Virus record (IMG/VR): IMGVR_UViG_2757320370_000007
Location: 73,719-137,718 of that record
Reading direction: 5' to 3' (one strand)
Source: a virus
DNA: 64,000 nt
The position numbers and the translations under genes were made by a program. Below the pieces are notes generated by a model. It was not told where the DNA came from, made no database searches, and worked only from the letters and a program-made list of their open reading frames with translations. Positions 1 through 64,000 of this stretch are shown piece by piece (within the stretch, counting starts at the first letter, position 1; each line of letters opens with the position of its first letter).

Positions 1-724
1 TGCGGTCAATTTCTTCTTGTGGATCTCCAAATCCAACTTCAACCAGTCTTTTCGTGACAATTTTTGTATTTACGATATCACCATAAACTTTAACTGTCTG
101 ACCCTTTTCATAAGTATCTTGAACATAATTAACAGACGTTGGATTTTGCACTACAAAATCAAAGGGGAAGATTTTCTTTGCGTCATCCTTTTGTTCTTGG
201 TAGTTAACAATAAATCCTTTTAGAATCAGTCTTCCAGTTTCTTCACCATTCCGCGTCTCCGCTTTAGATCCAGCAATTGCCAATTCAAGATTAAACTTAG
301 CTTGTGGCTCAAAAACTTCATCCGACTTAATGCGATTTACAAACTTTGCAGAAAGTTTGGGATACGATCTCCATTCGCCGTCCTGACCGACATATTCATT
401 CTTTCCAACTTTACCATTATCGAATTTGCCAGAAGTTTCAATGCGAACTTTATCAGCATTCTCAATACCATGTACATCAATTGTCTTGTATTCGTCACGA
501 ATAGTTACTAGTGTTTTAAAAAGACCACTTACTTCTTTCTTTTGGTTCATCTTAAATGAGAATACATTTACAGTGTGAATAGACTCAGGAGACACTTGAA
601 TATCAATTTCTCCCGAAATGGCGTCCTGCCCATTGATCGGTTTTTCTTCAATCCGAATATCTTTTACAATGCCTTCGATGTGAATTGTGTTAATGCCCTC
701 TTGTAGTGTTTTTTCGTTAGCCAT
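1..724 (-). CDS. Phage single-stranded DNA-binding protein, SPbeta YorF-like (runs off window edge; absent from ORF track)
   Basis: ATG at 724 behind GGAGAG RBS; manual translation MANEKTLQEGINTIHIEGIVKDIRIEE...GEIDIQVSPESIHTV...GEETGRLILKG, stop-free to base 1, resembles YorF. Confidence 0.75.
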   Translation of the reverse strand, partial: MANEKTLQEGINTIHIEGIVKDIRIEEKPINGQDAISGEIDIQVSPESIHTVNVFSFKMNQKKEVSGLFKTLVTIRDEYKTIDVHGIENADKVRIETSGKFDNGKVGKNEYVGQDGEWRSYPKLSAKFVNRIKSDEVFEPQAKFNLELAIAGSKAETRNGEETGRLILKGFIVNYQEQKDDAKKIFPFDFVVQNPTSVNYVQDTYEKGQTVKVYGDIVNTKIVTKRLVEVGFGDPQEEIDR

Positions 725-847
725 TTTAATTTATCTCTCCAATTATGTATTAGTTTAGTTTTTTTAAATAAGTTAATATGTTTAGTTTATTGGACACTGC
801 GACTCATTTCGGTGGACTTCGCATTAAAGAAATACTCTCACATCCTC

Positions 848-1786
848 TCAGAATCCGAATTTATTAACCTTATCGACTTTAGTTTCTTTTATATCATCAA
901 ATGGTGATCCATGAATCACATCCGATTCCAATTCTTCTGGCTTATATCTTCCCTGAACTAGCGAGGAAAGATTACCTCCAACAATCTCCAATTCTTTAAT
1001 TGATGATCCAGCAATAACTTCGTATCCATCATCAGATAAAGTCATTGGAACATAATTTCTTATGTTTCCATGGATCTTCAATGTGGAACCAACCTGAATA
1101 TTACTTTGAAAATATTCAACAAGCGCAACGGAACTTTTGTCTTTAATGTTAATCACAAACTTGTACGGGATGATGTCAAATCCATCAGAATTACGAATAA
1201 TCAATTTGGTATTTACATTATATTTACTAGAAATAACTTTTTTGATATCCATAAATACTATCTCTTGAGTGAAATAAGATTCGTTCAGTAGACTTGCTTC
1301 ATCTATAGAATATATCTCAGTGATGATGAAGCTTTCTTGTGTCTCGCCTTTATATTCATTGAATCTTAATGAACCCTTGATTAACACGCTTGATCCATCT
1401 TTTAAGTTGTCTCTCAGGTGCTCTGTTGCATCATAGGCTATTAACTTAATATCTTCTCTGTCTAGGCCATTGAGGTTAATTTTGACTGGTTGGAAGTACT
1501 TATAGCTCTTGTACTTGTGACTATATTTTTCATTCCAGTTAACCATGATATGATTATTCTTGTCATATCTCTTTGTCATTGGATCAACTTTAAACATTTT
1601 TATCTTGTCCGACTTATTCCCCATCATTTCAACATATACAAATGCATTACTGCTCACTCTCACGCCAAATTGTAGCCTGTTCCATTGTCCATTTTCTGTC
1701 TGTCCATCAGTGTAAGCCTTAGTATTAGATAGACCAGTAATGATTCCTTTGATTTCAAACTTACCGTATGTTGGTTGCAAACTCAT
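848..1786 (-). CDS. Double OB-fold SSB-like protein, probable paralog of the adjacent gene
   Basis: Similar layout (IKGII start; FQSNIQVGSTLKIHGNIRN vs YEKGQTVKVYGDIVN); acidic PFDD near C-terminus. Confidence 0.5.
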   Translation of the reverse strand: MSLQPTYGKFEIKGIITGLSNTKAYTDGQTENGQWNRLQFGVRVSSNAFVYVEMMGNKSDKIKMFKVDPMTKRYDKNNHIMVNWNEKYSHKYKSYKYFQPVKINLNGLDREDIKLIAYDATEHLRDNLKDGSSVLIKGSLRFNEYKGETQESFIITEIYSIDEASLLNESYFTQEIVFMDIKKVISSKYNVNTKLIIRNSDGFDIIPYKFVINIKDKSSVALVEYFQSNIQVGSTLKIHGNIRNYVPMTLSDDGYEVIAGSSIKELEIVGGNLSSLVQGRYKPEELESDVIHGSPFDDIKETKVDKVNKFGF

Positions 1787-1922
1787 TCACTAACCTACTT
1801 TATATGTATTAACTTTTAAAAACAAAAACTTCTTAATCACCACCTTCTATTGGAATATCTATAACCTCACTTACGTAAAGATATATATTCAACATGCTTT
1901 CGCATGGCGTTTTTAAAATCAA

Positions 1923-1995
1923 TGGGTCTCATCGGACTTGAACCGATATTATCTGATTTATGAGATCAGAGCCTTAACCATTAGACGAAAGACCC
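1923..1995 (-). tRNA. tRNA with CAU anticodon, probably Ile2 (lysidine type) rather than Met; CCA not encoded
   Basis: Cloverleaf GGGTCTT/GAGACCC acceptor, CTGAT-CTCATAA-ATCAG anticodon arm, ATCGG-TTCAAGT-CCGAT T arm; G1-C72 paired, so not initiator. Confidence 0.9.
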
Positions 1996-1999
1996 ATGA

Positions 2000-2082
2000 T
2001 GCGGATGGAGGGATTTGAACCCTCATGTCTCAATGACAATGGATTTTAAGTCCATCACATATGCCAATTCCGCCACACCCGC
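2000..2082 (-). tRNA. tRNA-Leu(UAA); CCA not encoded
   Basis: GCGGGTG/CATCCGC acceptor, ATGGA-CTTAAAA-TCCAT anticodon arm, long variable arm, GAGGG-TTCAAAT-CCCTC T arm. Confidence 0.92.
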
Positions 2083-2260
2083 AAGTTTCTTATTAATCTT
2101 GATGAAATTATTATTTCCTCAACCCTTAGCATGTTCCTCTGAACCTCCATACCCTTATATTACTCTAGCCCTTCCATCATGTCAACACATTTCATATATT
2201 TACTTTATAAATCCATTGAACCGAACAGTTTGTAGTCCGGTTCATATGTTTTTTTATAAA

Positions 2261-2641
2261 TTACGTGTATAACAGGAAATCCATAAACCAAGTACTAGGC
2301 GGTAGATCACTATGTATCTCAAAAATCTTTATTGCGTTCGTCTGATTAAGTTGCGACACTTTATAGTCATTTAGTGGCTCTTGAAACAAATCTTCTAATG
2401 CCGATTTACTATCTTTATTAAAGTGAGAACAAAAATCACTTACAGTGTAAATTCTATTTAATATATCCTTATCTCTTTTTTTAGATAAATATTCATCTAT
2501 TTCCCGTCTTGTCTTGGATTCACCGCACCAATTAATAATATTGCTTATATCGTCTTGATTTTTCAAAACAAAAGTAACAAAATTCCAAAACTCAAATGCA
2601 GATTTCTCAACCTTTAAGATTGGACTTAACTGATTTTTCAT
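2261..2641 (-). CDS. Hypothetical protein
   Basis: 126-aa ORF behind AAGGGG RBS. Confidence 0.6.
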   Translation of the reverse strand: MKNQLSPILKVEKSAFEFWNFVTFVLKNQDDISNIINWCGESKTRREIDEYLSKKRDKDILNRIYTVSDFCSHFNKDSKSALEDLFQEPLNDYKVSQLNQTNAIKIFEIHSDLPPSTWFMDFLLYT

Positions 2642-2838
2642 TACATATCCCCTTTTTGTATTTTTCTCTGTCGGCTTGCAAAATATAATAATTTATCTGT
2701 CTAAACCCTTACATATAAGTTTATACCTTGTCTTATACGTAATCAACCATAGACATGTTGCAGCGAAAGTATGTTGACCATTCCTTTATTTAGTACTTAT
2801 TGCAATAATTGTGTCGTATAATGTCGATATATATAGTA

Positions 2839-2888
2839 AGAACGTTTGTTCCTATTTTTATAGTAATGTAAACATTTCATTTATGCAA
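2839..2888 (-). promoter_or_regulatory. SigA-type promoter with a LexA (Cheo) box at the start site
   Basis: TTGCAT-17-TACTAT (2888-2860); AGAACGTTTGTTCC at 2839-2852 matches GAAC-N4-GTTC. Confidence 0.65.
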
Positions 2889-2917
2889 GACAATTATCAT
2901 ATATGTTGGATTTAAAA

Positions 2918-3292
2918 TTACAGCCTTCTAAATAATCCTAGGCAAGTCTTTATTACTTTCATCCTTTTATCAGCAATCGTTATCCTGTCATTTTCCTTGT
3001 CTTGCCCATAAATAAGTACGTTTAATTTACAATCTATTTCTGGATTCTTATTTAAATTTGCTATAATGCCTCTATCTGTTCTTATAAACCCCTCGTTTTT
3101 TTCTAGCAATCCATAAGACTTGTCGACAGAATTACAATCCCTATATTCTCCATTATCTGTTTTATATATCCTATAAGATCCCTCTCTTTTTGTGTATTCA
3201 GTACGAACATGCCTCAAATCTTTAATTTCTATCCATTCGGCTTCTTCTGCGAAGTCTTTTCCGTCCCACTTTAAAACCATTATAGATCTCAT
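2918..3292 (-). CDS. Stand-alone LytTR DNA-binding protein (no receiver domain)
   Basis: GFIRTDRGIIANLNK matches the LytTR F-x-R-x-HRS-x-x-VNL motif; start reassigned to ATG 3292 behind AAGGGAG. Confidence 0.75.
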   Translation of the reverse strand: MRSIMVLKWDGKDFAEEAEWIEIKDLRHVRTEYTKREGSYRIYKTDNGEYRDCNSVDKSYGLLEKNEGFIRTDRGIIANLNKNPEIDCKLNVLIYGQDKENDRITIADKRMKVIKTCLGLFRRL

Positions 3293-3319
3293 AAAATCTC
3301 CCTTCTTTATTATGAGAGT

Positions 3320-3352
3320 GCCGTGGATACTAAAACAAATGGCATCCACGGC
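3320..3352 (-). other. 11-bp stem-loop between agrD-like and LytTR genes (no U-tract)
   Basis: GCCGTGGATGC-N11-GTATCCACGGC on the minus strand. Confidence 0.7.
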
Positions 3353-3359
3353 CTAAAAC

Positions 3360-3485
3360 TTACATCATATCCGCTGGCACATCTTCCCCATGCAGGAATG
3401 TCCAGCTTGCAACAGAAACAGTCAGCAATACAATCATTGATAATCCCATTCCTACGAACTTCATATACTTGTGATTAATCTTCAT
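3360..3485 (-). CDS. agrD: AgrD-like cyclic lactone autoinducer precursor, 41 aa (absent from ORF track)
   Basis: MKINHKYMKFVGMGLSMIVLLTVSVASWTFLHGEDVPADMM; GGGAGGTGA RBS; leader, S-WTFL core and acidic/Pro tail; overlaps end of agrB. Confidence 0.85.
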   Translation of the reverse strand: MKINHKYMKFVGMGLSMIVLLTVSVASWTFLHGEDVPADMM

Positions 3486-4023
3486 CTCTTTTCACCTCCC
3501 TTAATGGAATATGAAACAGGAGGAGTGATTGTATAAAAATTGAAGTTGATATGATAATGTCGAATATCAGGATGCATATAATTATGATTGCTACTGATAT
3601 CACCTTAAAAATAAAGTGATTTTCTTTTTTAACTATTGTTTTACTTGCTATTTTTGATGGAGAATATATTAGACACATCATGATACTAACCAATAATATC
3701 ACTTTGTGATGGTCGTATAGCAAGTAACTATAATTAACTATAAGATAAATTAAAGATATTGATACTATCACACATATATCTGCATTTTTAATATGATATC
3801 CACCCGAGAATTGTCTCAATATTACAAATGGTATTGCTGCTTTTGCATATTCTAAATAATCTCCAGTAATCAAAGCGATTATAATTAGTGAAACAATAGG
3901 AATTATATTTGTGATAATAAATTTTACTGAATACTTAGTCTGAACAAACGATGGCATTTCATCTGGATAATCTCCAACAAGCCATTGGGCCATTTTTATA
4001 GAAAATGTATCAATCAATCTCAT
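3475..4023 (-). CDS. agrB: AgrB-family peptide-processing membrane protease
   Basis: LRQFSGGYH...C motif with catalytic His/Cys; multiple TM helices. Confidence 0.9.
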   Translation of the reverse strand: MRLIDTFSIKMAQWLVGDYPDEMPSFVQTKYSVKFIITNIIPIVSLIIIALITGDYLEYAKAAIPFVILRQFSGGYHIKNADICVIVSISLIYLIVNYSYLLYDHHKVILLVSIMMCLIYSPSKIASKTIVKKENHFIFKVISVAIIIICILIFDIIISTSIFIQSLLLFHIPLREVKRDED

Positions 4024-4663
4024 CTCTCTTTTCTTTCTTGGTCTCTAGTATAAAAATATTTATTAAGCACAAAATCCAGAAGATTATTTCTAGGATTACA
4101 TTATTAAAGTTATATATATTGATGAACATCAACATAACGCAAGCAGACGTAAGTAAGATCACATTGTTTATTTTGGTAAATTTAATTCGGTAGGTGTAAT
4201 CGTTAGGCAAGGTTGTGAAGTGTTTTTTGAGTTTTCTTAGCAACAAAGTTACAGATATCAATATTATTGCACTAATTATTTGTAAGGAAGGTCTCAAGAA
4301 ATCATTATTTTTAATTTCATTAAATCTAATATCGGTCACATACGATGTCACCATTATCAAAAATCCCTGAATTACTGCCTGCCCAACAAACCCCATCAAT
4401 GTTAATCTTAAAGACGAAAAAACCGATATTCTAAAATACAGTATCAATGATAAAAATAATATCGTTATACTAATCAATGGCTCATAATCTTTTAATGAGT
4501 CGTGAGTAGATATATAGTAATTTCCAATCGATATAACTAAAACGGTTAGTAATATCTCTCTCCAATAATTTCTTAATCTGACTTTGAATGATCCGAAGGC
4601 AAATATAAAAATTGATAAGCCATCAATCATCGAAAATAGTATGTATAACAAGGCACTTTCCAT
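4010..4663 (-). CDS. Polytopic membrane protein resembling an AgrC sensor domain, with no kinase domain
   Basis: About 6-7 hydrophobic segments in 217 aa; overlaps agrB start; no HisKA/HATPase motifs. Confidence 0.6.
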   Translation of the reverse strand: MESALLYILFSMIDGLSIFIFAFGSFKVRLRNYWREILLTVLVISIGNYYISTHDSLKDYEPLISITILFLSLILYFRISVFSSLRLTLMGFVGQAVIQGFLIMVTSYVTDIRFNEIKNNDFLRPSLQIISAIILISVTLLLRKLKKHFTTLPNDYTYRIKFTKINNVILLTSACVMLMFINIYNFNNVILEIIFWILCLINIFILETKKEKRDEID

Positions 4664-4691
4664 TTAACTTATACTCCCTCTTGTTAGTTAA

Positions 4692-4752
4692 TTAAGTAAA
4701 CATATATATATTACTTATAAGTCAATATTACCATGATATTTTTCTATGTCAA
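4692..4752 (-). promoter_or_regulatory. SigA promoter of the agr-like operon with an inverted copy of the phage repeat motif downstream
   Basis: TTGACA-16-TAATAT with extended TG (4752-4725); TTAAGTAAACATATAT at 4692-4707. Confidence 0.65.
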
Positions 4753-4784
4753 CTATTAATTACAAATAAAAAAGAACAAGTTTT

Positions 4785-5780
4785 TCAACTTGTTCCCGCA
4801 GGGTATAGTCTGTTTATAGTTTTTAGGTTTAGACAGTCTTTAGATAACCTGTGTACTGAAAGTTCACCGTAATCAAACCTCCGGCACACCTCTAATATTT
4901 CTTGTCTTTCAAAAACTCCTCTCTCTTCATATAAGTCTTTTGCATATTTAACCATTCCAGACTTCCTAATGTTTAGAGGTACTAATTCCTTATAATCAAG
5001 CCACCTAGATATGTTTTTAATTTTTCGACTCACAAAATTTCTAGGAGCCACTCCAAAATAGGTTGTATTCATATCTGCTGACCTAAATATATACCCATTA
5101 CTCACCAAAGTTATGTCTCTTGATGATTTCATCTTCACCTGTAGATTTGCATTACTTTTTACGTAGATTGTTTGATTGGCTGCTCTTATCAATAATGTCA
5201 CTAATTTTTCCGATACTTTCAATTTTCTGATCGTTGTTTCTCCATCTGCATCTAAATTTTTTAAAGTGAGGATATTATTTTCTTGATCAATGTCCGCTAA
5301 TTGCAATCGAAGTATCTCTGAGTACTCCCTTCCCATCAAACCCTCGAATAATGCTAGAACTAACGCTCTATCTTGTTCGTTTGACAATCTCCCGATTATG
5401 TCATTTATTTGTTTTTCGGTATATAAAAATTCTAAACTAGAATCTATAAAACTGCTTATAAATTCTTCAGATAAACCCGCCCCTAATGGATTTATATTAT
5501 TATCCCTAAGATCATTTTTTATTGCCCATGTTATATATTTTTTCATTTGAGACAAGGCATCACGACTTGAGTTGTAAGTGGTGGGAGAAAGCAACTTCAT
5601 CACTTGCCCAATCTCATTTACGTTGAAATTATATAAGTCTCTCCCCAATTCTTCCTCTACATAAGCCGCTCTTAGTAAAATTCTTGAGTACACAATTTTA
5701 GTTGATTCCGACAATCCCTTTAAATACCGTTCTTTTTGTTCAGCGTTGAAGAATTCATTCCCGTATATATTGTTAGCCAA
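4785..5780 (-). CDS. yopR: Master lysogeny repressor MrpR/YopR(SroF)-like, tyrosine-recombinase fold
   Basis: FNAEQKERYL, ELGRDLYNF, RALVLALFEG, LVPLNIRKSG resemble YopR; no HxxR motif; likely TTG start 5780 behind GGGAG. Confidence 0.8.
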   Translation of the reverse strand: MANNIYGNEFFNAEQKERYLKGLSESTKIVYSRILLRAAYVEEELGRDLYNFNVNEIGQVMKLLSPTTYNSSRDALSQMKKYITWAIKNDLRDNNINPLGAGLSEEFISSFIDSSLEFLYTEKQINDIIGRLSNEQDRALVLALFEGLMGREYSEILRLQLADIDQENNILTLKNLDADGETTIRKLKVSEKLVTLLIRAANQTIYVKSNANLQVKMKSSRDITLVSNGYIFRSADMNTTYFGVAPRNFVSRKIKNISRWLDYKELVPLNIRKSGMVKYAKDLYEERGVFERQEILEVCRRFDYGELSVHRLSKDCLNLKTINRLYPAGTS

Positions 5781-7113
5781 CTGTAACACTCCCTTGAACA
5801 TATTTTTCAAAATATTCTATAACCATTTTTCTGAGAGGATTAGAATTTATTCCTCTTTTGCTCTTATCATTAAATATTTCAACCAGTTTTTCATCTTTAA
5901 AATTAATGTTTCCGATATACTCCTTAAGTTCTTTTAATGGTTTGTTGGTATCCTGAAAATGTTTTGCTATTACAGTATATCCCAAGAACATTAATGGATG
6001 GTTTATCAAGGTATTTGAATATTTGCGTGGGTCTAATATGAACTCATCTACATAGTATCCAAACAAGTACTTATAAAAGTTTATTAAATATTCAGATACT
6101 TCATCAACGTCTAATCCACTTTTTAGATTAAAAGAATGCTCTATCCCATATGACATTATATCGAATGTTGTTAATTGTCCTGTTATTTCGCTTATTTTGG
6201 GTGCGGAGGCGATCTTACCCTTTTTAAACTCAGACTTCGGATGCTGTTGTAGTTCTTTAACAACTAGATCTGAATTTTTCACAGATAATAACTCTTTTCT
6301 TCTCTCTATTTTAACCGGATTTATTGTATTTATTTGTCCAAAATACTTTTGTGCTTTCGGAGTGTCGTAAGATCTAATAGACAGTATCATATCTTGATTT
6401 AAATATTCATTCATTGTCATGGCTCTCGAACCACCCTCTAAACGGTGAAATCCATCTAATATTGAGACCACAGCTCCATCGTTAATTGTAAACAATCTTG
6501 TATTTTCATTGTAAGTAAATGGTTTTACCTCGTTCGAATAAACATTTAAAGTAATCATATCTTCAAGGTAATCATCGTTAGCCATTTCAGAAGCAATACT
6601 TTTAACACTATTTTTGTTTAGATACGGAGTTGGAACGACTCCATCTCTTTTCATTACGTATACGGCGCTTCTTTGAGTTTTATAATCATAAAAGATTAAC
6701 TGAGAATTAGACATCTGTACCAAAAATGACATTTTAACAGATGTTAAAAAACTATCTTCTCTTATTTTTTTCACATCTTCAATAACTATAGGGAGCATCA
6801 ATCTATTTTCAAAACCATAGACCTCTTTAATATTTTGGTGTGCCATTTCAATCTCATTTTCAGAAAACCAGCGTTCTGGAGACATGTCATCGTAACCAGT
6901 TACTTCATGTATTACTTCCGTGATGACGCACAGTAATGATTCACTGGCTGCCGATAATGCTTGATCTCCTTTCGATATATCTTCAAAGGTTCCCAATGGA
7001 ACACCTTTATCCTTCAATATACTATTTGTTTGATGGACCTTTTTTCTTGTTCCTTTTATTTCCCTAAAACGTTCTTGAATATGTCCCTCTAGTTCTTCTC
7101 TGTCTTTTTTCAT
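5773..7113 (-). CDS. yopQ: YopQ(SroE)-like protein with DGQHR/ParB-DndB-type domain
   Basis: ILDGFHRL motif; 446 aa; immediately upstream of and overlapping yopR, as in SPbeta. Confidence 0.75.
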   Translation of the reverse strand: MKKDREELEGHIQERFREIKGTRKKVHQTNSILKDKGVPLGTFEDISKGDQALSAASESLLCVITEVIHEVTGYDDMSPERWFSENEIEMAHQNIKEVYGFENRLMLPIVIEDVKKIREDSFLTSVKMSFLVQMSNSQLIFYDYKTQRSAVYVMKRDGVVPTPYLNKNSVKSIASEMANDDYLEDMITLNVYSNEVKPFTYNENTRLFTINDGAVVSILDGFHRLEGGSRAMTMNEYLNQDMILSIRSYDTPKAQKYFGQINTINPVKIERRKELLSVKNSDLVVKELQQHPKSEFKKGKIASAPKISEITGQLTTFDIMSYGIEHSFNLKSGLDVDEVSEYLINFYKYLFGYYVDEFILDPRKYSNTLINHPLMFLGYTVIAKHFQDTNKPLKELKEYIGNINFKDEKLVEIFNDKSKRGINSNPLRKMVIEYFEKYVQGSVTVG

Positions 7114-7172
7114 CGTTTACATACACCCCTCTGATTATTGAGTTATTGTAACATAGTTATAAAAATCTATTT

Positions 7173-7937
7173 TTAGCAAAAATATTTTAGAATATAATTT
7201 TGAGAAGTGCTTGTGTAAATATCGGCCAATACATCTTTGTCTGTTATTTTATTATCATTGATAATTTTCTGTCTTGCCGCCTTAAAACAAGATAAACAAA
7301 AGATATCAGTTCCTTCTTCTGGCGTAAATTGCCTAAAGCAGTTTTTCTCGACACATATCTTATCTTTAACTGCTACCGCCTTACCGTATGGCCTATATCC
7401 GGCCTTACGCATAGAATCTACCCAACTTAACCCCATCCCCCGGAGAACCTTCTGAGATGGCTTCAAGTTCATGATGTCGTATTCTTTACTTGTTGGTATA
7501 TACCCTAATTTTTTAATTGTTTGTTTTAGTTCTAAAATTGCGTTATCGTTTGTCGCGTATTGAGCATTTGCCATTTTAACATCTGCCACACAAACTATTT
7601 CTGACCATCCGTAGTGTTTGCATATATAGTCATAACTAGGTAGCAAGCTTGGTGTAGACGACTCATATAATACTTTAGACACTTCTCCATATTCTAGGGC
7701 TAATATCTTTAAATTACTGACTGCCTTAATTTTGTTTACGTTTATTAAATACTCTTCTTTATTAAGTACCCCACACAATTTTAAAAACTCAGGGAAAGTT
7801 ATATTTAACTTGTTTTTCAGGGTTTTCCATGCAGGAATATCTCCTCTATTTTTATCATACAGCTCAGTTGTTAAATATCCTCCAACTTTAGACGAGACTT
7901 CTTTTACTCTTTTTACCAACTCTTTATCAATAGTCAT
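7173..7937 (-). CDS. Protein with homing-endonuclease-associated repeats and C-terminal Zn finger
   Basis: Repeated units such as IKKLGYIPTSKEYD...SWVDSMRKAG; C-x4-C...CLSC. Confidence 0.55.
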   Translation of the reverse strand: MTIDKELVKRVKEVSSKVGGYLTTELYDKNRGDIPAWKTLKNKLNITFPEFLKLCGVLNKEEYLINVNKIKAVSNLKILALEYGEVSKVLYESSTPSLLPSYDYICKHYGWSEIVCVADVKMANAQYATNDNAILELKQTIKKLGYIPTSKEYDIMNLKPSQKVLRGMGLSWVDSMRKAGYRPYGKAVAVKDKICVEKNCFRQFTPEEGTDIFCLSCFKAARQKIINDNKITDKDVLADIYTSTSQNYILKYFC

Positions 7938-7958
7938 ACCTTTAGTATCTCCTTACTA

Positions 7959-8426
7959 TCAATATTCTATTCTCATCTTATTCGACATAAGATGGCCCTT
8001 TCCTTTATTTGTATCCACTAAAACATCTTCTACCAAATAAACTATCTCTTTACACTTACTGCAATTCCATGTTTTTCTTTTATATTGTGATTCTGCTGTA
8101 TAAGTTGTTCCACACTTACAATCAACCTTAATCACTATTGTTTGATTACTGTATGCTTTATTTAAAATTTCTTCTTCAGTTTTTTGAATAGATACAATTT
8201 GATTACGATGAACTGAAAATTTATTATGTACTTTAAAATCGGCAACTAAATTTGAATTCAATCCAAAGTATTCGGCACCTATTGTGGTTACAAATTTCTC
8301 ATCATTTTTATAACATTGCATCCATTCATCTATCTGACTATTCGAGAGCGGAACTGTATTCTTAATTCCACTGTTTAACGTGTAAGTCATTATATAGAGA
8401 GTGTTACTATCTTCGTTATTCATCAA
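7959..8426 (-). CDS. Hypothetical protein with C-terminal Zn ribbon
   Basis: CKCG...CSKC; GGAGGTGA RBS. Confidence 0.6.
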   Translation of the reverse strand: MMNNEDSNTLYIMTYTLNSGIKNTVPLSNSQIDEWMQCYKNDEKFVTTIGAEYFGLNSNLVADFKVHNKFSVHRNQIVSIQKTEEEILNKAYSNQTIVIKVDCKCGTTYTAESQYKRKTWNCSKCKEIVYLVEDVLVDTNKGKGHLMSNKMRIEY

Positions 8427-8662
8427 TCAATTATCACCTCCAATAGATAATTTACTTCATTAGATCTAAAAGTCAAGTGATAAATAAAACAAAAAAGACT
8501 CTTACATATAAATAATATCATATGTATTGAGCCTTTTATATATTTATTTGTCGATTTATGTAGTTTTTTTATTACATGTTGTTTTTATGTAGTTTTAAAA
8601 TATGCTTCAGACACACATCCAATTACAACTGTCAAAGCATTATCCCCTCACCTTTTACACTC

Positions 8663-8977
8663 TTATTCAGTTGTTAGATGAATAACATTATCTTTAATGG
8701 TCATCTCACTAACAAATTCGACATCGCTTATACTCAGACCTCTTCCTCCAAGTAGTCTTTCGCCTACTGCGACCTTTAAATGATATGTGCTGTCTTCTGT
8801 AAGTTCCTGTTGGCAACGATACTTAGACTGCCACACATAGCGTTGTTTATCTTGCTCAAAAACATAGGTATGTAGATTCGCTGGGCGAAAGTATCTGTCC
8901 GTATAATCCACACCGTAACTTACTTCGATTAATTTCCCGATGATGTCAGTCTTGTTGTTATCCATATCGACCACCAT
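8663..8977 (-). CDS. Hypothetical protein
   Basis: ORF track; AAGGATGG RBS-like. Confidence 0.55.
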   Translation of the reverse strand: MVVDMDNNKTDIIGKLIEVSYGVDYTDRYFRPANLHTYVFEQDKQRYVWQSKYRCQQELTEDSTYHLKVAVGERLLGGRGLSISDVEFVSEMTIKDNVIHLTTE

Positions 8978-9064
8978 CCATCCTTTTAAAATGTTTAATA
9001 AACTTTGATTAAATTCATTGTACTATATATCATTTAATATGTATATGTTTATATTATAAATAAT

Positions 9065-9247
9065 TTATTTTCTTCTTTTCCTTACAACAAAATTGTCTAT
9101 GGTATCAAAAATTCTATATAATTTAGTTATAAAGTCAATCAAGTCATCTGGATTATTGCTCCGTATACTGGTGTTAATCCAAGTCTCAACTTTTGTAACA
9201 TTGTCTTTGAAAACAAGTTTCTGTATGACGTACCTCTTAGTTGTCAT
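9065..9247 (-). CDS. Hypothetical protein
   Basis: 60-aa ORF behind GGGAG RBS. Confidence 0.5.
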   Translation of the reverse strand: MTTKRYVIQKLVFKDNVTKVETWINTSIRSNNPDDLIDFITKLYRIFDTIDNFVVRKRRK

Positions 9248-9369
9248 TTCTGCGATCTCCCGTTGTAATTATTTCCCTATGATTTTCATTATCGGTCTGA
9301 TATATTATAAAGACATAGTTGATTAACTCTCTGACACTCAGTTAGAGAGAATTTTTTATGTCTATAGAA

Positions 9370-9432
9370 TGGAACGATTATCGTTCCAGTTAAACATATT
9401 ATCAATATACTATTACAAGAACTTCAAGTCAA
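9370..9432 (-). promoter_or_regulatory. SigA promoter toward the repression module plus a perfect 19-bp palindromic operator
   Basis: TTGACT-17-TATATT (9432-9404); TGGAACGAT-T-ATCGTTCCA at 9370-9388. Confidence 0.7.
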
Positions 9433-9472
9433 TAGTCAATAGAGAATTGTTTACAATAAAGGGAGCAATAAT

Positions 9473-9682
9473 ATGCCTTGGGTTGAAATCACACTAGATA
9501 AAATACTAATCACAAAGAATATGACCAGGAGAGAGTTGTCTAGAAGAACAAAAATCAGACACTCGACAATTAATGAGTTATGCAATAATACCGCAAAACA
9601 AATACCATTGAAGAATATTACTTTAATATGTGATGAATTAGAAATTGAGGTCGGGGAATTATTTAAATTTCATAAAGGATAG
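9473..9682 (+). CDS. Cro/C1-type HTH regulator (YopO/YopS-like)
   Basis: LSRRTKIRHSTINELCNN...ICDELEIEVGELF XRE pattern; AAGGGAG RBS. Confidence 0.85.
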   Translation: MPWVEITLDKILITKNMTRRELSRRTKIRHSTINELCNNTAKQIPLKNITLICDELEIEVGELFKFHKG

Positions 9683-9687
9683 AAATT

Positions 9688-9735
9688 AAAAAAGAACGCT
9701 TCTCCATTTTTCTAACCCGGAGGAACGTCTTTTTA
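9688..9735. terminator. Bidirectional terminator between HTH gene and mazF
   Basis: Imperfect inverted repeat flanked by A- and T-tracts between convergent genes. Confidence 0.55.
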
Positions 9736-9738
9736 ATT

Positions 9739-10146
9739 TTATGTTCTCGAAAATGTTCTGGTGGTGCTAATTATTAATGCCCTTTCCAACTCTCGTTCAT
9801 ATCTTTTTGGCATGTCCGTTATTTTGTGTATTAACAAACTCTTGTCGATAGTAAAGTGTTGTTCAAACAACACCACACTGTCTTTGTGAAAACCAATTTC
9901 ATTTGCCTTCATATAAACGTGAGTGGGCAATTTTGCTTTTGTCATGCTGCTGGTGATTGGGCAAACCACCACGAAATTTGAGTGTAAATTGCTTCTATCG
10001 TTTGATATAACTATTGACGGTCTAACTCCTCTTTGTACTGATCCTTTTGATTCGCCTAAGTCTGCCAAAAAAATGTCAAATTGTTTAGTTACAATACTTT
10101 CTGCTCTTTCCATCACCATACTCATAATATCCACTCTCCGATTCAT
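9739..10146 (-). CDS. mazF: MazF/PemK endoribonuclease (EndoA/NdoA-like); alternative start 10125
   Basis: DIFLADL-GS.Q.GVRP-VISND-CPITS-KAKLPTHV-DSVVLFEQ-TIDK aligns with B. subtilis EndoA, including catalytic Arg and Thr. Confidence 0.92.
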   Translation of the reverse strand: MNRRVDIMSMVMERAESIVTKQFDIFLADLGESKGSVQRGVRPSIVISNDRSNLHSNFVVVCPITSSMTKAKLPTHVYMKANEIGFHKDSVVLFEQHFTIDKSLLIHKITDMPKRYERELERALIISTTRTFSRT

Positions 10147-10247
10147 TGATTTAATTTATTTATATTCTCTCTATTCGTTATGTACCTTCAATTCTATGTA
10201 CTTCTTCTTTAATATTCTATGTTTTAGTATTACTTATTTATATGTTT

Positions 10248-10276
10248 ATTATACATGTGCAATTAGATTATTGCAA
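10248..10276 (-). promoter_or_regulatory. SigA promoter of mazF
   Basis: TTGCAA-17-TATAAT. Confidence 0.75.
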
Positions 10277-10339
10277 CACTTATATTTACTATATACACTG
10301 ATTTGTCAATAGTATTTCTAAGGTACAAAACTTTCTCGT

Positions 10340-10386
10340 GGTTATTAGGAATAACCTATTGACAAAAAGGATATAAATGGTATTAA
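10340..10386 (+). promoter_or_regulatory. SigA-like promoter of rsfA-like gene with upstream palindrome
   Basis: GGTTATT-AGG-AATAACC at 10340-10356; TTGACA-16-TATTAA with extended TG. Confidence 0.6.
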
Positions 10387-10410
10387 ACCAAAAAGGAAGG
10401 GTTGTTTTAT

Positions 10411-10899
10411 GTGAAGAGAAAAGATCAATGGAGCCATAGCGATGATACCATACTCTCAAAAACTGTTCTAGAAAATATAAGCAACGGAAAAACACAGCTT
10501 CAAGCTTTTGACACAGTCTCAGAGACTCTGGGTAAGACTTCTGCGGCTTGCGGCTTTCGTTGGAACAGCGAAGTACGTAAAAGATTTGCGATCGAAATCA
10601 AGGAAGCGAAGGTAATTAGACAAAGTATTAAGAGTACGCCCACAAGAAACAATGTAAAATTTGATGATCGAATTTCATTGGATAAGGTTATATTATCTTT
10701 ACTTCGTATTAAACAAGAATATGAAGTGATGAAGCAGAATCTCGCAGAGAAGGATAAAATTATTTACGAATTCGAATCAGAAAAGAAGCTACTCGCACCT
10801 GATTTGAACGACGATATGAGACACTTTCTTCAAATCCTTAAAAGATCAAGTATTTTAGATAATTTAACAAATGTAAACCAAAAAGACCCTGCCAGTTAA
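10411..10899 (+). CDS. rsfA: RsfA/YlbO-family (Myb-like) sporulation transcription regulator
   Basis: RKDQWSHSDDTILSKTVL...TQLQAF...KTSAACGFRWNSEVR signature; likely GTG start 10411. Confidence 0.85.
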   Translation: MKRKDQWSHSDDTILSKTVLENISNGKTQLQAFDTVSETLGKTSAACGFRWNSEVRKRFAIEIKEAKVIRQSIKSTPTRNNVKFDDRISLDKVILSLLRIKQEYEVMKQNLAEKDKIIYEFESEKKLLAPDLNDDMRHFLQILKRSSILDNLTNVNQKDPAS

Positions 10900-10933
10900 T
10901 GTGGAGGGTTCTTTTTATGATGAAGTTCGTCTT

Positions 10934-11314
10934 TTATGTTGTTTTATCATTAATTAAGTTAGCTAAAATCTTTTTGATGAAATCTGCTGTCAAAGTTTCA
11001 TTATTTGTTTCGTTCGAATTGTTTATTAGTCCTTCAGAATTGAATTCTGGAAAACCAACCATTTCAGAAATCAGGCTGCTTTCAAATAATCCTCTGGGTA
11101 TATTTTTGCTCACTACAGAATCTATAATTCGATTAAGTTCATAATCATCTAGTATTGAATTTATTGAATCTTCCGTTATAAATAGAAAATGAAGATAAGC
11201 TAAAATTTCTTTAGATAGTTGCGTCATGTAAGACGACAATTCGCGTGACTTATAGCCAGTTGGCCCCTTATGCACTATAAAATTCCCTGAGAATACTGGA
11301 CGCATCAAAGCCAC
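10934..11314 (-). CDS. Hypothetical protein
   Basis: ORF track; AGGAG RBS. Confidence 0.55.
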   Translation of the reverse strand: MALMRPVFSGNFIVHKGPTGYKSRELSSYMTQLSKEILAYLHFLFITEDSINSILDDYELNRIIDSVVSKNIPRGLFESSLISEMVGFPEFNSEGLINNSNETNNETLTADFIKKILANLINDKTT

Positions 11315-11432
11315 TCCTTATATATAGATTTATATAATTTGATTAATTAAATGTAACACAAATCATATGAAAAAAACCAACCTAAATATTTGATTGGTTT
11401 ATGAAATCTACATTTCAATAAAATTTAAGGAA

Positions 11433-11669
11433 TTATTCCGAATAATATCTTTCTTCTCTTTGTCTCAAGTATTCTTCGTGCTCTTGTTCCTGTTCTCTTT
11501 TCCTGTCCTCGTCATCTATCTCCTGTCTTATTCTCTCGTCTTCCTCCTCATCTTCTTCTCTTTTTCTTTCTTCCTCTTCGCGCGCGTCTTCCTCCCACTG
11601 TCTCTTTTCTTCATCTTCTTGCTCTTGGTGTTCTACCATCTCTTCAAACCAATCCTTTTCACCGTTCAT
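11433..11669 (-). CDS. Extremely acidic E/R-rich small protein
   Basis: 38 of 78 residues are Asp/Glu; co-oriented with neighbours. Confidence 0.6.
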   Translation of the reverse strand: MNGEKDWFEEMVEHQEQEDEEKRQWEEDAREEEERKREEDEEEDERIRQEIDDEDRKREQEQEHEEYLRQREERYYSE

Positions 11670-11760
11670 ACAACATCACGTCTTTTCTCATTATTTTATT
11701 TCATAAATATCATTTATCTTTGTTTTCGATCATATTCACTCTGTAGATCTCCCCAAAAAA

Positions 11761-14700
11761 TCAAAATGCTTGTTTATGAAACTTTATGTACAAAATATTA
11801 TCTTTAATTATGGCAGAAGTATACCCTTTATTATCCTTAGAGTCTTGGTACTTCACTATCTCCTGGGCCATCTCCGTTGTCATCTCGCCTTTATAAATAT
11901 GGAATGTCTACAATTGATCTAATCGGGATCTCGCAGCTTTTACAATTGATATCAACGCGCTCTAAGATAGTCTTAACTGGATCACTTAGATACTGCCAAT
12001 CATTCTCTATCTTTTTCACCGATTAATCTCCTTTTCCTCAATTACTGATTTCAATATGTGAATATTCTCAATCGTTTCGTCAATGTCGCTTTGTTTAGAG
12101 GGATAACTTTCAGATATGTAGTAAGCCCCAAGATCTTTTGTGTGAATGTTTACCATCTTATTCAGCCCATGCTGCGAGATTTTTCTTAAATCATTCTTGT
12201 GATAAATCCCCACATTCGTCCCTCCATTCTCCCTATAAAACTTGCATTTAAAACTTGCATTTCCTCTTCTTATATGTATCCAGAATTTAACTTCTTTTAA
12301 GAATATTCCCAACAACTTTTAAGTTTTCATCTTGCACAAGATAGGTCACTAATTCGCACCAAACATCTCTCCGTTCACCAACCTCAACTCCATATGTGTT
12401 ATTAACCTCATCCCACAGAACAACCGCTTCTACCCTGCTATCGCCCCTTAGAACGTCTCCTAGCCTAATATAGTCGCTATTAAGTACAACACCTGTATTA
12501 TGCTCCACTTTTCATCTCCCTCACGCTATTTAGATAAAAGATGCCATTTATTTTCTATACTATCTCATTATGTCAACGTTTTTGCATATTCCTCCACAAC
12601 ATTTCTATCCCTATTCTCGCAGAGCCAAATACCGCTATCTTTTTTATCTGTTATGTAATAAACATCGCCAAGTGTCCAATGTAGAATTTGATATCCATTG
12701 ACAATACTCACATTACTATGCATTTTTCAACTCCAGCCTCTCATACACTATTCAATAGCCTTTATCGAAATCAGGCATATTGTCATACGTCCTGTCTAAC
12801 TCTTTTTTCAAAAACTCCAAACCCTCCGTTGTCAAATATCCAACCAACTGAGGCGTTAAGTCACATAAGAATTGATTGCATTCGTTATATCCCGCAATAC
12901 CGCCCTCTGAATAGCTGCGATTTAGTCGCATAACACAATGATCCTGTAACTTTTGTTTCTTGGTTTTCTTCACTTTGCAAACCCTCTTTCATATGCCATA
13001 TCCGTCTGCTTCGCTTTCCACTTCGTACTGTGTATTAGCCTACTACTAATCAATTGGTGAGGTTAACATAGTAAGCAACTGCATCTCCGTCACTATCAAC
13101 AAACTCCACCTTAGCCGAATCAGCGTCAACAGATTCCCCGCCATTCCAAAAAGCATCAGTTAAGCAGTTTGCTGCGGCGAACTTCTCTATTGCTTCCTCC
13201 ATAGATTCAGCGAAGGCCGTACCAGCAAATAAGCTGTTCTCAAAATGTGTAAATCTATACCTTTTCATGAATTATCCCTCCAAATTAAATAAGTAACGTC
13301 TAACATTTTGGTGCGCCGTATGCGTCTACTGCGTTTTTAATAAAACCATTCCTTTTACAGTGTTATTTGATGCCGTTTTCCAATTCTAAAGAATCCAAAA
13401 TAGCATTCATCAATCTAACTTGACTCACTGGGTGATCCCATGTTTGACCTACTCTTTTACCTTCTGAATCCCTATATTCCATTTTTAGATACCTCGTATC
13501 TTCAACAGTATCCTCCTTTGCCCAAATTTCAAGCCCATTTTCTGTTTCTCCTGTATGCAACCATCCGTTTACTTTTTTCATTATTAATCACCTTCCACAT
13601 TCTGATTCACAATCCATAATCCCTGAACATCTTCAGCAATCACTTTTAACTGCTCCAGAGCTGCGCACATGGCTCCCCAACGTGTCACCGCCTCTTCCTC
13701 TATGGTTCCGCTTTCTCCGCTTGTGGTACGATATTCTAACGTGTGTTTGACCATTTCCACTCATCCCTCTCTTCTTGATTCGGTATAATTTTGCCTAATA
13801 GCATCTTGAATTATTTGCTCTATATCATCTGAAGTGCCTTCACTATTAGACAGTTTATCAGCGACAAGAAGAAAGTGTTCCTCTTGTATATTAAAGCCGT
13901 TGTCTTCAAACCATTTAATAACTTCTTGTTCAATTCGATTGGCTCGATTTCTTAATTCCATAATTTCATCGATCTTAGCCCTTTGAAGATCTGGTAATTT
14001 GAATATATTCTTCACTTCATCTTCAATTGGTTTTAAATCATTTATATTGACCTTTCCATTACGCCTAGTGTCTACGAATAGAACCCCTGCCTTCGAGTGG
14101 AGAGATGAGTTCTAATAAGATACATCTTCTCCCATTATTTCTCGTGTTATTGGGACTGTCTATTACATAGGTGTATCCCACTTTAATATCTGTTTGCTCT
14201 ATATTAATCACCCCACATAATCAAATAGCCATTTCATAGTTAACTTAAAGTTTATTTGAGTAATTTCTCGGCAATGAAACTTGCAGTAATCAAAATCTCT
14301 TGTCTCAGTTCTTCATATATCCTCGCATGACGCTTTAGCGCAACTTCATCATCAAAATCGCAATTTTTCATGTATTCGTTAGCACCGTAATCTCTAAATA
14401 CCAATTTATCGTTTTGATATTTATTTAAGAGTTCTAATAAAGTCATATCATTCATTTCTTTTTCTATAGACAAGGACAGCCACCTCATTTAAAGTTGTTG
14501 ATGATCAAACAGTCATTTGACTGAGAAACCAGCCTTAATTATTGCTCGACGATGTTTCTCAGGTCTCTTGCCATCATCATCAATATTCGCTTTAATTCTT
14601 CCTCGTCTTTTGTTGACTGCTCTGTTAGAATTCTTGTGAATTCAGCAACCTTAACCTCTATTTCTACTTTTTTGAGTATTTCCTTCTCGCGCAACAATTC

Positions 14701-15604
14701 GTCAATATGATATTCAATTTGGCTCATACTTTTCATTTTATAATCCTCCGATTTTTTATATTATGTATTTCGCCAACCTCATGAAATAAACCTTTCGTCA
14801 CCTCTATGCTAACTATATTATACCAAATGCAAGTATCAACTGTTATATTCAACAAAGAGACATGCAAGTCCTACATCTATTTCTCCCAGATTTTATCCCT
14901 CTGCTTTCGAAAGAGATAAATCAGAAATCATCATATCAATAATTGAATCAAATGTTATTGTGGGTCTTCTCAACGTAAAGAAACTTTTCATGAGGTCATA
15001 CGGACTTTCAACGTAACCCTTTTCTTGCAATTGAATAAACACCTTCAGAACAAAATCATATATATGATAAGACTCTGTAGATTCTAAAGGAATTTGGAAA
15101 TTCCAGGCTGTAATAATTCTTAATGCTTCCATTAAATTTTTATTTCTATAATGTCCCTTCGTATATAAAATAAGTTTTTTCTCGCCGTAATTTAACTCAA
15201 TCATATTATCGATTCCTTTAAGTTGTTTTGAATGCTATCTATGCTCAAATATACACTCACATATTTCTTGTTATTACTTGGGTACTGTTTGGACTTACTC
15301 AAGATCAAATGTGGAATACTTTTTAGAAATTCATCAATTTCCTCTGGAAATCCCTCAATGCGTAGTTTAAGCATCAGTGTCTCACCTCTTGGAATTAATC
15401 TTTCAGGGAAAAATGTTCCCATCCTAAATCTTCATCTAGACCTCTAAAATATGTTTCTGTTTTTTCTCCGTCAACCCAAACATCAACATTAAAAGAATCA
15501 AAATTTTGATGTGGTTCGATTTTCATCGCCTTGTCTCTATCTTTACCAGCATACACAATATCTGCTCCGTTGCTAAAGTATCCGATTGTTATATAGGTTT
15601 TCAT
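11761..15604 (-). CDS. Array of about 17 small co-oriented early hypothetical genes (e.g. 12016-12315, 12752-12973, 13050-13268, 13363-13581, 13761-14015, 14252-14488, 14539-14736, 14893-15204, 15201-15422, 15395-15604, plus several 40-60 aa ORFs below the track cutoff)
   Basis: Tightly packed ORFs, most with GGAGG-type RBS. Confidence 0.7.
12287..12508 (-). CDS. YopX-family protein (short)
   Basis: GDVL...VLWD...LKVVGNIL C-terminal YopX pattern. Confidence 0.65.
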   Translation of the reverse strand: MEHNTGVVLNSDYIRLGDVLRGDSRVEAVVLWDEVNNTYGVEVGERRDVWCELVTYLVQDENLKVVGNILKRS

Positions 15605-15897
15605 TGTTGGACTCCCCTTCTAATCAAATCAGACTTTCGTCTGGGTACTTCGTTAGCTGCTACATATGCTAACGCCTCTCTTACTTCCTCTTCAGTTAGA
15701 TCAAAGTCACTTACAATCTCAGCAACAGTTCCATAACACACGATGTTTCTCGGCATAATTCTAGTACCTATAATGGTTGGTAATCCCCAACATACTCCAT
15801 CTTTTACTCCAATATATTTATAGCCCTCTAGTGGTGTCCATGTATTAAAAAACTCACTGTACTCGCTTATTTCATTTATGTTCATAAATTCCTCCAC
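15601..15897 (-). CDS. DUF433-domain protein
   Basis: GLPTIIGTRI...EIVSDFDLTEEEVREALAY. Confidence 0.75.
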   Translation of the reverse strand: MEEFMNINEISEYSEFFNTWTPLEGYKYIGVKDGVCWGLPTIIGTRIMPRNIVCYGTVAEIVSDFDLTEEEVREALAYVAANEVPRRKSDLIRRGVQQ

Positions 15898-15996
15898 TTA
15901 AAATCATTCTTTTATTCTTAAGTCTAGATTCATATACTTTTGTCTATTCACATGTTAATATTATCCTGTTTTCATATAAAAACTAGGAGGAAGACT

Positions 15997-17238
15997 ATGT
16001 TTAAGAAATTCAAGCTATTTATATGTTTAACCATCTTTTTGTCTATTCTATTTCCTATGTTGCTCATCTCTCCAAACAATGCACAAGCTAAATACGTAAA
16101 AGGATATTATCGGAGCAATGGAACTTATGTAAATGGTTATTATCGAAGTGACACTAACAGTAGCTACACGCCTTCAAATAACTATTATCGAAGTGACACC
16201 AACAGCAGCTATACGCCTTCTTATGAACAATCCACACAAAGATCTACTTCAAACTATACAGTTAATCTTTATAAGGGAAATTCTTATTATAAAACTGTTC
16301 CATCAAGTAATTTGGTCTATATAAAGGGATATTATCGAACAGATGGTACATTTGTGCGACCACATTTTAGGACTCATCCAAATGACTTTTTAACAGATAA
16401 TTTCAGCTATTTGGGATTATCAACTCTAAAGCCACTTCAAAGTTATTCAAACTTTCAATATAGTGACAATCCGAAAATCGCAGTGATTGAAAATTATTTA
16501 GCATATGAAGTCTACGAAAAAAGTCTTAGTATTGAGCAGCTTAATGATTTAAAGAATTATGCTAATTTAATTTATAATGAGAATTCTGGAAATTCAAATA
16601 TTCTAAACACTCTAGACTGTGGTATGAAATATTACTCGTCATTAGGAATTTCTAATGAAATAGGTTTAGAATTATCAAAATTTGATATTAATGGTAAGTT
16701 AACACCTTCCGCTTATTTAAGCCAAATTCTTTATCAGAACAATATTTATTCCTTTGGTGAAGAGGATTTTTACTTTTTTAAGGCATATGCATTTTCATTG
16801 GCTGGCAGCAAAGACATCCTTTATGGAAAATACTATTCAGATCGTGCAAAGGAGATAGGAAAATATCTTTATCAAAGAGTTGGATTGAGTGATCCAACAT
16901 TACAGATCGAAATGGATTTAATGCAAAATTTTGAGTATAGTGGTGAAGAGTTTCAAGATATTGTTGAGGATCTAAATCAGAATTATTTGCATAAATATTC
17001 TGAAAACCCTCCTACTGATGTTAACTATTATCTAGACCAAGTACTTACAAACAATTCTAAAACTAAGATGACAAAAACAGAATATTCACAATATGAAGCG
17101 TCGCTTCGCATTTTGTCCTATAATAAATCTCTTAATAGTTATTTGGTTAAAAATGGTAACATATTGTATAATAAGGCTGGTTTAAGTACCGATCAGACGA
17201 TAAATCAAATTTCCAAAGATATAATTATTTTCTTTTAA
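15997..17238 (+). CDS. Secreted/exported protein (moron) with repeated V.GYYR.DGT.V motif
   Basis: Signal peptide ending AQA-K; YVKGYYRSNGTYV and YIKGYYRTDGTFVRPHFRTHPN; GGAGG RBS before ATG 15997; opposite strand to neighbours. Confidence 0.75.
   Translation: MFKKFKLFICLTIFLSILFPMLLISPNNAQAKYVKGYYRSNGTYVNGYYRSDTNSSYTPSNNYYRSDTNSSYTPSYEQSTQRSTSNYTVNLYKGNSYYKTVPSSNLVYIKGYYRTDGTFVRPHFRTHPNDFLTDNFSYLGLSTLKPLQSYSNFQYSDNPKIAVIENYLAYEVYEKSLSIEQLNDLKNYANLIYNENSGNSNILNTLDCGMKYYSSLGISNEIGLELSKFDINGKLTPSAYLSQILYQNNIYSFGEEDFYFFKAYAFSLAGSKDILYGKYYSDRAKEIGKYLYQRVGLSDPTLQIEMDLMQNFEYSGEEFQDIVEDLNQNYLHKYSENPPTDVNYYLDQVLTNNSKTKMTKTEYSQYEASLRILSYNKSLNSYLVKNGNILYNKAGLSTDQTINQISKDIIIFF
16138..16220 (+). repeat. 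In-frame 38-bp direct repeat with 45-bp period (YYRSDTNSSYTPS x2)
   Basis: 16138-16175 and 16183-16220 differ only at synonymous positions. Confidence 0.9.
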
Positions 17239-17246
17239 ATTACTTC

Positions 17247-17271
17247 AGGTCATCAAATGATGGCCTTTTTT
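17247..17271 (+). terminator. Intrinsic terminator of the moron
   Basis: AGGTCATC-AAAT-GATGGCCT followed by T-tract. Confidence 0.8.
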
Positions 17272-17307
17272 ATTTTATCTTTCACCGCTCTCAGTCAAAT
17301 AACTGTT

Positions 17308-17502
17308 TCATCTGGTTGTAACAATTTTATTGTCGCACTTTAAACACTCAACGCTGCTAATTACATAATCTCCACAATCAAGATCAACATCGCCTTCAGT
17401 GTGCAAGTAATTGTATTTACTGTCCGTAATCACTTTGCTCTTTGCTCCACATTTGGTGCAGATAACTTCAAACATATCGTACCTCCTTATAAAATCCTGC
17501 AT
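17308..17502 (-). CDS. Small Zn-ribbon protein
   Basis: CTKC...CLKC. Confidence 0.6.
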   Translation of the reverse strand: MQDFIRRYDMFEVICTKCGAKSKVITDSKYNYLHTEGDVDLDCGDYVISSVECLKCDNKIVTTR

Positions 17503-17511
17503 TCGTGATAA

Positions 17512-18150
17512 TTAAACTGTTAACAATGAGGCCAGTGCCTTTGATATTTGACGCTTGCTATCTTGAACTCTTTTCAATTCATTAAAGTTTGAACTTATAT
17601 CTGCCTCTAAATGTTTAACCTTATCAATTGATTCGTCTCTCAGTTGTTTAGATTTTGTTTTATGTGCCAAAAGGTTCAATTCTGCTATCTCTAGTTGCTT
17701 CATAAACTTAAAATCTAGAAACTCCTTAGACATTCTTTTTTCAAGTCGATCATGTTTTTTGAATTCTGTTTGATAGAGCTTTATCAATTTATCTTGTAGA
17801 GGTATGTCTTTTACTTTACTAAATATATGACTATCACTATCTGAAACAACGTCGTTTTTGTCATAAACAATAAATGATTTCTCTTTTGAATCCATGATTG
17901 TTCTAATAGTTGAAAAATCAATACTTAGATAGATTTGAATTTTATTAGGTGCAACAAACATTTGAGCTTTATTCCCCTTATCACAAGTAGTCTCGCCTAT
18001 GTATTTAGCATTTCCAAGTAAAGATTTACAAAAATTTAAAGCATCCTGCTTGTTTTCTCTATGATATCTTTGTATGACTCTTTTAACAGCATGATCCTCT
18101 ATGCCTATTTTTTTAATATTAAGAACAGGACATTCCTTTGTAGCACTCAT
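17512..18150 (-). CDS. Hypothetical protein: possible BECR/RelE-like N-terminus plus coiled coil
   Basis: IEDHAVKRVIQR motif; helical C-terminal half. Confidence 0.45.
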   Translation of the reverse strand: MSATKECPVLNIKKIGIEDHAVKRVIQRYHRENKQDALNFCKSLLGNAKYIGETTCDKGNKAQMFVAPNKIQIYLSIDFSTIRTIMDSKEKSFIVYDKNDVVSDSDSHIFSKVKDIPLQDKLIKLYQTEFKKHDRLEKRMSKEFLDFKFMKQLEIAELNLLAHKTKSKQLRDESIDKVKHLEADISSNFNELKRVQDSKRQISKALASLLTV

Positions 18151-18522
18151 AACGAATCACTCCTTATATTTTAGTTTGTCTTTATTCAAATATCTGGTAA
18201 GCCTCCATCAATTCATCAAGTGTATATTCCTTCATCATCGCTTTAGCATTTCTCCATCATGTTCAAGCGTGTTGTAAATTTGTTCTTCAACGATCAATTT
18301 TCTTGCCTTAGTCATTGTTCTGATGCCTCCTAGATATATATTTGATTTATCATTTCTATCCTGAGTTAATCCTATCACAAGATACAATTAGTGTGCATAT
18401 GTTTAGTATATAAATCTAAAATAAACTATTGACTCCTTTGACAACCACATATCCCCAAAGAATTACAACCACTGCAATAATAGGCCAGTCCCGTTTTACA
18501 ACACTGATTACATTTGACATGT

Positions 18523-18765
18523 CTATTCCTCCCCTTCATCTTTACTTGCGCCACCATCAATCATATTTGTTGCCGCCTCAGTTCCTTTATGTCGCATTCT
18601 CTGATGAATAGAGTATATATTTATATCTTTATCATACTGACACTTGTAGCAAGCGACAGGAAGCCCATGAGAGACACAATAGTTGTAAGCTGCTTCAGTT
18701 ACGGGTTTATCGCAAAAGGAACATGAATGATTTTCCATATGCACTCTCCCTACTTGATATTTCAA
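18523..18765 (-). CDS. Small Zn-finger protein
   Basis: CSFC...C...CYKCQ. Confidence 0.55.
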   Translation of the reverse strand: MKYQVGRVHMENHSCSFCDKPVTEAAYNYCVSHGLPVACYKCQYDKDINIYSIHQRMRHKGTEAATNMIDGGASKDEGEE

Positions 18766-18852
18766 TTAATATGTATATTCATCAAATAGGTAAAAATAAG
18801 AGCGATCATTTGAATAATTGCTTCGGTTTGGTGTTGTTATAAAATTGACATT

Positions 18853-19263
18853 TTACGATGATAAATAATCTAGAATCATCTTAAAGCATTGTTCTTCTTG
18901 TATATCTAATTGTTTATTTTGGGATTTTTTCATTATCATTTCAGTGAATATTTCCGCAAATTGTTCTTTATGGTTTATAAATTCTCTAATCTCATAGGCA
19001 TGGAAACCTAAAGCCTCACCATTGAATAATTGATAATGAATAGCATGACCAATTTTATGAATTGCTGTTTCAAGTATTGATCGGGAATGAAGATAGACAA
19101 TACCATTATCATATGCCCCATCAGCTATTTCATTTATTGAATATGGTAAATGATCTTTGACAACATATCGTACATTGTCTAATAATGATGGAAAGATGTC
19201 GGCTATCCTTTTTCTTGCTACATTATCCAGTATTCCAACGGTAGTAAGAGAAAATAAGTTCAT
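18853..19263 (-). CDS. Zincin-like protein with degenerate HExxH (HKIGH)
   Basis: TAIHKIGHAIH...EQFAEIF. Confidence 0.55.
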   Translation of the reverse strand: MNLFSLTTVGILDNVARKRIADIFPSLLDNVRYVVKDHLPYSINEIADGAYDNGIVYLHSRSILETAIHKIGHAIHYQLFNGEALGFHAYEIREFINHKEQFAEIFTEMIMKKSQNKQLDIQEEQCFKMILDYLSS

Positions 19264-19316
19264 ATTCTACTTTCATCCCCTCTCTTGGTTCATTAAATTA
19301 AAATCCTACTAAACCA

Positions 19317-19586
19317 TTATTTATCTTCGACTATTTTCCAAACGTTGATGTTCTGTTGCTCTATCATATTGTCTGTTAGGATATTTGTGCTTTCGTGTCC
19401 GGTCAGACTAACAAATACCAACTGTTTATATTCCGTATTCGGTGCTTTATAGGCCGAGTTGTCTATAACTTGATCTTTCCAAGCAATTTCACAGCCATTT
19501 GATTTTACTGCTTTCATTTTATAATTCTTCGCTAGTATTTGGAGAACTTCAAATAAATTTAAATTTTCCACTCTTACCGCCTCCAC
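19317..19586 (-). CDS. Hypothetical protein (weak Tad2/DUF2829-like termini)
   Basis: LNLFEVLQILAKNYKMKAVK...VWKIVE. Confidence 0.35.
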   Translation of the reverse strand: MEAVRVENLNLFEVLQILAKNYKMKAVKSNGCEIAWKDQVIDNSAYKAPNTEYKQLVFVSLTGHESTNILTDNMIEQQNINVWKIVEDK

Positions 19587-19617
19587 ACTATGTATTGTGT
19601 TCCTCTTATTATTTACT

Positions 19618-19667
19618 ATAATACACTATCCGCAACAACAAGTCAATTATAATATATGTTTACTATA
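19618..19667 (-). promoter_or_regulatory. SigA early promoter with upstream repeat motif
   Basis: TTGACT-17-TATTAT; TATAGTAAACATATAT at 19652-19667. Confidence 0.75.
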
Positions 19668-19695
19668 TAAAAAGAAAACTACATGACAACTTTTA

Positions 19696-20160
19696 TCACC
19701 CATCTATAATTATCACCTCGCCGCCAACATTCATGATCTCAGCTCTAAACCCTCCAGACTCCTCTATAATCCCAATCAATGCGCATCCCTTGTTCCAGAA
19801 CAAATGATCCTCCACGTTCTCACTAAAGCGCTCAGACGATCCATAAGCACGATATACGCACTTAGATGGAATATTCCATTCAATTTCCTCTTCATTCATA
19901 TAAATTTCATGAAACACAAATCTACCTTGAGGAGTACAGATAATTACACCTGAATAAGTGTAACCACAATCGGCAAACATGTTGATATCTTCCCAAGTAG
20001 CAATACTGTACTCTAAACCTGACTCTATCGCCTCTTGCTCAGTCTGGAATATGTATTCGGAGTAAATAACGTTACCTTTGTCAGAGAGTCTGTCCGTAGC
20101 GACAGCGGCGTAATACAACGTGATTTCGTTTCTTCTACTATAATCCTCGGCAATGTTCAT
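19696..20160 (-). CDS. Hypothetical acidic protein
   Basis: ORF track; AAGGGGG RBS. Confidence 0.6.
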   Translation of the reverse strand: MNIAEDYSRRNEITLYYAAVATDRLSDKGNVIYSEYIFQTEQEAIESGLEYSIATWEDINMFADCGYTYSGVIICTPQGRFVFHEIYMNEEEIEWNIPSKCVYRAYGSSERFSENVEDHLFWNKGCALIGIIEESGGFRAEIMNVGGEVIIIDG

Positions 20161-20377
20161 TTCTTCATTTCCCCTTTTTATAAATCATAAAATAAGTATA
20201 ATAGGTTTGTCGTCCATCAGAGATGTTATAAAGACTAATTATGGGTTGATTTTGGACGCAAGTTAACAAAATATTACCTATGTTCAATAGAGTTAACATT
20301 TGATATAATACCAATATAAGGGATGTCCTTCTTCCTGTCAACTACATTTAACATCCGTTAACTAGGAGCGATTTATA

Positions 20378-21202
20378 TTGCAAACATTCAGTTTAAATAA
20401 CCAATTCGGATATCTTATAAAAGAATTGAGAAATAAAAGAAAGTGGTCTCTACGACAGGCTGGAAGTAAATCGGGATTGAGTGCTGCATATATATCTATG
20501 TTAGAGCGTGGGCAACATTCGACTAGTGGCAAGGAGATAAAGGTAACACCCGAGACAATATCGAAATTAGCGGCGGCTTATGAATATCCTTATAATATTC
20601 TGATGATTCGTGCGGGTTACAGAGAGACTGATGAAAAGAAAGATTTTTTTTATAAGGAAACCACACCTAAAGAAATCACTATCCATGAAAGCGAAGCAAA
20701 CTATGATGCTTATCTTGAATCATTACAAAATATTATTAATCCTCCAGTCAATAATCCTCCTTTTAGTTTTTTTGAGGAAACAATAGGAGAAAGAATCAGA
20801 AAATTACGTGATGAAAAGAAAATATCGGCGAAAGATTTATCAAGCGAATTAACTCAAACCTCAAATAAAGATGGATTTTTTACTTTTAGATTTTTCGAAG
20901 AAGAGGAAATTTTACGAATTGAAGATGACGAATTAAAACCAGATTCAGATTTTATCATTGCTATATCAGAATACTATAAAGTTTCTTGTGATTGGATATT
21001 GAGAGGAAAGGAATTTGAACATGATAAAACCAAACTAACAAATGAAAACAAATTACTCAACGAAAAGCAAGATATAGCCAATAATATAATTAAACAACTT
21101 CACGAATTGAAACATACAGTTAATCGAATGTCAATTGATCTAAATGAGACCTTAGAAGTCGCCGCATCAATCGAAGACAAAGAAAAGGCGCAAAGTGATT
21201 AA
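20378..21202 (+). CDS. Transcriptional regulator with two XRE HTH domains
   Basis: LIKELRNKRKWSLRQAGSKSGLSAAYISMLERG and IGERIRKLRDEKKISAKDLS. Confidence 0.85.
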   Translation: MQTFSLNNQFGYLIKELRNKRKWSLRQAGSKSGLSAAYISMLERGQHSTSGKEIKVTPETISKLAAAYEYPYNILMIRAGYRETDEKKDFFYKETTPKEITIHESEANYDAYLESLQNIINPPVNNPPFSFFEETIGERIRKLRDEKKISAKDLSSELTQTSNKDGFFTFRFFEEEEILRIEDDELKPDSDFIIAISEYYKVSCDWILRGKEFEHDKTKLTNENKLLNEKQDIANNIIKQLHELKHTVNRMSIDLNETLEVAASIEDKEKAQSD

Positions 21203-21264
21203 TTCACTAAGCGCCACTTCTTTAGTATTTAAATTGTTGTAAAAGACGGGTTTTATCAGATCAC

Positions 21265-21567
21265 TTATATATCATCATCTTGGGAATAATCGTATTCATA
21301 AGGACTCTCTTCTTCCTCAATAACTCTTTCCCTATATAATATGTAGGTCGCCTCTTTCAAGTTTGCATGACGCTCTTCTTCCAAAGCGAGAATCCACCCA
21401 TCAGAACCCAAAGAGTTTAAAACACCTATAAAGCTATGAGTATCATTAAACTCTTGGTGAATTTCATTTTCCTCATTCTCAGGATTGGTATACACATATG
21501 AGAAAATCCAAGAAAACCCATCACGATCAATACTTTTCAACAATTTCCCGTATTCATAATTTTTCAT
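21265..21567 (-). CDS. Hypothetical acidic protein
   Basis: ORF track; GAGGAG RBS. Confidence 0.6.
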   Translation of the reverse strand: MKNYEYGKLLKSIDRDGFSWIFSYVYTNPENEENEIHQEFNDTHSFIGVLNSLGSDGWILALEEERHANLKEATYILYRERVIEEEESPYEYDYSQDDDI

Positions 21568-21639
21568 ACTATCGTCTCCTCTCTTTAGATATAGTTAATA
21601 CGCAAAATCCATAAAATGGTTTCTAAATAAATAAGCATT

Positions 21640-22077
21640 TTATTGTGTTGAAAACTCAATATTAAGTTCTATAAGTTTTATCGTTGGTTCCCATTCTCTT
21701 TTATTAATACTTCCGGTATATGCAACATTATTATGTATTGAGAATTTATCTTTTGAACAAATGCCGTGACTTTCTAATTCAAGTAAAAATTCATTTTTTC
21801 GATTCAAGTTGTTACAGCGACAATACCACTGTGTAAGCAAATAAATTAATGTATCATCTAAATTAAATTCAAGTCGGGGGCTTGAAAGTTTCTTGTTTAT
21901 TTGTATGGTTGAATCTTCATTAGTCCAAAAATTCAGTGCCCCATGTGTTCCTCGAAAATTATTCGCATATTCAATCTTGCCAGTAAATTTCTCATTCCAT
22001 ATTTTAGAGGTGTAGAAATATGCCTTTTCTTTTAATTTCAAATTCTCATTTTCAAAATCAAATTCTTTCTTGCTCAA
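21640..22077 (-). CDS. SprT-like protein with lost HExxH
   Basis: NFRGTHG...IQINKKL...DTLIYLLTQW, where SprT has DTL.HE..H. Confidence 0.5.
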   Translation of the reverse strand: MSKKEFDFENENLKLKEKAYFYTSKIWNEKFTGKIEYANNFRGTHGALNFWTNEDSTIQINKKLSSPRLEFNLDDTLIYLLTQWYCRCNNLNRKNEFLLELESHGICSKDKFSIHNNVAYTGSINKREWEPTIKLIELNIEFSTQ

Positions 22078-22125
22078 AGCCTACACCTCCAAACTAGATT
22101 TTTTTTGATAATGTGATAACCTCAC

Positions 22126-25100
22126 TTACTCTTCTTCAATAAAATTCCCTTCGTTATCATATTCTTCAACATCGATACTATCAATAAAAACGTCTTTAAA
22201 GAACTTAATATCATCTTTATTCAGAACAATCATTAATGCCTCATCTTCCACTTTAACATAAACTCTTTCTTCATCTTTATTAAAATCATATCCCGCGATG
22301 CCCTCTAAACTATCCAAAGTACCAGGATGAGCAAACAGAATCAATTCATTCTCTGACCAACAATATGTGAGAAGCTCCAGTTCGTCAGCGGTGATATCAT
22401 AATGAGAATCGACATACCCTATTTGCTTGGGTAGTAGTTTTTTACCCTCGGTGTTGATAAGGTTCATTTTATCCTGAATAAATTGGATGTTCATTTTTAT
22501 TCCTCCCGTTATATGTATGAATTAATTGTACTACACTTTTATACGCTGGGCCGTAAAACAAGAATTTTATCAATTGTTGATCATTTGCAGACTATTGCTA
22601 GTAATAAAAGCTTTAACTTCTGAAACACCCCAAACTTCTTTTGTCCAATCTTTTATTCCACTTACAATATTCTCTACCCTATTAAACTCAACTGAAATTC
22701 CTTCTTCAATGAGTTTATCAAGGCATGAAGAATGTCTATATATCTCCATTTGATAAAATTCTTTATGCTCATCTTCGATAAATAGACCTTTTTTCCCTAA
22801 AAAGCAGAGTTTGATTTTTTTCTGCTCTAGTTCTGATAATACATTTTCAAAATTCACAATAATCTTTTTATTTTTCATTTCATATTCCTCCGTGTTCTAG
22901 TGAAATCACTCGTTTAATCTAATTTATCTATGTTGTACGTTACGGTTATTTGAAACGTGCAAAAGCTCCCATTAGACTAAACAGATCGTCATGATTATCA
23001 TATCTCAAAGTACATCCACCTGCATTAATTGACACTTTTCCATTTTTAAGAAAAGTAATTACAAAACTAGAAAATCGTCCAGTAGTATATTTTTTCTTTC
23101 CTTTAATTTTATTACTGACGATATCTACAGTATGAGAATTTAGGCTATCTAAAAAATGTCTGTACATTTCTATTTGACTCATCATTTTTCATTCCTCCAT
23201 TTTATCCTAGTTTTCAATTGTTTCTATTTTTACCGTACCCTTAGATAAAAACGAATCTGTTAAGATGAACTTACCATTCATATCAAAAAATTCATTGTTT
23301 CCATCTTCCGATCTGAGAAATGTCGCCACTTTAGAAAATGAACCGTAGTTGATCAGATAAATGTTTCCATTTTCCATTCTATTTGCCTCCTATGTATTAT
23401 CCTATAAATACATTTTACACTACTCACAATATATATTAAATAGTTTTATATATGTTTACGTTATAAAATATGGTTTTTATCGGGTTAAATAATCGGTTTA
23501 ATCTTCAGCCAGTAGTTTCCGTTTAAATAAATATCTATTGTTCCATCTTCGTTGAACTTAGTATCTTTGGCTTTAGGAATATCAAGCCACGAATCTCTTC
23601 CGTTAACAAGTGTTGTTATCGCATTGGTTTGAACCTTGTTGATTTCTCTTATTTGGCCTCCTGCCATTTCGGGCTTCATTGTATTTTCAATGAACTGAAT
23701 TTCCTTGCCTTTCTCCAGCCACTTTTTGAATTGAGACATATTTTTAATTGTCATTATAATTTCCCCTTTTCATTTATTGTTTTGTTGATACGTGTTAAAT
23801 ACTGAAATACCGTTTCAACAAAACATTTTTCAGAATTGAATCGTTCAACATTAGACCGTTCGTAAAATTCCCCGATTACAAAACCATCTTTGCGACTTAC
23901 AACCCAGGAACCAGAATAACGATTAAGTTCAGGTATATGTATTTTTTCAGACATTAACCGATCCTCCAATGTAGTTCATTCCATTATGGCAAGTCAACCA
24001 TTACCCAACCTTCATTATCATATCCTTGATAAACAACATATTCTTCATTCTCTTCTGTTACCATTAGGTCAACTCCAGTCCCATCTTCGTCATAGGCTGA
24101 AAAGTAAGCTCTATCCTCATCGGCCTCTGCTGCTTCGATTCCTGTCCAATATCCAGTGCTAATCAGAAAGTTCATAACCTTATGTTTATTCATTATTTTT
24201 ACCCTCCTTAATATTTTCTTTCTGAAATCCGGTTTTTATTTTATTTATTTATGCTTCGATTACATTTCTTTCATCTGCCATGGCCCATTTAAAATATGCT
24301 TTATCTCTTGCTTCTTCAATGTCCCCTGCCCAGATCCCATGCCTTTTTGCTGTTCCACTATTTGTAACATCTACATGAAAGTATTTTTGTTTTTGTTCTG
24401 TTTCGGTTTTTGTGGCTTCATTCGGTGTCAAACACCCGTTAAGAAGCGAATATTCAATATGTTGTTTTATCATATCAATATTTTTATCTATCAGGATTTC
24501 TGTATTCTTTATTGCAGAATGTTTATCTACACTGTTATGAATAAAAGCAAGACCAGTTTTAACTAATGATGTATTAAACGTTCCATCTTCATTTTGGTGA
24601 GTAAAACATTCAATTCCGTTATATTGAAACCCTTCTCCATCCACTTTTAAAAATCCATGTTTCTTAGTTGCAATATAAAATTCCATATTTATTCCTCCTA
24701 TTACTTTCTTGATGAAATTATCATTTCACGTTGTCTTGATTAGACTTAAATTTACTGCGTCTGTCTGCTGCATATTCTTTTTTGAAAGTCTTCATAAACC
24801 ATGTGTTAAAACCTCTTAGATTTGCAAATGATTCATCATATGCTTTCTTTGCTTCTTTCCATTCAGGCATAGCTCTTACATGGTCTGGAGTCATTCCCAA
24901 AGCGTTCTTGCCATATTTATTAAATCCTTTCAATACATCGGAACAGGCGTTTGTTTGTTTTTGAAGTTTTTGTCCATTTGCTTTTGCTTCTTCGTAGATC
25001 ATATGTATTACCTCCCTAATTTAGATTAGCCTTCTACTTTAATAACAATATCAATCATCTCGTCCAGATCATCAACCAGTTTCTCATTCACTTTAATTTC

Positions 25101-25250
25101 ATCCTTATATATTTCAATTGTGCAATTATTAGTGTAGATCGAGCAGGTTGGAGAAATTGTAAATGTTTGTTCATCTCCAGATACTTCATGTTTAATGTTG
25201 TTTGAGCTAAGTGTACGAGTTACAGAGTTAACTAATTTCTGGATTGTCAT
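22126..25250 (-). CDS. Second array of small early hypothetical genes (22126-22494, 22570-22878, 22946-23185, 23207-23377, 23485-23754, 23754-23969, 23984-24193, 24249-24686, 24721-25002, 25026-25250)
   Basis: Co-oriented ORFs, mostly with GGAGG RBS; 23207-23377 read manually. Confidence 0.7.
23412..23463 (-). promoter_or_regulatory. SigA early promoter with upstream repeat motif
   Basis: TTTAAT-17-TAAAAT; TAACGTAAACATATAT at 23448-23463. Confidence 0.6.
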
Positions 25251-25280
25251 ATGTATTCACCTCTTATTTGGAATAACTAA

Positions 25281-25332
25281 AGTATATCATGAGTTAATCG
25301 TAATTACAATACAATTATATATGTTTACTTTA
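25281..25332 (-). promoter_or_regulatory. SigA early promoter with upstream repeat motif
   Basis: TTGTAA-17-TATACT with extended TG; TAAAGTAAACATATAT at 25317-25332. Confidence 0.75.
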
Positions 25333-25362
25333 TAAGTAATGAAGAAAGAGAATTAATTATCT

Positions 25363-28300
25363 CTATACTATATTTTGTTCTCCCCAATTCAACCTCGTAT
25401 ATCCGTTGTTATCTTTCTCTTTAGTCATTAGCATGTTAAGTATTCCAGAATCAACCCCAAAACGATCAAACAATTCATCATCGCTTATGTCATCATCTTT
25501 CATGAATAAATTCAATTTTTCTTTGCTGAGAATCAATTTAAGCAAATTATTTTCTATGCTATTATCGTAAGTTACATAATGTATTTCTTTATTATCTGAC
25601 TCCGAGTCAAAACGAATAAACCTCGCTGTAAATTGGTGTAAACTGGCGCCATTCCATGCTAATTCCGTGACTATGATTTTGTTTACATAATTTATACTAA
25701 CACTGCTTGAAAGTGATTGCTGAGTGCAAACCATGATAGGGTTAATTTCCTTTTTCATTTCAATTATCATTTCTTTGCGCTGCTTAAGACTCATATCCTC
25801 CCCTGTAACAATGAATAATGTGCGATCTGGAAATAGTTCTTTAATGCATCTAGCGTAACTATAGACAGTCTTCTTGAATCTACAACCGATTACAACGGGT
25901 TCACTATCCCACTTTTTAATCATAGAGAAAACTTTTTTAAACTTAGACGAATAACCCTTTCCTTCATATTCATCGAATAAGTGCGAAGCGCTGCAACTTC
26001 TAATAAGCATATTAAGTTGTTGTAAAATTTCTAACATTCTATCTTTCCTTGAATTCACTGTCTTATTTACTTTTCTAGCCATTTCGTAAAATTCTTCAAT
26101 TATCTTTTTGTATAATACATACTCATGATTATTAAATGTACATGTATCCTGATAAATATTGGCTATAGATCTACCTGTTATCTCTTCAAATGTTCTAGTA
26201 ATAATGGTTGAGTCAATAAGGTTTTTTAATATATCAGAGTTATAAATATGTTGTGTTGCCTGAGATACACCAAAGACAGTTATTTTCTCTGGTATATGGC
26301 TTTCCTGGAATAGGTTTTGCCCCTTGCGATATTGTGGGTATGGTTTTAAATAGTGTACATTTCGTTCTGTTTTTAATTCTTTAGTTTTTTTATCCTGTAC
26401 GTAGATATCTTCACAGTGATTTATAAAATTCACCGATGAATTAAACAATAAATTGAATTGTGGAAATGCCTCTCCTATTGAATTTCGAACACTGGTTCCA
26501 GTTGTCAAAAGTTTATATTTTGCATTCTTAAATACATTTAAGGTTGCTTTAGTTCTTTTGCTTGTCATTGTCGCTATGCTGTCAGATTCATCCAACACTA
26601 GGCCAATTTTTCGCCCATTTAATCGAATCAATTTCTTTATTTGTACTTGGTATTTAACTAGCATATTAAACGTCACTAAAACGATATCAGAAGGCTTTAT
26701 GCTTGCTATGGATTTTAATGAATCAACCTTAACGAATGGAATTCCATAACTAGTTAAAACAGATTCGAACGTGCCAGTTATTGCAATTGCAGGAGCAACA
26801 ATAAACATATTTTTAACATGCTTGTGTTGTAAATGATATTGGGCATAGGCAATAGCTGCCAAAGACTTACCACCTCCACAGTCCCACTGTAACAGGCCGT
26901 AACGCTTCTGAAGTATCTTGCCTATGTCTTTCTTTTGAATATCGTTTAACTCAATTATGCGGTCATTCAGAGAGTCATTAAGCCTATATTTATTCAACCA
27001 TTCAGAAATATAATCAACTTGCTCCATATCTTTGAATGGCTTACTTTGTTGCTTATATGCTTTAATTTTCTTATTCAATAATTTTCTATATTTTTGATCC
27101 TCAAACGGGTATTCACCCTTTAAAATCATATTGTTAAAACTAACTTCTTTTGTCCCTGTAAACCTCGACAAGTAGATTTTATTTTTGTGTGAATATCCCT
27201 TTAGCTTTAGGCCGCTATTGGTTTTAACTAATTTAATACAGTCTTGTTCCACTTTATGTTGATTCTTTAACACTCGTTTCAGATATGACAATACTTTGTT
27301 TGGTGTTAGCCGTACTTTTTCCCATTCTTCGAATTTAATTCCTTCGGGTTTCTTTTGATTATGAAATTTATTTACATACTCAACACACTTTGTGTAATTC
27401 TTATTAATACTTTTTGTTCGCTTAATATCGAATAGGTATTTTGTAACTTTTGATTGAAATTCTATATCATTCTTATTATCTTTTTGGTTAATCTGCATCT
27501 GTTCAAAGAATAATTTATGTTTTAGTCTTTCTTTATTTTCTATTACTGGAGCTATGTATTTGTTGTAAATTGATTCTCTGTTTGCATCCGAAATACTACC
27601 TAACATTGAGATACTATTGTTGTATGGTTTATCACTTGTTACATGTTCACTCTTTTTAGAAAAGAACATAATTTTTGTGCGGAATTTATCAACTCCTGTA
27701 GACTTAAAAGAATCAGAAGGTAACTCGACTTGATAAATGAAGTCATACATATCATTCATTTGCCTTATCATCCCACTATCTGAAAAATCATCTGCTAGAA
27801 AAGAAACTGGAACAATTAATGCCAGTATCCCGCATGGCTTCAGAAGTTCATGGGCCTTCATGCAATAATATAACTGGCTTAGATATTCAGTCCTATTGAT
27901 GTGTAATTTAAGGTTATAGGGCGGATTACCTATAATACAATCGAAGGTTATTCCTGGGTTATATTCTCGGATATCACTACATGTTGCGTTAATTTCAGGG
28001 TATAGATATTTCATAATTCTATAGTTATTTATATTCAATTCATTAGCATATACATTTTGCTGATTAGGTAACCAGTTAATAAAGTTACCGCTTCCTGCCG
28101 TTAAATCTGCAACTAATTGATGTTGATCAATCTTTAAGCAGTTAACGAGAAATTTAGATAATTGGTGAGGCGTAAAGAATTCTCCGACTTCTCTTAACTT
28201 CTTGGCTTCAGTGAATGAGTAAAAGGAATCAAAGTCTTTAAATTCTAAACCATGCAAACCGCCCGAACCTGAATGCAAGTCGTATATATTTTGCTTAGAT

Positions 28301-28404
28301 ATTCCATATTTTGAACAACTATCATTCTGTATCATAAACTGAATCTTTTCGTTTATTTCTTTGCGCTTGTTTTGTGGTACTACTTTATCTGAAATTTCAT
28401 ACAT
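25363..28404 (-). CDS. N6-adenine DNA methyltransferase-SF2 helicase fusion (DarB-like architecture)
   Basis: GEFFTP, ADLTAGSGNF, GNPPY; Walker A DCGGGKS, LDESD, TGT; likely ATG at 28404. Confidence 0.8.
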   Translation of the reverse strand: MYEISDKVVPQNKRKEINEKIQFMIQNDSCSKYGISKQNIYDLHSGSGGLHGLEFKDFDSFYSFTEAKKLREVGEFFTPHQLSKFLVNCLKIDQHQLVADLTAGSGNFINWLPNQQNVYANELNINNYRIMKYLYPEINATCSDIREYNPGITFDCIIGNPPYNLKLHINRTEYLSQLYYCMKAHELLKPCGILALIVPVSFLADDFSDSGMIRQMNDMYDFIYQVELPSDSFKSTGVDKFRTKIMFFSKKSEHVTSDKPYNNSISMLGSISDANRESIYNKYIAPVIENKERLKHKLFFEQMQINQKDNKNDIEFQSKVTKYLFDIKRTKSINKNYTKCVEYVNKFHNQKKPEGIKFEEWEKVRLTPNKVLSYLKRVLKNQHKVEQDCIKLVKTNSGLKLKGYSHKNKIYLSRFTGTKEVSFNNMILKGEYPFEDQKYRKLLNKKIKAYKQQSKPFKDMEQVDYISEWLNKYRLNDSLNDRIIELNDIQKKDIGKILQKRYGLLQWDCGGGKSLAAIAYAQYHLQHKHVKNMFIVAPAIAITGTFESVLTSYGIPFVKVDSLKSIASIKPSDIVLVTFNMLVKYQVQIKKLIRLNGRKIGLVLDESDSIATMTSKRTKATLNVFKNAKYKLLTTGTSVRNSIGEAFPQFNLLFNSSVNFINHCEDIYVQDKKTKELKTERNVHYLKPYPQYRKGQNLFQESHIPEKITVFGVSQATQHIYNSDILKNLIDSTIITRTFEEITGRSIANIYQDTCTFNNHEYVLYKKIIEEFYEMARKVNKTVNSRKDRMLEILQQLNMLIRSCSASHLFDEYEGKGYSSKFKKVFSMIKKWDSEPVVIGCRFKKTVYSYARCIKELFPDRTLFIVTGEDMSLKQRKEMIIEMKKEINPIMVCTQQSLSSSVSINYVNKIIVTELAWNGASLHQFTARFIRFDSESDNKEIHYVTYDNSIENNLLKLILSKEKLNLFMKDDDISDDELFDRFGVDSGILNMLMTKEKDNNGYTRLNWGEQNIV

Positions 28405-28475
28405 TCCCTTGCCCTCCAATAAAAAGGAACCAGTGTAACAAATAACTGATTCCAATATGTATTTATATATTTACT

Positions 28476-30755
28476 TTATGCTGACTTTTGATTATATCCG
28501 CAATACTCATTTGCAAATTTAGCTGCAACTTGATTTGAAGTAAATTCAATTTCCATTTTTCCGTTTTTTAAGAATTTAATTGATGTAACTTTATTAAGTG
28601 ATTGCGTCTCATACTTTTCAAAATTTGAAACTTTTTTCTCATTGTCATAACCACAATATTTGGCTAATAGTTCTTTATTCATTTTCACAGACCCATTATC
28701 AAAATGAGATAGAGCATTAAAAATGAACTCTTTGTTATTTGTAAGTCTATATTCTTTCCAAATTGAATCATGGCGAACAAAGTAGCCATCTAAAATTAGT
28801 TTATTGTTACGGATAATTATTTTTTTGTCGTTATATTTGAAAATATCTATAACCTTTGTTTTTATTTCTTTTTCGGCCTTCTCTACAAAATTATACCCAT
28901 CTAATTGTATTGTTATTTCATCGATAATGTTTTCATAAGTGACTTTTATATCATATTTTCTTTCAATTTTCTCAACATTACTAATTGTAATATTATATTT
29001 ATTCATAAAATAGTGACAGATAATTGAAATGAATCTATCTTTAATTTTAGTGATATTTCCATCTAAATCATATGAACTAAATCCAGCGTCAAAACTTGTT
29101 CTTCTAGGATATTTTGTGCTATTTGTTCCCACTTCTTCTGAATATTTTTCTCCATGTGCAATAATTTGCAGTTTAATCGCTTGTAGCTGCTCGGTAAGAT
29201 TATCATATGCTGCTATTGTTTGTTTATAGATTGCTTCTTGATCTTTACAGAATTCCAGATCCTCGTCAGATATTTTTTGATCTGCTGAGATTTCAATGTT
29301 ATCAAATTTAGTAAAGATATCATCAAATGAATTAAAATCAGTATGTTCATTAACCGTATTATTATTTTCCATTGTATCACCTTCCTGTTTTTGTTCTTCT
29401 GTTACTCCCTCAGTTTGACTAAATTCATAATAGATTACATTATCGTTCTGGCCGCCTGTGCTTGCCTCTGTGACTTCTTCGACCATAGTATTAGTATTTG
29501 TATCTTCTTCATCAATAACACCGTGAGAAGGTGTTACAAGTGACTGAGCAAATGCAAGGCGTTCTGCTGTCTGTTTGGCCCACCACTTACCACTATAAGA
29601 AGACCAACGAAAACCATTTTCTTTTAATGACTCAATAAATACCAGAGAAGGTTTCTTTGCAAAGGTTAATTCAATTCCGTTTTTCTCCTCATTGATAGCC
29701 ATAGTTACTTCATTTGAAGCCTCTACGGTTTCGCCTGTTACTGTTTCTTCATTTACAGTTACAACTTCAGGTGTTTCAATTGCTGGAGCATTAGAAACGG
29801 TTTGTTTGCGTGCTGTTTTCCTGAATACAGTTTTTTCTATATATTCAGTAACTTCAACAAATTCAATTACGGCAATGTGACCTTTACTTAGCATTTCGTT
29901 CAACTTTGAAAATGAAGTACTCCACATTTTATCATAGCTTTTAGATGGTTTATTATTTTTACCCAATTTAGAAAACAAACCATTCTCCATACAAGTATAT
30001 TTATTCCCTTTTCTTTTTCCGTAGGTATAACCAACCTTCATTACAAAAGTAAATCCTTCTTTGATATCTGATTCTGTGATTTCTGATACTTCTTTTTCTA
30101 CAATTTGAACAGTAGTAACTGGGACTTTGATAATTTCAGGCTTCAGGGCATCGGCATCAGTCAAAGCTTTTTCAATACGGTTAATCAATGCAGCCAATTT
30201 TTCAGCTTTTTGTTGTTTTTCTGTCTTTTCTTTATTTTCCCAATCATAATCATTAACTGCAAATGCCCCGTTTCCTTTCGCAATGATTTGGCCATCTTTT
30301 TCAATATGCCAGCTTGTGCCTTTTGGATTAGCAAAACTAAAAGTTGGAAAAGTATCAATTACTGTATATTCTGGTTCAACTCCTAATTTATCTTGTTCTT
30401 TTTGAATTAATACAGCACATGATTCTTTTTCGTTATCAGTGCTTGCTGCATCGTTCATCATTGCAGTTAACTTTACAATTCTTTCGTTAGAAACGGATCT
30501 TTTGTTGTTGTAATTATACTCACGTACTTCTTTACCGGAATAAGAAAGATGATACTTGCAAATATCCACCAAGAGAGTATATCCGTTTTTAGTAGCGATT
30601 CCATCCCAATCCGAAGGGCTGAAATAATCAGTCATAGAATCTGATTCATCGGCCTTATAACCATAGATCTTCCAGCCTTTTTCAACCAGTGCAGACATGA
30701 TCATGACTTTCGCTTCGCGTTTTGAGTAGTAATCCATTTGTAAAACCTCCATCAA
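28476..30755 (-). CDS. Large polyvalent-type phage protein
   Basis: NEEKNGIELTFAKKPS...LKENGFRWS..SGKWWAK module typical of polyvalent proteins; acidic linkers. Confidence 0.55.
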   Translation of the reverse strand: MMEVLQMDYYSKREAKVMIMSALVEKGWKIYGYKADESDSMTDYFSPSDWDGIATKNGYTLLVDICKYHLSYSGKEVREYNYNNKRSVSNERIVKLTAMMNDAASTDNEKESCAVLIQKEQDKLGVEPEYTVIDTFPTFSFANPKGTSWHIEKDGQIIAKGNGAFAVNDYDWENKEKTEKQQKAEKLAALINRIEKALTDADALKPEIIKVPVTTVQIVEKEVSEITESDIKEGFTFVMKVGYTYGKRKGNKYTCMENGLFSKLGKNNKPSKSYDKMWSTSFSKLNEMLSKGHIAVIEFVEVTEYIEKTVFRKTARKQTVSNAPAIETPEVVTVNEETVTGETVEASNEVTMAINEEKNGIELTFAKKPSLVFIESLKENGFRWSSYSGKWWAKQTAERLAFAQSLVTPSHGVIDEEDTNTNTMVEEVTEASTGGQNDNVIYYEFSQTEGVTEEQKQEGDTMENNNTVNEHTDFNSFDDIFTKFDNIEISADQKISDEDLEFCKDQEAIYKQTIAAYDNLTEQLQAIKLQIIAHGEKYSEEVGTNSTKYPRRTSFDAGFSSYDLDGNITKIKDRFISIICHYFMNKYNITISNVEKIERKYDIKVTYENIIDEITIQLDGYNFVEKAEKEIKTKVIDIFKYNDKKIIIRNNKLILDGYFVRHDSIWKEYRLTNNKEFIFNALSHFDNGSVKMNKELLAKYCGYDNEKKVSNFEKYETQSLNKVTSIKFLKNGKMEIEFTSNQVAAKFANEYCGYNQKSA

Positions 30756-30789
30756 TATGTAGTTGTTATTTCGCTACTTCTTATTCATA

Positions 30790-30841
30790 ATAATACGCCT
30801 GTTAACACATTTAGTCAATATAAATATATATGTTTACTTTA
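30790..30841 (-). promoter_or_regulatory. SigA early promoter with upstream repeat motif
   Basis: TTGACT-17-TATTAT; TAAAGTAAACATATAT at 30826-30841. Confidence 0.75.
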
Positions 30842-30999
30842 TAAATTAAATGAGAAGGAGTTTTTTTCTCTACTAATCTTCTCATTACATTTTATTCATC
30901 ACTATGTATATTATTCATCAGAAATACGGGTTTATATATTTTATCATGAATACTTATGCATCAATAAGCCGATAAACTACTCTTTCATGAAAACATAAT

Positions 31000-31737
31000 T
31001 CAGGACACCAGATATTTGAATTCATCAGTAAATTGAACACCCATTTCCCAAAATTTAATGTATTCTTCCATCTGTCCTTCAAATGCTGCCTTAACTGATG
31101 CATATTCATTGAACCAATCAGCTTCAGGATTCCAAGTAATTTGTTTTACCACAAACATTTTGAGCAATAAGAGTGTATTCTTGTTTGCTTCCTTCATAAA
31201 AGAAAACACGGACAGTTGGAGCAATTAAATCATAAGAGGTGATAACTGGAGACCCATCATTTGCAGAATACAAAGTCTGAGATATGCCAAAAACCCCAAA
31301 TTCTCCATTGTGAATAACATTCAAACCTTCCATGATAATTCCTCCTGGAATATGTATTTAACTTCTTAAATCAATTATAAGCGATACGGTTATTCATTAC
31401 AACAGTAATTTATATGTTTATTATATAATTATATATTTCCAACTAATCAAGCAACCGTATGGATATCAACATTATCGCCATCATGGACAATACGGTCAAT
31501 TGTGCAACATGTGGTTAATTCGGTGATATCCTGATTCGTTCCTGATATGCGGAAGATTACAAGGCCAGATTTACGGATGAGACGGATATATCGGATTGAC
31601 ATTTTAGTAGTCTCCTTTATTAGTGATTTGAATAGGTGGAACTATCTTAAGATTAGAACACCGATGATATATTTATCCTTTAAGGATTGTTTGCGATCCC
31701 ATTTGGATTTCAATACTGCTAATTGTGCTTGTGACAT
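31000..31737 (-). CDS. Four small hypothetical genes (31000-31224, 31124-31333, 31447-31602, 31642-31737)
   Basis: Last two read manually behind GGAG/GGAGG RBS (51 aa and 31 aa). Confidence 0.55.
31374..31425 (-). promoter_or_regulatory. SigA early promoter with upstream repeat motif
   Basis: TTGTAA-17-TATAAT; TATAATAAACATATAA at 31410-31425. Confidence 0.7.
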
Positions 31738-31937
31738 TTGTGAAACCTCCGTTTGGTGAGTTTGATCTGTTTATTAACTTGAGATAAGTATATCATGGAT
31801 ATTAGTATTTGTATATATGTTTATCTTATAAATATTATAGTGTTGGGTACATTGTGCTGCTTGATGCTTGTGTCGTATAAGAGTTGCTATAGTGAGTTGT
31901 AAGGCATTATGTGAGTGATAAGGTACAAACAGGTGTA

Positions 31938-32099
31938 TTACTTTCGTGTGAGTCTGTATACACCTGTAACAAGGGAATAAAGAGCTGTCAATGAGAGAAT
32001 GATAGTTAGCCATATTGGAGACTGAAAAGAAATGGCTAAAACCGTAAAGATGATAAATAATGATAAGCGTAATGTACCTTCTCGTTTGGTATTGGACAT
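31938..32099 (-). CDS. 53-aa two-TM membrane protein (YoyJ-like position; absent from ORF track)
   Basis: MSNTKREGTLRLSLFIIFTVLAISFQSPIWLTIILSLTALYSLVTGVYRLTRK; AAGGGAGG RBS. Confidence 0.75.
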   Translation of the reverse strand: MSNTKREGTLRLSLFIIFTVLAISFQSPIWLTIILSLTALYSLVTGVYRLTRK

Positions 32100-32130
32100 A
32101 ATTAGATGCCTCCCTTTTTATTGGATAGTG

Positions 32131-32274
32131 TTGACTATAGTCGATGGATTGTGTAAACTGTAAGGGAAAAGAGGGAACGGTGTTGTGTCCGTTCCATTCA
32201 TAGTCATGAGGCTTATTGGATGCCTAGCGCTTGCGTGTAGAACCTTTACGAGAGGTTTTAGACGCTTTCTTTTT
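32131..32274 (+). ncRNA. Predicted antisense antitoxin RNA (SR6-like, about 32166-32274) with its own promoter and terminator
   Basis: TTGACT-17-TAAACT (32131-32159); 15-bp stem plus TTTCTTTTT terminator (32233-32274); overlaps toxin 3' end. Confidence 0.7.
32174..32195 (-). terminator. Terminator hairpin of toxin mRNA
   Basis: GGAACGG-N8-CCGTTCC followed by CTCTTTT. Confidence 0.6.
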
Positions 32275-32394
32275 GCTTATCTTCTTCTTAGGTTTGTTGT
32301 GAATGTGAGTAATAATATCTATGATGTCTTTAACAAACAATCTAATCAGAGTCAAAGTTGCAAGAGTGCCTAACCATTTCTGGTAATCATCCAA
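32224..32394 (-). CDS. yonT: YonT-like type I toxin, 56 aa (absent from ORF track)
   Basis: MDDYQKWLGTLATLTLIRLFVKDIIDIITHIHNKPKKKISKKKASKTSRKGSTRKR; TTG start, GGGAGGAGGTGA RBS, TGGTATAAT extended -10. Confidence 0.75.
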   Translation of the reverse strand: MDDYQKWLGTLATLTLIRLFVKDIIDIITHIHNKPKKKISKKKASKTSRKGSTRKR

Positions 32395-32459
32395 GGGAAT
32401 CACCTCCTCCCTTACAAGATAATTATACCATATATTCTATGGGAATAGAGTGAGAATGA

Positions 32460-33620
32460 GAGAATAGATGTGTATATATTGTGTATATTATATATATTTA
32501 CTTTATTAGATGAGATGAGGAATTGGAATGGATTGAGTAAGGCGTAGAATGGTAAGTGATAATACATATGACCTATAATGTCAGACTGTATTGTATAACA
32601 GATGATAACATTGATAGTACAGAGCGGACAGAGAGCAGACGAATGATATAGAGTGATCTTAGATAACTAACATTTGACTATTTAGTTATGATAACAATTA
32701 ACAATAATACTAACATAATAGATAACAAATAATAGTGCTCTGTGATGAACGTATTGTATTAATAACAATAATAACAATACATACTAACAAAGATAATATT
32801 ATACTAACAATAATAACAAATAGATGAAGCCTTAATTTTGCAAATTCGCGTTATCATTCGATTCGGGACGATATAAGTCCCACCCAATGGATGAGGCTAT
32901 GGAAATTTAAAATTAAAAAATGTGTGAGAATGTGCAAAATTTTAAATAAATATATGATGGATCATGCAGCATAATAGTAGTTGTTTGTCAAGTGTTATGT
33001 TATTGCTAAATGGCATGGAACATATATTCTATACCATTTAGAAGGGTATACCGGGGGTAGTTTACATTCTAAATACTGGTAATTATGGTAAATATCCCTG
33101 CATCTGTTCCACTCCCACACTCAGGTTATTTTTTCATTTTCATCTCCAGAAATTTATTCCCTCCTCTGATTTTCTCCAATATCCAGAAATTTTCCATTTT
33201 CTTATAAATCTCTCACAATTGTAATCGTAATTGTAATCGCAAACCCCTTGTATCTCCTGCATATTTTCATCTAATTTTCCCTCATTTCTATCCTATTTCA
33301 CCTCTTTTTTCTCCATTTTCTTCAAATAACCTTTATGTTTCCTGCACTTTTACGATTACACTACTTCCCACTAAATCCATCTCATTTCATCTCTCATCCC
33401 CAATCACCTCAAACCCTTGTTCCATATACGTTTTATCCCAATTCACACTCTCTAATTCCCTCTCTACGATTACACTAATTTCACATCACGATTACAATTT
33501 TATTCCTCTATTATCCCCATAGGGGAGGGGGTACTTTAACAGATAAAAAGGCAGCATCCATTTAACTAGACACTACCCCATATATAATATGTAATTTTAA
33601 TTCTGACTCTTATGTGTTAC
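32460..33620. other. Long non-coding tract with mirror strand asymmetry and short repeats
   Basis: Purine/AAC-AAT-rich left half, pyrimidine-rich right half; CGATTACA x5; GGGGGTASTTTA x2. Confidence 0.7.
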
Positions 33621-33629
33621 TAACTCTAT

Positions 33630-34454
33630 CTAATTATTTAATTCGCTTTTCAGCTTCTCAATTATGTATACTTGGCCTTTAGGAGTTACCTTTGTAGTCT
33701 TAGTGATCTTCTCTCCATATGAAGTATCAATAGTCCTTTCTTCTACTACAAACAATTTTTGATTCATCGCATATTGACTTGGTTCATTATTAACACTATT
33801 CTTTAGGATCAGTTTCCATTCACGCAGTTTATTATATAATTTCTTCTCACCAATATTAATTCCTTCATCCTGAATAATCTTGCTCAATTCTCTGACCAAT
33901 ATATTATCTTTACTTTTCAATACAGTTTCGGCAAACGTTACAAGCGGTTTATTTTCTTCAACTTGTAATTGCAACTGTTTCTTCTCTTTTAACTCCGAGA
34001 AATAGGCAATCGCTCTGTCTTCTTCAGATAAAGCTAAATATTGTTGTGCCGGATTATTTAATTGAGTTTTCATTCTTTTAAACTCGTTGATAAACTTAAC
34101 CTTTGCTTTCATTGCTTTTGGTGTAATATAGGACATTGCAACAATAACAAATCCTTCTTCCGTCATGTTAACCTTAGTATACATTTGCCCATTCTGTTCA
34201 TGTTTATAGAGGGTGTGCTCAAAGTTGAGCCGAGCAAAACCCTCTTCACCTGCTTCAATTAATTTCTCAATTTGCACTTGAATATCTCGCACAACATTCT
34301 TATGTTCCTTTTCAAATTCTTGTGTCAAAACTAAACTATCGGTTACTAATCTTCCATCTTGTTCAAATACTAATTGTCCATTCTCCAAAATCAAATCATC
34401 CACTCTCAATTTTGTTAAGCGTCTCACCTCAACTTCTTCCTCCCTGTAATACAT
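33630..34454 (-). CDS. Rha-family N-terminus fused to KilAC (ANT) antirepressor domain
   Basis: VTDSLVLTQEFEKEHKNVVRDI...MTEEGF; KPLVTFAETV...VRELSK...KVTPKGQVYI. Confidence 0.88.
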   Translation of the reverse strand: MYYREEEVEVRRLTKLRVDDLILENGQLVFEQDGRLVTDSLVLTQEFEKEHKNVVRDIQVQIEKLIEAGEEGFARLNFEHTLYKHEQNGQMYTKVNMTEEGFVIVAMSYITPKAMKAKVKFINEFKRMKTQLNNPAQQYLALSEEDRAIAYFSELKEKKQLQLQVEENKPLVTFAETVLKSKDNILVRELSKIIQDEGINIGEKKLYNKLREWKLILKNSVNNEPSQYAMNQKLFVVEERTIDTSYGEKITKTTKVTPKGQVYIIEKLKSELNN

Positions 34455-34480
34455 TTTTAATATAATTAAAATACCTATCT

Positions 34481-36256
34481 TTACTTTATATATTCTTCAA
34501 CAAATCTATTCCTTTCTCCAATCTCACTCACAACTAAATTCTCTCTAGCTCTTGTCACTCCCACATAAAACAATCTTGCTTCATCAATCAGATCACTTTT
34601 CTCGTGTGGAAACTTTTTATCCTCTACTCCAACCACAAATATATTATCAAACTCCAATCCTTTACTCGCATGAATACTCATTAACTTTACACAGTTTTCT
34701 TTATTCTTTCTCTTCGTGTTACTCACATAAGCAATGAACTTCTCTGGACTATTTGATTTCACGAATGTCTTTAACACTTCTAATGACTCTAATCGCTCTT
34801 CTCTATCTTCTTTATTTTTATATTTATCTACTATGTATTCTTCCATTTGAAACACTTTAATTATATTCTCAACCAAATGTTCGGCACTAATGTTTTTATC
34901 TTTCTGTAATCTCAAACGGTTAATATATCCTTCAAATTGTTCAGCGCTCTTTGCTTGTCTATAATCAGAATATTTCATATTAATCAATGTCTCATACATT
35001 GACATATCATTTACTCCAGAAAATTTCTTCATCTCAGTTAACAATTTCTCTGGAAAATAGGCTAATGGTTGATTTCTTAATTTGAACATTTCTAAGAATG
35101 CTCCATCATCATGTGGATTAATGATCAATTTCATATATGCCAGTATTCCTGCAATCTCTTTGCGTTTAAAGAAACTTCCATCATTGGTGATATCATATTC
35201 AATATCTTTTTTCTTTAATTCATTTTCCACAAATACAGAATGTGCATTAAGTCTATACAATACAGCAATTTCTTTTGGATTTCCCTGTTCAGCAATTAAC
35301 TTTTCAATTTGATTAGCAACTCTAATTCCTTCTTGTTCTCTGTTTGCTGAAGTATATATTTTAATACTTCCATCTTTTTGATTATGAGCAATAGCATCAG
35401 AATAATGTTCATAATCTCCATAGTAGCGTTTAATAAATCCATTTGCTTTGTCGACAATATTCCTAGCTGATCTGTAGTTGATGTCTAAATTAATAACAGT
35501 TGAGTCTTTCCATTCATCTGCAAAATTCATACAATACTCGGGATTCGACCCACGGAACGTGTATAGCGCTTGACGGTAATCAAACACGCAGAACATATTA
35601 TTAGACTTACACAATTCCTTCAGCAATAAATTCTGCACCAAGTTTGAATCCTGGTGTTCATCCACTAAAACAAACTCATATGTATATTTATTTGGATTCT
35701 TCTTCAACATATCTAAGCACATAATCATGTAATCATCGAAATCATGCAGTCCATTCTTATTCTTAAACTCCTCATACAACTTAAAATACCGTCTTAGTTC
35801 AATCTCACTATAATTACTTTCCTTGACCATAAACTCGTCCGTATATGTTCGGAGATAATTCTTCTGGTAACTAATAAATCCAATGATATCCTTAGTGTCA
35901 ATTTTCTCATTCCCACTACCAACGAATAACTTTTCAATTTGCCATTCCTTAATCATCTTATCGAACGTAACGAATATATTCTCCTTTGCCAATAATCTTC
36001 CACATACAGCATGGAATGTTCCAATGTTAACATCGACATATCCCATCTTTTTTAATTTCTTCTTCAGCTCATCAGCAGTATTGCTCGTAAAGCTAATTGC
36101 TAAGATATCTTGTTCTGATACAAAATGAGTTTCAATCAAATTTCTAATTCGCTCAATTAACACAGTTGATTTTCCTGATCCTGCACCAGCAATAACGGCT
36201 GCGGGTTGGGTATGGTGGTTTATGGCTAAAAGTTGTCCGGGGTTAAACTTAATCAT
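34481..36256 (-). CDS. UvrD/PcrA-like SF1 DNA helicase
   Basis: AGAGSGKST, VDEHQD, DYRQALYTFRG, NYRS, SIHASKGLEF, RLFYVGVTRA. Confidence 0.95.
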   Translation of the reverse strand: MIKFNPGQLLAINHHTQPAAVIAGAGSGKSTVLIERIRNLIETHFVSEQDILAISFTSNTADELKKKLKKMGYVDVNIGTFHAVCGRLLAKENIFVTFDKMIKEWQIEKLFVGSGNEKIDTKDIIGFISYQKNYLRTYTDEFMVKESNYSEIELRRYFKLYEEFKNKNGLHDFDDYMIMCLDMLKKNPNKYTYEFVLVDEHQDSNLVQNLLLKELCKSNNMFCVFDYRQALYTFRGSNPEYCMNFADEWKDSTVINLDINYRSARNIVDKANGFIKRYYGDYEHYSDAIAHNQKDGSIKIYTSANREQEGIRVANQIEKLIAEQGNPKEIAVLYRLNAHSVFVENELKKKDIEYDITNDGSFFKRKEIAGILAYMKLIINPHDDGAFLEMFKLRNQPLAYFPEKLLTEMKKFSGVNDMSMYETLINMKYSDYRQAKSAEQFEGYINRLRLQKDKNISAEHLVENIIKVFQMEEYIVDKYKNKEDREERLESLEVLKTFVKSNSPEKFIAYVSNTKRKNKENCVKLMSIHASKGLEFDNIFVVGVEDKKFPHEKSDLIDEARLFYVGVTRARENLVVSEIGERNRFVEEYIK

Positions 36257-36259
36257 ATA

Positions 36260-36920
36260 TATTTATCTTCTCCTCTGGTTTCAATTCTAAGTAAAATTTT
36301 CTTAAACATTTATAACAATTTCAAACTTTAGATGCTTAGTTGGAACAAATACATGTCCAGACTATAGACATCTTATTTATACATAAACAATAAGAGAAAA
36401 CTTGATATAACGTTCAAGAGCTTTTGAACTTGAACTTATCTCTTTAATTCCACACAATCGGATACGATACTCACCAAAATAACACCATCAATTTCAAACT
36501 CAAATTCACACATAAATTATAATGAAATTTCAACATGCCATTTCCGACCAACAACTATTCGGATTCAATCAGTGACTCCAAAATCATAAACAATAATAAA
36601 AGGAATCAGAGTTTAAAATTGATATGGGAATAATAAGTAAGATACAAGCATCCACAACGAAGATAATATTCAAAAATAGATATCAAAAATTCAAAATTCA
36701 AAACTTGCGTAGCGGACAATTTCCGAAGAGTTGGGAGCTACGCGACCATGGCTCTAAATACTGAGTCTATATATCTATATATCTATTATCTATATAATAT
36801 CTTTATACGTACCCGTTTATGCAGCATAAAACAACCAAGCGTCTGGTAATTTACGAACAGCATCTGGTAATTTCCGACCCGACTTCCTGCAAAAAACGGT
36901 TGTAGGTGAAAATGGCCTAA
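36260..36920. other. Non-coding region with iteron-like repeats (candidate origin)
   Basis: TCTGGTAATTT(A/C)CGA at 36842 and 36863 (21-bp period); TATATCTA-type tract 36768-36800. Confidence 0.5.
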
Positions 36921-36923
36921 TTT

Positions 36924-37592
36924 CTACACAGATAATTCATATTCCTCAAGTTTGTTATAATTCACATAATAATGGTTGTTGTATTTTGTAAATTCGAGTT
37001 CATCATTGTCATTGTATTGGTTATTATGACCAATTTTATGTGCAACTACATGAAGTAATTTTTCTTTCTTGAGTATATCTACATATTCTTTTACGGTAGT
37101 CTTGCCCAGTCCTGTGTCACGACATATCGTAATTACTGCTGAGTAGCAAAATTGATTTTGAACGATGCTCCTATTAATATAACTTTCAAAATAATACAAC
37201 AATCTAACTCCGGTATGACCAATCGTTCCAACTCTGCTCAAAATAGATAGTGGTAGTTGAGTATATTCTTTTTTTGGCGTAGCAAATTTCTTAAGATCAA
37301 GAGATATCAAGCTTGGAGTTGATCTCTCAATTTTAACAAAGTTATTTATGTATCCCCACTTATGTAGATTGGCGAGATGCTTCTTTAGTGTCCGGTTATC
37401 CGATATCTCCATTTTCATTCTAAGTTTAGGGATATCGATATAAATTTCACCACTTCCCCTATTCTCATAAATCAGATATTTAAGCCTTAGTAAAAGTGAG
37501 AATTCAACACTACCTATTTCACGGTCCCTTATAATTGCGTTAGACATCTGTATTACTGATTTATTAATTTTATGTTTATTCTTGTTCATCAT
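36924..37592 (-). CDS. Tandem winged-HTH protein, possible replication initiator
   Basis: Two helix-turn-helix-like segments (RTLKKHLANLHKWGYI; ICRDTGLGKTTVKEYVDILKKEKLL). Confidence 0.6.
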   Translation of the reverse strand: MMNKNKHKINKSVIQMSNAIIRDREIGSVEFSLLLRLKYLIYENRGSGEIYIDIPKLRMKMEISDNRTLKKHLANLHKWGYINNFVKIERSTPSLISLDLKKFATPKKEYTQLPLSILSRVGTIGHTGVRLLYYFESYINRSIVQNQFCYSAVITICRDTGLGKTTVKEYVDILKKEKLLHVVAHKIGHNNQYNDNDELEFTKYNNHYYVNYNKLEEYELSV

Positions 37593-37726
37593 ATGTTTCC
37601 TTTATATGTATAATTATTTTTTCATATACTAATTACCCCACATTTAGTGCGCGCAATTCATCGCCCATACTCTATTTCGCTTAAACATCATCCTTTCTGG
37701 CATTAACTTCAGTTCGATGAATTCAC

Positions 37727-38827
37727 TCAATTAATTTTACTCTCCTTTCGATCAATCATTTTTTGTGCTCCCGATTTCAATGTAGAAACGATACCGCCTT
37801 GTTGAGAAGTAATTAACATTATAAGTTCTTCTTTACTCAATCCCTCGAAAATATTATCCGACACCTCTTTTTCAATTCTTAAACTAGGACTATTGGATAA
37901 GTCCTTGCCGTGAATATAATGTTTGAGAGATCCATAACCACTTTGATTTAATTGCTCCCTCATGTCTTCAATAGATCCACCAGTTTCTTCAATCCATCCT
38001 GTCATAACATTTCTCAAACTGTGAAACACAACACCCTTATCATCGTTGAAGTTGAATTGTTCATTTATTCCTTTAAACATACTCTGGATAGTTGTCTTGC
38101 TTAGGTGAAATATTTTGTTATCGTTATATCTGTTGTAATACTGTTGTTCTTTAATTTCTAATAGTTCTTTATAAAACTCTTCAGAAATAGGCTTGGTGTT
38201 TGACTTCTTGCCTTTATCAATTACTGTGACTTCGTAATAATCATTGTGTTTATGCTTCTTGATATCACCCCAAGTTAGATTGAGAATGGCGCTTTTGCGA
38301 AAACTTGTTCTAGCAGCCAACTTAATCAGTGCGGCCTTTTCAACTCCCTTCTTTTGAGTTAAAACAAACTCTCTAACCAGCTTTGCTTCAGCATCATTCA
38401 TTTCGCCATGCTTGTTATCGTCAACATCTAATGCATCAACTTTTACACTTGCTTTCTTTACAGGGTAATCGTTGGTTTCAAGGAACTCATACAAACTAAA
38501 TATCGGGGCCATAAATTTATTAATTGTAGTATTAGAATATGGTGTGTTTTCTTCTAAGTGTGTTTGATAACGAATGATTGTTGCATTCTTAACTATGATG
38601 TCATCAGTAGTTAGTTCGTTGAGTTCCTTACTTCTATACCACATAAAAAACATTCTGATTGCCTTCTCATAAATCACAGAAGTTGATTCGTTTTTCTTTT
38701 TGTATTTAGATAAGAAAGCTTGAATATCCTCGCCTACTGTATCTTGATGTAATCCAACCAGATTATTTAATGCTGCGTTCATCATAACACCTCCAATTAT
38801 ATATGTTTGTTTTATTGTTGGGTTCAT
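37727..38827 (-). CDS. yopP: YopP(SroD)-like tyrosine recombinase-family protein
   Basis: RTSFRKSAIL, DKGK, FHSLRN, HY; YSNTTINK N-domain resembles YopP; usual LGH is LNQ. Confidence 0.75.
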   Translation of the reverse strand: MNPTIKQTYIIGGVMMNAALNNLVGLHQDTVGEDIQAFLSKYKKKNESTSVIYEKAIRMFFMWYRSKELNELTTDDIIVKNATIIRYQTHLEENTPYSNTTINKFMAPIFSLYEFLETNDYPVKKASVKVDALDVDDNKHGEMNDAEAKLVREFVLTQKKGVEKAALIKLAARTSFRKSAILNLTWGDIKKHKHNDYYEVTVIDKGKKSNTKPISEEFYKELLEIKEQQYYNRYNDNKIFHLSKTTIQSMFKGINEQFNFNDDKGVVFHSLRNVMTGWIEETGGSIEDMREQLNQSGYGSLKHYIHGKDLSNSPSLRIEKEVSDNIFEGLSKEELIMLITSQQGGIVSTLKSGAQKMIDRKESKIN

Positions 38828-39016
38828 CTGTTAATCTAAGTTGTTCTGGTATATGTTTTCCTATCCGTAAATCTATATTAACACATATAATTATTTGCGT
38901 ATATATATTTACTTTATAAATAGTGCTATTTAGTAAATTTATTTTAAGATTTACGCAATTCTTACTCGCTATATATAATGAAGCAAACAATTCGTAATCT
39001 GGCCTCTTCTATTTTA

Positions 39017-39068
39017 TATAGTAAACATATATATTATTATTGACTAATTATACTCCTCGTGTTATATT
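39017..39068 (+). promoter_or_regulatory. SigA promoter of the RNA polymerase operon with upstream repeat motif
   Basis: TATAGTAAACATATAT at 39017-39032; TTGACT-17-TATATT with extended TG. Confidence 0.75.
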
Positions 39069-39427
39069 TTAAATACAGAAAGCGACTAACCAAATCGCTA
39101 CTGAATATAACAGACGAGAGTAAGACCAGAGAGGATCAATACATAATGAAGTCAATGAAAAACAAACAGGAGGATATGAATTTGAAGTTAGCGGAAAATA
39201 CTAAATCATGGGGGGAACGCTATTTTGATGGTGAGGTTGATTATGTAGACGAAAGATATGTTTCAGATGAAATGAAAGAAGGAACTGAGGATTGTGTAGA
39301 GTATCTAGATACTCAGAAAATTGATGATGAGGTATTGTATCTTAAGCGTGAGGCCAATAGTGGTGAGTTTTATCGAGCACCGTTTTGTAGCGAGATTGGA
39401 TTTACTAATACATATGCTTCAATATAA
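39059..39427 (+). CDS. Hypothetical acidic protein (true start probably about 39176)
   Basis: GGAGG RBS before ATG AAT TTG. Confidence 0.55.
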   Translation: MLYFKYRKRLTKSLLNITDESKTREDQYIMKSMKNKQEDMNLKLAENTKSWGERYFDGEVDYVDERYVSDEMKEGTEDCVEYLDTQKIDDEVLYLKREANSGEFYRAPFCSEIGFTNTYASI

Positions 39428-39475
39428 TAAACATATTTATATTTATATGTTATATAAATTAGGAGGAAAATAATA

Positions 39476-42058
39476 TTGAGTGAATTGCATAAGCCCGTAT
39501 ACATCCCTTCAGTTGAAGGAAGTGACATATATAATTATATGTTCAGGGGTAGAGATTTCGAAGTAAAATACATAGGTATGATCCCCTCCAGTCTTGAATT
39601 GAATAAACTCATAGACACGGGGCTAAAAACAATTAAAAAGAAAACGAATCAAAAGTTTTTATCTACAGATATAATCAATGTAAAATTTAAACAAAAGGTA
39701 GATTCCGGTCAACATATTATTAAAAAGATAAGCGCAAAAATAGAGAAATTGGATGAAACTAAAATTGAATATAAAGACAAACTCAAAGATTTTGTTGCAT
39801 TAATTGAATCCGAACTTAAAGAAGACAAATGGAAAGGAGTTTCCTATAAAGAACTTCGCGAAAAACTATATTTAGAAGGATTCGTGTACAACGGAGTTAG
39901 ATATGTAGTCTATAAGCGTTCCAGTGCTAAATCGAGAATTGGTCAGTGTTTATTTATAAGAGAAAAATTACATAAACCGATGATTAAGTGGAGTCGCATG
40001 AATTTTGAGTTTAAAAATAGAAGATTAGAAGATGAGATTGACTTCCCTTCCCTTCTCGCTTACGAAAGTTTAGTCGGTTCCTCAATTGAGAGTACTATCA
40101 ATATTAATCCAAACAATATATTGATGGTCAAAGATGTGGAAAGTATATTCACCAAGACTTCTAATGTTGTACGTACTGGAGCTAATAAATATTTAGACAG
40201 TTTCACCGAGGAGTCAAAAATTAAGAATAGTCTATTCGATGGCGAATCCTTACTTGATGCAAGCTATTTTGAAGAAGGAAAATCTATGATGTTGTTGCGC
40301 AATCATATGTTTAAAAGTGCAGCATTTAACTGTAAAATACAAAAATTCTTAACAGATAACTGTCCAGAAGGAATTGACTATAATGAATGGAAAATTTCTA
40401 GTATGTACGATGGTGAAGAGATATTTGCAAAGGATATACATCTAATTACTACTCCGAGTAGTCTAAAAGCATTGAAATTCCATAAGATACTTGGGTCAGA
40501 AAAGAAGATGTGGCAACATTGGAAGCGAATCGTTATATTGGATGAATGTGTGTTCGGTGTTTGCAAGAGCGAAAAGAAATCAAAACTCGGATTCGACAAT
40601 GAGGGCAAATTAATTCAACAAACAAGCTACCAGATGCTTAACTCTCTTCCAATGAAAAAAGAAGATGTAGAAAAGTTCACCAGACTTGAAAAAGGTTTCA
40701 TCGAAAGACTGAAGAATGATGATGACTTTTTCGTTGCACACATTAGAAGCACCAACAATGATATGAATAGTAACGAGATGTTCGCTGATTTATATGACAA
40801 AAATAATGATATAGCTAAAACAAAGATATTTAGGACGTTTAGAAAGAAAATAATAAGTGGGCATGTAACACATATCAAGAATGGCAAGGTTAGATTAAGT
40901 GGTGACTATTGCGTTATGCTTGGTAATCCAATGGAATTTTTATATCACGCTATTGGCGGGATAAATGTGGAAGATCCAGAAGTAAAAGCCCTGAATTATA
41001 ATGAAGTGTACACCACAATGTTTGATGAGAAAGAAATTACCGGATTCCGAAACCCTCATACCAGTCCCAATAATGTACTTCTCGCTGTTAATAAAAAAGT
41101 GAATGATATTGATAAATATTTCAATCTAACGAGCAATATTGTATGTGTGAATGCAATAGGTTTTCCATTACAGGATATCCTCTCGGGGTGTGATTACGAT
41201 AGTGACACAGTGTTATTGATTGATGATGAGAACTTGCTTACTATAACAAAAAGTTTATTTGGTAAATATAATGTATGTATAAATCAAGTCAAGAGCAGTA
41301 AAAAACATTATACTGTATGCAATAAGGATATGGCAACCATAGATAATGAATTATCGAATAGTCAAAAATACATAGGTAGAACTGTTAATACGGGTCAGTT
41401 ATGCATGTCGAGTTATTGGGACTTGCTACACAAGGGTAAATCAGAAGAGGAATTATCCGATTTAATGAAGAAACTAGATGTTGTCACTGTTCTCTCGGGC
41501 ATATGTATTGATTTAGCAAAAAAAATGTTTGAAATAAATATTAATAAAGAAATAGAACATATCTGTCAGATCAAGGAACTGAAGAAAGAAAAGCCTCTGT
41601 TCTGGCAATATGTAAATCAAGGCGGAGAAATTACAACTGTAAAGTATGATTGCCCGATGGATTTATTATTTGAAGAAATGACGGATTTGGATTATGCGGA
41701 TAAACGTGCCAATATCCCATTTAACGATTTCCTTGTTAAAAGGAATATGAGTGATAGTTTGAGAAATCAGGAATCAAAAGTATTCGGGTACGTTGAAAAC
41801 ATGGTATCAAAAATAAATAATACATATGCTAAACACTATTCTGAAGAAGAAAGAGATCGAAGAATCGACGACATAATTAAATATTATAGTTTTTATGTAA
41901 GGAAGTTACAGATAAACGAGGACACTATGTATTCTCTATTGATTAAATTAACAAAAAATAAGAAGGATAAAATAGCTTCCAGGCTATTAAATGTTCTCCA
42001 TTCTACTCAAAAAAGACAGTTTTTAGATGCATTTTCGGTAAAAAACGACACACTTTAA
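39476..42058 (+). CDS. yonO: Single-subunit phage RNA polymerase (YonO-like)
   Basis: RSSAKSRIGQCLF, FRNPH, LSGCDYDSD catalytic loop; 860 aa. Confidence 0.92.
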   Translation: MSELHKPVYIPSVEGSDIYNYMFRGRDFEVKYIGMIPSSLELNKLIDTGLKTIKKKTNQKFLSTDIINVKFKQKVDSGQHIIKKISAKIEKLDETKIEYKDKLKDFVALIESELKEDKWKGVSYKELREKLYLEGFVYNGVRYVVYKRSSAKSRIGQCLFIREKLHKPMIKWSRMNFEFKNRRLEDEIDFPSLLAYESLVGSSIESTININPNNILMVKDVESIFTKTSNVVRTGANKYLDSFTEESKIKNSLFDGESLLDASYFEEGKSMMLLRNHMFKSAAFNCKIQKFLTDNCPEGIDYNEWKISSMYDGEEIFAKDIHLITTPSSLKALKFHKILGSEKKMWQHWKRIVILDECVFGVCKSEKKSKLGFDNEGKLIQQTSYQMLNSLPMKKEDVEKFTRLEKGFIERLKNDDDFFVAHIRSTNNDMNSNEMFADLYDKNNDIAKTKIFRTFRKKIISGHVTHIKNGKVRLSGDYCVMLGNPMEFLYHAIGGINVEDPEVKALNYNEVYTTMFDEKEITGFRNPHTSPNNVLLAVNKKVNDIDKYFNLTSNIVCVNAIGFPLQDILSGCDYDSDTVLLIDDENLLTITKSLFGKYNVCINQVKSSKKHYTVCNKDMATIDNELSNSQKYIGRTVNTGQLCMSSYWDLLHKGKSEEELSDLMKKLDVVTVLSGICIDLAKKMFEININKEIEHICQIKELKKEKPLFWQYVNQGGEITTVKYDCPMDLLFEEMTDLDYADKRANIPFNDFLVKRNMSDSLRNQESKVFGYVENMVSKINNTYAKHYSEEERDRRIDDIIKYYSFYVRKLQINEDTMYSLLIKLTKNKKDKIASRLLNVLHSTQKRQFLDAFSVKNDTL

Positions 42059-42200
42059 TATTTTTATCTTTAAAAAACCCTTATAAACACTGGCTTTTTC
42101 GAGGGTGTCCAAGGTCCCCATATGATAGGGTATGATAAGCCCTAATCAATATAAATTAATATATTTATCAAAAAACTAAATTTAAGGGAGATAATTAAAA

Positions 42201-42524
42201 ATGAATAAACAAGATTTGATCGTAGAGGTTTCTAACAAAACAGGACTGGCAAAGAAAGACGCTACAGCAGCGGTAGAAGCAGTTTTTGAAACAATCACAG
42301 GGGCGCTTGCATCAGGAGAAAAAGTTGGTATTTACGGTTTCGGTAATTTCGAAGTACGCGAACGTGCTGCTCGCCCTGGAACAAATCTTAGTCTGCTGAC
42401 TAAACTAAAAGAGCAAGGTGTTGACGCTGAAACAGCTAAGGCACAGGCTGCTATTCAAATTGAGGCTTCAAAAGCACCTGCATTCAAACCATCCACAGCC
42501 CTGAAAAATTCCGTAAAACAATAA
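42201..42524 (+). CDS. hup: HU-family DNA-binding protein (YonN-like) with arm insertion
   Basis: MNKQDLI...[13 protein letters not shown]...APAFKP. Confidence 0.92.
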
Positions 42525-42852
42525 TTTTATCATAAACATACATATATTATTAGGTGTTCCACTACCGAAAACGTGGGCTTTATAAGTCGGTGTTTCGCCA
42601 CCATAAAGAGCGAACTTTATAAATAAGTTGCTGAGGTAGAAAAGGTTCTCTACGCGCTTACCGATGCTGAATAAGCACTATATCGAAAAGTCAACAGAGA
42701 TGCAGGATACACCGCCCTGCCAGCAATTAATCAAACTAAGCCCTGAACAAGGGAATCCGCAATATAAAACACGTTAGACTGAAGATCTCACACACGAAAC
42801 ATAAACTTGAGGGGAGCACACCTCCCCTACTCTACCAACCGAGGTAACGCCC

Positions 42853-44043
42853 ATGAACAATAAATTTGTGATTGATACGAACGCCCTTCTTCTATATTTG
42901 TCTATGATTGATTTAGATGGCGAAATTATTATCCCAGAAATCGTATTACACGAATTGGATAGGCTAAAAATCGGAGACAGTGACACCTCTTATCGCGCTA
43001 GACAAGCAGTGAGAGCGCTGAAATCGAAAGACAGTATCATTTATGATCATGAATTCGGGAAACAACATCCAGCAGCTCTATTGAGCAATGATGATGTCAT
43101 TGTGCAGTGTGCGGTTAAACATTCTGCGAAACTTATTAGTGGTGATTTTCTGGCACAGTTAAAAGCAACAGCTTTAGGTGTGGAAATATATGAACCAGAT
43201 GGCAACACAGAAGAGTATTCTGGATATGAAGAAATTGTTATGGATGACAATGAAATCGCTGAATTTTATGAAAATATGGATATTAATAAATACGAAATTA
43301 ATGAGAACCAATACATAATTATTAGAAACGAATCAGGTAAGTTAATTGAGATAGCAAAATGGAATGGAAATAAATACATCACTATTAGACAGGGAAAATA
43401 TAAGACTGATATGTTTGGAGATTTCAAACCATACGACGAACATCAAATTTGTGCTATGGATTCTCTCGAAACAAACCAAATGACTATGATTAAAGGTAAG
43501 GCTGGCGCTGGTAAAAGTGTAATTGCATTAAATTACGCTTGGAGTCAACTTGAGAAAAATAAATATGACAAACTCATCATTTTCACAAATCCAGTTGCTG
43601 CTAAGAATAGTGCAAAACTTGGCTACTATCCCGGTACGAGAGACGAAAAACTTTTATTTTCACAGACGGGCACAATGCTATCTGCCAAATTTGGAGGAAT
43701 TGAAGAAGTTCAACATCAAATTCAAACTGGCAAACTAGTTCTCCTACCATTCTCTGACATCCGTGGTTTCGACTCTACTGGACTCAAAGCAATAATCTGG
43801 ATTATCGAATCTCAAAATCTAGATATTGAACTTATGAAGACAGGTATTTCCCGTGTCGGAGATGATTGTAAATTAATTTTAGACGGGGATTACTATGGTC
43901 AGGTTGATATGGATGTCTATGCAGGATTCAACAATGGCATGAGACGAGTTAGTGAAGTGTATCGTGGGCTTGACTTCTATGGAGAAGTTGAACTTCAACA
44001 TGTTCATCGTTCTCAAATGGCTAAATATGCGGACTTACTATAG
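42853..44043 (+). CDS. phoH: PIN-PhoH family protein
   Basis: FVIDTNALL PIN start; GKAGAGKS, LGYYPG, IRG, ESQN, GD..Q PhoH motifs. Confidence 0.92.
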   Translation: MNNKFVIDTNALLLYLSMIDLDGEIIIPEIVLHELDRLKIGDSDTSYRARQAVRALKSKDSIIYDHEFGKQHPAALLSNDDVIVQCAVKHSAKLISGDFLAQLKATALGVEIYEPDGNTEEYSGYEEIVMDDNEIAEFYENMDINKYEINENQYIIIRNESGKLIEIAKWNGNKYITIRQGKYKTDMFGDFKPYDEHQICAMDSLETNQMTMIKGKAGAGKSVIALNYAWSQLEKNKYDKLIIFTNPVAAKNSAKLGYYPGTRDEKLLFSQTGTMLSAKFGGIEEVQHQIQTGKLVLLPFSDIRGFDSTGLKAIIWIIESQNLDIELMKTGISRVGDDCKLILDGDYYGQVDMDVYAGFNNGMRRVSEVYRGLDFYGEVELQHVHRSQMAKYADLL

Positions 44044-44078
44044 CATTTAATAAATAAACATACATAATAAATTAATTT

Positions 44079-44109
44079 AACTATCAGATCGTATATCTGG
44101 TAGTTTTTT
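44079..44109 (+). terminator. Intrinsic terminator
   Basis: AACTATCAGAT-CGTAT-ATCTGGTAGTT plus T-tract. Confidence 0.8.
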
Positions 44110-44157
44110 CATTGAGTAAAAATACAAAATAAATCATTTTAAGGGAGAACAAAAATC

Positions 44158-44331
44158 ATGGAAGCAAGCAAAGAAAAATTGAATGGTCTAAACGAAATTC
44201 GTGAGGCTGCTTTTGATCTGTATCCGAATGCTACTAAAATTACAATTTCTATTGATGGTGATAAGATTCGTGTCTCTCCAATCGAAGACTATGCTATCCC
44301 ACAAGGTGGCCTAAGTCCTGAAGAGGAGTAA
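44158..44331 (+). CDS. 57-aa acidic protein in the YonK position (absent from ORF track)
   Basis: MEASKEKLNGLNEIREAAFDLYPNATKITISIDG...; AAGGGAG RBS. Confidence 0.6.
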   Translation: MEASKEKLNGLNEIREAAFDLYPNATKITISIDGDKIRVSPIEDYAIPQGGLSPEEE

Positions 44332-44334
44332 TTA

Positions 44335-45657
44335 TTGATGACAAATGAACTCCTAAAAATCGGAATCCAGAAGAGAAATAAAGAAATCTCTATGAGTTGG
44401 CAGGATATTGTTGATCTTCATGGGAACGGAAAGTTTCGTGATGGCGAGGATCTACGTTGTTGGGTGAAGAATCAACTCCGAAAAAATGGAGCACTCATTC
44501 GAGCATCTAATACCAAAGAAAAAACTCTTAATCCTGTTGAAGAAATCGATCCCATTAAACAATATGGCGAAAAGATGGAAATTCATAAGGATGGTTCTCA
44601 TAGCAGCGACAAACTCCTTCAAATGTCTGCTGAACAATCTAAAGATGTTAATTACCTTCTTTCTGCTCACGGATATGATAATAGTTCATGGGAATTACTA
44701 TCCGCTAGAAACAACTTCTGGAATGTGTACAGTAAAGTTGATGGCGTGCAGACTCTATACTCTAGTAAAATCTCTGTTAAGCCTAGAACAGATAGTTTGT
44801 CCGAGGAAGACCTTAAACTTTTCTTTGAAGACTTGAGTAAAAATTATCAAAGCCCTCTCCACTCACCTACTAATTATAGCGTTGATGGAAAAATGCTTGA
44901 ACTTAACATCTCAGATTTGCATTTGGGCAAACTATGCTGGAATGGAGATTCTGGAGATACGTATAATTACGAAATTGCCAGAGAACGATTCTTCTATATT
45001 ATCAATGATATCCTGACGAGAACACAAGGATATAAATTTGAGAAGATTCTTTTTATCTGGAGTAACGATTTCTTCCATACTGATGGTATAAACGGAACAA
45101 CTACGGCTGGAACACGACAAGATACTGATGTTAGATGGCAACAAATGTATAAGCTTGGAGTTAAAATGTTGGTCGAAGGAATTGACCTGTGCTCACAATT
45201 TGCCCCAGTCGAGACTTGTTATATTGGCTCAAATCATGATAAGGCCACCAGTTATTATGCAGTTGAGTATCTTGATGCATGGTTTAGAAACAATCCCAAT
45301 ATTACTGTTAATAACGATGCAAAGTCTCGCAAATATGTAGAATTCGGTCAATGTTTGATTGGTCTAAGTCATGGACACAGCGAAGGAAAACGTGCTGGGA
45401 AATTGATGCCTATTGAAGCACGAGAAGCTTGGGGAAGAACGAAATATCATGAGTTTCACGCTGGTCACTTCCACTCTGAAAAAGCGGTTGTCGAAGAGAA
45501 TGGGATTATTGTTAGATATGTAAGTTCCCCTACTTCTACAGATAATTGGCATTTTGAATCAGGGTATGTCGGTGCAATTCAGAAATCTATGTCATTTGTT
45601 TGGGATAGAAATAAAGGATTAATGGATGTACTTAATACTACTGTTGAAAGCGAATAA
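44335..45657 (+). CDS. Calcineurin-like metallophosphoesterase (YonJ-like)
   Basis: ISDLHLG, NDFFH, SNHD, SHGH, GHFH. Confidence 0.85.
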   Translation: MMTNELLKIGIQKRNKEISMSWQDIVDLHGNGKFRDGEDLRCWVKNQLRKNGALIRASNTKEKTLNPVEEIDPIKQYGEKMEIHKDGSHSSDKLLQMSAEQSKDVNYLLSAHGYDNSSWELLSARNNFWNVYSKVDGVQTLYSSKISVKPRTDSLSEEDLKLFFEDLSKNYQSPLHSPTNYSVDGKMLELNISDLHLGKLCWNGDSGDTYNYEIARERFFYIINDILTRTQGYKFEKILFIWSNDFFHTDGINGTTTAGTRQDTDVRWQQMYKLGVKMLVEGIDLCSQFAPVETCYIGSNHDKATSYYAVEYLDAWFRNNPNITVNNDAKSRKYVEFGQCLIGLSHGHSEGKRAGKLMPIEAREAWGRTKYHEFHAGHFHSEKAVVEENGIIVRYVSSPTSTDNWHFESGYVGAIQKSMSFVWDRNKGLMDVLNTTVESE

Positions 45658-45716
45658 GTATATACATAGTTTATGCACTATTTATACATAGTTTTCCCTT
45701 AAGGGAGGCGCTTAAA

Positions 45717-46076
45717 ATGTCAGAGGAAGAATATTATGCATCCCAACCTGATTATGACGAAGATGAAAATTGTGAACTCCCTTCTACCTTCTTGTCTGAT
45801 GAGGATATTGGTGCAGAAACTAACATGATTATAATTCCAAGTTTAAAAATTGACTTAGAATTACAAATTGACAGTTACGTCAATACATTATCAAAATTAA
45901 AAACAAAGAATCAACTCAAGTCTGCCTTATTCCAAATATGGAGTCACGCTGAATCGTATGGCGCAATTATGGAACGTATGGATAAGCTTCAAACAGATGT
46001 TGAAACGTTACGATACGATCTTGAAGATGTTGATTTTGAGATTGAATATATGGATGGCAGAGACGACGAAATATAG
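45717..46076 (+). CDS. Hypothetical acidic protein
   Basis: ORF track; GGGAGG RBS. Confidence 0.6.
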   Translation: MSEEEYYASQPDYDEDENCELPSTFLSDEDIGAETNMIIIPSLKIDLELQIDSYVNTLSKLKTKNQLKSALFQIWSHAESYGAIMERMDKLQTDVETLRYDLEDVDFEIEYMDGRDDEI

Positions 46077-46286
46077 CTTATAAAAGTAAAAAGAACTCCT
46101 GAGACGATTGCTATTCTAGAATCGCCTTTTTTCTTGTTTTTATTTTTTAGATGAGGATGCCCCTGCTATAAGGGTGGTTTGCATTAAACAGTGGACACTC
46201 CCCCGCTATCCTCATTTAAGTTTTTCTTTATTACGTACTATAAAAGTGGAGTTTTATGAAGATTTATCAAAAAAGAGGGTGAGTAA

Positions 46287-47132
46287 ATGGCTCTAAAAAA
46301 AACTGTATTAAAAAAAGATGAGATTGAAAAAGTAAAATGCTTAAAATGCGGAAAATTAAAGTCTCCTAATACATCTAACTTCTATGCCAATACAAACCAA
46401 TTATTCTCTTCTGATAAATTAGAGGTGTGTAAGGACTGCATACTACATTTCATTGGTGAAAAAGGATCTGAGGGTTATAAAGATAGAGCAATAGTCGTTT
46501 TAGCTATGCTAGACAAGCCATTCGTTGATGATCTTTGGACTCAAATGGATCAGGAATGGTCAAAATTCATCCCACCACTCTCTTCATTTCCCAAGTTTAG
46601 AGGTCTAAAATTCTCAGACAGTTCAATGTCTTCCATTGGAAGTTCAAACGCAAATATAAAGAAAAGCAATATAGATGATGAAGAAAACAATCAGGAGTAT
46701 TTTGATGACGAAGAAAAGTTTTTCAACAGAAAATGGATGGGTGAATACACAAACTCAGATATTGATTATATGGAAGATTACTATTTAGGTTTGGACAGAG
46801 ATTTTAAAATTGTTACAACCAATCATAAAGACTATGCAAGAAAGATATGTAAAGCAAGCCTCCATATGGATAGATGTTTTCAGGACGTTTTGAAGGGCGT
46901 TGGCGGTGCAGATGCTAAATATAAATCAGCACGAGAAACATTTGATACTCTTTCTAAATCAGCACAGTTCTCCGAGAGTCAACGAGGACAGAACGATGTC
47001 AGTCTGGGGTGCTTTGGAGTAACTTTTGACCAAGTCGAACAGAAAAAATGGGTTCCAAAACATGTTCTTTTGGATGAGGATTCATATGATAAGATGCTAA
47101 ATCAATTCGCAACAATTAAGGATTCGGTGTAG
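46287..47132 (+). CDS. Zn-binding protein preceding terminase (YonG-like; putative small terminase)
   Basis: CLKC...FY...CKDC; position. Confidence 0.6.
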   Translation: MALKKTVLKKDEIEKVKCLKCGKLKSPNTSNFYANTNQLFSSDKLEVCKDCILHFIGEKGSEGYKDRAIVVLAMLDKPFVDDLWTQMDQEWSKFIPPLSSFPKFRGLKFSDSSMSSIGSSNANIKKSNIDDEENNQEYFDDEEKFFNRKWMGEYTNSDIDYMEDYYLGLDRDFKIVTTNHKDYARKICKASLHMDRCFQDVLKGVGGADAKYKSARETFDTLSKSAQFSESQRGQNDVSLGCFGVTFDQVEQKKWVPKHVLLDEDSYDKMLNQFATIKDSV

Positions 47133-47135
47133 ACC

Positions 47136-48878
47136 ATGTCGAGTAGAAACTTCAGTAAAAAAAGCAGACAAGTAAATGATGGAGACTCACAAAATTTTGA
47201 TAGTTCTTTTAGTTACGATCCCGTTAATAAAGAATCTCTAGAATATGAGAACTGGGAAGAATATATTGCTTATTACAGACATTATATAGATGAATTTGCA
47301 GTTGATGTGTTAGGGTTAAAACTTTATCCATTTCAGAGACTCCTTCTTCGGGCTATGGCAAAGTATCAATACTCTATGCTCATATGTTGCAGAGGAATTG
47401 GTAAGTCTTGGATTGCAGCAGTTTTTTTCATATGTTCAGCAATTTTATATCCCGGAATTAAACTTGGAATCGCTTCTGGTAAGGGACAACAAGCTCGAAA
47501 TGTTATTATCCAGAAAATCAAAGGTGAGTTGGCTAAGAATGAGAATATAGCAAGAGAAATTCAGTTCCCAATCAAGGTTGGTTCAGATGATTGTGTAGCT
47601 AACTTTAAAAATGGTAGCGAAATACGTGCAATTGTATTAGGGAATGGACCTTCTGGTGACTCTGCTCGTTCATGGCGTTTTCACTATCTATTAGTTGATG
47701 AAGCAAGAATTGTTCCCGATGATATTATCGAAACAATACTAATACCAATGACTAAAACAAAAAGACCAATTGCAATCAATCATGGTGAGGCAGAAAAGGG
47801 TAAAGTTATTTTTATTTCTTCTGCCTATTTAAAAACATCAAGCCTATATAAGCGTTTTATGGATCATTATCAAAAAATGATAAATGGTAATAAAAACTAC
47901 TACGTTTGTACCCTACCCTATCAAGTTGGTGTTGATGCTGGGATATTGGACGAAGACGATATATTAAATGAACTTAATAAGCCAACCGTGACAAGAGATA
48001 AATTCGCCTATGAGTATGAGGGCAGATTTGTTGGTTCTAGCGGTGAAAGTTACTATCCTTATGAATTAACTCAGGATAGTAGAACGCTTGAGAAATGCGA
48101 ACTAGAGCAGCCAAAGAAATCTAAAACAGAATACATAGTTGTTCATGACGTTGCAACGAGTGACGCTACGACTGCCGATAATGCAGTTACTACTGTTATA
48201 AAGATCAAATATAAAATTAATGGTACATATTCTAAAGAAATCGTTTTTCTCAAAGCGCACAAAGGTTTGACCCTTCAAAAACAACGGGATTATTTAAGAG
48301 AAATGGTTCATATCAAATTCCCGAATACAGTAAAACTAGTTATAGACACCAGAGGAAATGGTGAAAATCTTCCTAATCTATTCTATGAGACATGGGAGCA
48401 TGAGGACGAAAAGACAAAACAAAAGTCTGAATACCCGCCACTAATAAAAGATGATGATGACAGTGCTAGAGGTTTAAGAGGCGCATTGCCAATGATACGA
48501 GCAGTAACAGCTACAAATCAATATAACAACACCATGTATACATATATGAAGAGTTGTTTTGAAGATGGTAGTTTAAGGCTACTTACACCATCAGAACAAG
48601 TAGATGCACTATATAAAATGGACGATCTGTCTCCAGAAGAGTTTGCCGTATATATAGAAACGGACAATCTCCAACAAGAACTTAGCAACATCAGACAGAT
48701 TGAAAGCAACGCTAAAAATATCGTTTATGAGCAAATAATGAATAGCACAAAAAGAGATAGAGTTACCAGTTTAGGATATGGCCTTCACTTTGTATACGAG
48801 ATGGAAATGGATAATAAATTGAACGCCCACAATGATGATGAATTCAACTTTTTAGACTATCTGTATATATCAGAATAA
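47136..48878 (+). CDS. Terminase large subunit
   Basis: LYPFQ, RGIGKS Walker A, VDEA Walker B, HDVA nuclease Asp, KRDR. Confidence 0.93.
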   Translation: MSSRNFSKKSRQVNDGDSQNFDSSFSYDPVNKESLEYENWEEYIAYYRHYIDEFAVDVLGLKLYPFQRLLLRAMAKYQYSMLICCRGIGKSWIAAVFFICSAILYPGIKLGIASGKGQQARNVIIQKIKGELAKNENIAREIQFPIKVGSDDCVANFKNGSEIRAIVLGNGPSGDSARSWRFHYLLVDEARIVPDDIIETILIPMTKTKRPIAINHGEAEKGKVIFISSAYLKTSSLYKRFMDHYQKMINGNKNYYVCTLPYQVGVDAGILDEDDILNELNKPTVTRDKFAYEYEGRFVGSSGESYYPYELTQDSRTLEKCELEQPKKSKTEYIVVHDVATSDATTADNAVTTVIKIKYKINGTYSKEIVFLKAHKGLTLQKQRDYLREMVHIKFPNTVKLVIDTRGNGENLPNLFYETWEHEDEKTKQKSEYPPLIKDDDDSARGLRGALPMIRAVTATNQYNNTMYTYMKSCFEDGSLRLLTPSEQVDALYKMDDLSPEEFAVYIETDNLQQELSNIRQIESNAKNIVYEQIMNSTKRDRVTSLGYGLHFVYEMEMDNKLNAHNDDEFNFLDYLYISE

Positions 48879-48923
48879 ACATATTAAGTCAAAAACCATT
48901 CTAAATAAGAAAGGATGTGAATC

Positions 48924-50501
48924 ATGACAAAAGCAACAAAGAAAACTACATCATTACCCACTACTTCCGATGAACAAACTATTACACCCTCAACTTCTCA
49001 ACCCATCGAACAAGTAAATGAAGAGTATGCGTTGCAATTTGCACAATCTATGGCAAGAGCTTATCAAAATTCTACCCTACTCTCTCCTCTTTGGCAGAAT
49101 GAATTACTTAAGAATCTCAATATGTCTCCTACTGTTTTTAGCAGAGATAAAATTGAAGAGTTAATTAAAAATCCACGAGCAAACGAAGATGCGCTCAAGG
49201 ATTTGGGACAGTACTTATACAATGCTGTGATGCAATTTAATCGGCTAGTAAATTATTATGCAACATTACTTACATTCGACCACTTTATTGTACATACAAA
49301 CGCCGATGATGAAGATGTAAAATCATCAGCGTATAAGAAGTCACGAAAGAAAGCTGTGGAATGTCTTGATAAAATTGTTCCCAAACTTACTTTTCCAAAC
49401 ATATTAAGAGGCGTAATTTTAGAGGATGCTAAATTTTATTATATACGTGAGTTTGGAGAGTCTATTGCTTTTCAGGAAATGCCATCAAAATATTGTAAGA
49501 TCGTGGATAAAACTGAGTATGGATACCAATATGCCTTCAATATGTATTATTTCTTGCAGTCTGGAGTCGATATTAATAGTTTTGCTCCCGAGTTCTTGGG
49601 GTTCTTAGAAGACTTTAAGAATGATAAAAATAAGAAGAATATACATCATTACTGGCAACCACTTGATCCCATCAAAGCTCCAGTATTTAAATTTGATGAA
49701 ACCAGAGCAGGATTAACCCCTCCCCTCATGGGATTGTTTTTGGATAGTGCTGAAATTGATCAGTACAAAAAACTACTAAAGACGAAAACAGAATTGGAAA
49801 CTTGGAAGATTATTGTTGGTAAGATTCCAATGAAGCAAGATAATAAGGGTGCAGTTGTTGCAAATAACTTTGCAATCGATCCCATTGTCGCAGGACAATA
49901 TACGGCTATTTTACAGGCAGGAGTACCTACTGGAGTCAAAGTTGCTACCACTCCATTTGAGCTAGACACCGTTGACTTCAGCCAGTCTCAATCACAGAAC
50001 AACATTATTGGATATGGTCAAGAAAACTTTTATAACAGCGCTGGTTCAACTCCTGTTCTTTTTGGTGCTGGTGCAGTCAATGCTTCTGGATTACAAGCAT
50101 CAATTAAAGTAGATGAAGCATACGTGACGCATATGTATAGACAATTCGAAAGATTTTTAAATGCTTATCTTAAATCAAAAACAGGAAGATTTAGATTCAA
50201 AGTTGTATTTCCAGATCTCACTATATTCAATAAAGATGAAAAATTTGAAAAATATCTTAAAGCAGGCCAATTTGGATTCTCTAAAACGTTAGTATCACTT
50301 GCGATGGGAATCAATGCCGAAGATATGCAAAACCTACTCTCTTATGAAAACAGTATTAATTTAGTAGAAAAATATCTATTGCCTCTTCAATCCAGTCATG
50401 TTCAGAATGGCGACGATGAAGGTGGAGCACCTAAATCGGCAGCAGCAGATGTTGGGGATGCTGGAGAAAAAACCAGAGATTTAGACGGTAACGCCAGATG
50501 A
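48924..50501 (+). CDS. Portal protein
   Basis: 525 aa directly after terminase; SPbeta YonE-like. Confidence 0.8.
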   Translation: MTKATKKTTSLPTTSDEQTITPSTSQPIEQVNEEYALQFAQSMARAYQNSTLLSPLWQNELLKNLNMSPTVFSRDKIEELIKNPRANEDALKDLGQYLYNAVMQFNRLVNYYATLLTFDHFIVHTNADDEDVKSSAYKKSRKKAVECLDKIVPKLTFPNILRGVILEDAKFYYIREFGESIAFQEMPSKYCKIVDKTEYGYQYAFNMYYFLQSGVDINSFAPEFLGFLEDFKNDKNKKNIHHYWQPLDPIKAPVFKFDETRAGLTPPLMGLFLDSAEIDQYKKLLKTKTELETWKIIVGKIPMKQDNKGAVVANNFAIDPIVAGQYTAILQAGVPTGVKVATTPFELDTVDFSQSQSQNNIIGYGQENFYNSAGSTPVLFGAGAVNASGLQASIKVDEAYVTHMYRQFERFLNAYLKSKTGRFRFKVVFPDLTIFNKDEKFEKYLKAGQFGFSKTLVSLAMGINAEDMQNLLSYENSINLVEKYLLPLQSSHVQNGDDEGGAPKSAAADVGDAGEKTRDLDGNAR

Positions 50502-50535
50502 TTGTGATGTATAGCTTCGCCGCTCTGCTAAGGAG

Positions 50536-52107
50536 GTGAGAAAAATAGAGAAAGAGCCGACAAACAAACGACTGTATTTTGAAGTTGAGAAATATGTGTT
50601 GGAGCCACTAGAAGATGGCAGATTCACACGTTTAAAGATGTACGTCACACATGACGGAATTAACAATAATAAATCGAATATTGATCTATCTGTACTTCAA
50701 AGCGAAATAACAGAATCATCTATTTTAGATATTCCCGTATTAGCTCATATATTAACCGAAGACGAAGACTTCGGAGAACATGAAATGGAATACGACGAAA
50801 TAGAAAAAAAGATAACCTACATTGAAAAGCCTATTGGATTAGTGTCTTCTAAAAATCACAACTATCATTATGAAGAAGTTGATGGAAGAACTTATGCTGT
50901 TGTTGATGGGTATATTTGGAATGTTTACTCTCAAGATGCTATTGATATCATAAATCGAGATGAAAATATCAAACTTTCAGTTGAACTTGTCATTGATGAG
51001 TCTATATATGACAAGAAAACTAAAATTTTAGATATTAAGAAGTTTCGTTACACAGGAATTACATTACTTGGCAAAAAGTATGGCACTGGCATGGTCAATG
51101 CCCATGCAGAACTAGAAAGGTTTTCAGAAACCGATGAGTTCTCTGATAAGATAGAAGAATTAAACACATTCTTAATGCGATTTTCTCAGAATAGTGAGCA
51201 AGAACCGGGCGATGAAAAGTCCAATCTTGAATCATATACATTAAGTAAAGAGGAGGATAAAGTAGTGTTGAAAAAAAAGCAAGAAATTGCTGCACTTTTT
51301 AAGTTGACAGTAAATCAATTGTATTCTGAACTAAGCCGCGCTATGTCTAAACATACATATATCGATAAAAATTGGTATGGCGAATCAGTGGAAAGAACCT
51401 GTTTTTGGTTGAATGATTATGACGAATCTTTTGTTTACTATGTTGATGTTAAAGATAATTACATGGATAAAAAGGCTCCATATTCATTGGATGGAGACAA
51501 CGTAAATGTCGATCTTGATAATTGCTCTAGAATTAAATACTCTCCTATTGATTGGGAAGACGGTATGAGTGATGAAGATAGTGAAACGAGCGCAACCAGA
51601 GAAATGATGTCTTCTTTAGAAACGGAGGCTTTAAGTAAACTTGAAGAGATTAAAGTGGAAAAAGAAACGATGACTACTGAGTTTACCGAAAAGATCACTG
51701 AAAAAGATGAGTCAATTATTGAGTTGGGTAAAACTATCGCTGAAATGGAATTGAAATTTACTACTTCTGAACAACTGTTAGTTGAAAAAGATGAAGCTAT
51801 TAGTTCTTTGACAAGCGAAATTGCTAAATATAAAGAAGAAGAAGATATTGAAAAAGTGGATAGTCTATTCGTAGAATATTCAGCTTTGATTACTGAAGAC
51901 GAAAAACGTGAATTGACTGAAAAAAGAGCGACTTTTTCAACCTTTAATGATTTTGAAAAAGAAGTGAAACTATTTCTCTATGATCGCATTGTCAAAAAAG
52001 CAAAAGAACACAAAATGAATTTTATTTCGATGGGGTTACCTATAGACAATGAAGCACCAGATGATAAAAAAACGCAATCACTGTGGGAACGTCTAGGAAA
52101 TAATTAA
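50536..52107 (+). CDS. Prohead protease/scaffold (YonD-like)
   Basis: LSVEL...F...GITLLG protease-like N-terminus; acidic coiled-coil C-terminus. Confidence 0.7.
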   Translation: MRKIEKEPTNKRLYFEVEKYVLEPLEDGRFTRLKMYVTHDGINNNKSNIDLSVLQSEITESSILDIPVLAHILTEDEDFGEHEMEYDEIEKKITYIEKPIGLVSSKNHNYHYEEVDGRTYAVVDGYIWNVYSQDAIDIINRDENIKLSVELVIDESIYDKKTKILDIKKFRYTGITLLGKKYGTGMVNAHAELERFSETDEFSDKIEELNTFLMRFSQNSEQEPGDEKSNLESYTLSKEEDKVVLKKKQEIAALFKLTVNQLYSELSRAMSKHTYIDKNWYGESVERTCFWLNDYDESFVYYVDVKDNYMDKKAPYSLDGDNVNVDLDNCSRIKYSPIDWEDGMSDEDSETSATREMMSSLETEALSKLEEIKVEKETMTTEFTEKITEKDESIIELGKTIAEMELKFTTSEQLLVEKDEAISSLTSEIAKYKEEEDIEKVDSLFVEYSALITEDEKRELTEKRATFSTFNDFEKEVKLFLYDRIVKKAKEHKMNFISMGLPIDNEAPDDKKTQSLWERLGNN

Positions 52108-52142
52108 GTAAAAATAATAATAAACAAAGGAGTTTTTATAAA

Positions 52143-52649
52143 ATGAGTGCTGTAATTAATCTCAATATCATGGCAGGTAACAAAGTAGATAGTTACCTTC
52201 AGTCTGTGCAACTTGCAGAAGCAGTAGAAAATGGTAGTTTTGTAGTTTTGGGGGGTGTGGTTGCTGGTAATCCAGAAGTTCGTGTCGCATCTACTCCAAC
52301 CGACGTAGCAACTCAAGAAGTATTATTGGTGGCATCTCCAGAACTGGTTGAAATCAATGGATACAGAATTGATATCTCTGATCCAACTTTGTTTACGAAC
52401 GCCGCAAATAAGCCAGCGCGCACGTATCATCTGCATATTGGCGATACTTTTACGCTTACCGATACTGGTATCACCGGAACTACTGTTGTTGATCAATTTG
52501 TAATTCCTCAGAACACTCTATACAAAGGTATTGCAAGTGCGACCATTGGTACTACCGTTGTGGCATGTCAAGTACTTGAGAAGACAACTATCTCTATTGG
52601 TCGCACTCGTCTTGCAGCAACAAAACTTCAAGTAGTAAAACAAGCCTAA
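52143..52649 (+). CDS. Head decoration protein
   Basis: ENGSFVVLG pattern; position before capsid gene. Confidence 0.6.
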   Translation: MSAVINLNIMAGNKVDSYLQSVQLAEAVENGSFVVLGGVVAGNPEVRVASTPTDVATQEVLLVASPELVEINGYRIDISDPTLFTNAANKPARTYHLHIGDTFTLTDTGITGTTVVDQFVIPQNTLYKGIASATIGTTVVACQVLEKTTISIGRTRLAATKLQVVKQA

Positions 52650-52677
52650 TTAGGACTTAAAGGAGGATATAAAAATA

Positions 52678-53793
52678 ATGTTTAAAAATTATAGCAATAT
52701 TAAATTTTTCAGTATGCCAAAAGAGCAACAAGATGTAGTTCAGGCGGGGGTAGAAGCTTGGTATCATTTCTGCCACCAAAACCGCAATAAAGATGGTCGT
52801 TTTAGTAAATATGCGCAATATGCAAATGATGGTGTTACTCTTGATCAGAAACAAGAGCTATTTACAAAGGGTCTTCAGAAAGAGGCATTGCGCTATGCTG
52901 GTATTCCTGCTGACACAAAATTCAGTGAAAGCATGATCCAGACTCACCCATCAGTTCAGTGGGCGACTTTCGCAATCGTTGCTCAAACTCTGGATATTAT
53001 TGTTCCTGAGACTGTACTCGATAGTTTCTATGACTTTGCCGAAGTGAAAAACGTGAATTGGGGCGATCAACTTTTGTTCCATGTAGAAAGTCCAGATCTG
53101 TTTGTTGTAAGTACAAAAGCAAACGGAATTCGTGGTAACCAACGTCAACGTCTGTTTGGTAAGGACTTTACTCTTACCCCTATCCGTCATACCGTTGAAA
53201 TCTACGAAGAATTGTACCGTGTTCTTGCTGGTAAAACAAACTGGGGCAACTGGGTTGCTCGTGTTGCACAGGCTATTGAAACAGACATTACTACTCGTAT
53301 CTATAGCGCAATCTATGATTCTTTCTCTTCTCTGAGCACTAGTTACAGAGAGTCTGCCGCATTCACTTCTACTGCTTTTAACAATCTCGTAGCTCGGGTA
53401 GCTGCTTCCAACAATAACAAAAATACTGTAGCCTTCGGTACTAAAAATGCCCTGTCTAAAGTCCTGCCAGAAAATCAATATATGCAATTTGGTATGGGTG
53501 CAGAATTCAACAGAAACGGACACTTGGGTAACTTCCAAGGCACTCAACTGTTTGAAATGGATCAAAAACTTAAAGCTAATTCCGATGATTTTGCTTTGGC
53601 TACCGACTTCATCCTTGTAGTTTCTGCTGGTTCCGACAAGATTGTTAAAATTGGATTCGAAGGAAACACTGAAGTACACCAAACCAAACCAGAGGATAAT
53701 GCAGATAGATCTATGAGTTATTCTGTAGCACAGCACTATGATGTTCAAATTGTAACAGCAGCCAACTATGGTATCTACAAGCTGACTACTTAA
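52678..53793 (+). CDS. Major capsid protein
   Basis: 371 aa, HK97-like size and position; followed by terminator. Confidence 0.8.
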   Translation: MFKNYSNIKFFSMPKEQQDVVQAGVEAWYHFCHQNRNKDGRFSKYAQYANDGVTLDQKQELFTKGLQKEALRYAGIPADTKFSESMIQTHPSVQWATFAIVAQTLDIIVPETVLDSFYDFAEVKNVNWGDQLLFHVESPDLFVVSTKANGIRGNQRQRLFGKDFTLTPIRHTVEIYEELYRVLAGKTNWGNWVARVAQAIETDITTRIYSAIYDSFSSLSTSYRESAAFTSTAFNNLVARVAASNNNKNTVAFGTKNALSKVLPENQYMQFGMGAEFNRNGHLGNFQGTQLFEMDQKLKANSDDFALATDFILVVSAGSDKIVKIGFEGNTEVHQTKPEDNADRSMSYSVAQHYDVQIVTAANYGIYKLTT

Positions 53794-53807
53794 TTTCTTT
53801 TTAAATA

Positions 53808-53835
53808 AAGGGTGGATTTTTTAGTCCATCCTTTT
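53808..53835 (+). terminator. Terminator after capsid gene
   Basis: GGGTGGAT-N-GTCCATCC plus T-tract. Confidence 0.65.
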
Positions 53836-53868
53836 CATACTACAAAATAAACTAAGGGAGAATCAAGA

Positions 53869-54543
53869 ATGGTTGTAAAAAAAGAAACAGCAAGTGATAA
53901 GAGTCCCGTTATTACAGTTGATAATGAGTCTTTAGCGAATCAGGTTTCAGACTTGGCAGCGTTGGTAAAATCATTGCTAGAACAAAATCAAAAGTTACAA
54001 GCTGAAAAAGAAGAACAAAAATCAGCAATCACAAAAATTGAAAACTCTCTTTATGAAACAGCGGAAGATAAATTAGATATTGATCCAAGAGAATACGTTA
54101 AGCTGATTTCTTTGACTGATGGAGGATTAAACTTAGCCACAAATACGACAGTTATTAGATTCAATGATTTTGGTGTAACCAAGAGCGTAACTTTTGAAGA
54201 CCTTAGAGCAATCGTCGATAATCATCCAACTTCCGCAAAAGAAGGAGCGTTTTTGATTCAGAACGAGAAGGCCGTAAAAGCTCTTTATCTAGAAGATGAA
54301 TATGAAAATATGCTCAATAAGGATCAGGTTGAAAGTATTATAACTTTGCCAATTCATGAGATTAAAAAGACTTTAGATACAGTTAGCGCAACTCTCAAGG
54401 AAACAATTGTCTCTCGTATTATCAAAGGGATTATGAGCGGAAACAGTAAATTTCAAGACCGTGGTAAGATTCTTGAAATTGGCAACCACATTAAAAAAGA
54501 CTTGTATAAAATTGTAACAGAAATCGAAGAAAATAATAAATAA
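53869..54543 (+). CDS. Hypothetical head-associated protein (YonA position)
   Basis: ORF track; synteny. Confidence 0.55.
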   Translation: MVVKKETASDKSPVITVDNESLANQVSDLAALVKSLLEQNQKLQAEKEEQKSAITKIENSLYETAEDKLDIDPREYVKLISLTDGGLNLATNTTVIRFNDFGVTKSVTFEDLRAIVDNHPTSAKEGAFLIQNEKAVKALYLEDEYENMLNKDQVESIITLPIHEIKKTLDTVSATLKETIVSRIIKGIMSGNSKFQDRGKILEIGNHIKKDLYKIVTEIEENNK

Positions 54544-54554
54544 GGGGTGAAAAA

Positions 54555-54983
54555 ATGCCTACCCCATTTTCAAAAATATTCGAACGATTCCAACAGAAAA
54601 TACAAGACTATACCATCGATCAAATCTATATGTCTTCGGTTGAAGCATATGAAAATTATCTGACTGGGTTCTTGAAATCTGGATTAGTTAAGTTTTTTCA
54701 TTGTAAACAAGACTTGTTAAGTCGCGACGATTCAACGAGAGAATTTGTAGTTGATTTGACGGAACTGGAGCAAGAGATATTAGGAAACCTAATGTTAGTT
54801 GAATGGCTTGAAAAAGAAGTGAATAATATCATGGAAATGAGACTAGCAATTTCGTCAGGTGATTTTAAGAGATATTCCGAGTCTCAGAATCTTAAAGAAA
54901 AAAGTAATCTCAGGGATAAGTCCCAAGAAAACGCAGATTATTTAATGATGCAGTATTATTTGAAACATATGGATGTGAGCTGA
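54555..54983 (+). CDS. Head-tail adaptor protein
   Basis: TPFSKIFERF...LTELEQEILG pattern; synteny. Confidence 0.6.
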   Translation: MPTPFSKIFERFQQKIQDYTIDQIYMSSVEAYENYLTGFLKSGLVKFFHCKQDLLSRDDSTREFVVDLTELEQEILGNLMLVEWLEKEVNNIMEMRLAISSGDFKRYSESQNLKEKSNLRDKSQENADYLMMQYYLKHMDVS

Positions 54984-54984
54984 A

Positions 54985-56196
54985 ATGTCCTATGAATCCT
55001 ATAACGCATTTCTTCTTGTAAATGGGATATCAAATCGCGATAAAAATATTACTCATGCTAAAAATAGCTTAAGTACAACATTTACTGATTCTCCGTCTTA
55101 CTACCCCGTTTCAATCAACTCTTCAACTGATTTCAAAGATGTGTGGATCGTTGATGACAGTGACACTAAAGATCAAAAGGTCATCACATCTCTAGATTAT
55201 GATTTACAAAACGGGGATATTGTTGATTGGCAGTCATCTAGATGGATTAATATTATTACGGATTATTTAGGAGACATTTACACGCGAGGAACCATAAAGC
55301 GTTGTGTTTCATTACTTAAATGGATTGATAATGCTGGAGATATTCAAGAAACGCCATTCGCTTTTAACTCTGAGTCCTCATCTAATTTTGGAGTAAATGA
55401 AGATCGTATAATAACTCTTTCCAATGAGCGTAGGAATATCATTCTCCAGAGCAACGAGCACACATACAAAGTTACGCGAGACAAGCGATTTATTTTTGAT
55501 GATCGAGTATGGAAAGTGACAGCACTGGACCGTATATCTAAAAAGGGATTAATTATTATCACTTTGCAAGAAGATGAAATTAATCCAGCCAAAGATAACC
55601 TTGAATTGGGAATTGCCGATTATTACGACAATGTAGCTCAATTTAGAGTTGAGATTATTAACGGTAAATTCGCAACAATTAAAGAAGATCAAACACTTCA
55701 GCTAAATATCATAGTAAAAAATCGCGATACCCCCCTTCCTTCCCTCCCCCACATTATATATTCTGTTAGTGACAATGAAATTATTGACATCACAACTGAT
55801 GGTCTTGTCACGCCTAAAAAAACAGGTCTCGTAGTTGTAAAAGTTTCATATAAGGATGTCTTTGCAGAAATCGAAATAAGTGTTACTGAATCTACCGCAT
55901 ATGCGTATACATGCGAAATCATAGGAGTAAGTGAAATCAAAAAAAACAGAACTCAATCATATTCTGTTAAATTTTACCGGAACGGTGTTGAATATCATGA
56001 CGATAGTGAGTTTTTATTGACTTCAGATGACGGAGTTTCAGAGACTGACCTAGCCACTATTTCTGTTCAAGATAGTTCTGCCAATACCTGTTCAATTTTT
56101 ACGGGTAATACTATCGGATACTTCTGGTTACATGTTAAAAATCAAAACGGACTTTCTGAGTCAAAATTAAGAATCAAAGTTAAGCCATTATATTAA
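54985..56196 (+). CDS. Head-closure/neck protein with Ig-like domain
   Basis: YSVSDNEIIDITTDGLVTPKKTG Big_2-like motif. Confidence 0.6.
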   Translation: MSYESYNAFLLVNGISNRDKNITHAKNSLSTTFTDSPSYYPVSINSSTDFKDVWIVDDSDTKDQKVITSLDYDLQNGDIVDWQSSRWINIITDYLGDIYTRGTIKRCVSLLKWIDNAGDIQETPFAFNSESSSNFGVNEDRIITLSNERRNIILQSNEHTYKVTRDKRFIFDDRVWKVTALDRISKKGLIIITLQEDEINPAKDNLELGIADYYDNVAQFRVEIINGKFATIKEDQTLQLNIIVKNRDTPLPSLPHIIYSVSDNEIIDITTDGLVTPKKTGLVVVKVSYKDVFAEIEISVTESTAYAYTCEIIGVSEIKKNRTQSYSVKFYRNGVEYHDDSEFLLTSDDGVSETDLATISVQDSSANTCSIFTGNTIGYFWLHVKNQNGLSESKLRIKVKPLY

Positions 56197-56208
56197 GGAG
56201 CGTGAAAC

Positions 56209-56721
56209 ATGGGTCAAGCAATTGTTCGTTTTGGAGAACTAAAAGTAGAATCATTTGTACAAGGCATTATAAACAACTGGCTTATCTATAGTTCTCTCCC
56301 CTATTCTAAGCAACATTCCAGTGGATTGGATGGAGACGTTTTGATTGGTGCAACACCAACGGTTGAGATCATTGATGCTGATTTGGACGTTACAATCAAT
56401 CCTAGTTATACATATGCTTATTCAATTGCAACAGATAATAAGCTGAAAATTGCATTTGATAAAGTAAAGCATCCCGATAAAGGCAGTGCGCTTGAAGCAT
56501 TAAAATGTATTAGTATTACATATGATTTGGGGCATTTAACTCCTAATGGTGGATTGTATATCTCTATCTTTCGTAACTCACTTGGAGAAGAAATTCATCG
56601 AACAACTCCAATGTCTTTGGCTCAATGTACGACTGTGATTTCTACATTCAATGATACTCGACAGGTTGATACAGGCGGATATTTAAAGTGCGAGGTAGTT
56701 CCAGACTTCGTTGTAAGTTGA
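56209..56721 (+). CDS. Hypothetical structural protein
   Basis: ORF track; position. Confidence 0.55.
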   Translation: MGQAIVRFGELKVESFVQGIINNWLIYSSLPYSKQHSSGLDGDVLIGATPTVEIIDADLDVTINPSYTYAYSIATDNKLKIAFDKVKHPDKGSALEALKCISITYDLGHLTPNGGLYISIFRNSLGEEIHRTTPMSLAQCTTVISTFNDTRQVDTGGYLKCEVVPDFVVS

Positions 56722-56740
56722 AGAAATGAGGCGAGTATAA

Positions 56741-57217
56741 TTGTCATTTCTCAAAGAGATAAGTGAATATAAGGACACTATTATAAATAGGTTGTTAAGC
56801 GACCAAGAACTGTGCAAGGCTGTGTATTATGCAGATGAAGGATTTCTTGAAAAACCTGATATTGATGATCTGGATAATCTTATTTATGAGAATATATTCC
56901 CTCATCGTTTTATTCCAGATACAACTGAAACCGCTAAAACATTTGTTACTATATCTTGCACCGATTACAGACCAACAGGAAATAGTTTTAAGAATGGTTT
57001 GTTGAACATCTATATGTTCACTCATCGAGACTTATTTAGGACAGACTACGGTTATACTCGCATGGATTTTATAATGACAAAGATTGAAGAACTGATGAAT
57101 AGTAAAAGAGGAATTGGATTAGGAGAATTGGGATTTGGTGGTCTAAATGAATATGTGGTTAACGAGAAATTTCAAGGATACGTGCTGAGCTATAGACCAG
57201 TAGATTTTAACAGATGA
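56741..57217 (+). CDS. Tail completion/terminator-like protein
   Basis: Position; RMDFIMTKIEELMN pattern. Confidence 0.55.
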   Translation: MSFLKEISEYKDTIINRLLSDQELCKAVYYADEGFLEKPDIDDLDNLIYENIFPHRFIPDTTETAKTFVTISCTDYRPTGNSFKNGLLNIYMFTHRDLFRTDYGYTRMDFIMTKIEELMNSKRGIGLGELGFGGLNEYVVNEKFQGYVLSYRPVDFNR

Positions 57218-57933
57218 TTGAAATTACTGAAGATATCGAATTAAAGCTACTGCTCGGAAAGCCAATCCTCGTAGATGGTATATTTGTCCACTCTCCTCTT
57301 TTAAAAACTGTAATTTTTCATGGGTATGAATCATACAATCACGCCCTCTCTTCTCTGCTTTTTGACAAAAACAGATTTCCTGATCTAAAGGATTTAGAAC
57401 AATCTAATACAGATCTCATGATTTACTTTTTCCAAAAAGATGATGTTTTCAGAGAGTCCTTAAAACTTGGGTCAAGGATTATATTTGGTAAAGATATTGT
57501 ATTAGACGTTGTTGAAAACGAAAGATATTTCCGAATTGGAAAACAGTTCGTTTCAGAAAACACGATTAATTCAATTCAGAAAGTAGTTAGATTTGCAAAT
57601 AAAGTGCCAGACAAGACGGAAGAGGAAGAATTTAATCCTGCAAATTCTAAAGCAGAAGAGTTCATTAAAAAAATAATGGGTGATAGAGCGAAGAAACCTA
57701 AAAAAAAACCTATTAATAATCTACATAGCCTCATATCGGGTTTGGCTTGGAAATCCAATAACTTATCCATATTAGATATAGAAAAGTTAACAATATACCA
57801 ATTTTATGATGGGTATTACAGATTAGAAAATATTGATCATTACAATAACATCATGATGGGTATTTATTCTGGGAACATAGACTCTACAAAAATAAAAATC
57901 CAAGAAAATACTTGGACTAAGATTATCACATAA
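57214..57933 (+). CDS. Tail assembly protein (YomV position)
   Basis: Synteny; LTIYQFYD motif. Confidence 0.5.
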   Translation: MIEITEDIELKLLLGKPILVDGIFVHSPLLKTVIFHGYESYNHALSSLLFDKNRFPDLKDLEQSNTDLMIYFFQKDDVFRESLKLGSRIIFGKDIVLDVVENERYFRIGKQFVSENTINSIQKVVRFANKVPDKTEEEEFNPANSKAEEFIKKIMGDRAKKPKKKPINNLHSLISGLAWKSNNLSILDIEKLTIYQFYDGYYRLENIDHYNNIMMGIYSGNIDSTKIKIQENTWTKIIT

Positions 57934-57948
57934 TGGAGGAATTATATA

Positions 57949-58743
57949 ATGACAGTAACAAATCGATGGACAATTCGTGATGTAGCTACTGCATCATTTT
58001 TTGACCAAGTTACAAAGAAACTTAGAGCACGATTGGATAGTTTGAAACAATCTGGACTCGAAAATACAGCAGATACAGTATATGCACAAGGTGGTAGTGG
58101 TAACCCTAAACTAGTGGGATTTTCTGGTAATAAAGCAGCCAAATTCACTCTGCAAGATGCTTTGTTTACAAACGATCTGATTGCCATGCTGTTGGGTACA
58201 GAAATCATTACGGCTGCAACACCAGTAACGGTGGATAATATCTTGAAGGTTACTGGAAACTCTGTAACACTAGATTACACCCCCATAACAACCGGAGCAT
58301 TGGTTAGCGTAAGCAAGTATCTTCCCGATGGAACTGTAGGAGAAAGCTTTGATTACAAATCCGCCTCCCCTACTGCTGGTGAGTATAGTGTGACAGATAA
58401 GGTAGTAACGTTTGCAACTGGTGCTCTAATAGATGGAGAAAAAGTCATTGCATACTATAAGACAATGGCAGGATCGGGCACAAAACAACTAAAGGCGCAA
58501 ACCGATAAGTTCGCTGGCAGTTTTGAGCTAATTCTGGATGTTCTAGTTCGCGATGTACTCACAAAACAGGATTATGCTGCACAGATTACTATTCCATCTG
58601 TCAAACTTGAAGATAATTGGAGCATGGCAATGGCTCCCGATGGAGATCCTGCTACTCAGGATATTGTAATGGAAGCACTAGCTGTTCCGGGTTCTAAAGA
58701 CCTATATACGATGTATATCTTTGATGAATCAGATTTGGCTTAA
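57949..58743 (+). CDS. Major tail (tube) protein
   Basis: Position and strong downstream terminator; YAQGGSGNPKLV motif. Confidence 0.75.
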   Translation: MTVTNRWTIRDVATASFFDQVTKKLRARLDSLKQSGLENTADTVYAQGGSGNPKLVGFSGNKAAKFTLQDALFTNDLIAMLLGTEIITAATPVTVDNILKVTGNSVTLDYTPITTGALVSVSKYLPDGTVGESFDYKSASPTAGEYSVTDKVVTFATGALIDGEKVIAYYKTMAGSGTKQLKAQTDKFAGSFELILDVLVRDVLTKQDYAAQITIPSVKLEDNWSMAMAPDGDPATQDIVMEALAVPGSKDLYTMYIFDESDLA

Positions 58744-58761
58744 TAAGCACAAATACATAAT

Positions 58762-58793
58762 AAGCCCATCTATTAATATAGGTGGGCTTTTTT
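58762..58793 (+). terminator. Strong intrinsic terminator after tail tube gene
   Basis: AGCCCATCTAT-TAAT-ATAGGTGGGCT plus T-tract. Confidence 0.9.
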
Positions 58794-58825
58794 ATTTGTG
58801 CAACCAAGAGGGAGAATGGTGGAAT

Positions 58826-59932
58826 TTGATAAAAGAAAGAGGCCCAATAACCGTTACATGTGATTATTGTATGAAAAGTGAATGGAGACTTGAACGAACA
58901 GAGTACAATAGAAGAAAAGATCAAAAAATAAGATCAATTGGGCATATATATAATTTCTGTTGTGATGTGTGTAGAGAAATCATTATCTACAACACTGTTA
59001 GAATTACAATGAAAGAACTAGGATATTCTTTACTAACTACACATATTAAAGACGCAAAACAAAAAATATCCTATATTTGTTCTTGTGGAGAAAAGACAGA
59101 AACAAGTTATGATGTAGTTAGTAGATTAGGATGCTCATGTTTTAAATGTGGCCTAAAAAAATCTGGATCAACTAGAAGAAGATCTCTGCGAAAAGTAATG
59201 GAATATGCTAAACATAACAATATAAAGATACTTATTGAAGATAGGGACTACTTGCATATGGCGCTATCTGACCATGTTGACTACATTTGTTCATGCGGAG
59301 AAACTCATAGTAGAAGACTTAGGAACATTATGAACGGTAGTGTTCGTTGTCCTAAGTGTATTGAAATTAAGAAAGTCCAAACAAGTTTTGAACGTTTTGG
59401 CTGTGCTAATCCAATGCAAAACTCAGTGGTAAGAGCAAAAACGTTCAAAACGTTTAACATAAACAATTCTATGTCTATATCATTGCAGCAAGCATATATT
59501 CACAGCATAACTAGCGGCGACATCAATTATCTATGCGAAGGATCGTTTTTAGATATAGCTTTTCCAGAAGAAAATATTTATATCGAATATGACGGTGGCC
59601 TTCACGATGGAAAAGTAAAATTCGGTCTTATTTCTGAAAAAAAGTTTAAAGAAAAGGAAAGGCGTAGAAGATATGCTTTATATCGTAATGGTTGGAATTA
59701 AATTAGAATTATTTCGAAAAAAGACCGCCTCCCCTCTATTGAAGCAATAGAAGAAATGATTCTAATCGCTAAAAATATAATAAATTCCGGTAGATCCTGG
59801 GTTACTTTTGATATTGATAATAATTTTTTGATTACCAGCAAAACAAAGGTTTCTTATGATTTTGGAAAATTAAATAGAATAAGAAAAGATTCAAAAAAAT
59901 ACATAGATATCATAGAAAAATATGAACTGTAA
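58826..59932 (+). pseudogene. Zn-ribbon/PD-(D/E)xK putative homing endonuclease with an in-frame TAA at 59699-59701
   Basis: Repeated C-S-C-G/CPKC motifs, FLDIAFPEENIYIEYDGGLH; same frame stays open for 76 more codons after the stop. Confidence 0.7.
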
Positions 59933-59956
59933 ATCCATTTAGGAGTTCGTAAATGA

Positions 59957-60697
59957 ATGAATAACATAAATGACTTACCCACTCTCACGATTGCTGCTCC
60001 GGTTAGAAATAGAAGTTTCATTTTAAACCAATATCTAGATCACATACATGATATCGACTATCCAAAATCAAAAATCAACCTCTTCTTTGTTCTCAATGAT
60101 AGTTCCGATCACAGTGAAGAAATACTTAGATCGTTTAAAGAAAATCACTTAGATAAATATAACCGCATCACTATAGAAATATATAATCGAAACATCCCTT
60201 TGGACACTCGTGCTACTGACACTAGAGATAAACATATTTATAATCATTTGAGTGTATTAAAAAATTACATTATGTTCAAAGTTAAGACCGAAAAACTCCT
60301 GTTTATCGATTCCGATATTTTAGTCCCTGATAGTGTAATTAATAATCTACTCAACGCCGAAAAAGATATTGTTTCGGGACTAATATATAATGGCTACCTT
60401 GTCGATCCAGAACGTCCATATAAATACCCCAATATAATGAAGTTAAATGAGAAAAATAACTATGAGCATATATCTAATCACTACATACGCGAAGCCCCCT
60501 ACAACAAACATCAACATCTATTAAAAGCCGATTTGACTGGAGCAGTATGGATGATCAATAAGAAAGTCTATAAAAACATAAAGTTCGGGTATCATCCTCA
60601 AGGGGAAGATGCCTATTTTTGTGCAATGGCTCAGAGTAAAGGATTTGAAATATATTGCGATGTCGGGACATTCTGTACACATGTAATGGAAAAATAA
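59957..60697 (+). CDS. Glycosyltransferase family 2 (GT-A)
   Basis: IAAPVRNR, LNDSSD, LFIDSD (DxD), GED. Confidence 0.88.
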   Translation: MNNINDLPTLTIAAPVRNRSFILNQYLDHIHDIDYPKSKINLFFVLNDSSDHSEEILRSFKENHLDKYNRITIEIYNRNIPLDTRATDTRDKHIYNHLSVLKNYIMFKVKTEKLLFIDSDILVPDSVINNLLNAEKDIVSGLIYNGYLVDPERPYKYPNIMKLNEKNNYEHISNHYIREAPYNKHQHLLKADLTGAVWMINKKVYKNIKFGYHPQGEDAYFCAMAQSKGFEIYCDVGTFCTHVMEK

Positions 60698-60714
60698 AAT
60701 TAGGGAGATCAGAG

Positions 60715-61746
60715 ATGTCTATCAAATCCAAGCAAAGTATTACTATTATTTATCCGCCCACCGTAGATTATTACATGCTCTATCAGCGCCCCCATCAACT
60801 ATTGAAAGCATTATCCAGGATCAACAATGTAAGATGTATTTTTATAAGTTCAGAAGTATTCAAACCCCTTCCTAAACCAATCAACGAAGTCAGTAAAAAT
60901 ATGTTTGTTGTTCGAGGGAACTCCGATTATAAATCTTTGATTCAAGGCAAAGTCGTATACTGGGTATCCTATCCCGAACATATTGACTATCACCTGACCG
61001 TAGAGAAGGATTTTGTTGTATTTGATGCAATTGATAATCCGGTCGATGAATTTGCCGTATGGAAAGACAAATTGGATTATGCTGTTTCCAAGGCGGATAT
61101 AGTTTCGTGTACAGCAAATATCTTATATGAGTATCATTCTAAGCGAACGAATAAGCCAATTTTCATGTGTCCTAATGGTGGAGATTTTGCACATTTTAAA
61201 AAAGCAAAAAAGAGACTGGACAAACCTCATGATTTCCCAAAAACAAATAAGGACGATAAAGTTGTGGGGTTTTATGGTGCGCTTGCAACTTGGCTGGACA
61301 CTGAAATCATCAAGAAAATTGCAGAGAAATATAAAGTAGTATTGATAGGTAAAAATAAATATTATCCAATTGAAGTAAATCATCCAAACGTATACAACAT
61401 TGAACATAAGGACTATCTACAGTTACCTATATATTTATCACACTTCGACGTTGCAATAATTCCCTTTAAATTAACGGAGATGATGAAGGGCTGCGACCCC
61501 GTAAAGTTACAAGAATATCTAGCTAGTGGGAAACCAGTTGTAACAACAGAGATTGAAGATGTGGTGGCTAACTTTTCAGATGTAGTTGATTTTATGAATA
61601 TTGATAATTGTCTTGAAGTAATTGATAGAGTCATTGCAGAAAACAGCAAAGAGAAAGAAGCAAAGAGAATAGAAACTTCAATTAGAAACTCTTGGGATGT
61701 TAGAGCAGAAACCGCTATTGAAGCGCTAAATCTATATATGAACTAA
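60715..61746 (+). CDS. Glycosyltransferase, GT-B/GT4-like
   Basis: YQRPHQL, PNGGD, VGFYGAL, DVAIIPF, PVKLQEYLASGKPVV; start at ATG 60715. Confidence 0.88.
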   Translation: MSIKSKQSITIIYPPTVDYYMLYQRPHQLLKALSRINNVRCIFISSEVFKPLPKPINEVSKNMFVVRGNSDYKSLIQGKVVYWVSYPEHIDYHLTVEKDFVVFDAIDNPVDEFAVWKDKLDYAVSKADIVSCTANILYEYHSKRTNKPIFMCPNGGDFAHFKKAKKRLDKPHDFPKTNKDDKVVGFYGALATWLDTEIIKKIAEKYKVVLIGKNKYYPIEVNHPNVYNIEHKDYLQLPIYLSHFDVAIIPFKLTEMMKGCDPVKLQEYLASGKPVVTTEIEDVVANFSDVVDFMNIDNCLEVIDRVIAENSKEKEAKRIETSIRNSWDVRAETAIEALNLYMN

Positions 61747-61762
61747 AAGGAGAGATTAATTA

Positions 61763-62248
61763 ATGGCTAAACTTACAGCAGCAAAAATCAATAAACTTAG
61801 TAAGGAACTCGATAAGAAACGGAAAATCTATATTCTTGAAGACAATGATGAAGTGAATGTTTCCATTGAATTTAAAGAATCATTGGTGGATAAGGTAGTC
61901 ATGGATTATATTTCTGTATTGGAAAAATTAAGCACCTCATCTTCTATTTCTGACGACTTACTTCGTGGAACCGCTGGAATACTCCATCTCTTTATTCTTA
62001 GAGAATTCTCAGATGTACCGATGATTCCTAAAACAAACGATGATATTCAAGAACTTGTAGATACATCCCTCGCTCTTTATGATACTGGCATTATGGAAGC
62101 AGTTATTGAAGGATTCGATCATGAACAAGTTCAGAAGGTTTATGAAAAACTAGATATTTCAAGTAAACGTGCTGGCGAATTGCTAGGTGAATTAGCAATT
62201 AAGCAAACTATTAGTACTCAAGAAGAAGCTGTAACTGATGGAGTTTAA
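61763..62248 (+). CDS. Putative tail assembly chaperone
   Basis: Position in tail module; acidic helical protein. Confidence 0.45.
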   Translation: MAKLTAAKINKLSKELDKKRKIYILEDNDEVNVSIEFKESLVDKVVMDYISVLEKLSTSSSISDDLLRGTAGILHLFILREFSDVPMIPKTNDDIQELVDTSLALYDTGIMEAVIEGFDHEQVQKVYEKLDISSKRAGELLGELAIKQTISTQEEAVTDGV

Positions 62249-62675
62249 AAGCCTAAAAGATTTGGAAAAACATCTAAACAAACAGATTGCGCAATCACTC
62301 AAAAATGATGTGGGTAATGGTGTTGCTAGAAAAAAACTTAAAGAGAACATCCAGACAGAGGTTTATGATAAATATGACCCCGTTATTTATGAACGCCAAC
62401 GCGAAAATGGTGGTTTAATTGATGACGCTAATATCAAAGTAGAGATGATTGATAATAACACCGTATCCATTGAGAGTCATCGGATGGATGGCAACAAAAA
62501 TGTAGGAGTCGTTGTTGAAACTGGCGTTGGATATAACGAGGAATGGGCATTCCCTTATACACATAAGAGTAGGCTATTTACAGAAGTCACTCGTGATGAA
62601 TTGAGAAATGACGGTAGTGTTGAACATGCGCTGATGAAGGGTTTGGAAGTTCAGGGACTGAAGGTTCAGAAGTGA
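62238..62675 (+). CDS. YomN-like protein
   Basis: QTEVYDKYDPVIYER...VVETGVGY resembles SPbeta YomN. Confidence 0.65.
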   Translation: MEFKSLKDLEKHLNKQIAQSLKNDVGNGVARKKLKENIQTEVYDKYDPVIYERQRENGGLIDDANIKVEMIDNNTVSIESHRMDGNKNVGVVVETGVGYNEEWAFPYTHKSRLFTEVTRDELRNDGSVEHALMKGLEVQGLKVQK

Positions 62676-62736
62676 TTTGTGAAGTGATGATGAAATTGTA
62701 ATTTGATAAAGTAAAGGGAAATGAGACGATGGATGA

Positions 62737-63741
62737 ATGGCAGAATTTAATAAAAATATGCTCAGAGAGACAGCCGAAAAGCTACCTCCTGTTGATGAAC
62801 AAAAATGGCAAATGGTTAATGAAGATTATCGCAACTTGGTCGAAGAGTACATCTCGGTTCAAGCACATAGTCAAAAAACTAAAATTCAATATAGATCCTG
62901 CTTAAGGCAGTTCGGTTACTACATATATAAGAGCATGAACAATAAATTTCTATACGATATTAGTAAACGAGATTTTTTGAGATATATTAGTTTCTTGAGA
63001 GATACGAGAAAAATGTCATCCAGTGCAATTGGTTTACGCAAGGCGTGTGTTTCAAGTCTTTGTAATTATATTGAAAATGTTGTGGCAGATGATGATAAGA
63101 ACTATAAGATGTTTAGAAACTTCACTCGCGGTCTACCAGCGATAACCAAGAATAGCGTATACAACAAAGTAAAGATATCAAAAGACGACTATGATCTAAT
63201 AATGAAAACAATGGTGAATGATAAAAACTATCTTGGTGCTGCGTGGGTAGCATTTGCTTTTAATGTAGGTGCTCGACGTGCAGAGATCCCACAGTTTAAA
63301 ACTGAAATTTTGAACTACCCTATTGTTGAAGGCGGCGGTTATACAATGTCTCACATAATTCGCCTCAAGGGTCGTGGCGAAGATGGAAAGCAAGAACCTT
63401 ATATGGTCAACGAAGAAGCATTGCAGTATGCTAAGTTATGGATTGAAAAACGTGACTATGAAGCTGAATATATCTTTACTACTAAATATAGCGGAGAAAC
63501 GGGTTCAATGTCAGAAGCTTGGGCTAACGAGTTTTGCAAAGAAACTCTTTCAAATATTTTAGGAAGACGGATTAACCCCCATCTTTTTAAAGCATCGTGT
63601 GTTACATATTTGTTGGAAGTTAAAAAGATCCCTATCGAAATAGTCTCAAAATACGTAGCGCATCATGAAAATATCGCTACAACTATCGCCCATTACGATC
63701 TAAGGGATTTTGCAGAAGAAAGAAATAAGATTTTCGGTTAG
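62737..63741 (+). CDS. YomM-like tyrosine recombinase
   Basis: VGARRAEI, KGRG, NPHLFK, HH, HYD motifs. Confidence 0.85.
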   Translation: MAEFNKNMLRETAEKLPPVDEQKWQMVNEDYRNLVEEYISVQAHSQKTKIQYRSCLRQFGYYIYKSMNNKFLYDISKRDFLRYISFLRDTRKMSSSAIGLRKACVSSLCNYIENVVADDDKNYKMFRNFTRGLPAITKNSVYNKVKISKDDYDLIMKTMVNDKNYLGAAWVAFAFNVGARRAEIPQFKTEILNYPIVEGGGYTMSHIIRLKGRGEDGKQEPYMVNEEALQYAKLWIEKRDYEAEYIFTTKYSGETGSMSEAWANEFCKETLSNILGRRINPHLFKASCVTYLLEVKKIPIEIVSKYVAHHENIATTIAHYDLRDFAEERNKIFG

Positions 63742-63815
63742 CATCAAACTATCGTTTTATCATAAAAATACATATACAAGCCCTTTCTTATAAGGGCTTC
63801 TCGGGGAGTTAAGTC

Positions 63816-64000
63816 ATGAAAATTAAGAAATTTGAACTTGAGCCATTTATCAGCTACCTCCATTCTCTTAGGCTAGATCGTGTAGACAGTCGAATGCGTT
63901 CAAGATTCAAAAAAATCCTAATCGACAAGTATCAAGTGTTCACAGATGAATTACGCGAAATCAATGTTGACTACACAGTAAAAGATAGTTCCGGTGATCC
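63816..64000 (+). CDS. Start of a further late gene (truncated by window)
   Basis: GGGGAG RBS, ATG 63816, open to window end. Confidence 0.6.
   Translation, partial: MKIKKFELEPFISYLHSLRLDRVDSRMRSRFKKILIDKYQVFTDELREINVDYTVKDSSGD

Follow-up and report, generated by a model that had tools for sequence, protein, structure and literature searches.

A single-gene mazF unit upstream of the SroE/SroF-like module in an SPbeta-like prophage of a Paenibacillus-type host

The window (the whole 64-kb stretch of DNA that was analysed) comes from a large SPbeta-like prophage of a Paenibacillus-type host and carries an intact but divergent gene, placed by its sequence in the MazF/EndoA family. The phage mazF is a single-gene transcription unit with a predicted promoter, a long leader and a terminator. 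Related prophages that make up a small lineage share the mazF/sro arrangement. New here are the conserved single-gene mazF upstream of SroE/SroF, a GTACATA motif in its leader, LexA boxes in six of the eight loci and an XRE-type neighbour. We propose tentatively, at somewhat less than an even chance, that the gene provides a phage-owned MazF input to the lysis-lysogeny decision which would be held in check by MazF-type cutting of the mazF leader.

The mazF-like gene and its predicted product

The coding sequence occupies positions 9739–10125 of the minus strand (128 aa). An in-frame ATG at position 10146 offers an alternative of 135 aa (open reading frame 9739–10146) and is the less likely start of the two; the assignment to the MazF family in the original prediction stood. 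The ATG at 10125 is probably the start because the Shine-Dalgarno sequence GGAGAG (10134–10139, minus strand) lies 8 nt upstream, the homologues begin at this codon and the protein is entered in the database with 128 aa. GGAGAG or GGAGCG is kept in the homologous loci. The product matched Pfam PemK_toxin (PF02452; E 7.9e-24, 84.4 bits against a cut-off of 23.1) and PHROG 1936, “MazF-like growth inhibitor” (E 1.2e-25). Alignment with B. subtilis MazF/YdcE (PDB 1NE8, 4MDX) gave 45% identity (E ~4e-23). The AF2 model (pLDDT 77) showed the SH3-like barrel fold of MazF, Kid and CcdB, and the top Foldseek matches to it were 4MDX_A (TM 0.80/0.89, rmsd 1.9 Å), S. aureus MazF and 1NE8. The catalytic Arg and Thr, which had been called intact, are indeed in place: R35 (codon 10023–10021) and T58 (codon 9954–9952) align with R25 and T48 of the B. 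subtilis enzyme and are invariant in 17 aligned sequences. Pfam family, fold, catalytic Arg/Thr and G18/P26/N36 are shared with B. subtilis MazF (EndoA/YdcE) and S. aureus MazF. In a near-identity DNA search, none of 50,697 phage records matched the 1.65-kb region.

In the beta1-beta2 loop, Val30 (codon 10038–10036) stands where B. subtilis E20 and E. coli E24 are located, a Glu which the host MazF keeps; the position is occupied by V, I or R in the alignment of 15 phage-type members, with Val in almost all of the family. UAC/ACA-type MazFs have eight residues in common, of which the phage protein has lost four, the Glu included, and the changes relative to B. subtilis MazF are E20 to V, G6 to F, P15 to E and R81 to F. 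E. coli MazF E24A and Ca. D. audaxviator MazF E20A are inactive or nearly so. With Val in place of this Glu, the protein is described here as a putative RNase, with a cleavage specificity for UACAU that is only assumed. The groove residues S29, Q31, P36, K63, H69, S83 and E88 are invariant, as are R35 and T58. The beta1-beta2 loop is unlike that of the host MazF at five of ten positions, and the N-terminus is approximately 10 residues longer than in B. subtilis MazF. An autoinhibitory role of this extension was considered and rejected, as the segment is short, modelled with low confidence and shortened in L023.

The Val for Glu replacement opens another reading, which we consider unlikely. The gene would encode a weakened MazF look-alike acting as a decoy or sponge, binding host MazE or forming mixed dimers with host MazF, and thereby raising or lowering host MazF activity, much as SroB (phi3T_93) does through its binding of MazE. 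Such a protein would be barely toxic and an antitoxin would be unneeded; cutting of the GUACAUA leader, described below, by host MazF would close a feedback loop. The Glu lost is the one whose absence inactivates the E. coli and Ca. D. audaxviator enzymes, and its substitution is fixed in the phage-type members. The host target is probably always present, canonical MazF having been found in 58 of the 61 related genomes searched, with mazE immediately upstream in G000, and non-cognate UACAU-type MazE/MazF pairs cross-neutralise (PMC10893535). However, the invariance of R35, T58 and most groove residues suggests selection on RNA binding and catalysis. The Glu is also missing from other phage MazF-like proteins, so that its loss may point to a class with its own specificity and not to an inactive protein, and with the loop so different from that of the host protein the binding of MazE is not assured.

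Gene neighbourhood and possible partners

Downstream of mazF and on the same strand, a DndB-like gene and an MrpR/SroF-like gene follow in the order seen in SPbetaL4. This agrees with the original prediction, which had located mazF near the head of the repression module, where SPbeta and phi3T keep aimX and sroB. The SroE/YopQ-like gene (5773–7113, minus strand) matched phrog_5732 with an E of 9e-98, and Pfam DndB with an E of 7.5e-6, below cut-off. The master repressor gene (4785–5810, minus strand) encodes an MrpR/SroF-like protein with an integrase fold (Pfam MrpR_N_CB, E 9.4e-26; MrpR_C_cat, E 1.9e-15), about 29% identical to SPbeta YopR. The repressor is thus preceded by SroE, as in an SPbeta-type sro module. 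On the other side of mazF, a divergent gene for an RsfA-family (Myb-like) regulator (10402–10899, plus strand; TIGR02894, E 8e-30, below cut-off) shares a 255-bp intergenic region with it, and is kept at the same place in L006, L021, L022, L034 and L038.

MazF was found upstream of DndB-like and MrpR genes in eight Paenibacillus prophage loci (the window, L006 of P. dendrobii, L021, L022, L023, L034, L036 and L038). An unbiased survey based on MrpR in 116 species genomes of the genus showed MazF at six of nine MrpR loci; mazF is not essential to the MrpR module, because the three others are devoid of it. In a sister subfamily, the MazF gene comes directly after the tail and lysis genes, its product has the same Val, and it is tightly followed by a conserved acidic, inhibitor-like protein of 107–112 aa, of which no homologue was found in the window's prophage. 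The association of the same Val with a possible inhibitor hints at a toxic family and argues against a decoy.

The resemblance to the arbitrium/sro circuit of phi3T and SPbeta lies in the MrpR/SroF and SroE module, with mazF in the neighbourhood upstream of sroE/sroF. In these phages AimX and YosL bind host MazF and phi3T_93 (SroB) binds host MazE (PMC10769878), and MazF has a role in SPbeta-type decisions (PMC10769878; bioRxiv 2025.11.27.690993). Whereas phi3T and SPbeta encode binders of host MazF or MazE, the window's lineage encodes a MazF homologue. This location, where SPbeta phages keep their MazE and MazF binders, would also suit the decoy. Neither aimR-aimP-aimX nor sroA/sroB was recognised among the window ORFs scanned against Pfam and PHROG, and their place is occupied by mazF, xre and small unrelated genes. 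AimX/YosL-like sequences were likewise absent from the ORFs (25 aa or longer) in the 120 kb on either side. A further difference from phi3T and SPbeta is the agr-like cassette located after the repressor in the window's lineage.

PemK/MazF genes without a recognisable MazE neighbour exist elsewhere in PHROG 1936, for example in Psychrobacillus phage Perkons (ORF37), Lactobacillus phage ATCCB (PemK-like) and the Streptococcus Javan phages. These solitary genes differ from the present one in having replication or early genes as neighbours. Their identity does not exceed 45%, and none has been described in connection with a repressor module, a LexA box or a leader motif. The literature searched yielded no characterised solitary phage MazF-like gene.

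Unlike the B. subtilis MazEF pair (ydcDE, type II), the phage mazF is a phage-borne, single-gene unit without mazE upstream. The 255-bp gap up to the divergent gene contained no ORF, and in the 120 kb on either side no ORF of 25 aa or more resembled MazE or its C-terminal MazF-binding part (best E 0.75), so that the reported lack of an upstream MazE ORF was confirmed. No co-transcribed MazE-type (AbrB/RHH) antitoxin, as expected of a type II MazEF system, was therefore found, and the host mazE-mazF pair lies 4 Mb away. The lack of an antitoxin gene would fit the decoy, the more so as two of the loci have no XRE gene either. The earlier term “orphan” is correct with respect to a MazE-type partner, but a convergent XRE gene co-occurs with mazF in six of the eight loci.

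In the window this neighbour (9473–9682, plus strand; Pfam HTH_26, E 5.9e-16) encodes a 69-aa XRE/Cro-type protein. The gene converges on mazF and points away from the small-gene/sro operon downstream. Both the XRE gene and the hairpin separating it from mazF had been missed in the earlier reading.

The small gene may be an unconventional partner of mazF, whether its product serves as an antitoxin or represses the mazF promoter, or its convergent transcription acts in antisense, an explanation that we regard as improbable. XRE orthologues with at least 54% identity occurred only tail-to-tail with MazF (5/5 in the genus survey, plus L021), and all three MrpR loci without MazF were also without XRE. 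The stop codons are 23–44 nt apart in L021, L034 and L036, where the transcripts probably overlap, and in L021, the only locus checked, no hairpin separates the two genes. In the window a palindrome covers the mazF -35. However, MazF is intact in L022 and L023 although XRE is missing, the opposite of what an antitoxin-dependent toxin predicts. The protein is a bare HTH domain, devoid of the groove-filling extension of MazE, Kis and CcdA, and no common operator motif was seen in the mazF promoters of the XRE-bearing loci. The two genes do not form a linked operon, being convergent and, in the window, separated by a terminator. Divergence from the downstream operon fits a Cro-like role there.

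Promoter, leader and the GTACATA motif

The TTGCAA-17-TATAAT promoter of the original prediction was recovered as the top-scoring promoter-like site within 7000–11500. It is of the sigma-A type (10248–10276, minus strand), with TTGCAA at 10276–10271, a 17-nt spacer and TATAAT at 10253–10248, and agrees with the consensus at 10 of 12 positions. Its -10 (ATGTATAAT) is kept across the homologous loci. At the other end of the unit, the gap between mazF and xre contains a bidirectional terminator hairpin (9688–9729) bordered by a run of A and, on its opposite side, a run of U; its folding energy is -16.5 kcal/mol (z -2.8) for the minus strand and -16.1 kcal/mol for the plus strand. The next gene on the same strand beyond mazF has its own promoter at 9432–9404.

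A perfect palindrome, TGCAAT-N6-ATTGCA (10258–10275), spans the -35 and the spacer and is the sole perfect copy in the window. It is a possible operator and only a candidate, because it is not conserved in the relatives. At the neighbouring position the relatives carry a LexA box: (A)GAAC-N4-GTTC(C) adjoins the mazF -35 in six of the eight loci, and the same motif occurs twice upstream of the host lexA gene. The window's own mazF promoter contained no LexA-like site at two mismatches or fewer.

The 5' leader (10126–10241, minus strand) is A/U-rich, approximately 116 nt long and predicted to be unstructured, with a minimum free energy of -4.9 kcal/mol, weaker than that of shuffled sequences (z +1.5). 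A riboswitch or another structured RNA was judged unlikely, as the leader does not fold and a search of 8500–11500 against Rfam gave zero matches. The two TACAT sites previously noted in the 5' UTR are present on the minus strand at 10200–10196 and 10184–10180. Each is contained in a GTACATA, at 10195–10201 (copy 1) and 10179–10185 (copy 2), located 76 and 60 nt upstream of the start codon, respectively. Together they form an imperfect 16-nt direct repeat, GAAG(G)TACATA. At least two TACAT were found in just 1.5% of 116-nt minus-strand windows, and two of the seven GTACATA copies in the 64-kb window (both strands) lie in the mazF leader.

An unbiased k-mer scan of the mazF start regions identified GTACATA as the most enriched 7-mer. 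The motif was present between -85 and +35 of the mazF start in all eight loci of the window's subfamily, compared with a background of 2.3e-4 per nucleotide, or 0.027 expected per 120 nt, a comparison which overstates independence since the loci are related and perhaps represent four to five independent placements. The positions are not homologous: by locus, -76/-60, -76/-6, -10, -6, -33, -56/-6 and +24 (twice). The window's mazF is without the -6 copy and has the two upstream copies instead. In the sister subfamily the motif was near the mazF start in three of five loci.

TACAT corresponds to UACAU, the site of the B. subtilis and S. aureus enzymes. The host's own MazF is nearly identical in sequence to the B. 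subtilis enzyme, which is specific for UACAU. A MazF-type recognition site in the gene's own mRNA would recall E. coli mazF, where cutting of ACA sites in its own transcript provides negative feedback (PMC5888573, Nikolic et al. 2018). The E. coli feedback acts on top of MazE, whereas that of the phage would act without an antitoxin, and scattered ACA triplets are replaced by one or two dedicated sites close to the start codon and the 5' end. Comparative support for the negative autoregulation of the original prediction comes from GTACATA, which in all eight loci lies towards the 5' end of the mazF transcript, at differing positions; its other premise, UACAU specificity, is an assumption. Alternatively, GTACATA could be a protein-binding site on DNA or RNA.

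The density of TACAT in the prophage window is twice that of the host genome. The late-gene block contained 43 sites for 30 expected, a modest excess, and the sro-like genes 3 for 6.3 expected, which is not significant. This skew between sro-like and late genes was not retained as main evidence, being weak and, in its sro part, not significant.

These features also bear on a role in prophage defence, which appears distinctly unlikely. The gene would encode a superinfection-exclusion or abortive-infection toxin serving the lysogen, buffered by host MazE or an unrecognised inhibitor, with no role in the phage's own lysis-lysogeny decision. Positions in the lysogeny module and at the prophage end are typical of defence genes, as is the place after tail and lysis genes in the sister subfamily; the PHROG class of such genes is moron/host takeover, solitary MazF-like genes occur in many unrelated phages, and mutant SPbeta and phi3T are restricted by MazEF (bioRxiv 2023.04.27.537455). 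However, with a LexA box in six of the eight relatives the gene should be silent in healthy lysogens and switched on by DNA damage, a pattern ill-suited to a standing defence, and the phage's own transcripts are rich in TACAT. No PADLOC model matched MazF or its neighbours, apart from weak HTH matches for XRE. The defence against superinfection suggested in the original prediction thus gained no specific support.

A possible MazF input to the lysis-lysogeny decision

We return to the preferred reading, a phage-owned MazF input limited by cleavage of its own leader. In this model the level of phage MazF would be held down without a co-transcribed antitoxin, by two other controls. The first would be transcriptional, through the LexA box at the -35 in most relatives and possibly through the palindrome over the -35 in the window. 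The second would be a post-transcriptional feedback, in which GUACAUA near the 5' end of the mRNA would serve as a site of the B. subtilis type (UACAU) and the transcript would be cut by the MazF-type activity of the phage protein, of host MazF or of both. The predicted single-stranded leader fits the requirement of MazF substrates. Most relatives have the site between Shine-Dalgarno sequence and AUG, where a cut would stop translation. In the window the sign of the feedback is uncertain, because the sites lie 60–76 nt upstream and a cut leaves the Shine-Dalgarno sequence and the AUG intact.

As in the phi3T/SPbeta circuit, MazF-type activity would be tied to lysis-lysogeny control, with the difference that the phage itself would supply the activity which phi3T and SPbeta obtain by manipulating host MazEF. 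The cutting of UACAU-rich phage transcripts would then bias the decision, toward lysogeny or toward lysis. A more ambitious version, rather unlikely in our view, is that GUACAUA acts as a cis “antitoxin”, a sacrificial cleavage site which together with SOS/operator control would allow a naked MazF to be tolerated, and that a phage-owned RNase, not a hijacked host MazEF, is the lysis-lysogeny effector in a non-arbitrium (agr-cassette) branch of the SPbeta-like phages.

In work from 2024–2025, the lysis-lysogeny decision of arbitrium phages was shown to be made by tuning host MazEF, which raises the question of why a host RNase is central to a phage decision. The phage mazF offers a simple system for understanding how a toxin is kept without an antitoxin, and the conserved Glu-to-Val change is a natural test of the MazF residues needed for activity or specificity. 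A sister SPbeta-like lineage with its own MazF at the same control locus, SOS boxes in most members and a conserved leader site would suggest that MazF-type cleavage is an integral and portable part of the switch of this family and is not peculiar to B. subtilis. Where its Bacillus relatives borrow the RNase of the host, the phage may have one of its own.

The mazF gene and its surroundings

An ORF running from 10146 to 9739 on the minus strand matched the Pfam PemK_toxin family with E 7.9e-24 and 84 bits, where the cut-off is 23, and also PHROG 1936, "MazF-like growth inhibitor". The first ATG, at 10146, lacked a ribosome-binding site; the second in-frame ATG, at 10125, had GGAGAG 8 nt ahead. 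Since homologues also begin at the equivalent of the second ATG, with MS(M/L)V(M/L), and the database copy of the protein has 128 aa, the gene was taken as 9739–10125. The nearest solved structures, at E values around 1e-22 to 1e-23, were those of B. subtilis YdcE/MazF (1NE8, 4MDX), B. anthracis MoxT and S. aureus MazF; identity to the B. subtilis protein was 45%. The AlphaFold2 model, computed from the family alignment (pLDDT 77), matched 4MDX_A with a TM of 0.80/0.89. The catalytic pair of B. subtilis MazF is R25 and T48 (PMC8634880; PMC10769878). The corresponding R35 and T58 were invariant across 17 sequences, in agreement with the original prediction of a MazF/EndoA-like protein with an intact catalytic R and T.

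The promoter TTGCAA-17-TATAAT (10276–10248, minus strand), also predicted, was the top consensus match in 7000–11500. Since shuffled sequence gives just as many sites in scans of this kind, the promoter is better supported by its -10 block ATGTATAAT, which was kept in homologous loci. Behind the stop codon, a hairpin (core 9729–9694) preceded by an A-run and followed by a U-run can terminate transcription in both directions. The next minus-strand gene, of 60 aa (9247–9065), had a separate promoter-like site in the promoter scan (9432–9404, minus strand). On these three grounds mazF is a transcription unit of one gene, and the repressor operon does not begin with it.

Downstream on the same strand, PHROG and Pfam matches placed, after small genes, the DndB-like SroE/YopQ homologue (5773–7113) and the MrpR/SroF repressor gene (4785–5810), followed by an AgrB-containing cassette. 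In SPbetaL4 the order is aimR, aimP, (aimX), sroA–F. By this correspondence mazF stands where the arbitrium genes and sroA/sroB would be, confirming that it lies where SPbeta and phi3T keep aimX and sroB. Upstream and divergent from mazF is a phage-borne, sporulation-type, Myb-like RsfA-family regulator gene (10402–10899, plus strand), an arrangement kept in at least five relatives. Divergent promoters were visible at 9248–9472, between the 60-aa gene and the HTH gene xre, where a tandem GTCAATA GTCAATA repeat, read on the minus strand, gives two TTGACT -35 boxes; in its layout the region is similar to a divergent control region of the Cro/CI type for the sro-like genes downstream. Farther away, a 396-aa fusion of an N-terminal PIN domain to a PhoH-like ATPase (42853–44043, plus strand) opens the plus-strand block.

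Candidate partners and relatives

The host genome, of 8.5 Mb and with 50% G+C (34% in the window), carries a canonical mazE-mazF pair 4 Mb from the prophage locus, and its MazF is nearly identical to the B. subtilis enzyme. When host MazE and the C-terminal half of it that binds MazF were used as queries against all ORFs of 25 aa or more in the 120 kb on each side, the best MazE-like match had an E of 0.75. The phage gene thus has no MazE-type antitoxin nearby, as had been proposed, and no AimX/YosL-type mimic is detectable by sequence in the phage.

The sole candidate partner near mazF was XRE, a 69-aa XRE/Cro-type HTH_26 protein whose gene (9473–9682, plus strand, Pfam) lies past the hairpin and converges on mazF. 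The original prediction did not include this gene. A linked pair of XRE and MazF is hinted at by a search of 116 species genomes of the genus, in which XRE orthologues of at least 54% identity were restricted to MazF loci and distant HTH_26 paralogues (44% identity or less) had no MazF close by. The genes stood tail-to-tail in six of eight MazF loci; xre was missing from L022 and L023, both with an intact MazF gene, and from all three MrpR loci without MazF. MazF therefore occurs at times without XRE and XRE never without MazF, the reverse of what is expected of a toxin dependent on an antitoxin; moreover, XRE consists of an HTH domain alone and lacks a tail that could fill the groove. For these reasons we read XRE as a regulator attached to the mazF cassette, which possibly acts through convergent transcription. 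The two stop codons were only 23–44 nt apart in L021 (1091–1133), L034 (3266–3311) and L036 (7420–7444), and the gap of L021, the one folded, contained no hairpin. The convergent transcripts probably overlap in these loci, a possible antisense or transcriptional-interference switch.

At E ≤ 1e-20 the phage MazF family was small, with 16 clusters whose sources were all of Paenibacillus type, and gene neighbourhoods divided it into two subfamilies. In subfamily A (the window, L006, L021, L022, L023), mazF is upstream of the DndB-like and MrpR genes. Searching the 116 genomes with the MrpR protein gave nine MrpR loci, six of which had a MazF of subfamily-A type within about 9 kb upstream (that of G000, the genome carrying the window, with L006, L023, L034, L036 and L038) and three of which had none (L035, L037, L039). 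In subfamily B, mazF lies behind tail and lysis genes, with a conserved acidic 107–112-aa protein closely behind it in four of five loci. This protein has no Pfam match, and the pair is a candidate toxin-first toxin/inhibitor system; the window's prophage contained no counterpart. Subfamily B includes a second MazF copy of G000 (C1:3236983-3237345; loci L004/OWN2). It shows 54% identity and lies just after the tail genes of what appears to be another SPbeta-like prophage; a very acidic 107-aa protein starts 25 nt after it, and the same pair was seen in L024, L026 and L027. Another surveyed genome, G135, had two MrpR/SroE modules separated by about 145 kb, of which L036 includes MazF and XRE and L037 does not. 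It also had a subfamily-B MazF (L026), preceded by a tape-measure gene and some 20 kb away from the second module, and the arrangement suggests two neighbouring SPbeta-like prophages.

Leader motif and SOS boxes

The mazF transcript would have a leader of about 116 nt that is A/U-rich, is predicted to fold less well than shuffled sequences and had no match in Rfam. The two TACAT sites announced in it are real. At least two occur in 1.5% of 116-nt segments on the same strand, which is modestly unusual alone. Both, however, are GTACATA, and this longer word was found within -85 to +35 of the mazF start codon in all eight subfamily-A loci, with clear differences in position: -76 and -60 in the window, -76 and -6 in L021, -10 in L022, -6 in L023, -33 in L034, -56 and -6 in L036, and +24 in L006 and L038. 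It was also at -6 in three subfamily-B loci. The same-strand background outside mazF start regions was 2.3e-4 per nucleotide, or 0.027 per 120 nt, and two of only seven copies on both strands of the window lie in the mazF leader. GTACAT and GTACATA ranked first when all 6-mers and 7-mers were scanned without bias, above Shine-Dalgarno and start-codon words; the nominal probabilities are too small because the loci are related. With at least three positional classes, and the window lacking the -6 copy while having two others, the distribution looks as if the motif's presence had been selected, and not as if one site had been inherited.

Among known enzymes, the MazFs of B. subtilis and S. aureus recognise UACAU and the S. 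thermophilum MazF recognises UACAUA. The substrate of MazF is single-stranded RNA. E. coli MazF cuts its own mRNA as feedback (PMC5888573), a precedent for cleavage of the phage leader. The motif might instead be a protein-binding site; given its conservation, the specificity of known MazFs, the unstructured leader and the E. coli precedent, its most likely meaning is MazF-type cleavage, by the phage enzyme, the host enzyme or both. At the commonest placement, between the Shine-Dalgarno sequence and the AUG, a cut would abolish translation. In the window the motifs lie upstream of the Shine-Dalgarno sequence, which would survive, so that leader autoregulation gained support from the conserved motif but its predicted negative sign did not.

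Six of the eight subfamily-A loci (L006, L021, L022, L034, L036, L038) have an SOS box, (A)GAAC-N4-GTTC(C), directly next to the mazF -35; host lexA has two copies of this motif just upstream, with 0.02 expected. The mazF of most relatives should therefore stay silent until DNA damage. Such control would suit a gene that acts at induction more than one that provides a standing defence. L023 had no box, and no LexA-like site within two mismatches was found at the mazF promoter of the window, where the homologous stretch is decayed and retains about 7 of 14 positions; this phage thus appears to have lost SOS control. A perfect palindrome, TGCAAT-N6-ATTGCA, overlaps its mazF -35 but is not conserved in the relatives. 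The only good intergenic SOS box of the window, AGAACGTTTGTTCC (2839–2852, plus strand), precedes a 126-aa gene (2261–2641, minus strand) and has the same flanks as the relatives' mazF boxes; its target may be an SOS-induced antirepressor like Sar of phi3T.

Predicted activity and role in lysis-lysogeny

Eight residues are highly conserved among UAC/ACA-type MazFs (PMC8634880). In the family alignment (B. subtilis numbering), the phage protein keeps G18, R25, P26 and N36 and replaces G6, P15, E20 and R81 with F, E, V and F. Little activity is left in the E20A mutant of Ca. D. audaxviator MazF, and E24A is the standard dead mutant of the E. coli enzyme (PMC8634880; PMC5888573). Val, rarely Ile or Arg, is fixed at the E20 position across the family, and other phage MazF-like proteins have K, H or V, which argues for selection and not decay. 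The replacement could reflect either another mode of recognition or a weakened enzyme, and the latter would suit a decoy for MazE or MazF; the invariant R35, T58 and most groove residues speak against a decoy and favour a retained RNase function, as does the putative inhibitor gene of subfamily B.

Efficient phi3T lysogeny requires active host MazF; AimX and YosL block MazF, and SroB (phi3T_93) binds MazE, freeing MazF (PMC10769878). The sro operon is stated to be spared by MazF while other phage mRNAs are degraded (bioRxiv 2025.11.27.690993), and SPbeta and phi3T contain UACAU-rich genes (bioRxiv 2023.04.27.537455). The TACAT density of the window was twice that of the host genome. The coding strand of the late-gene block (39000–64000, plus strand) had 43 sites against 30 expected from codon shuffles, a modest excess, and the sro-like genes had 3 against 6.3, which is not significant; the skew has the direction reported for phi3T and SPbeta but is weak.

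The protein family is already known, its relatives being annotated as PemK/MazF toxins, and solitary MazF-like genes are common, and uncharacterised, in phage genomes. The literature searched did not describe the conserved placement of mazF in an SPbeta-type control region, the SOS box on a phage mazF promoter, the XRE linkage, the GUACAUA leader element or the fixed Glu-to-Val change. From the locus position, the presence in six of nine MrpR modules and the SOS boxes, the best model is that the phage would provide its own MazF input to the lysis-lysogeny switch. Its rivals are a decoy for MazE or MazF, a pair linked with XRE, and a defence gene. The locus touches a current question directly and is easily tested.
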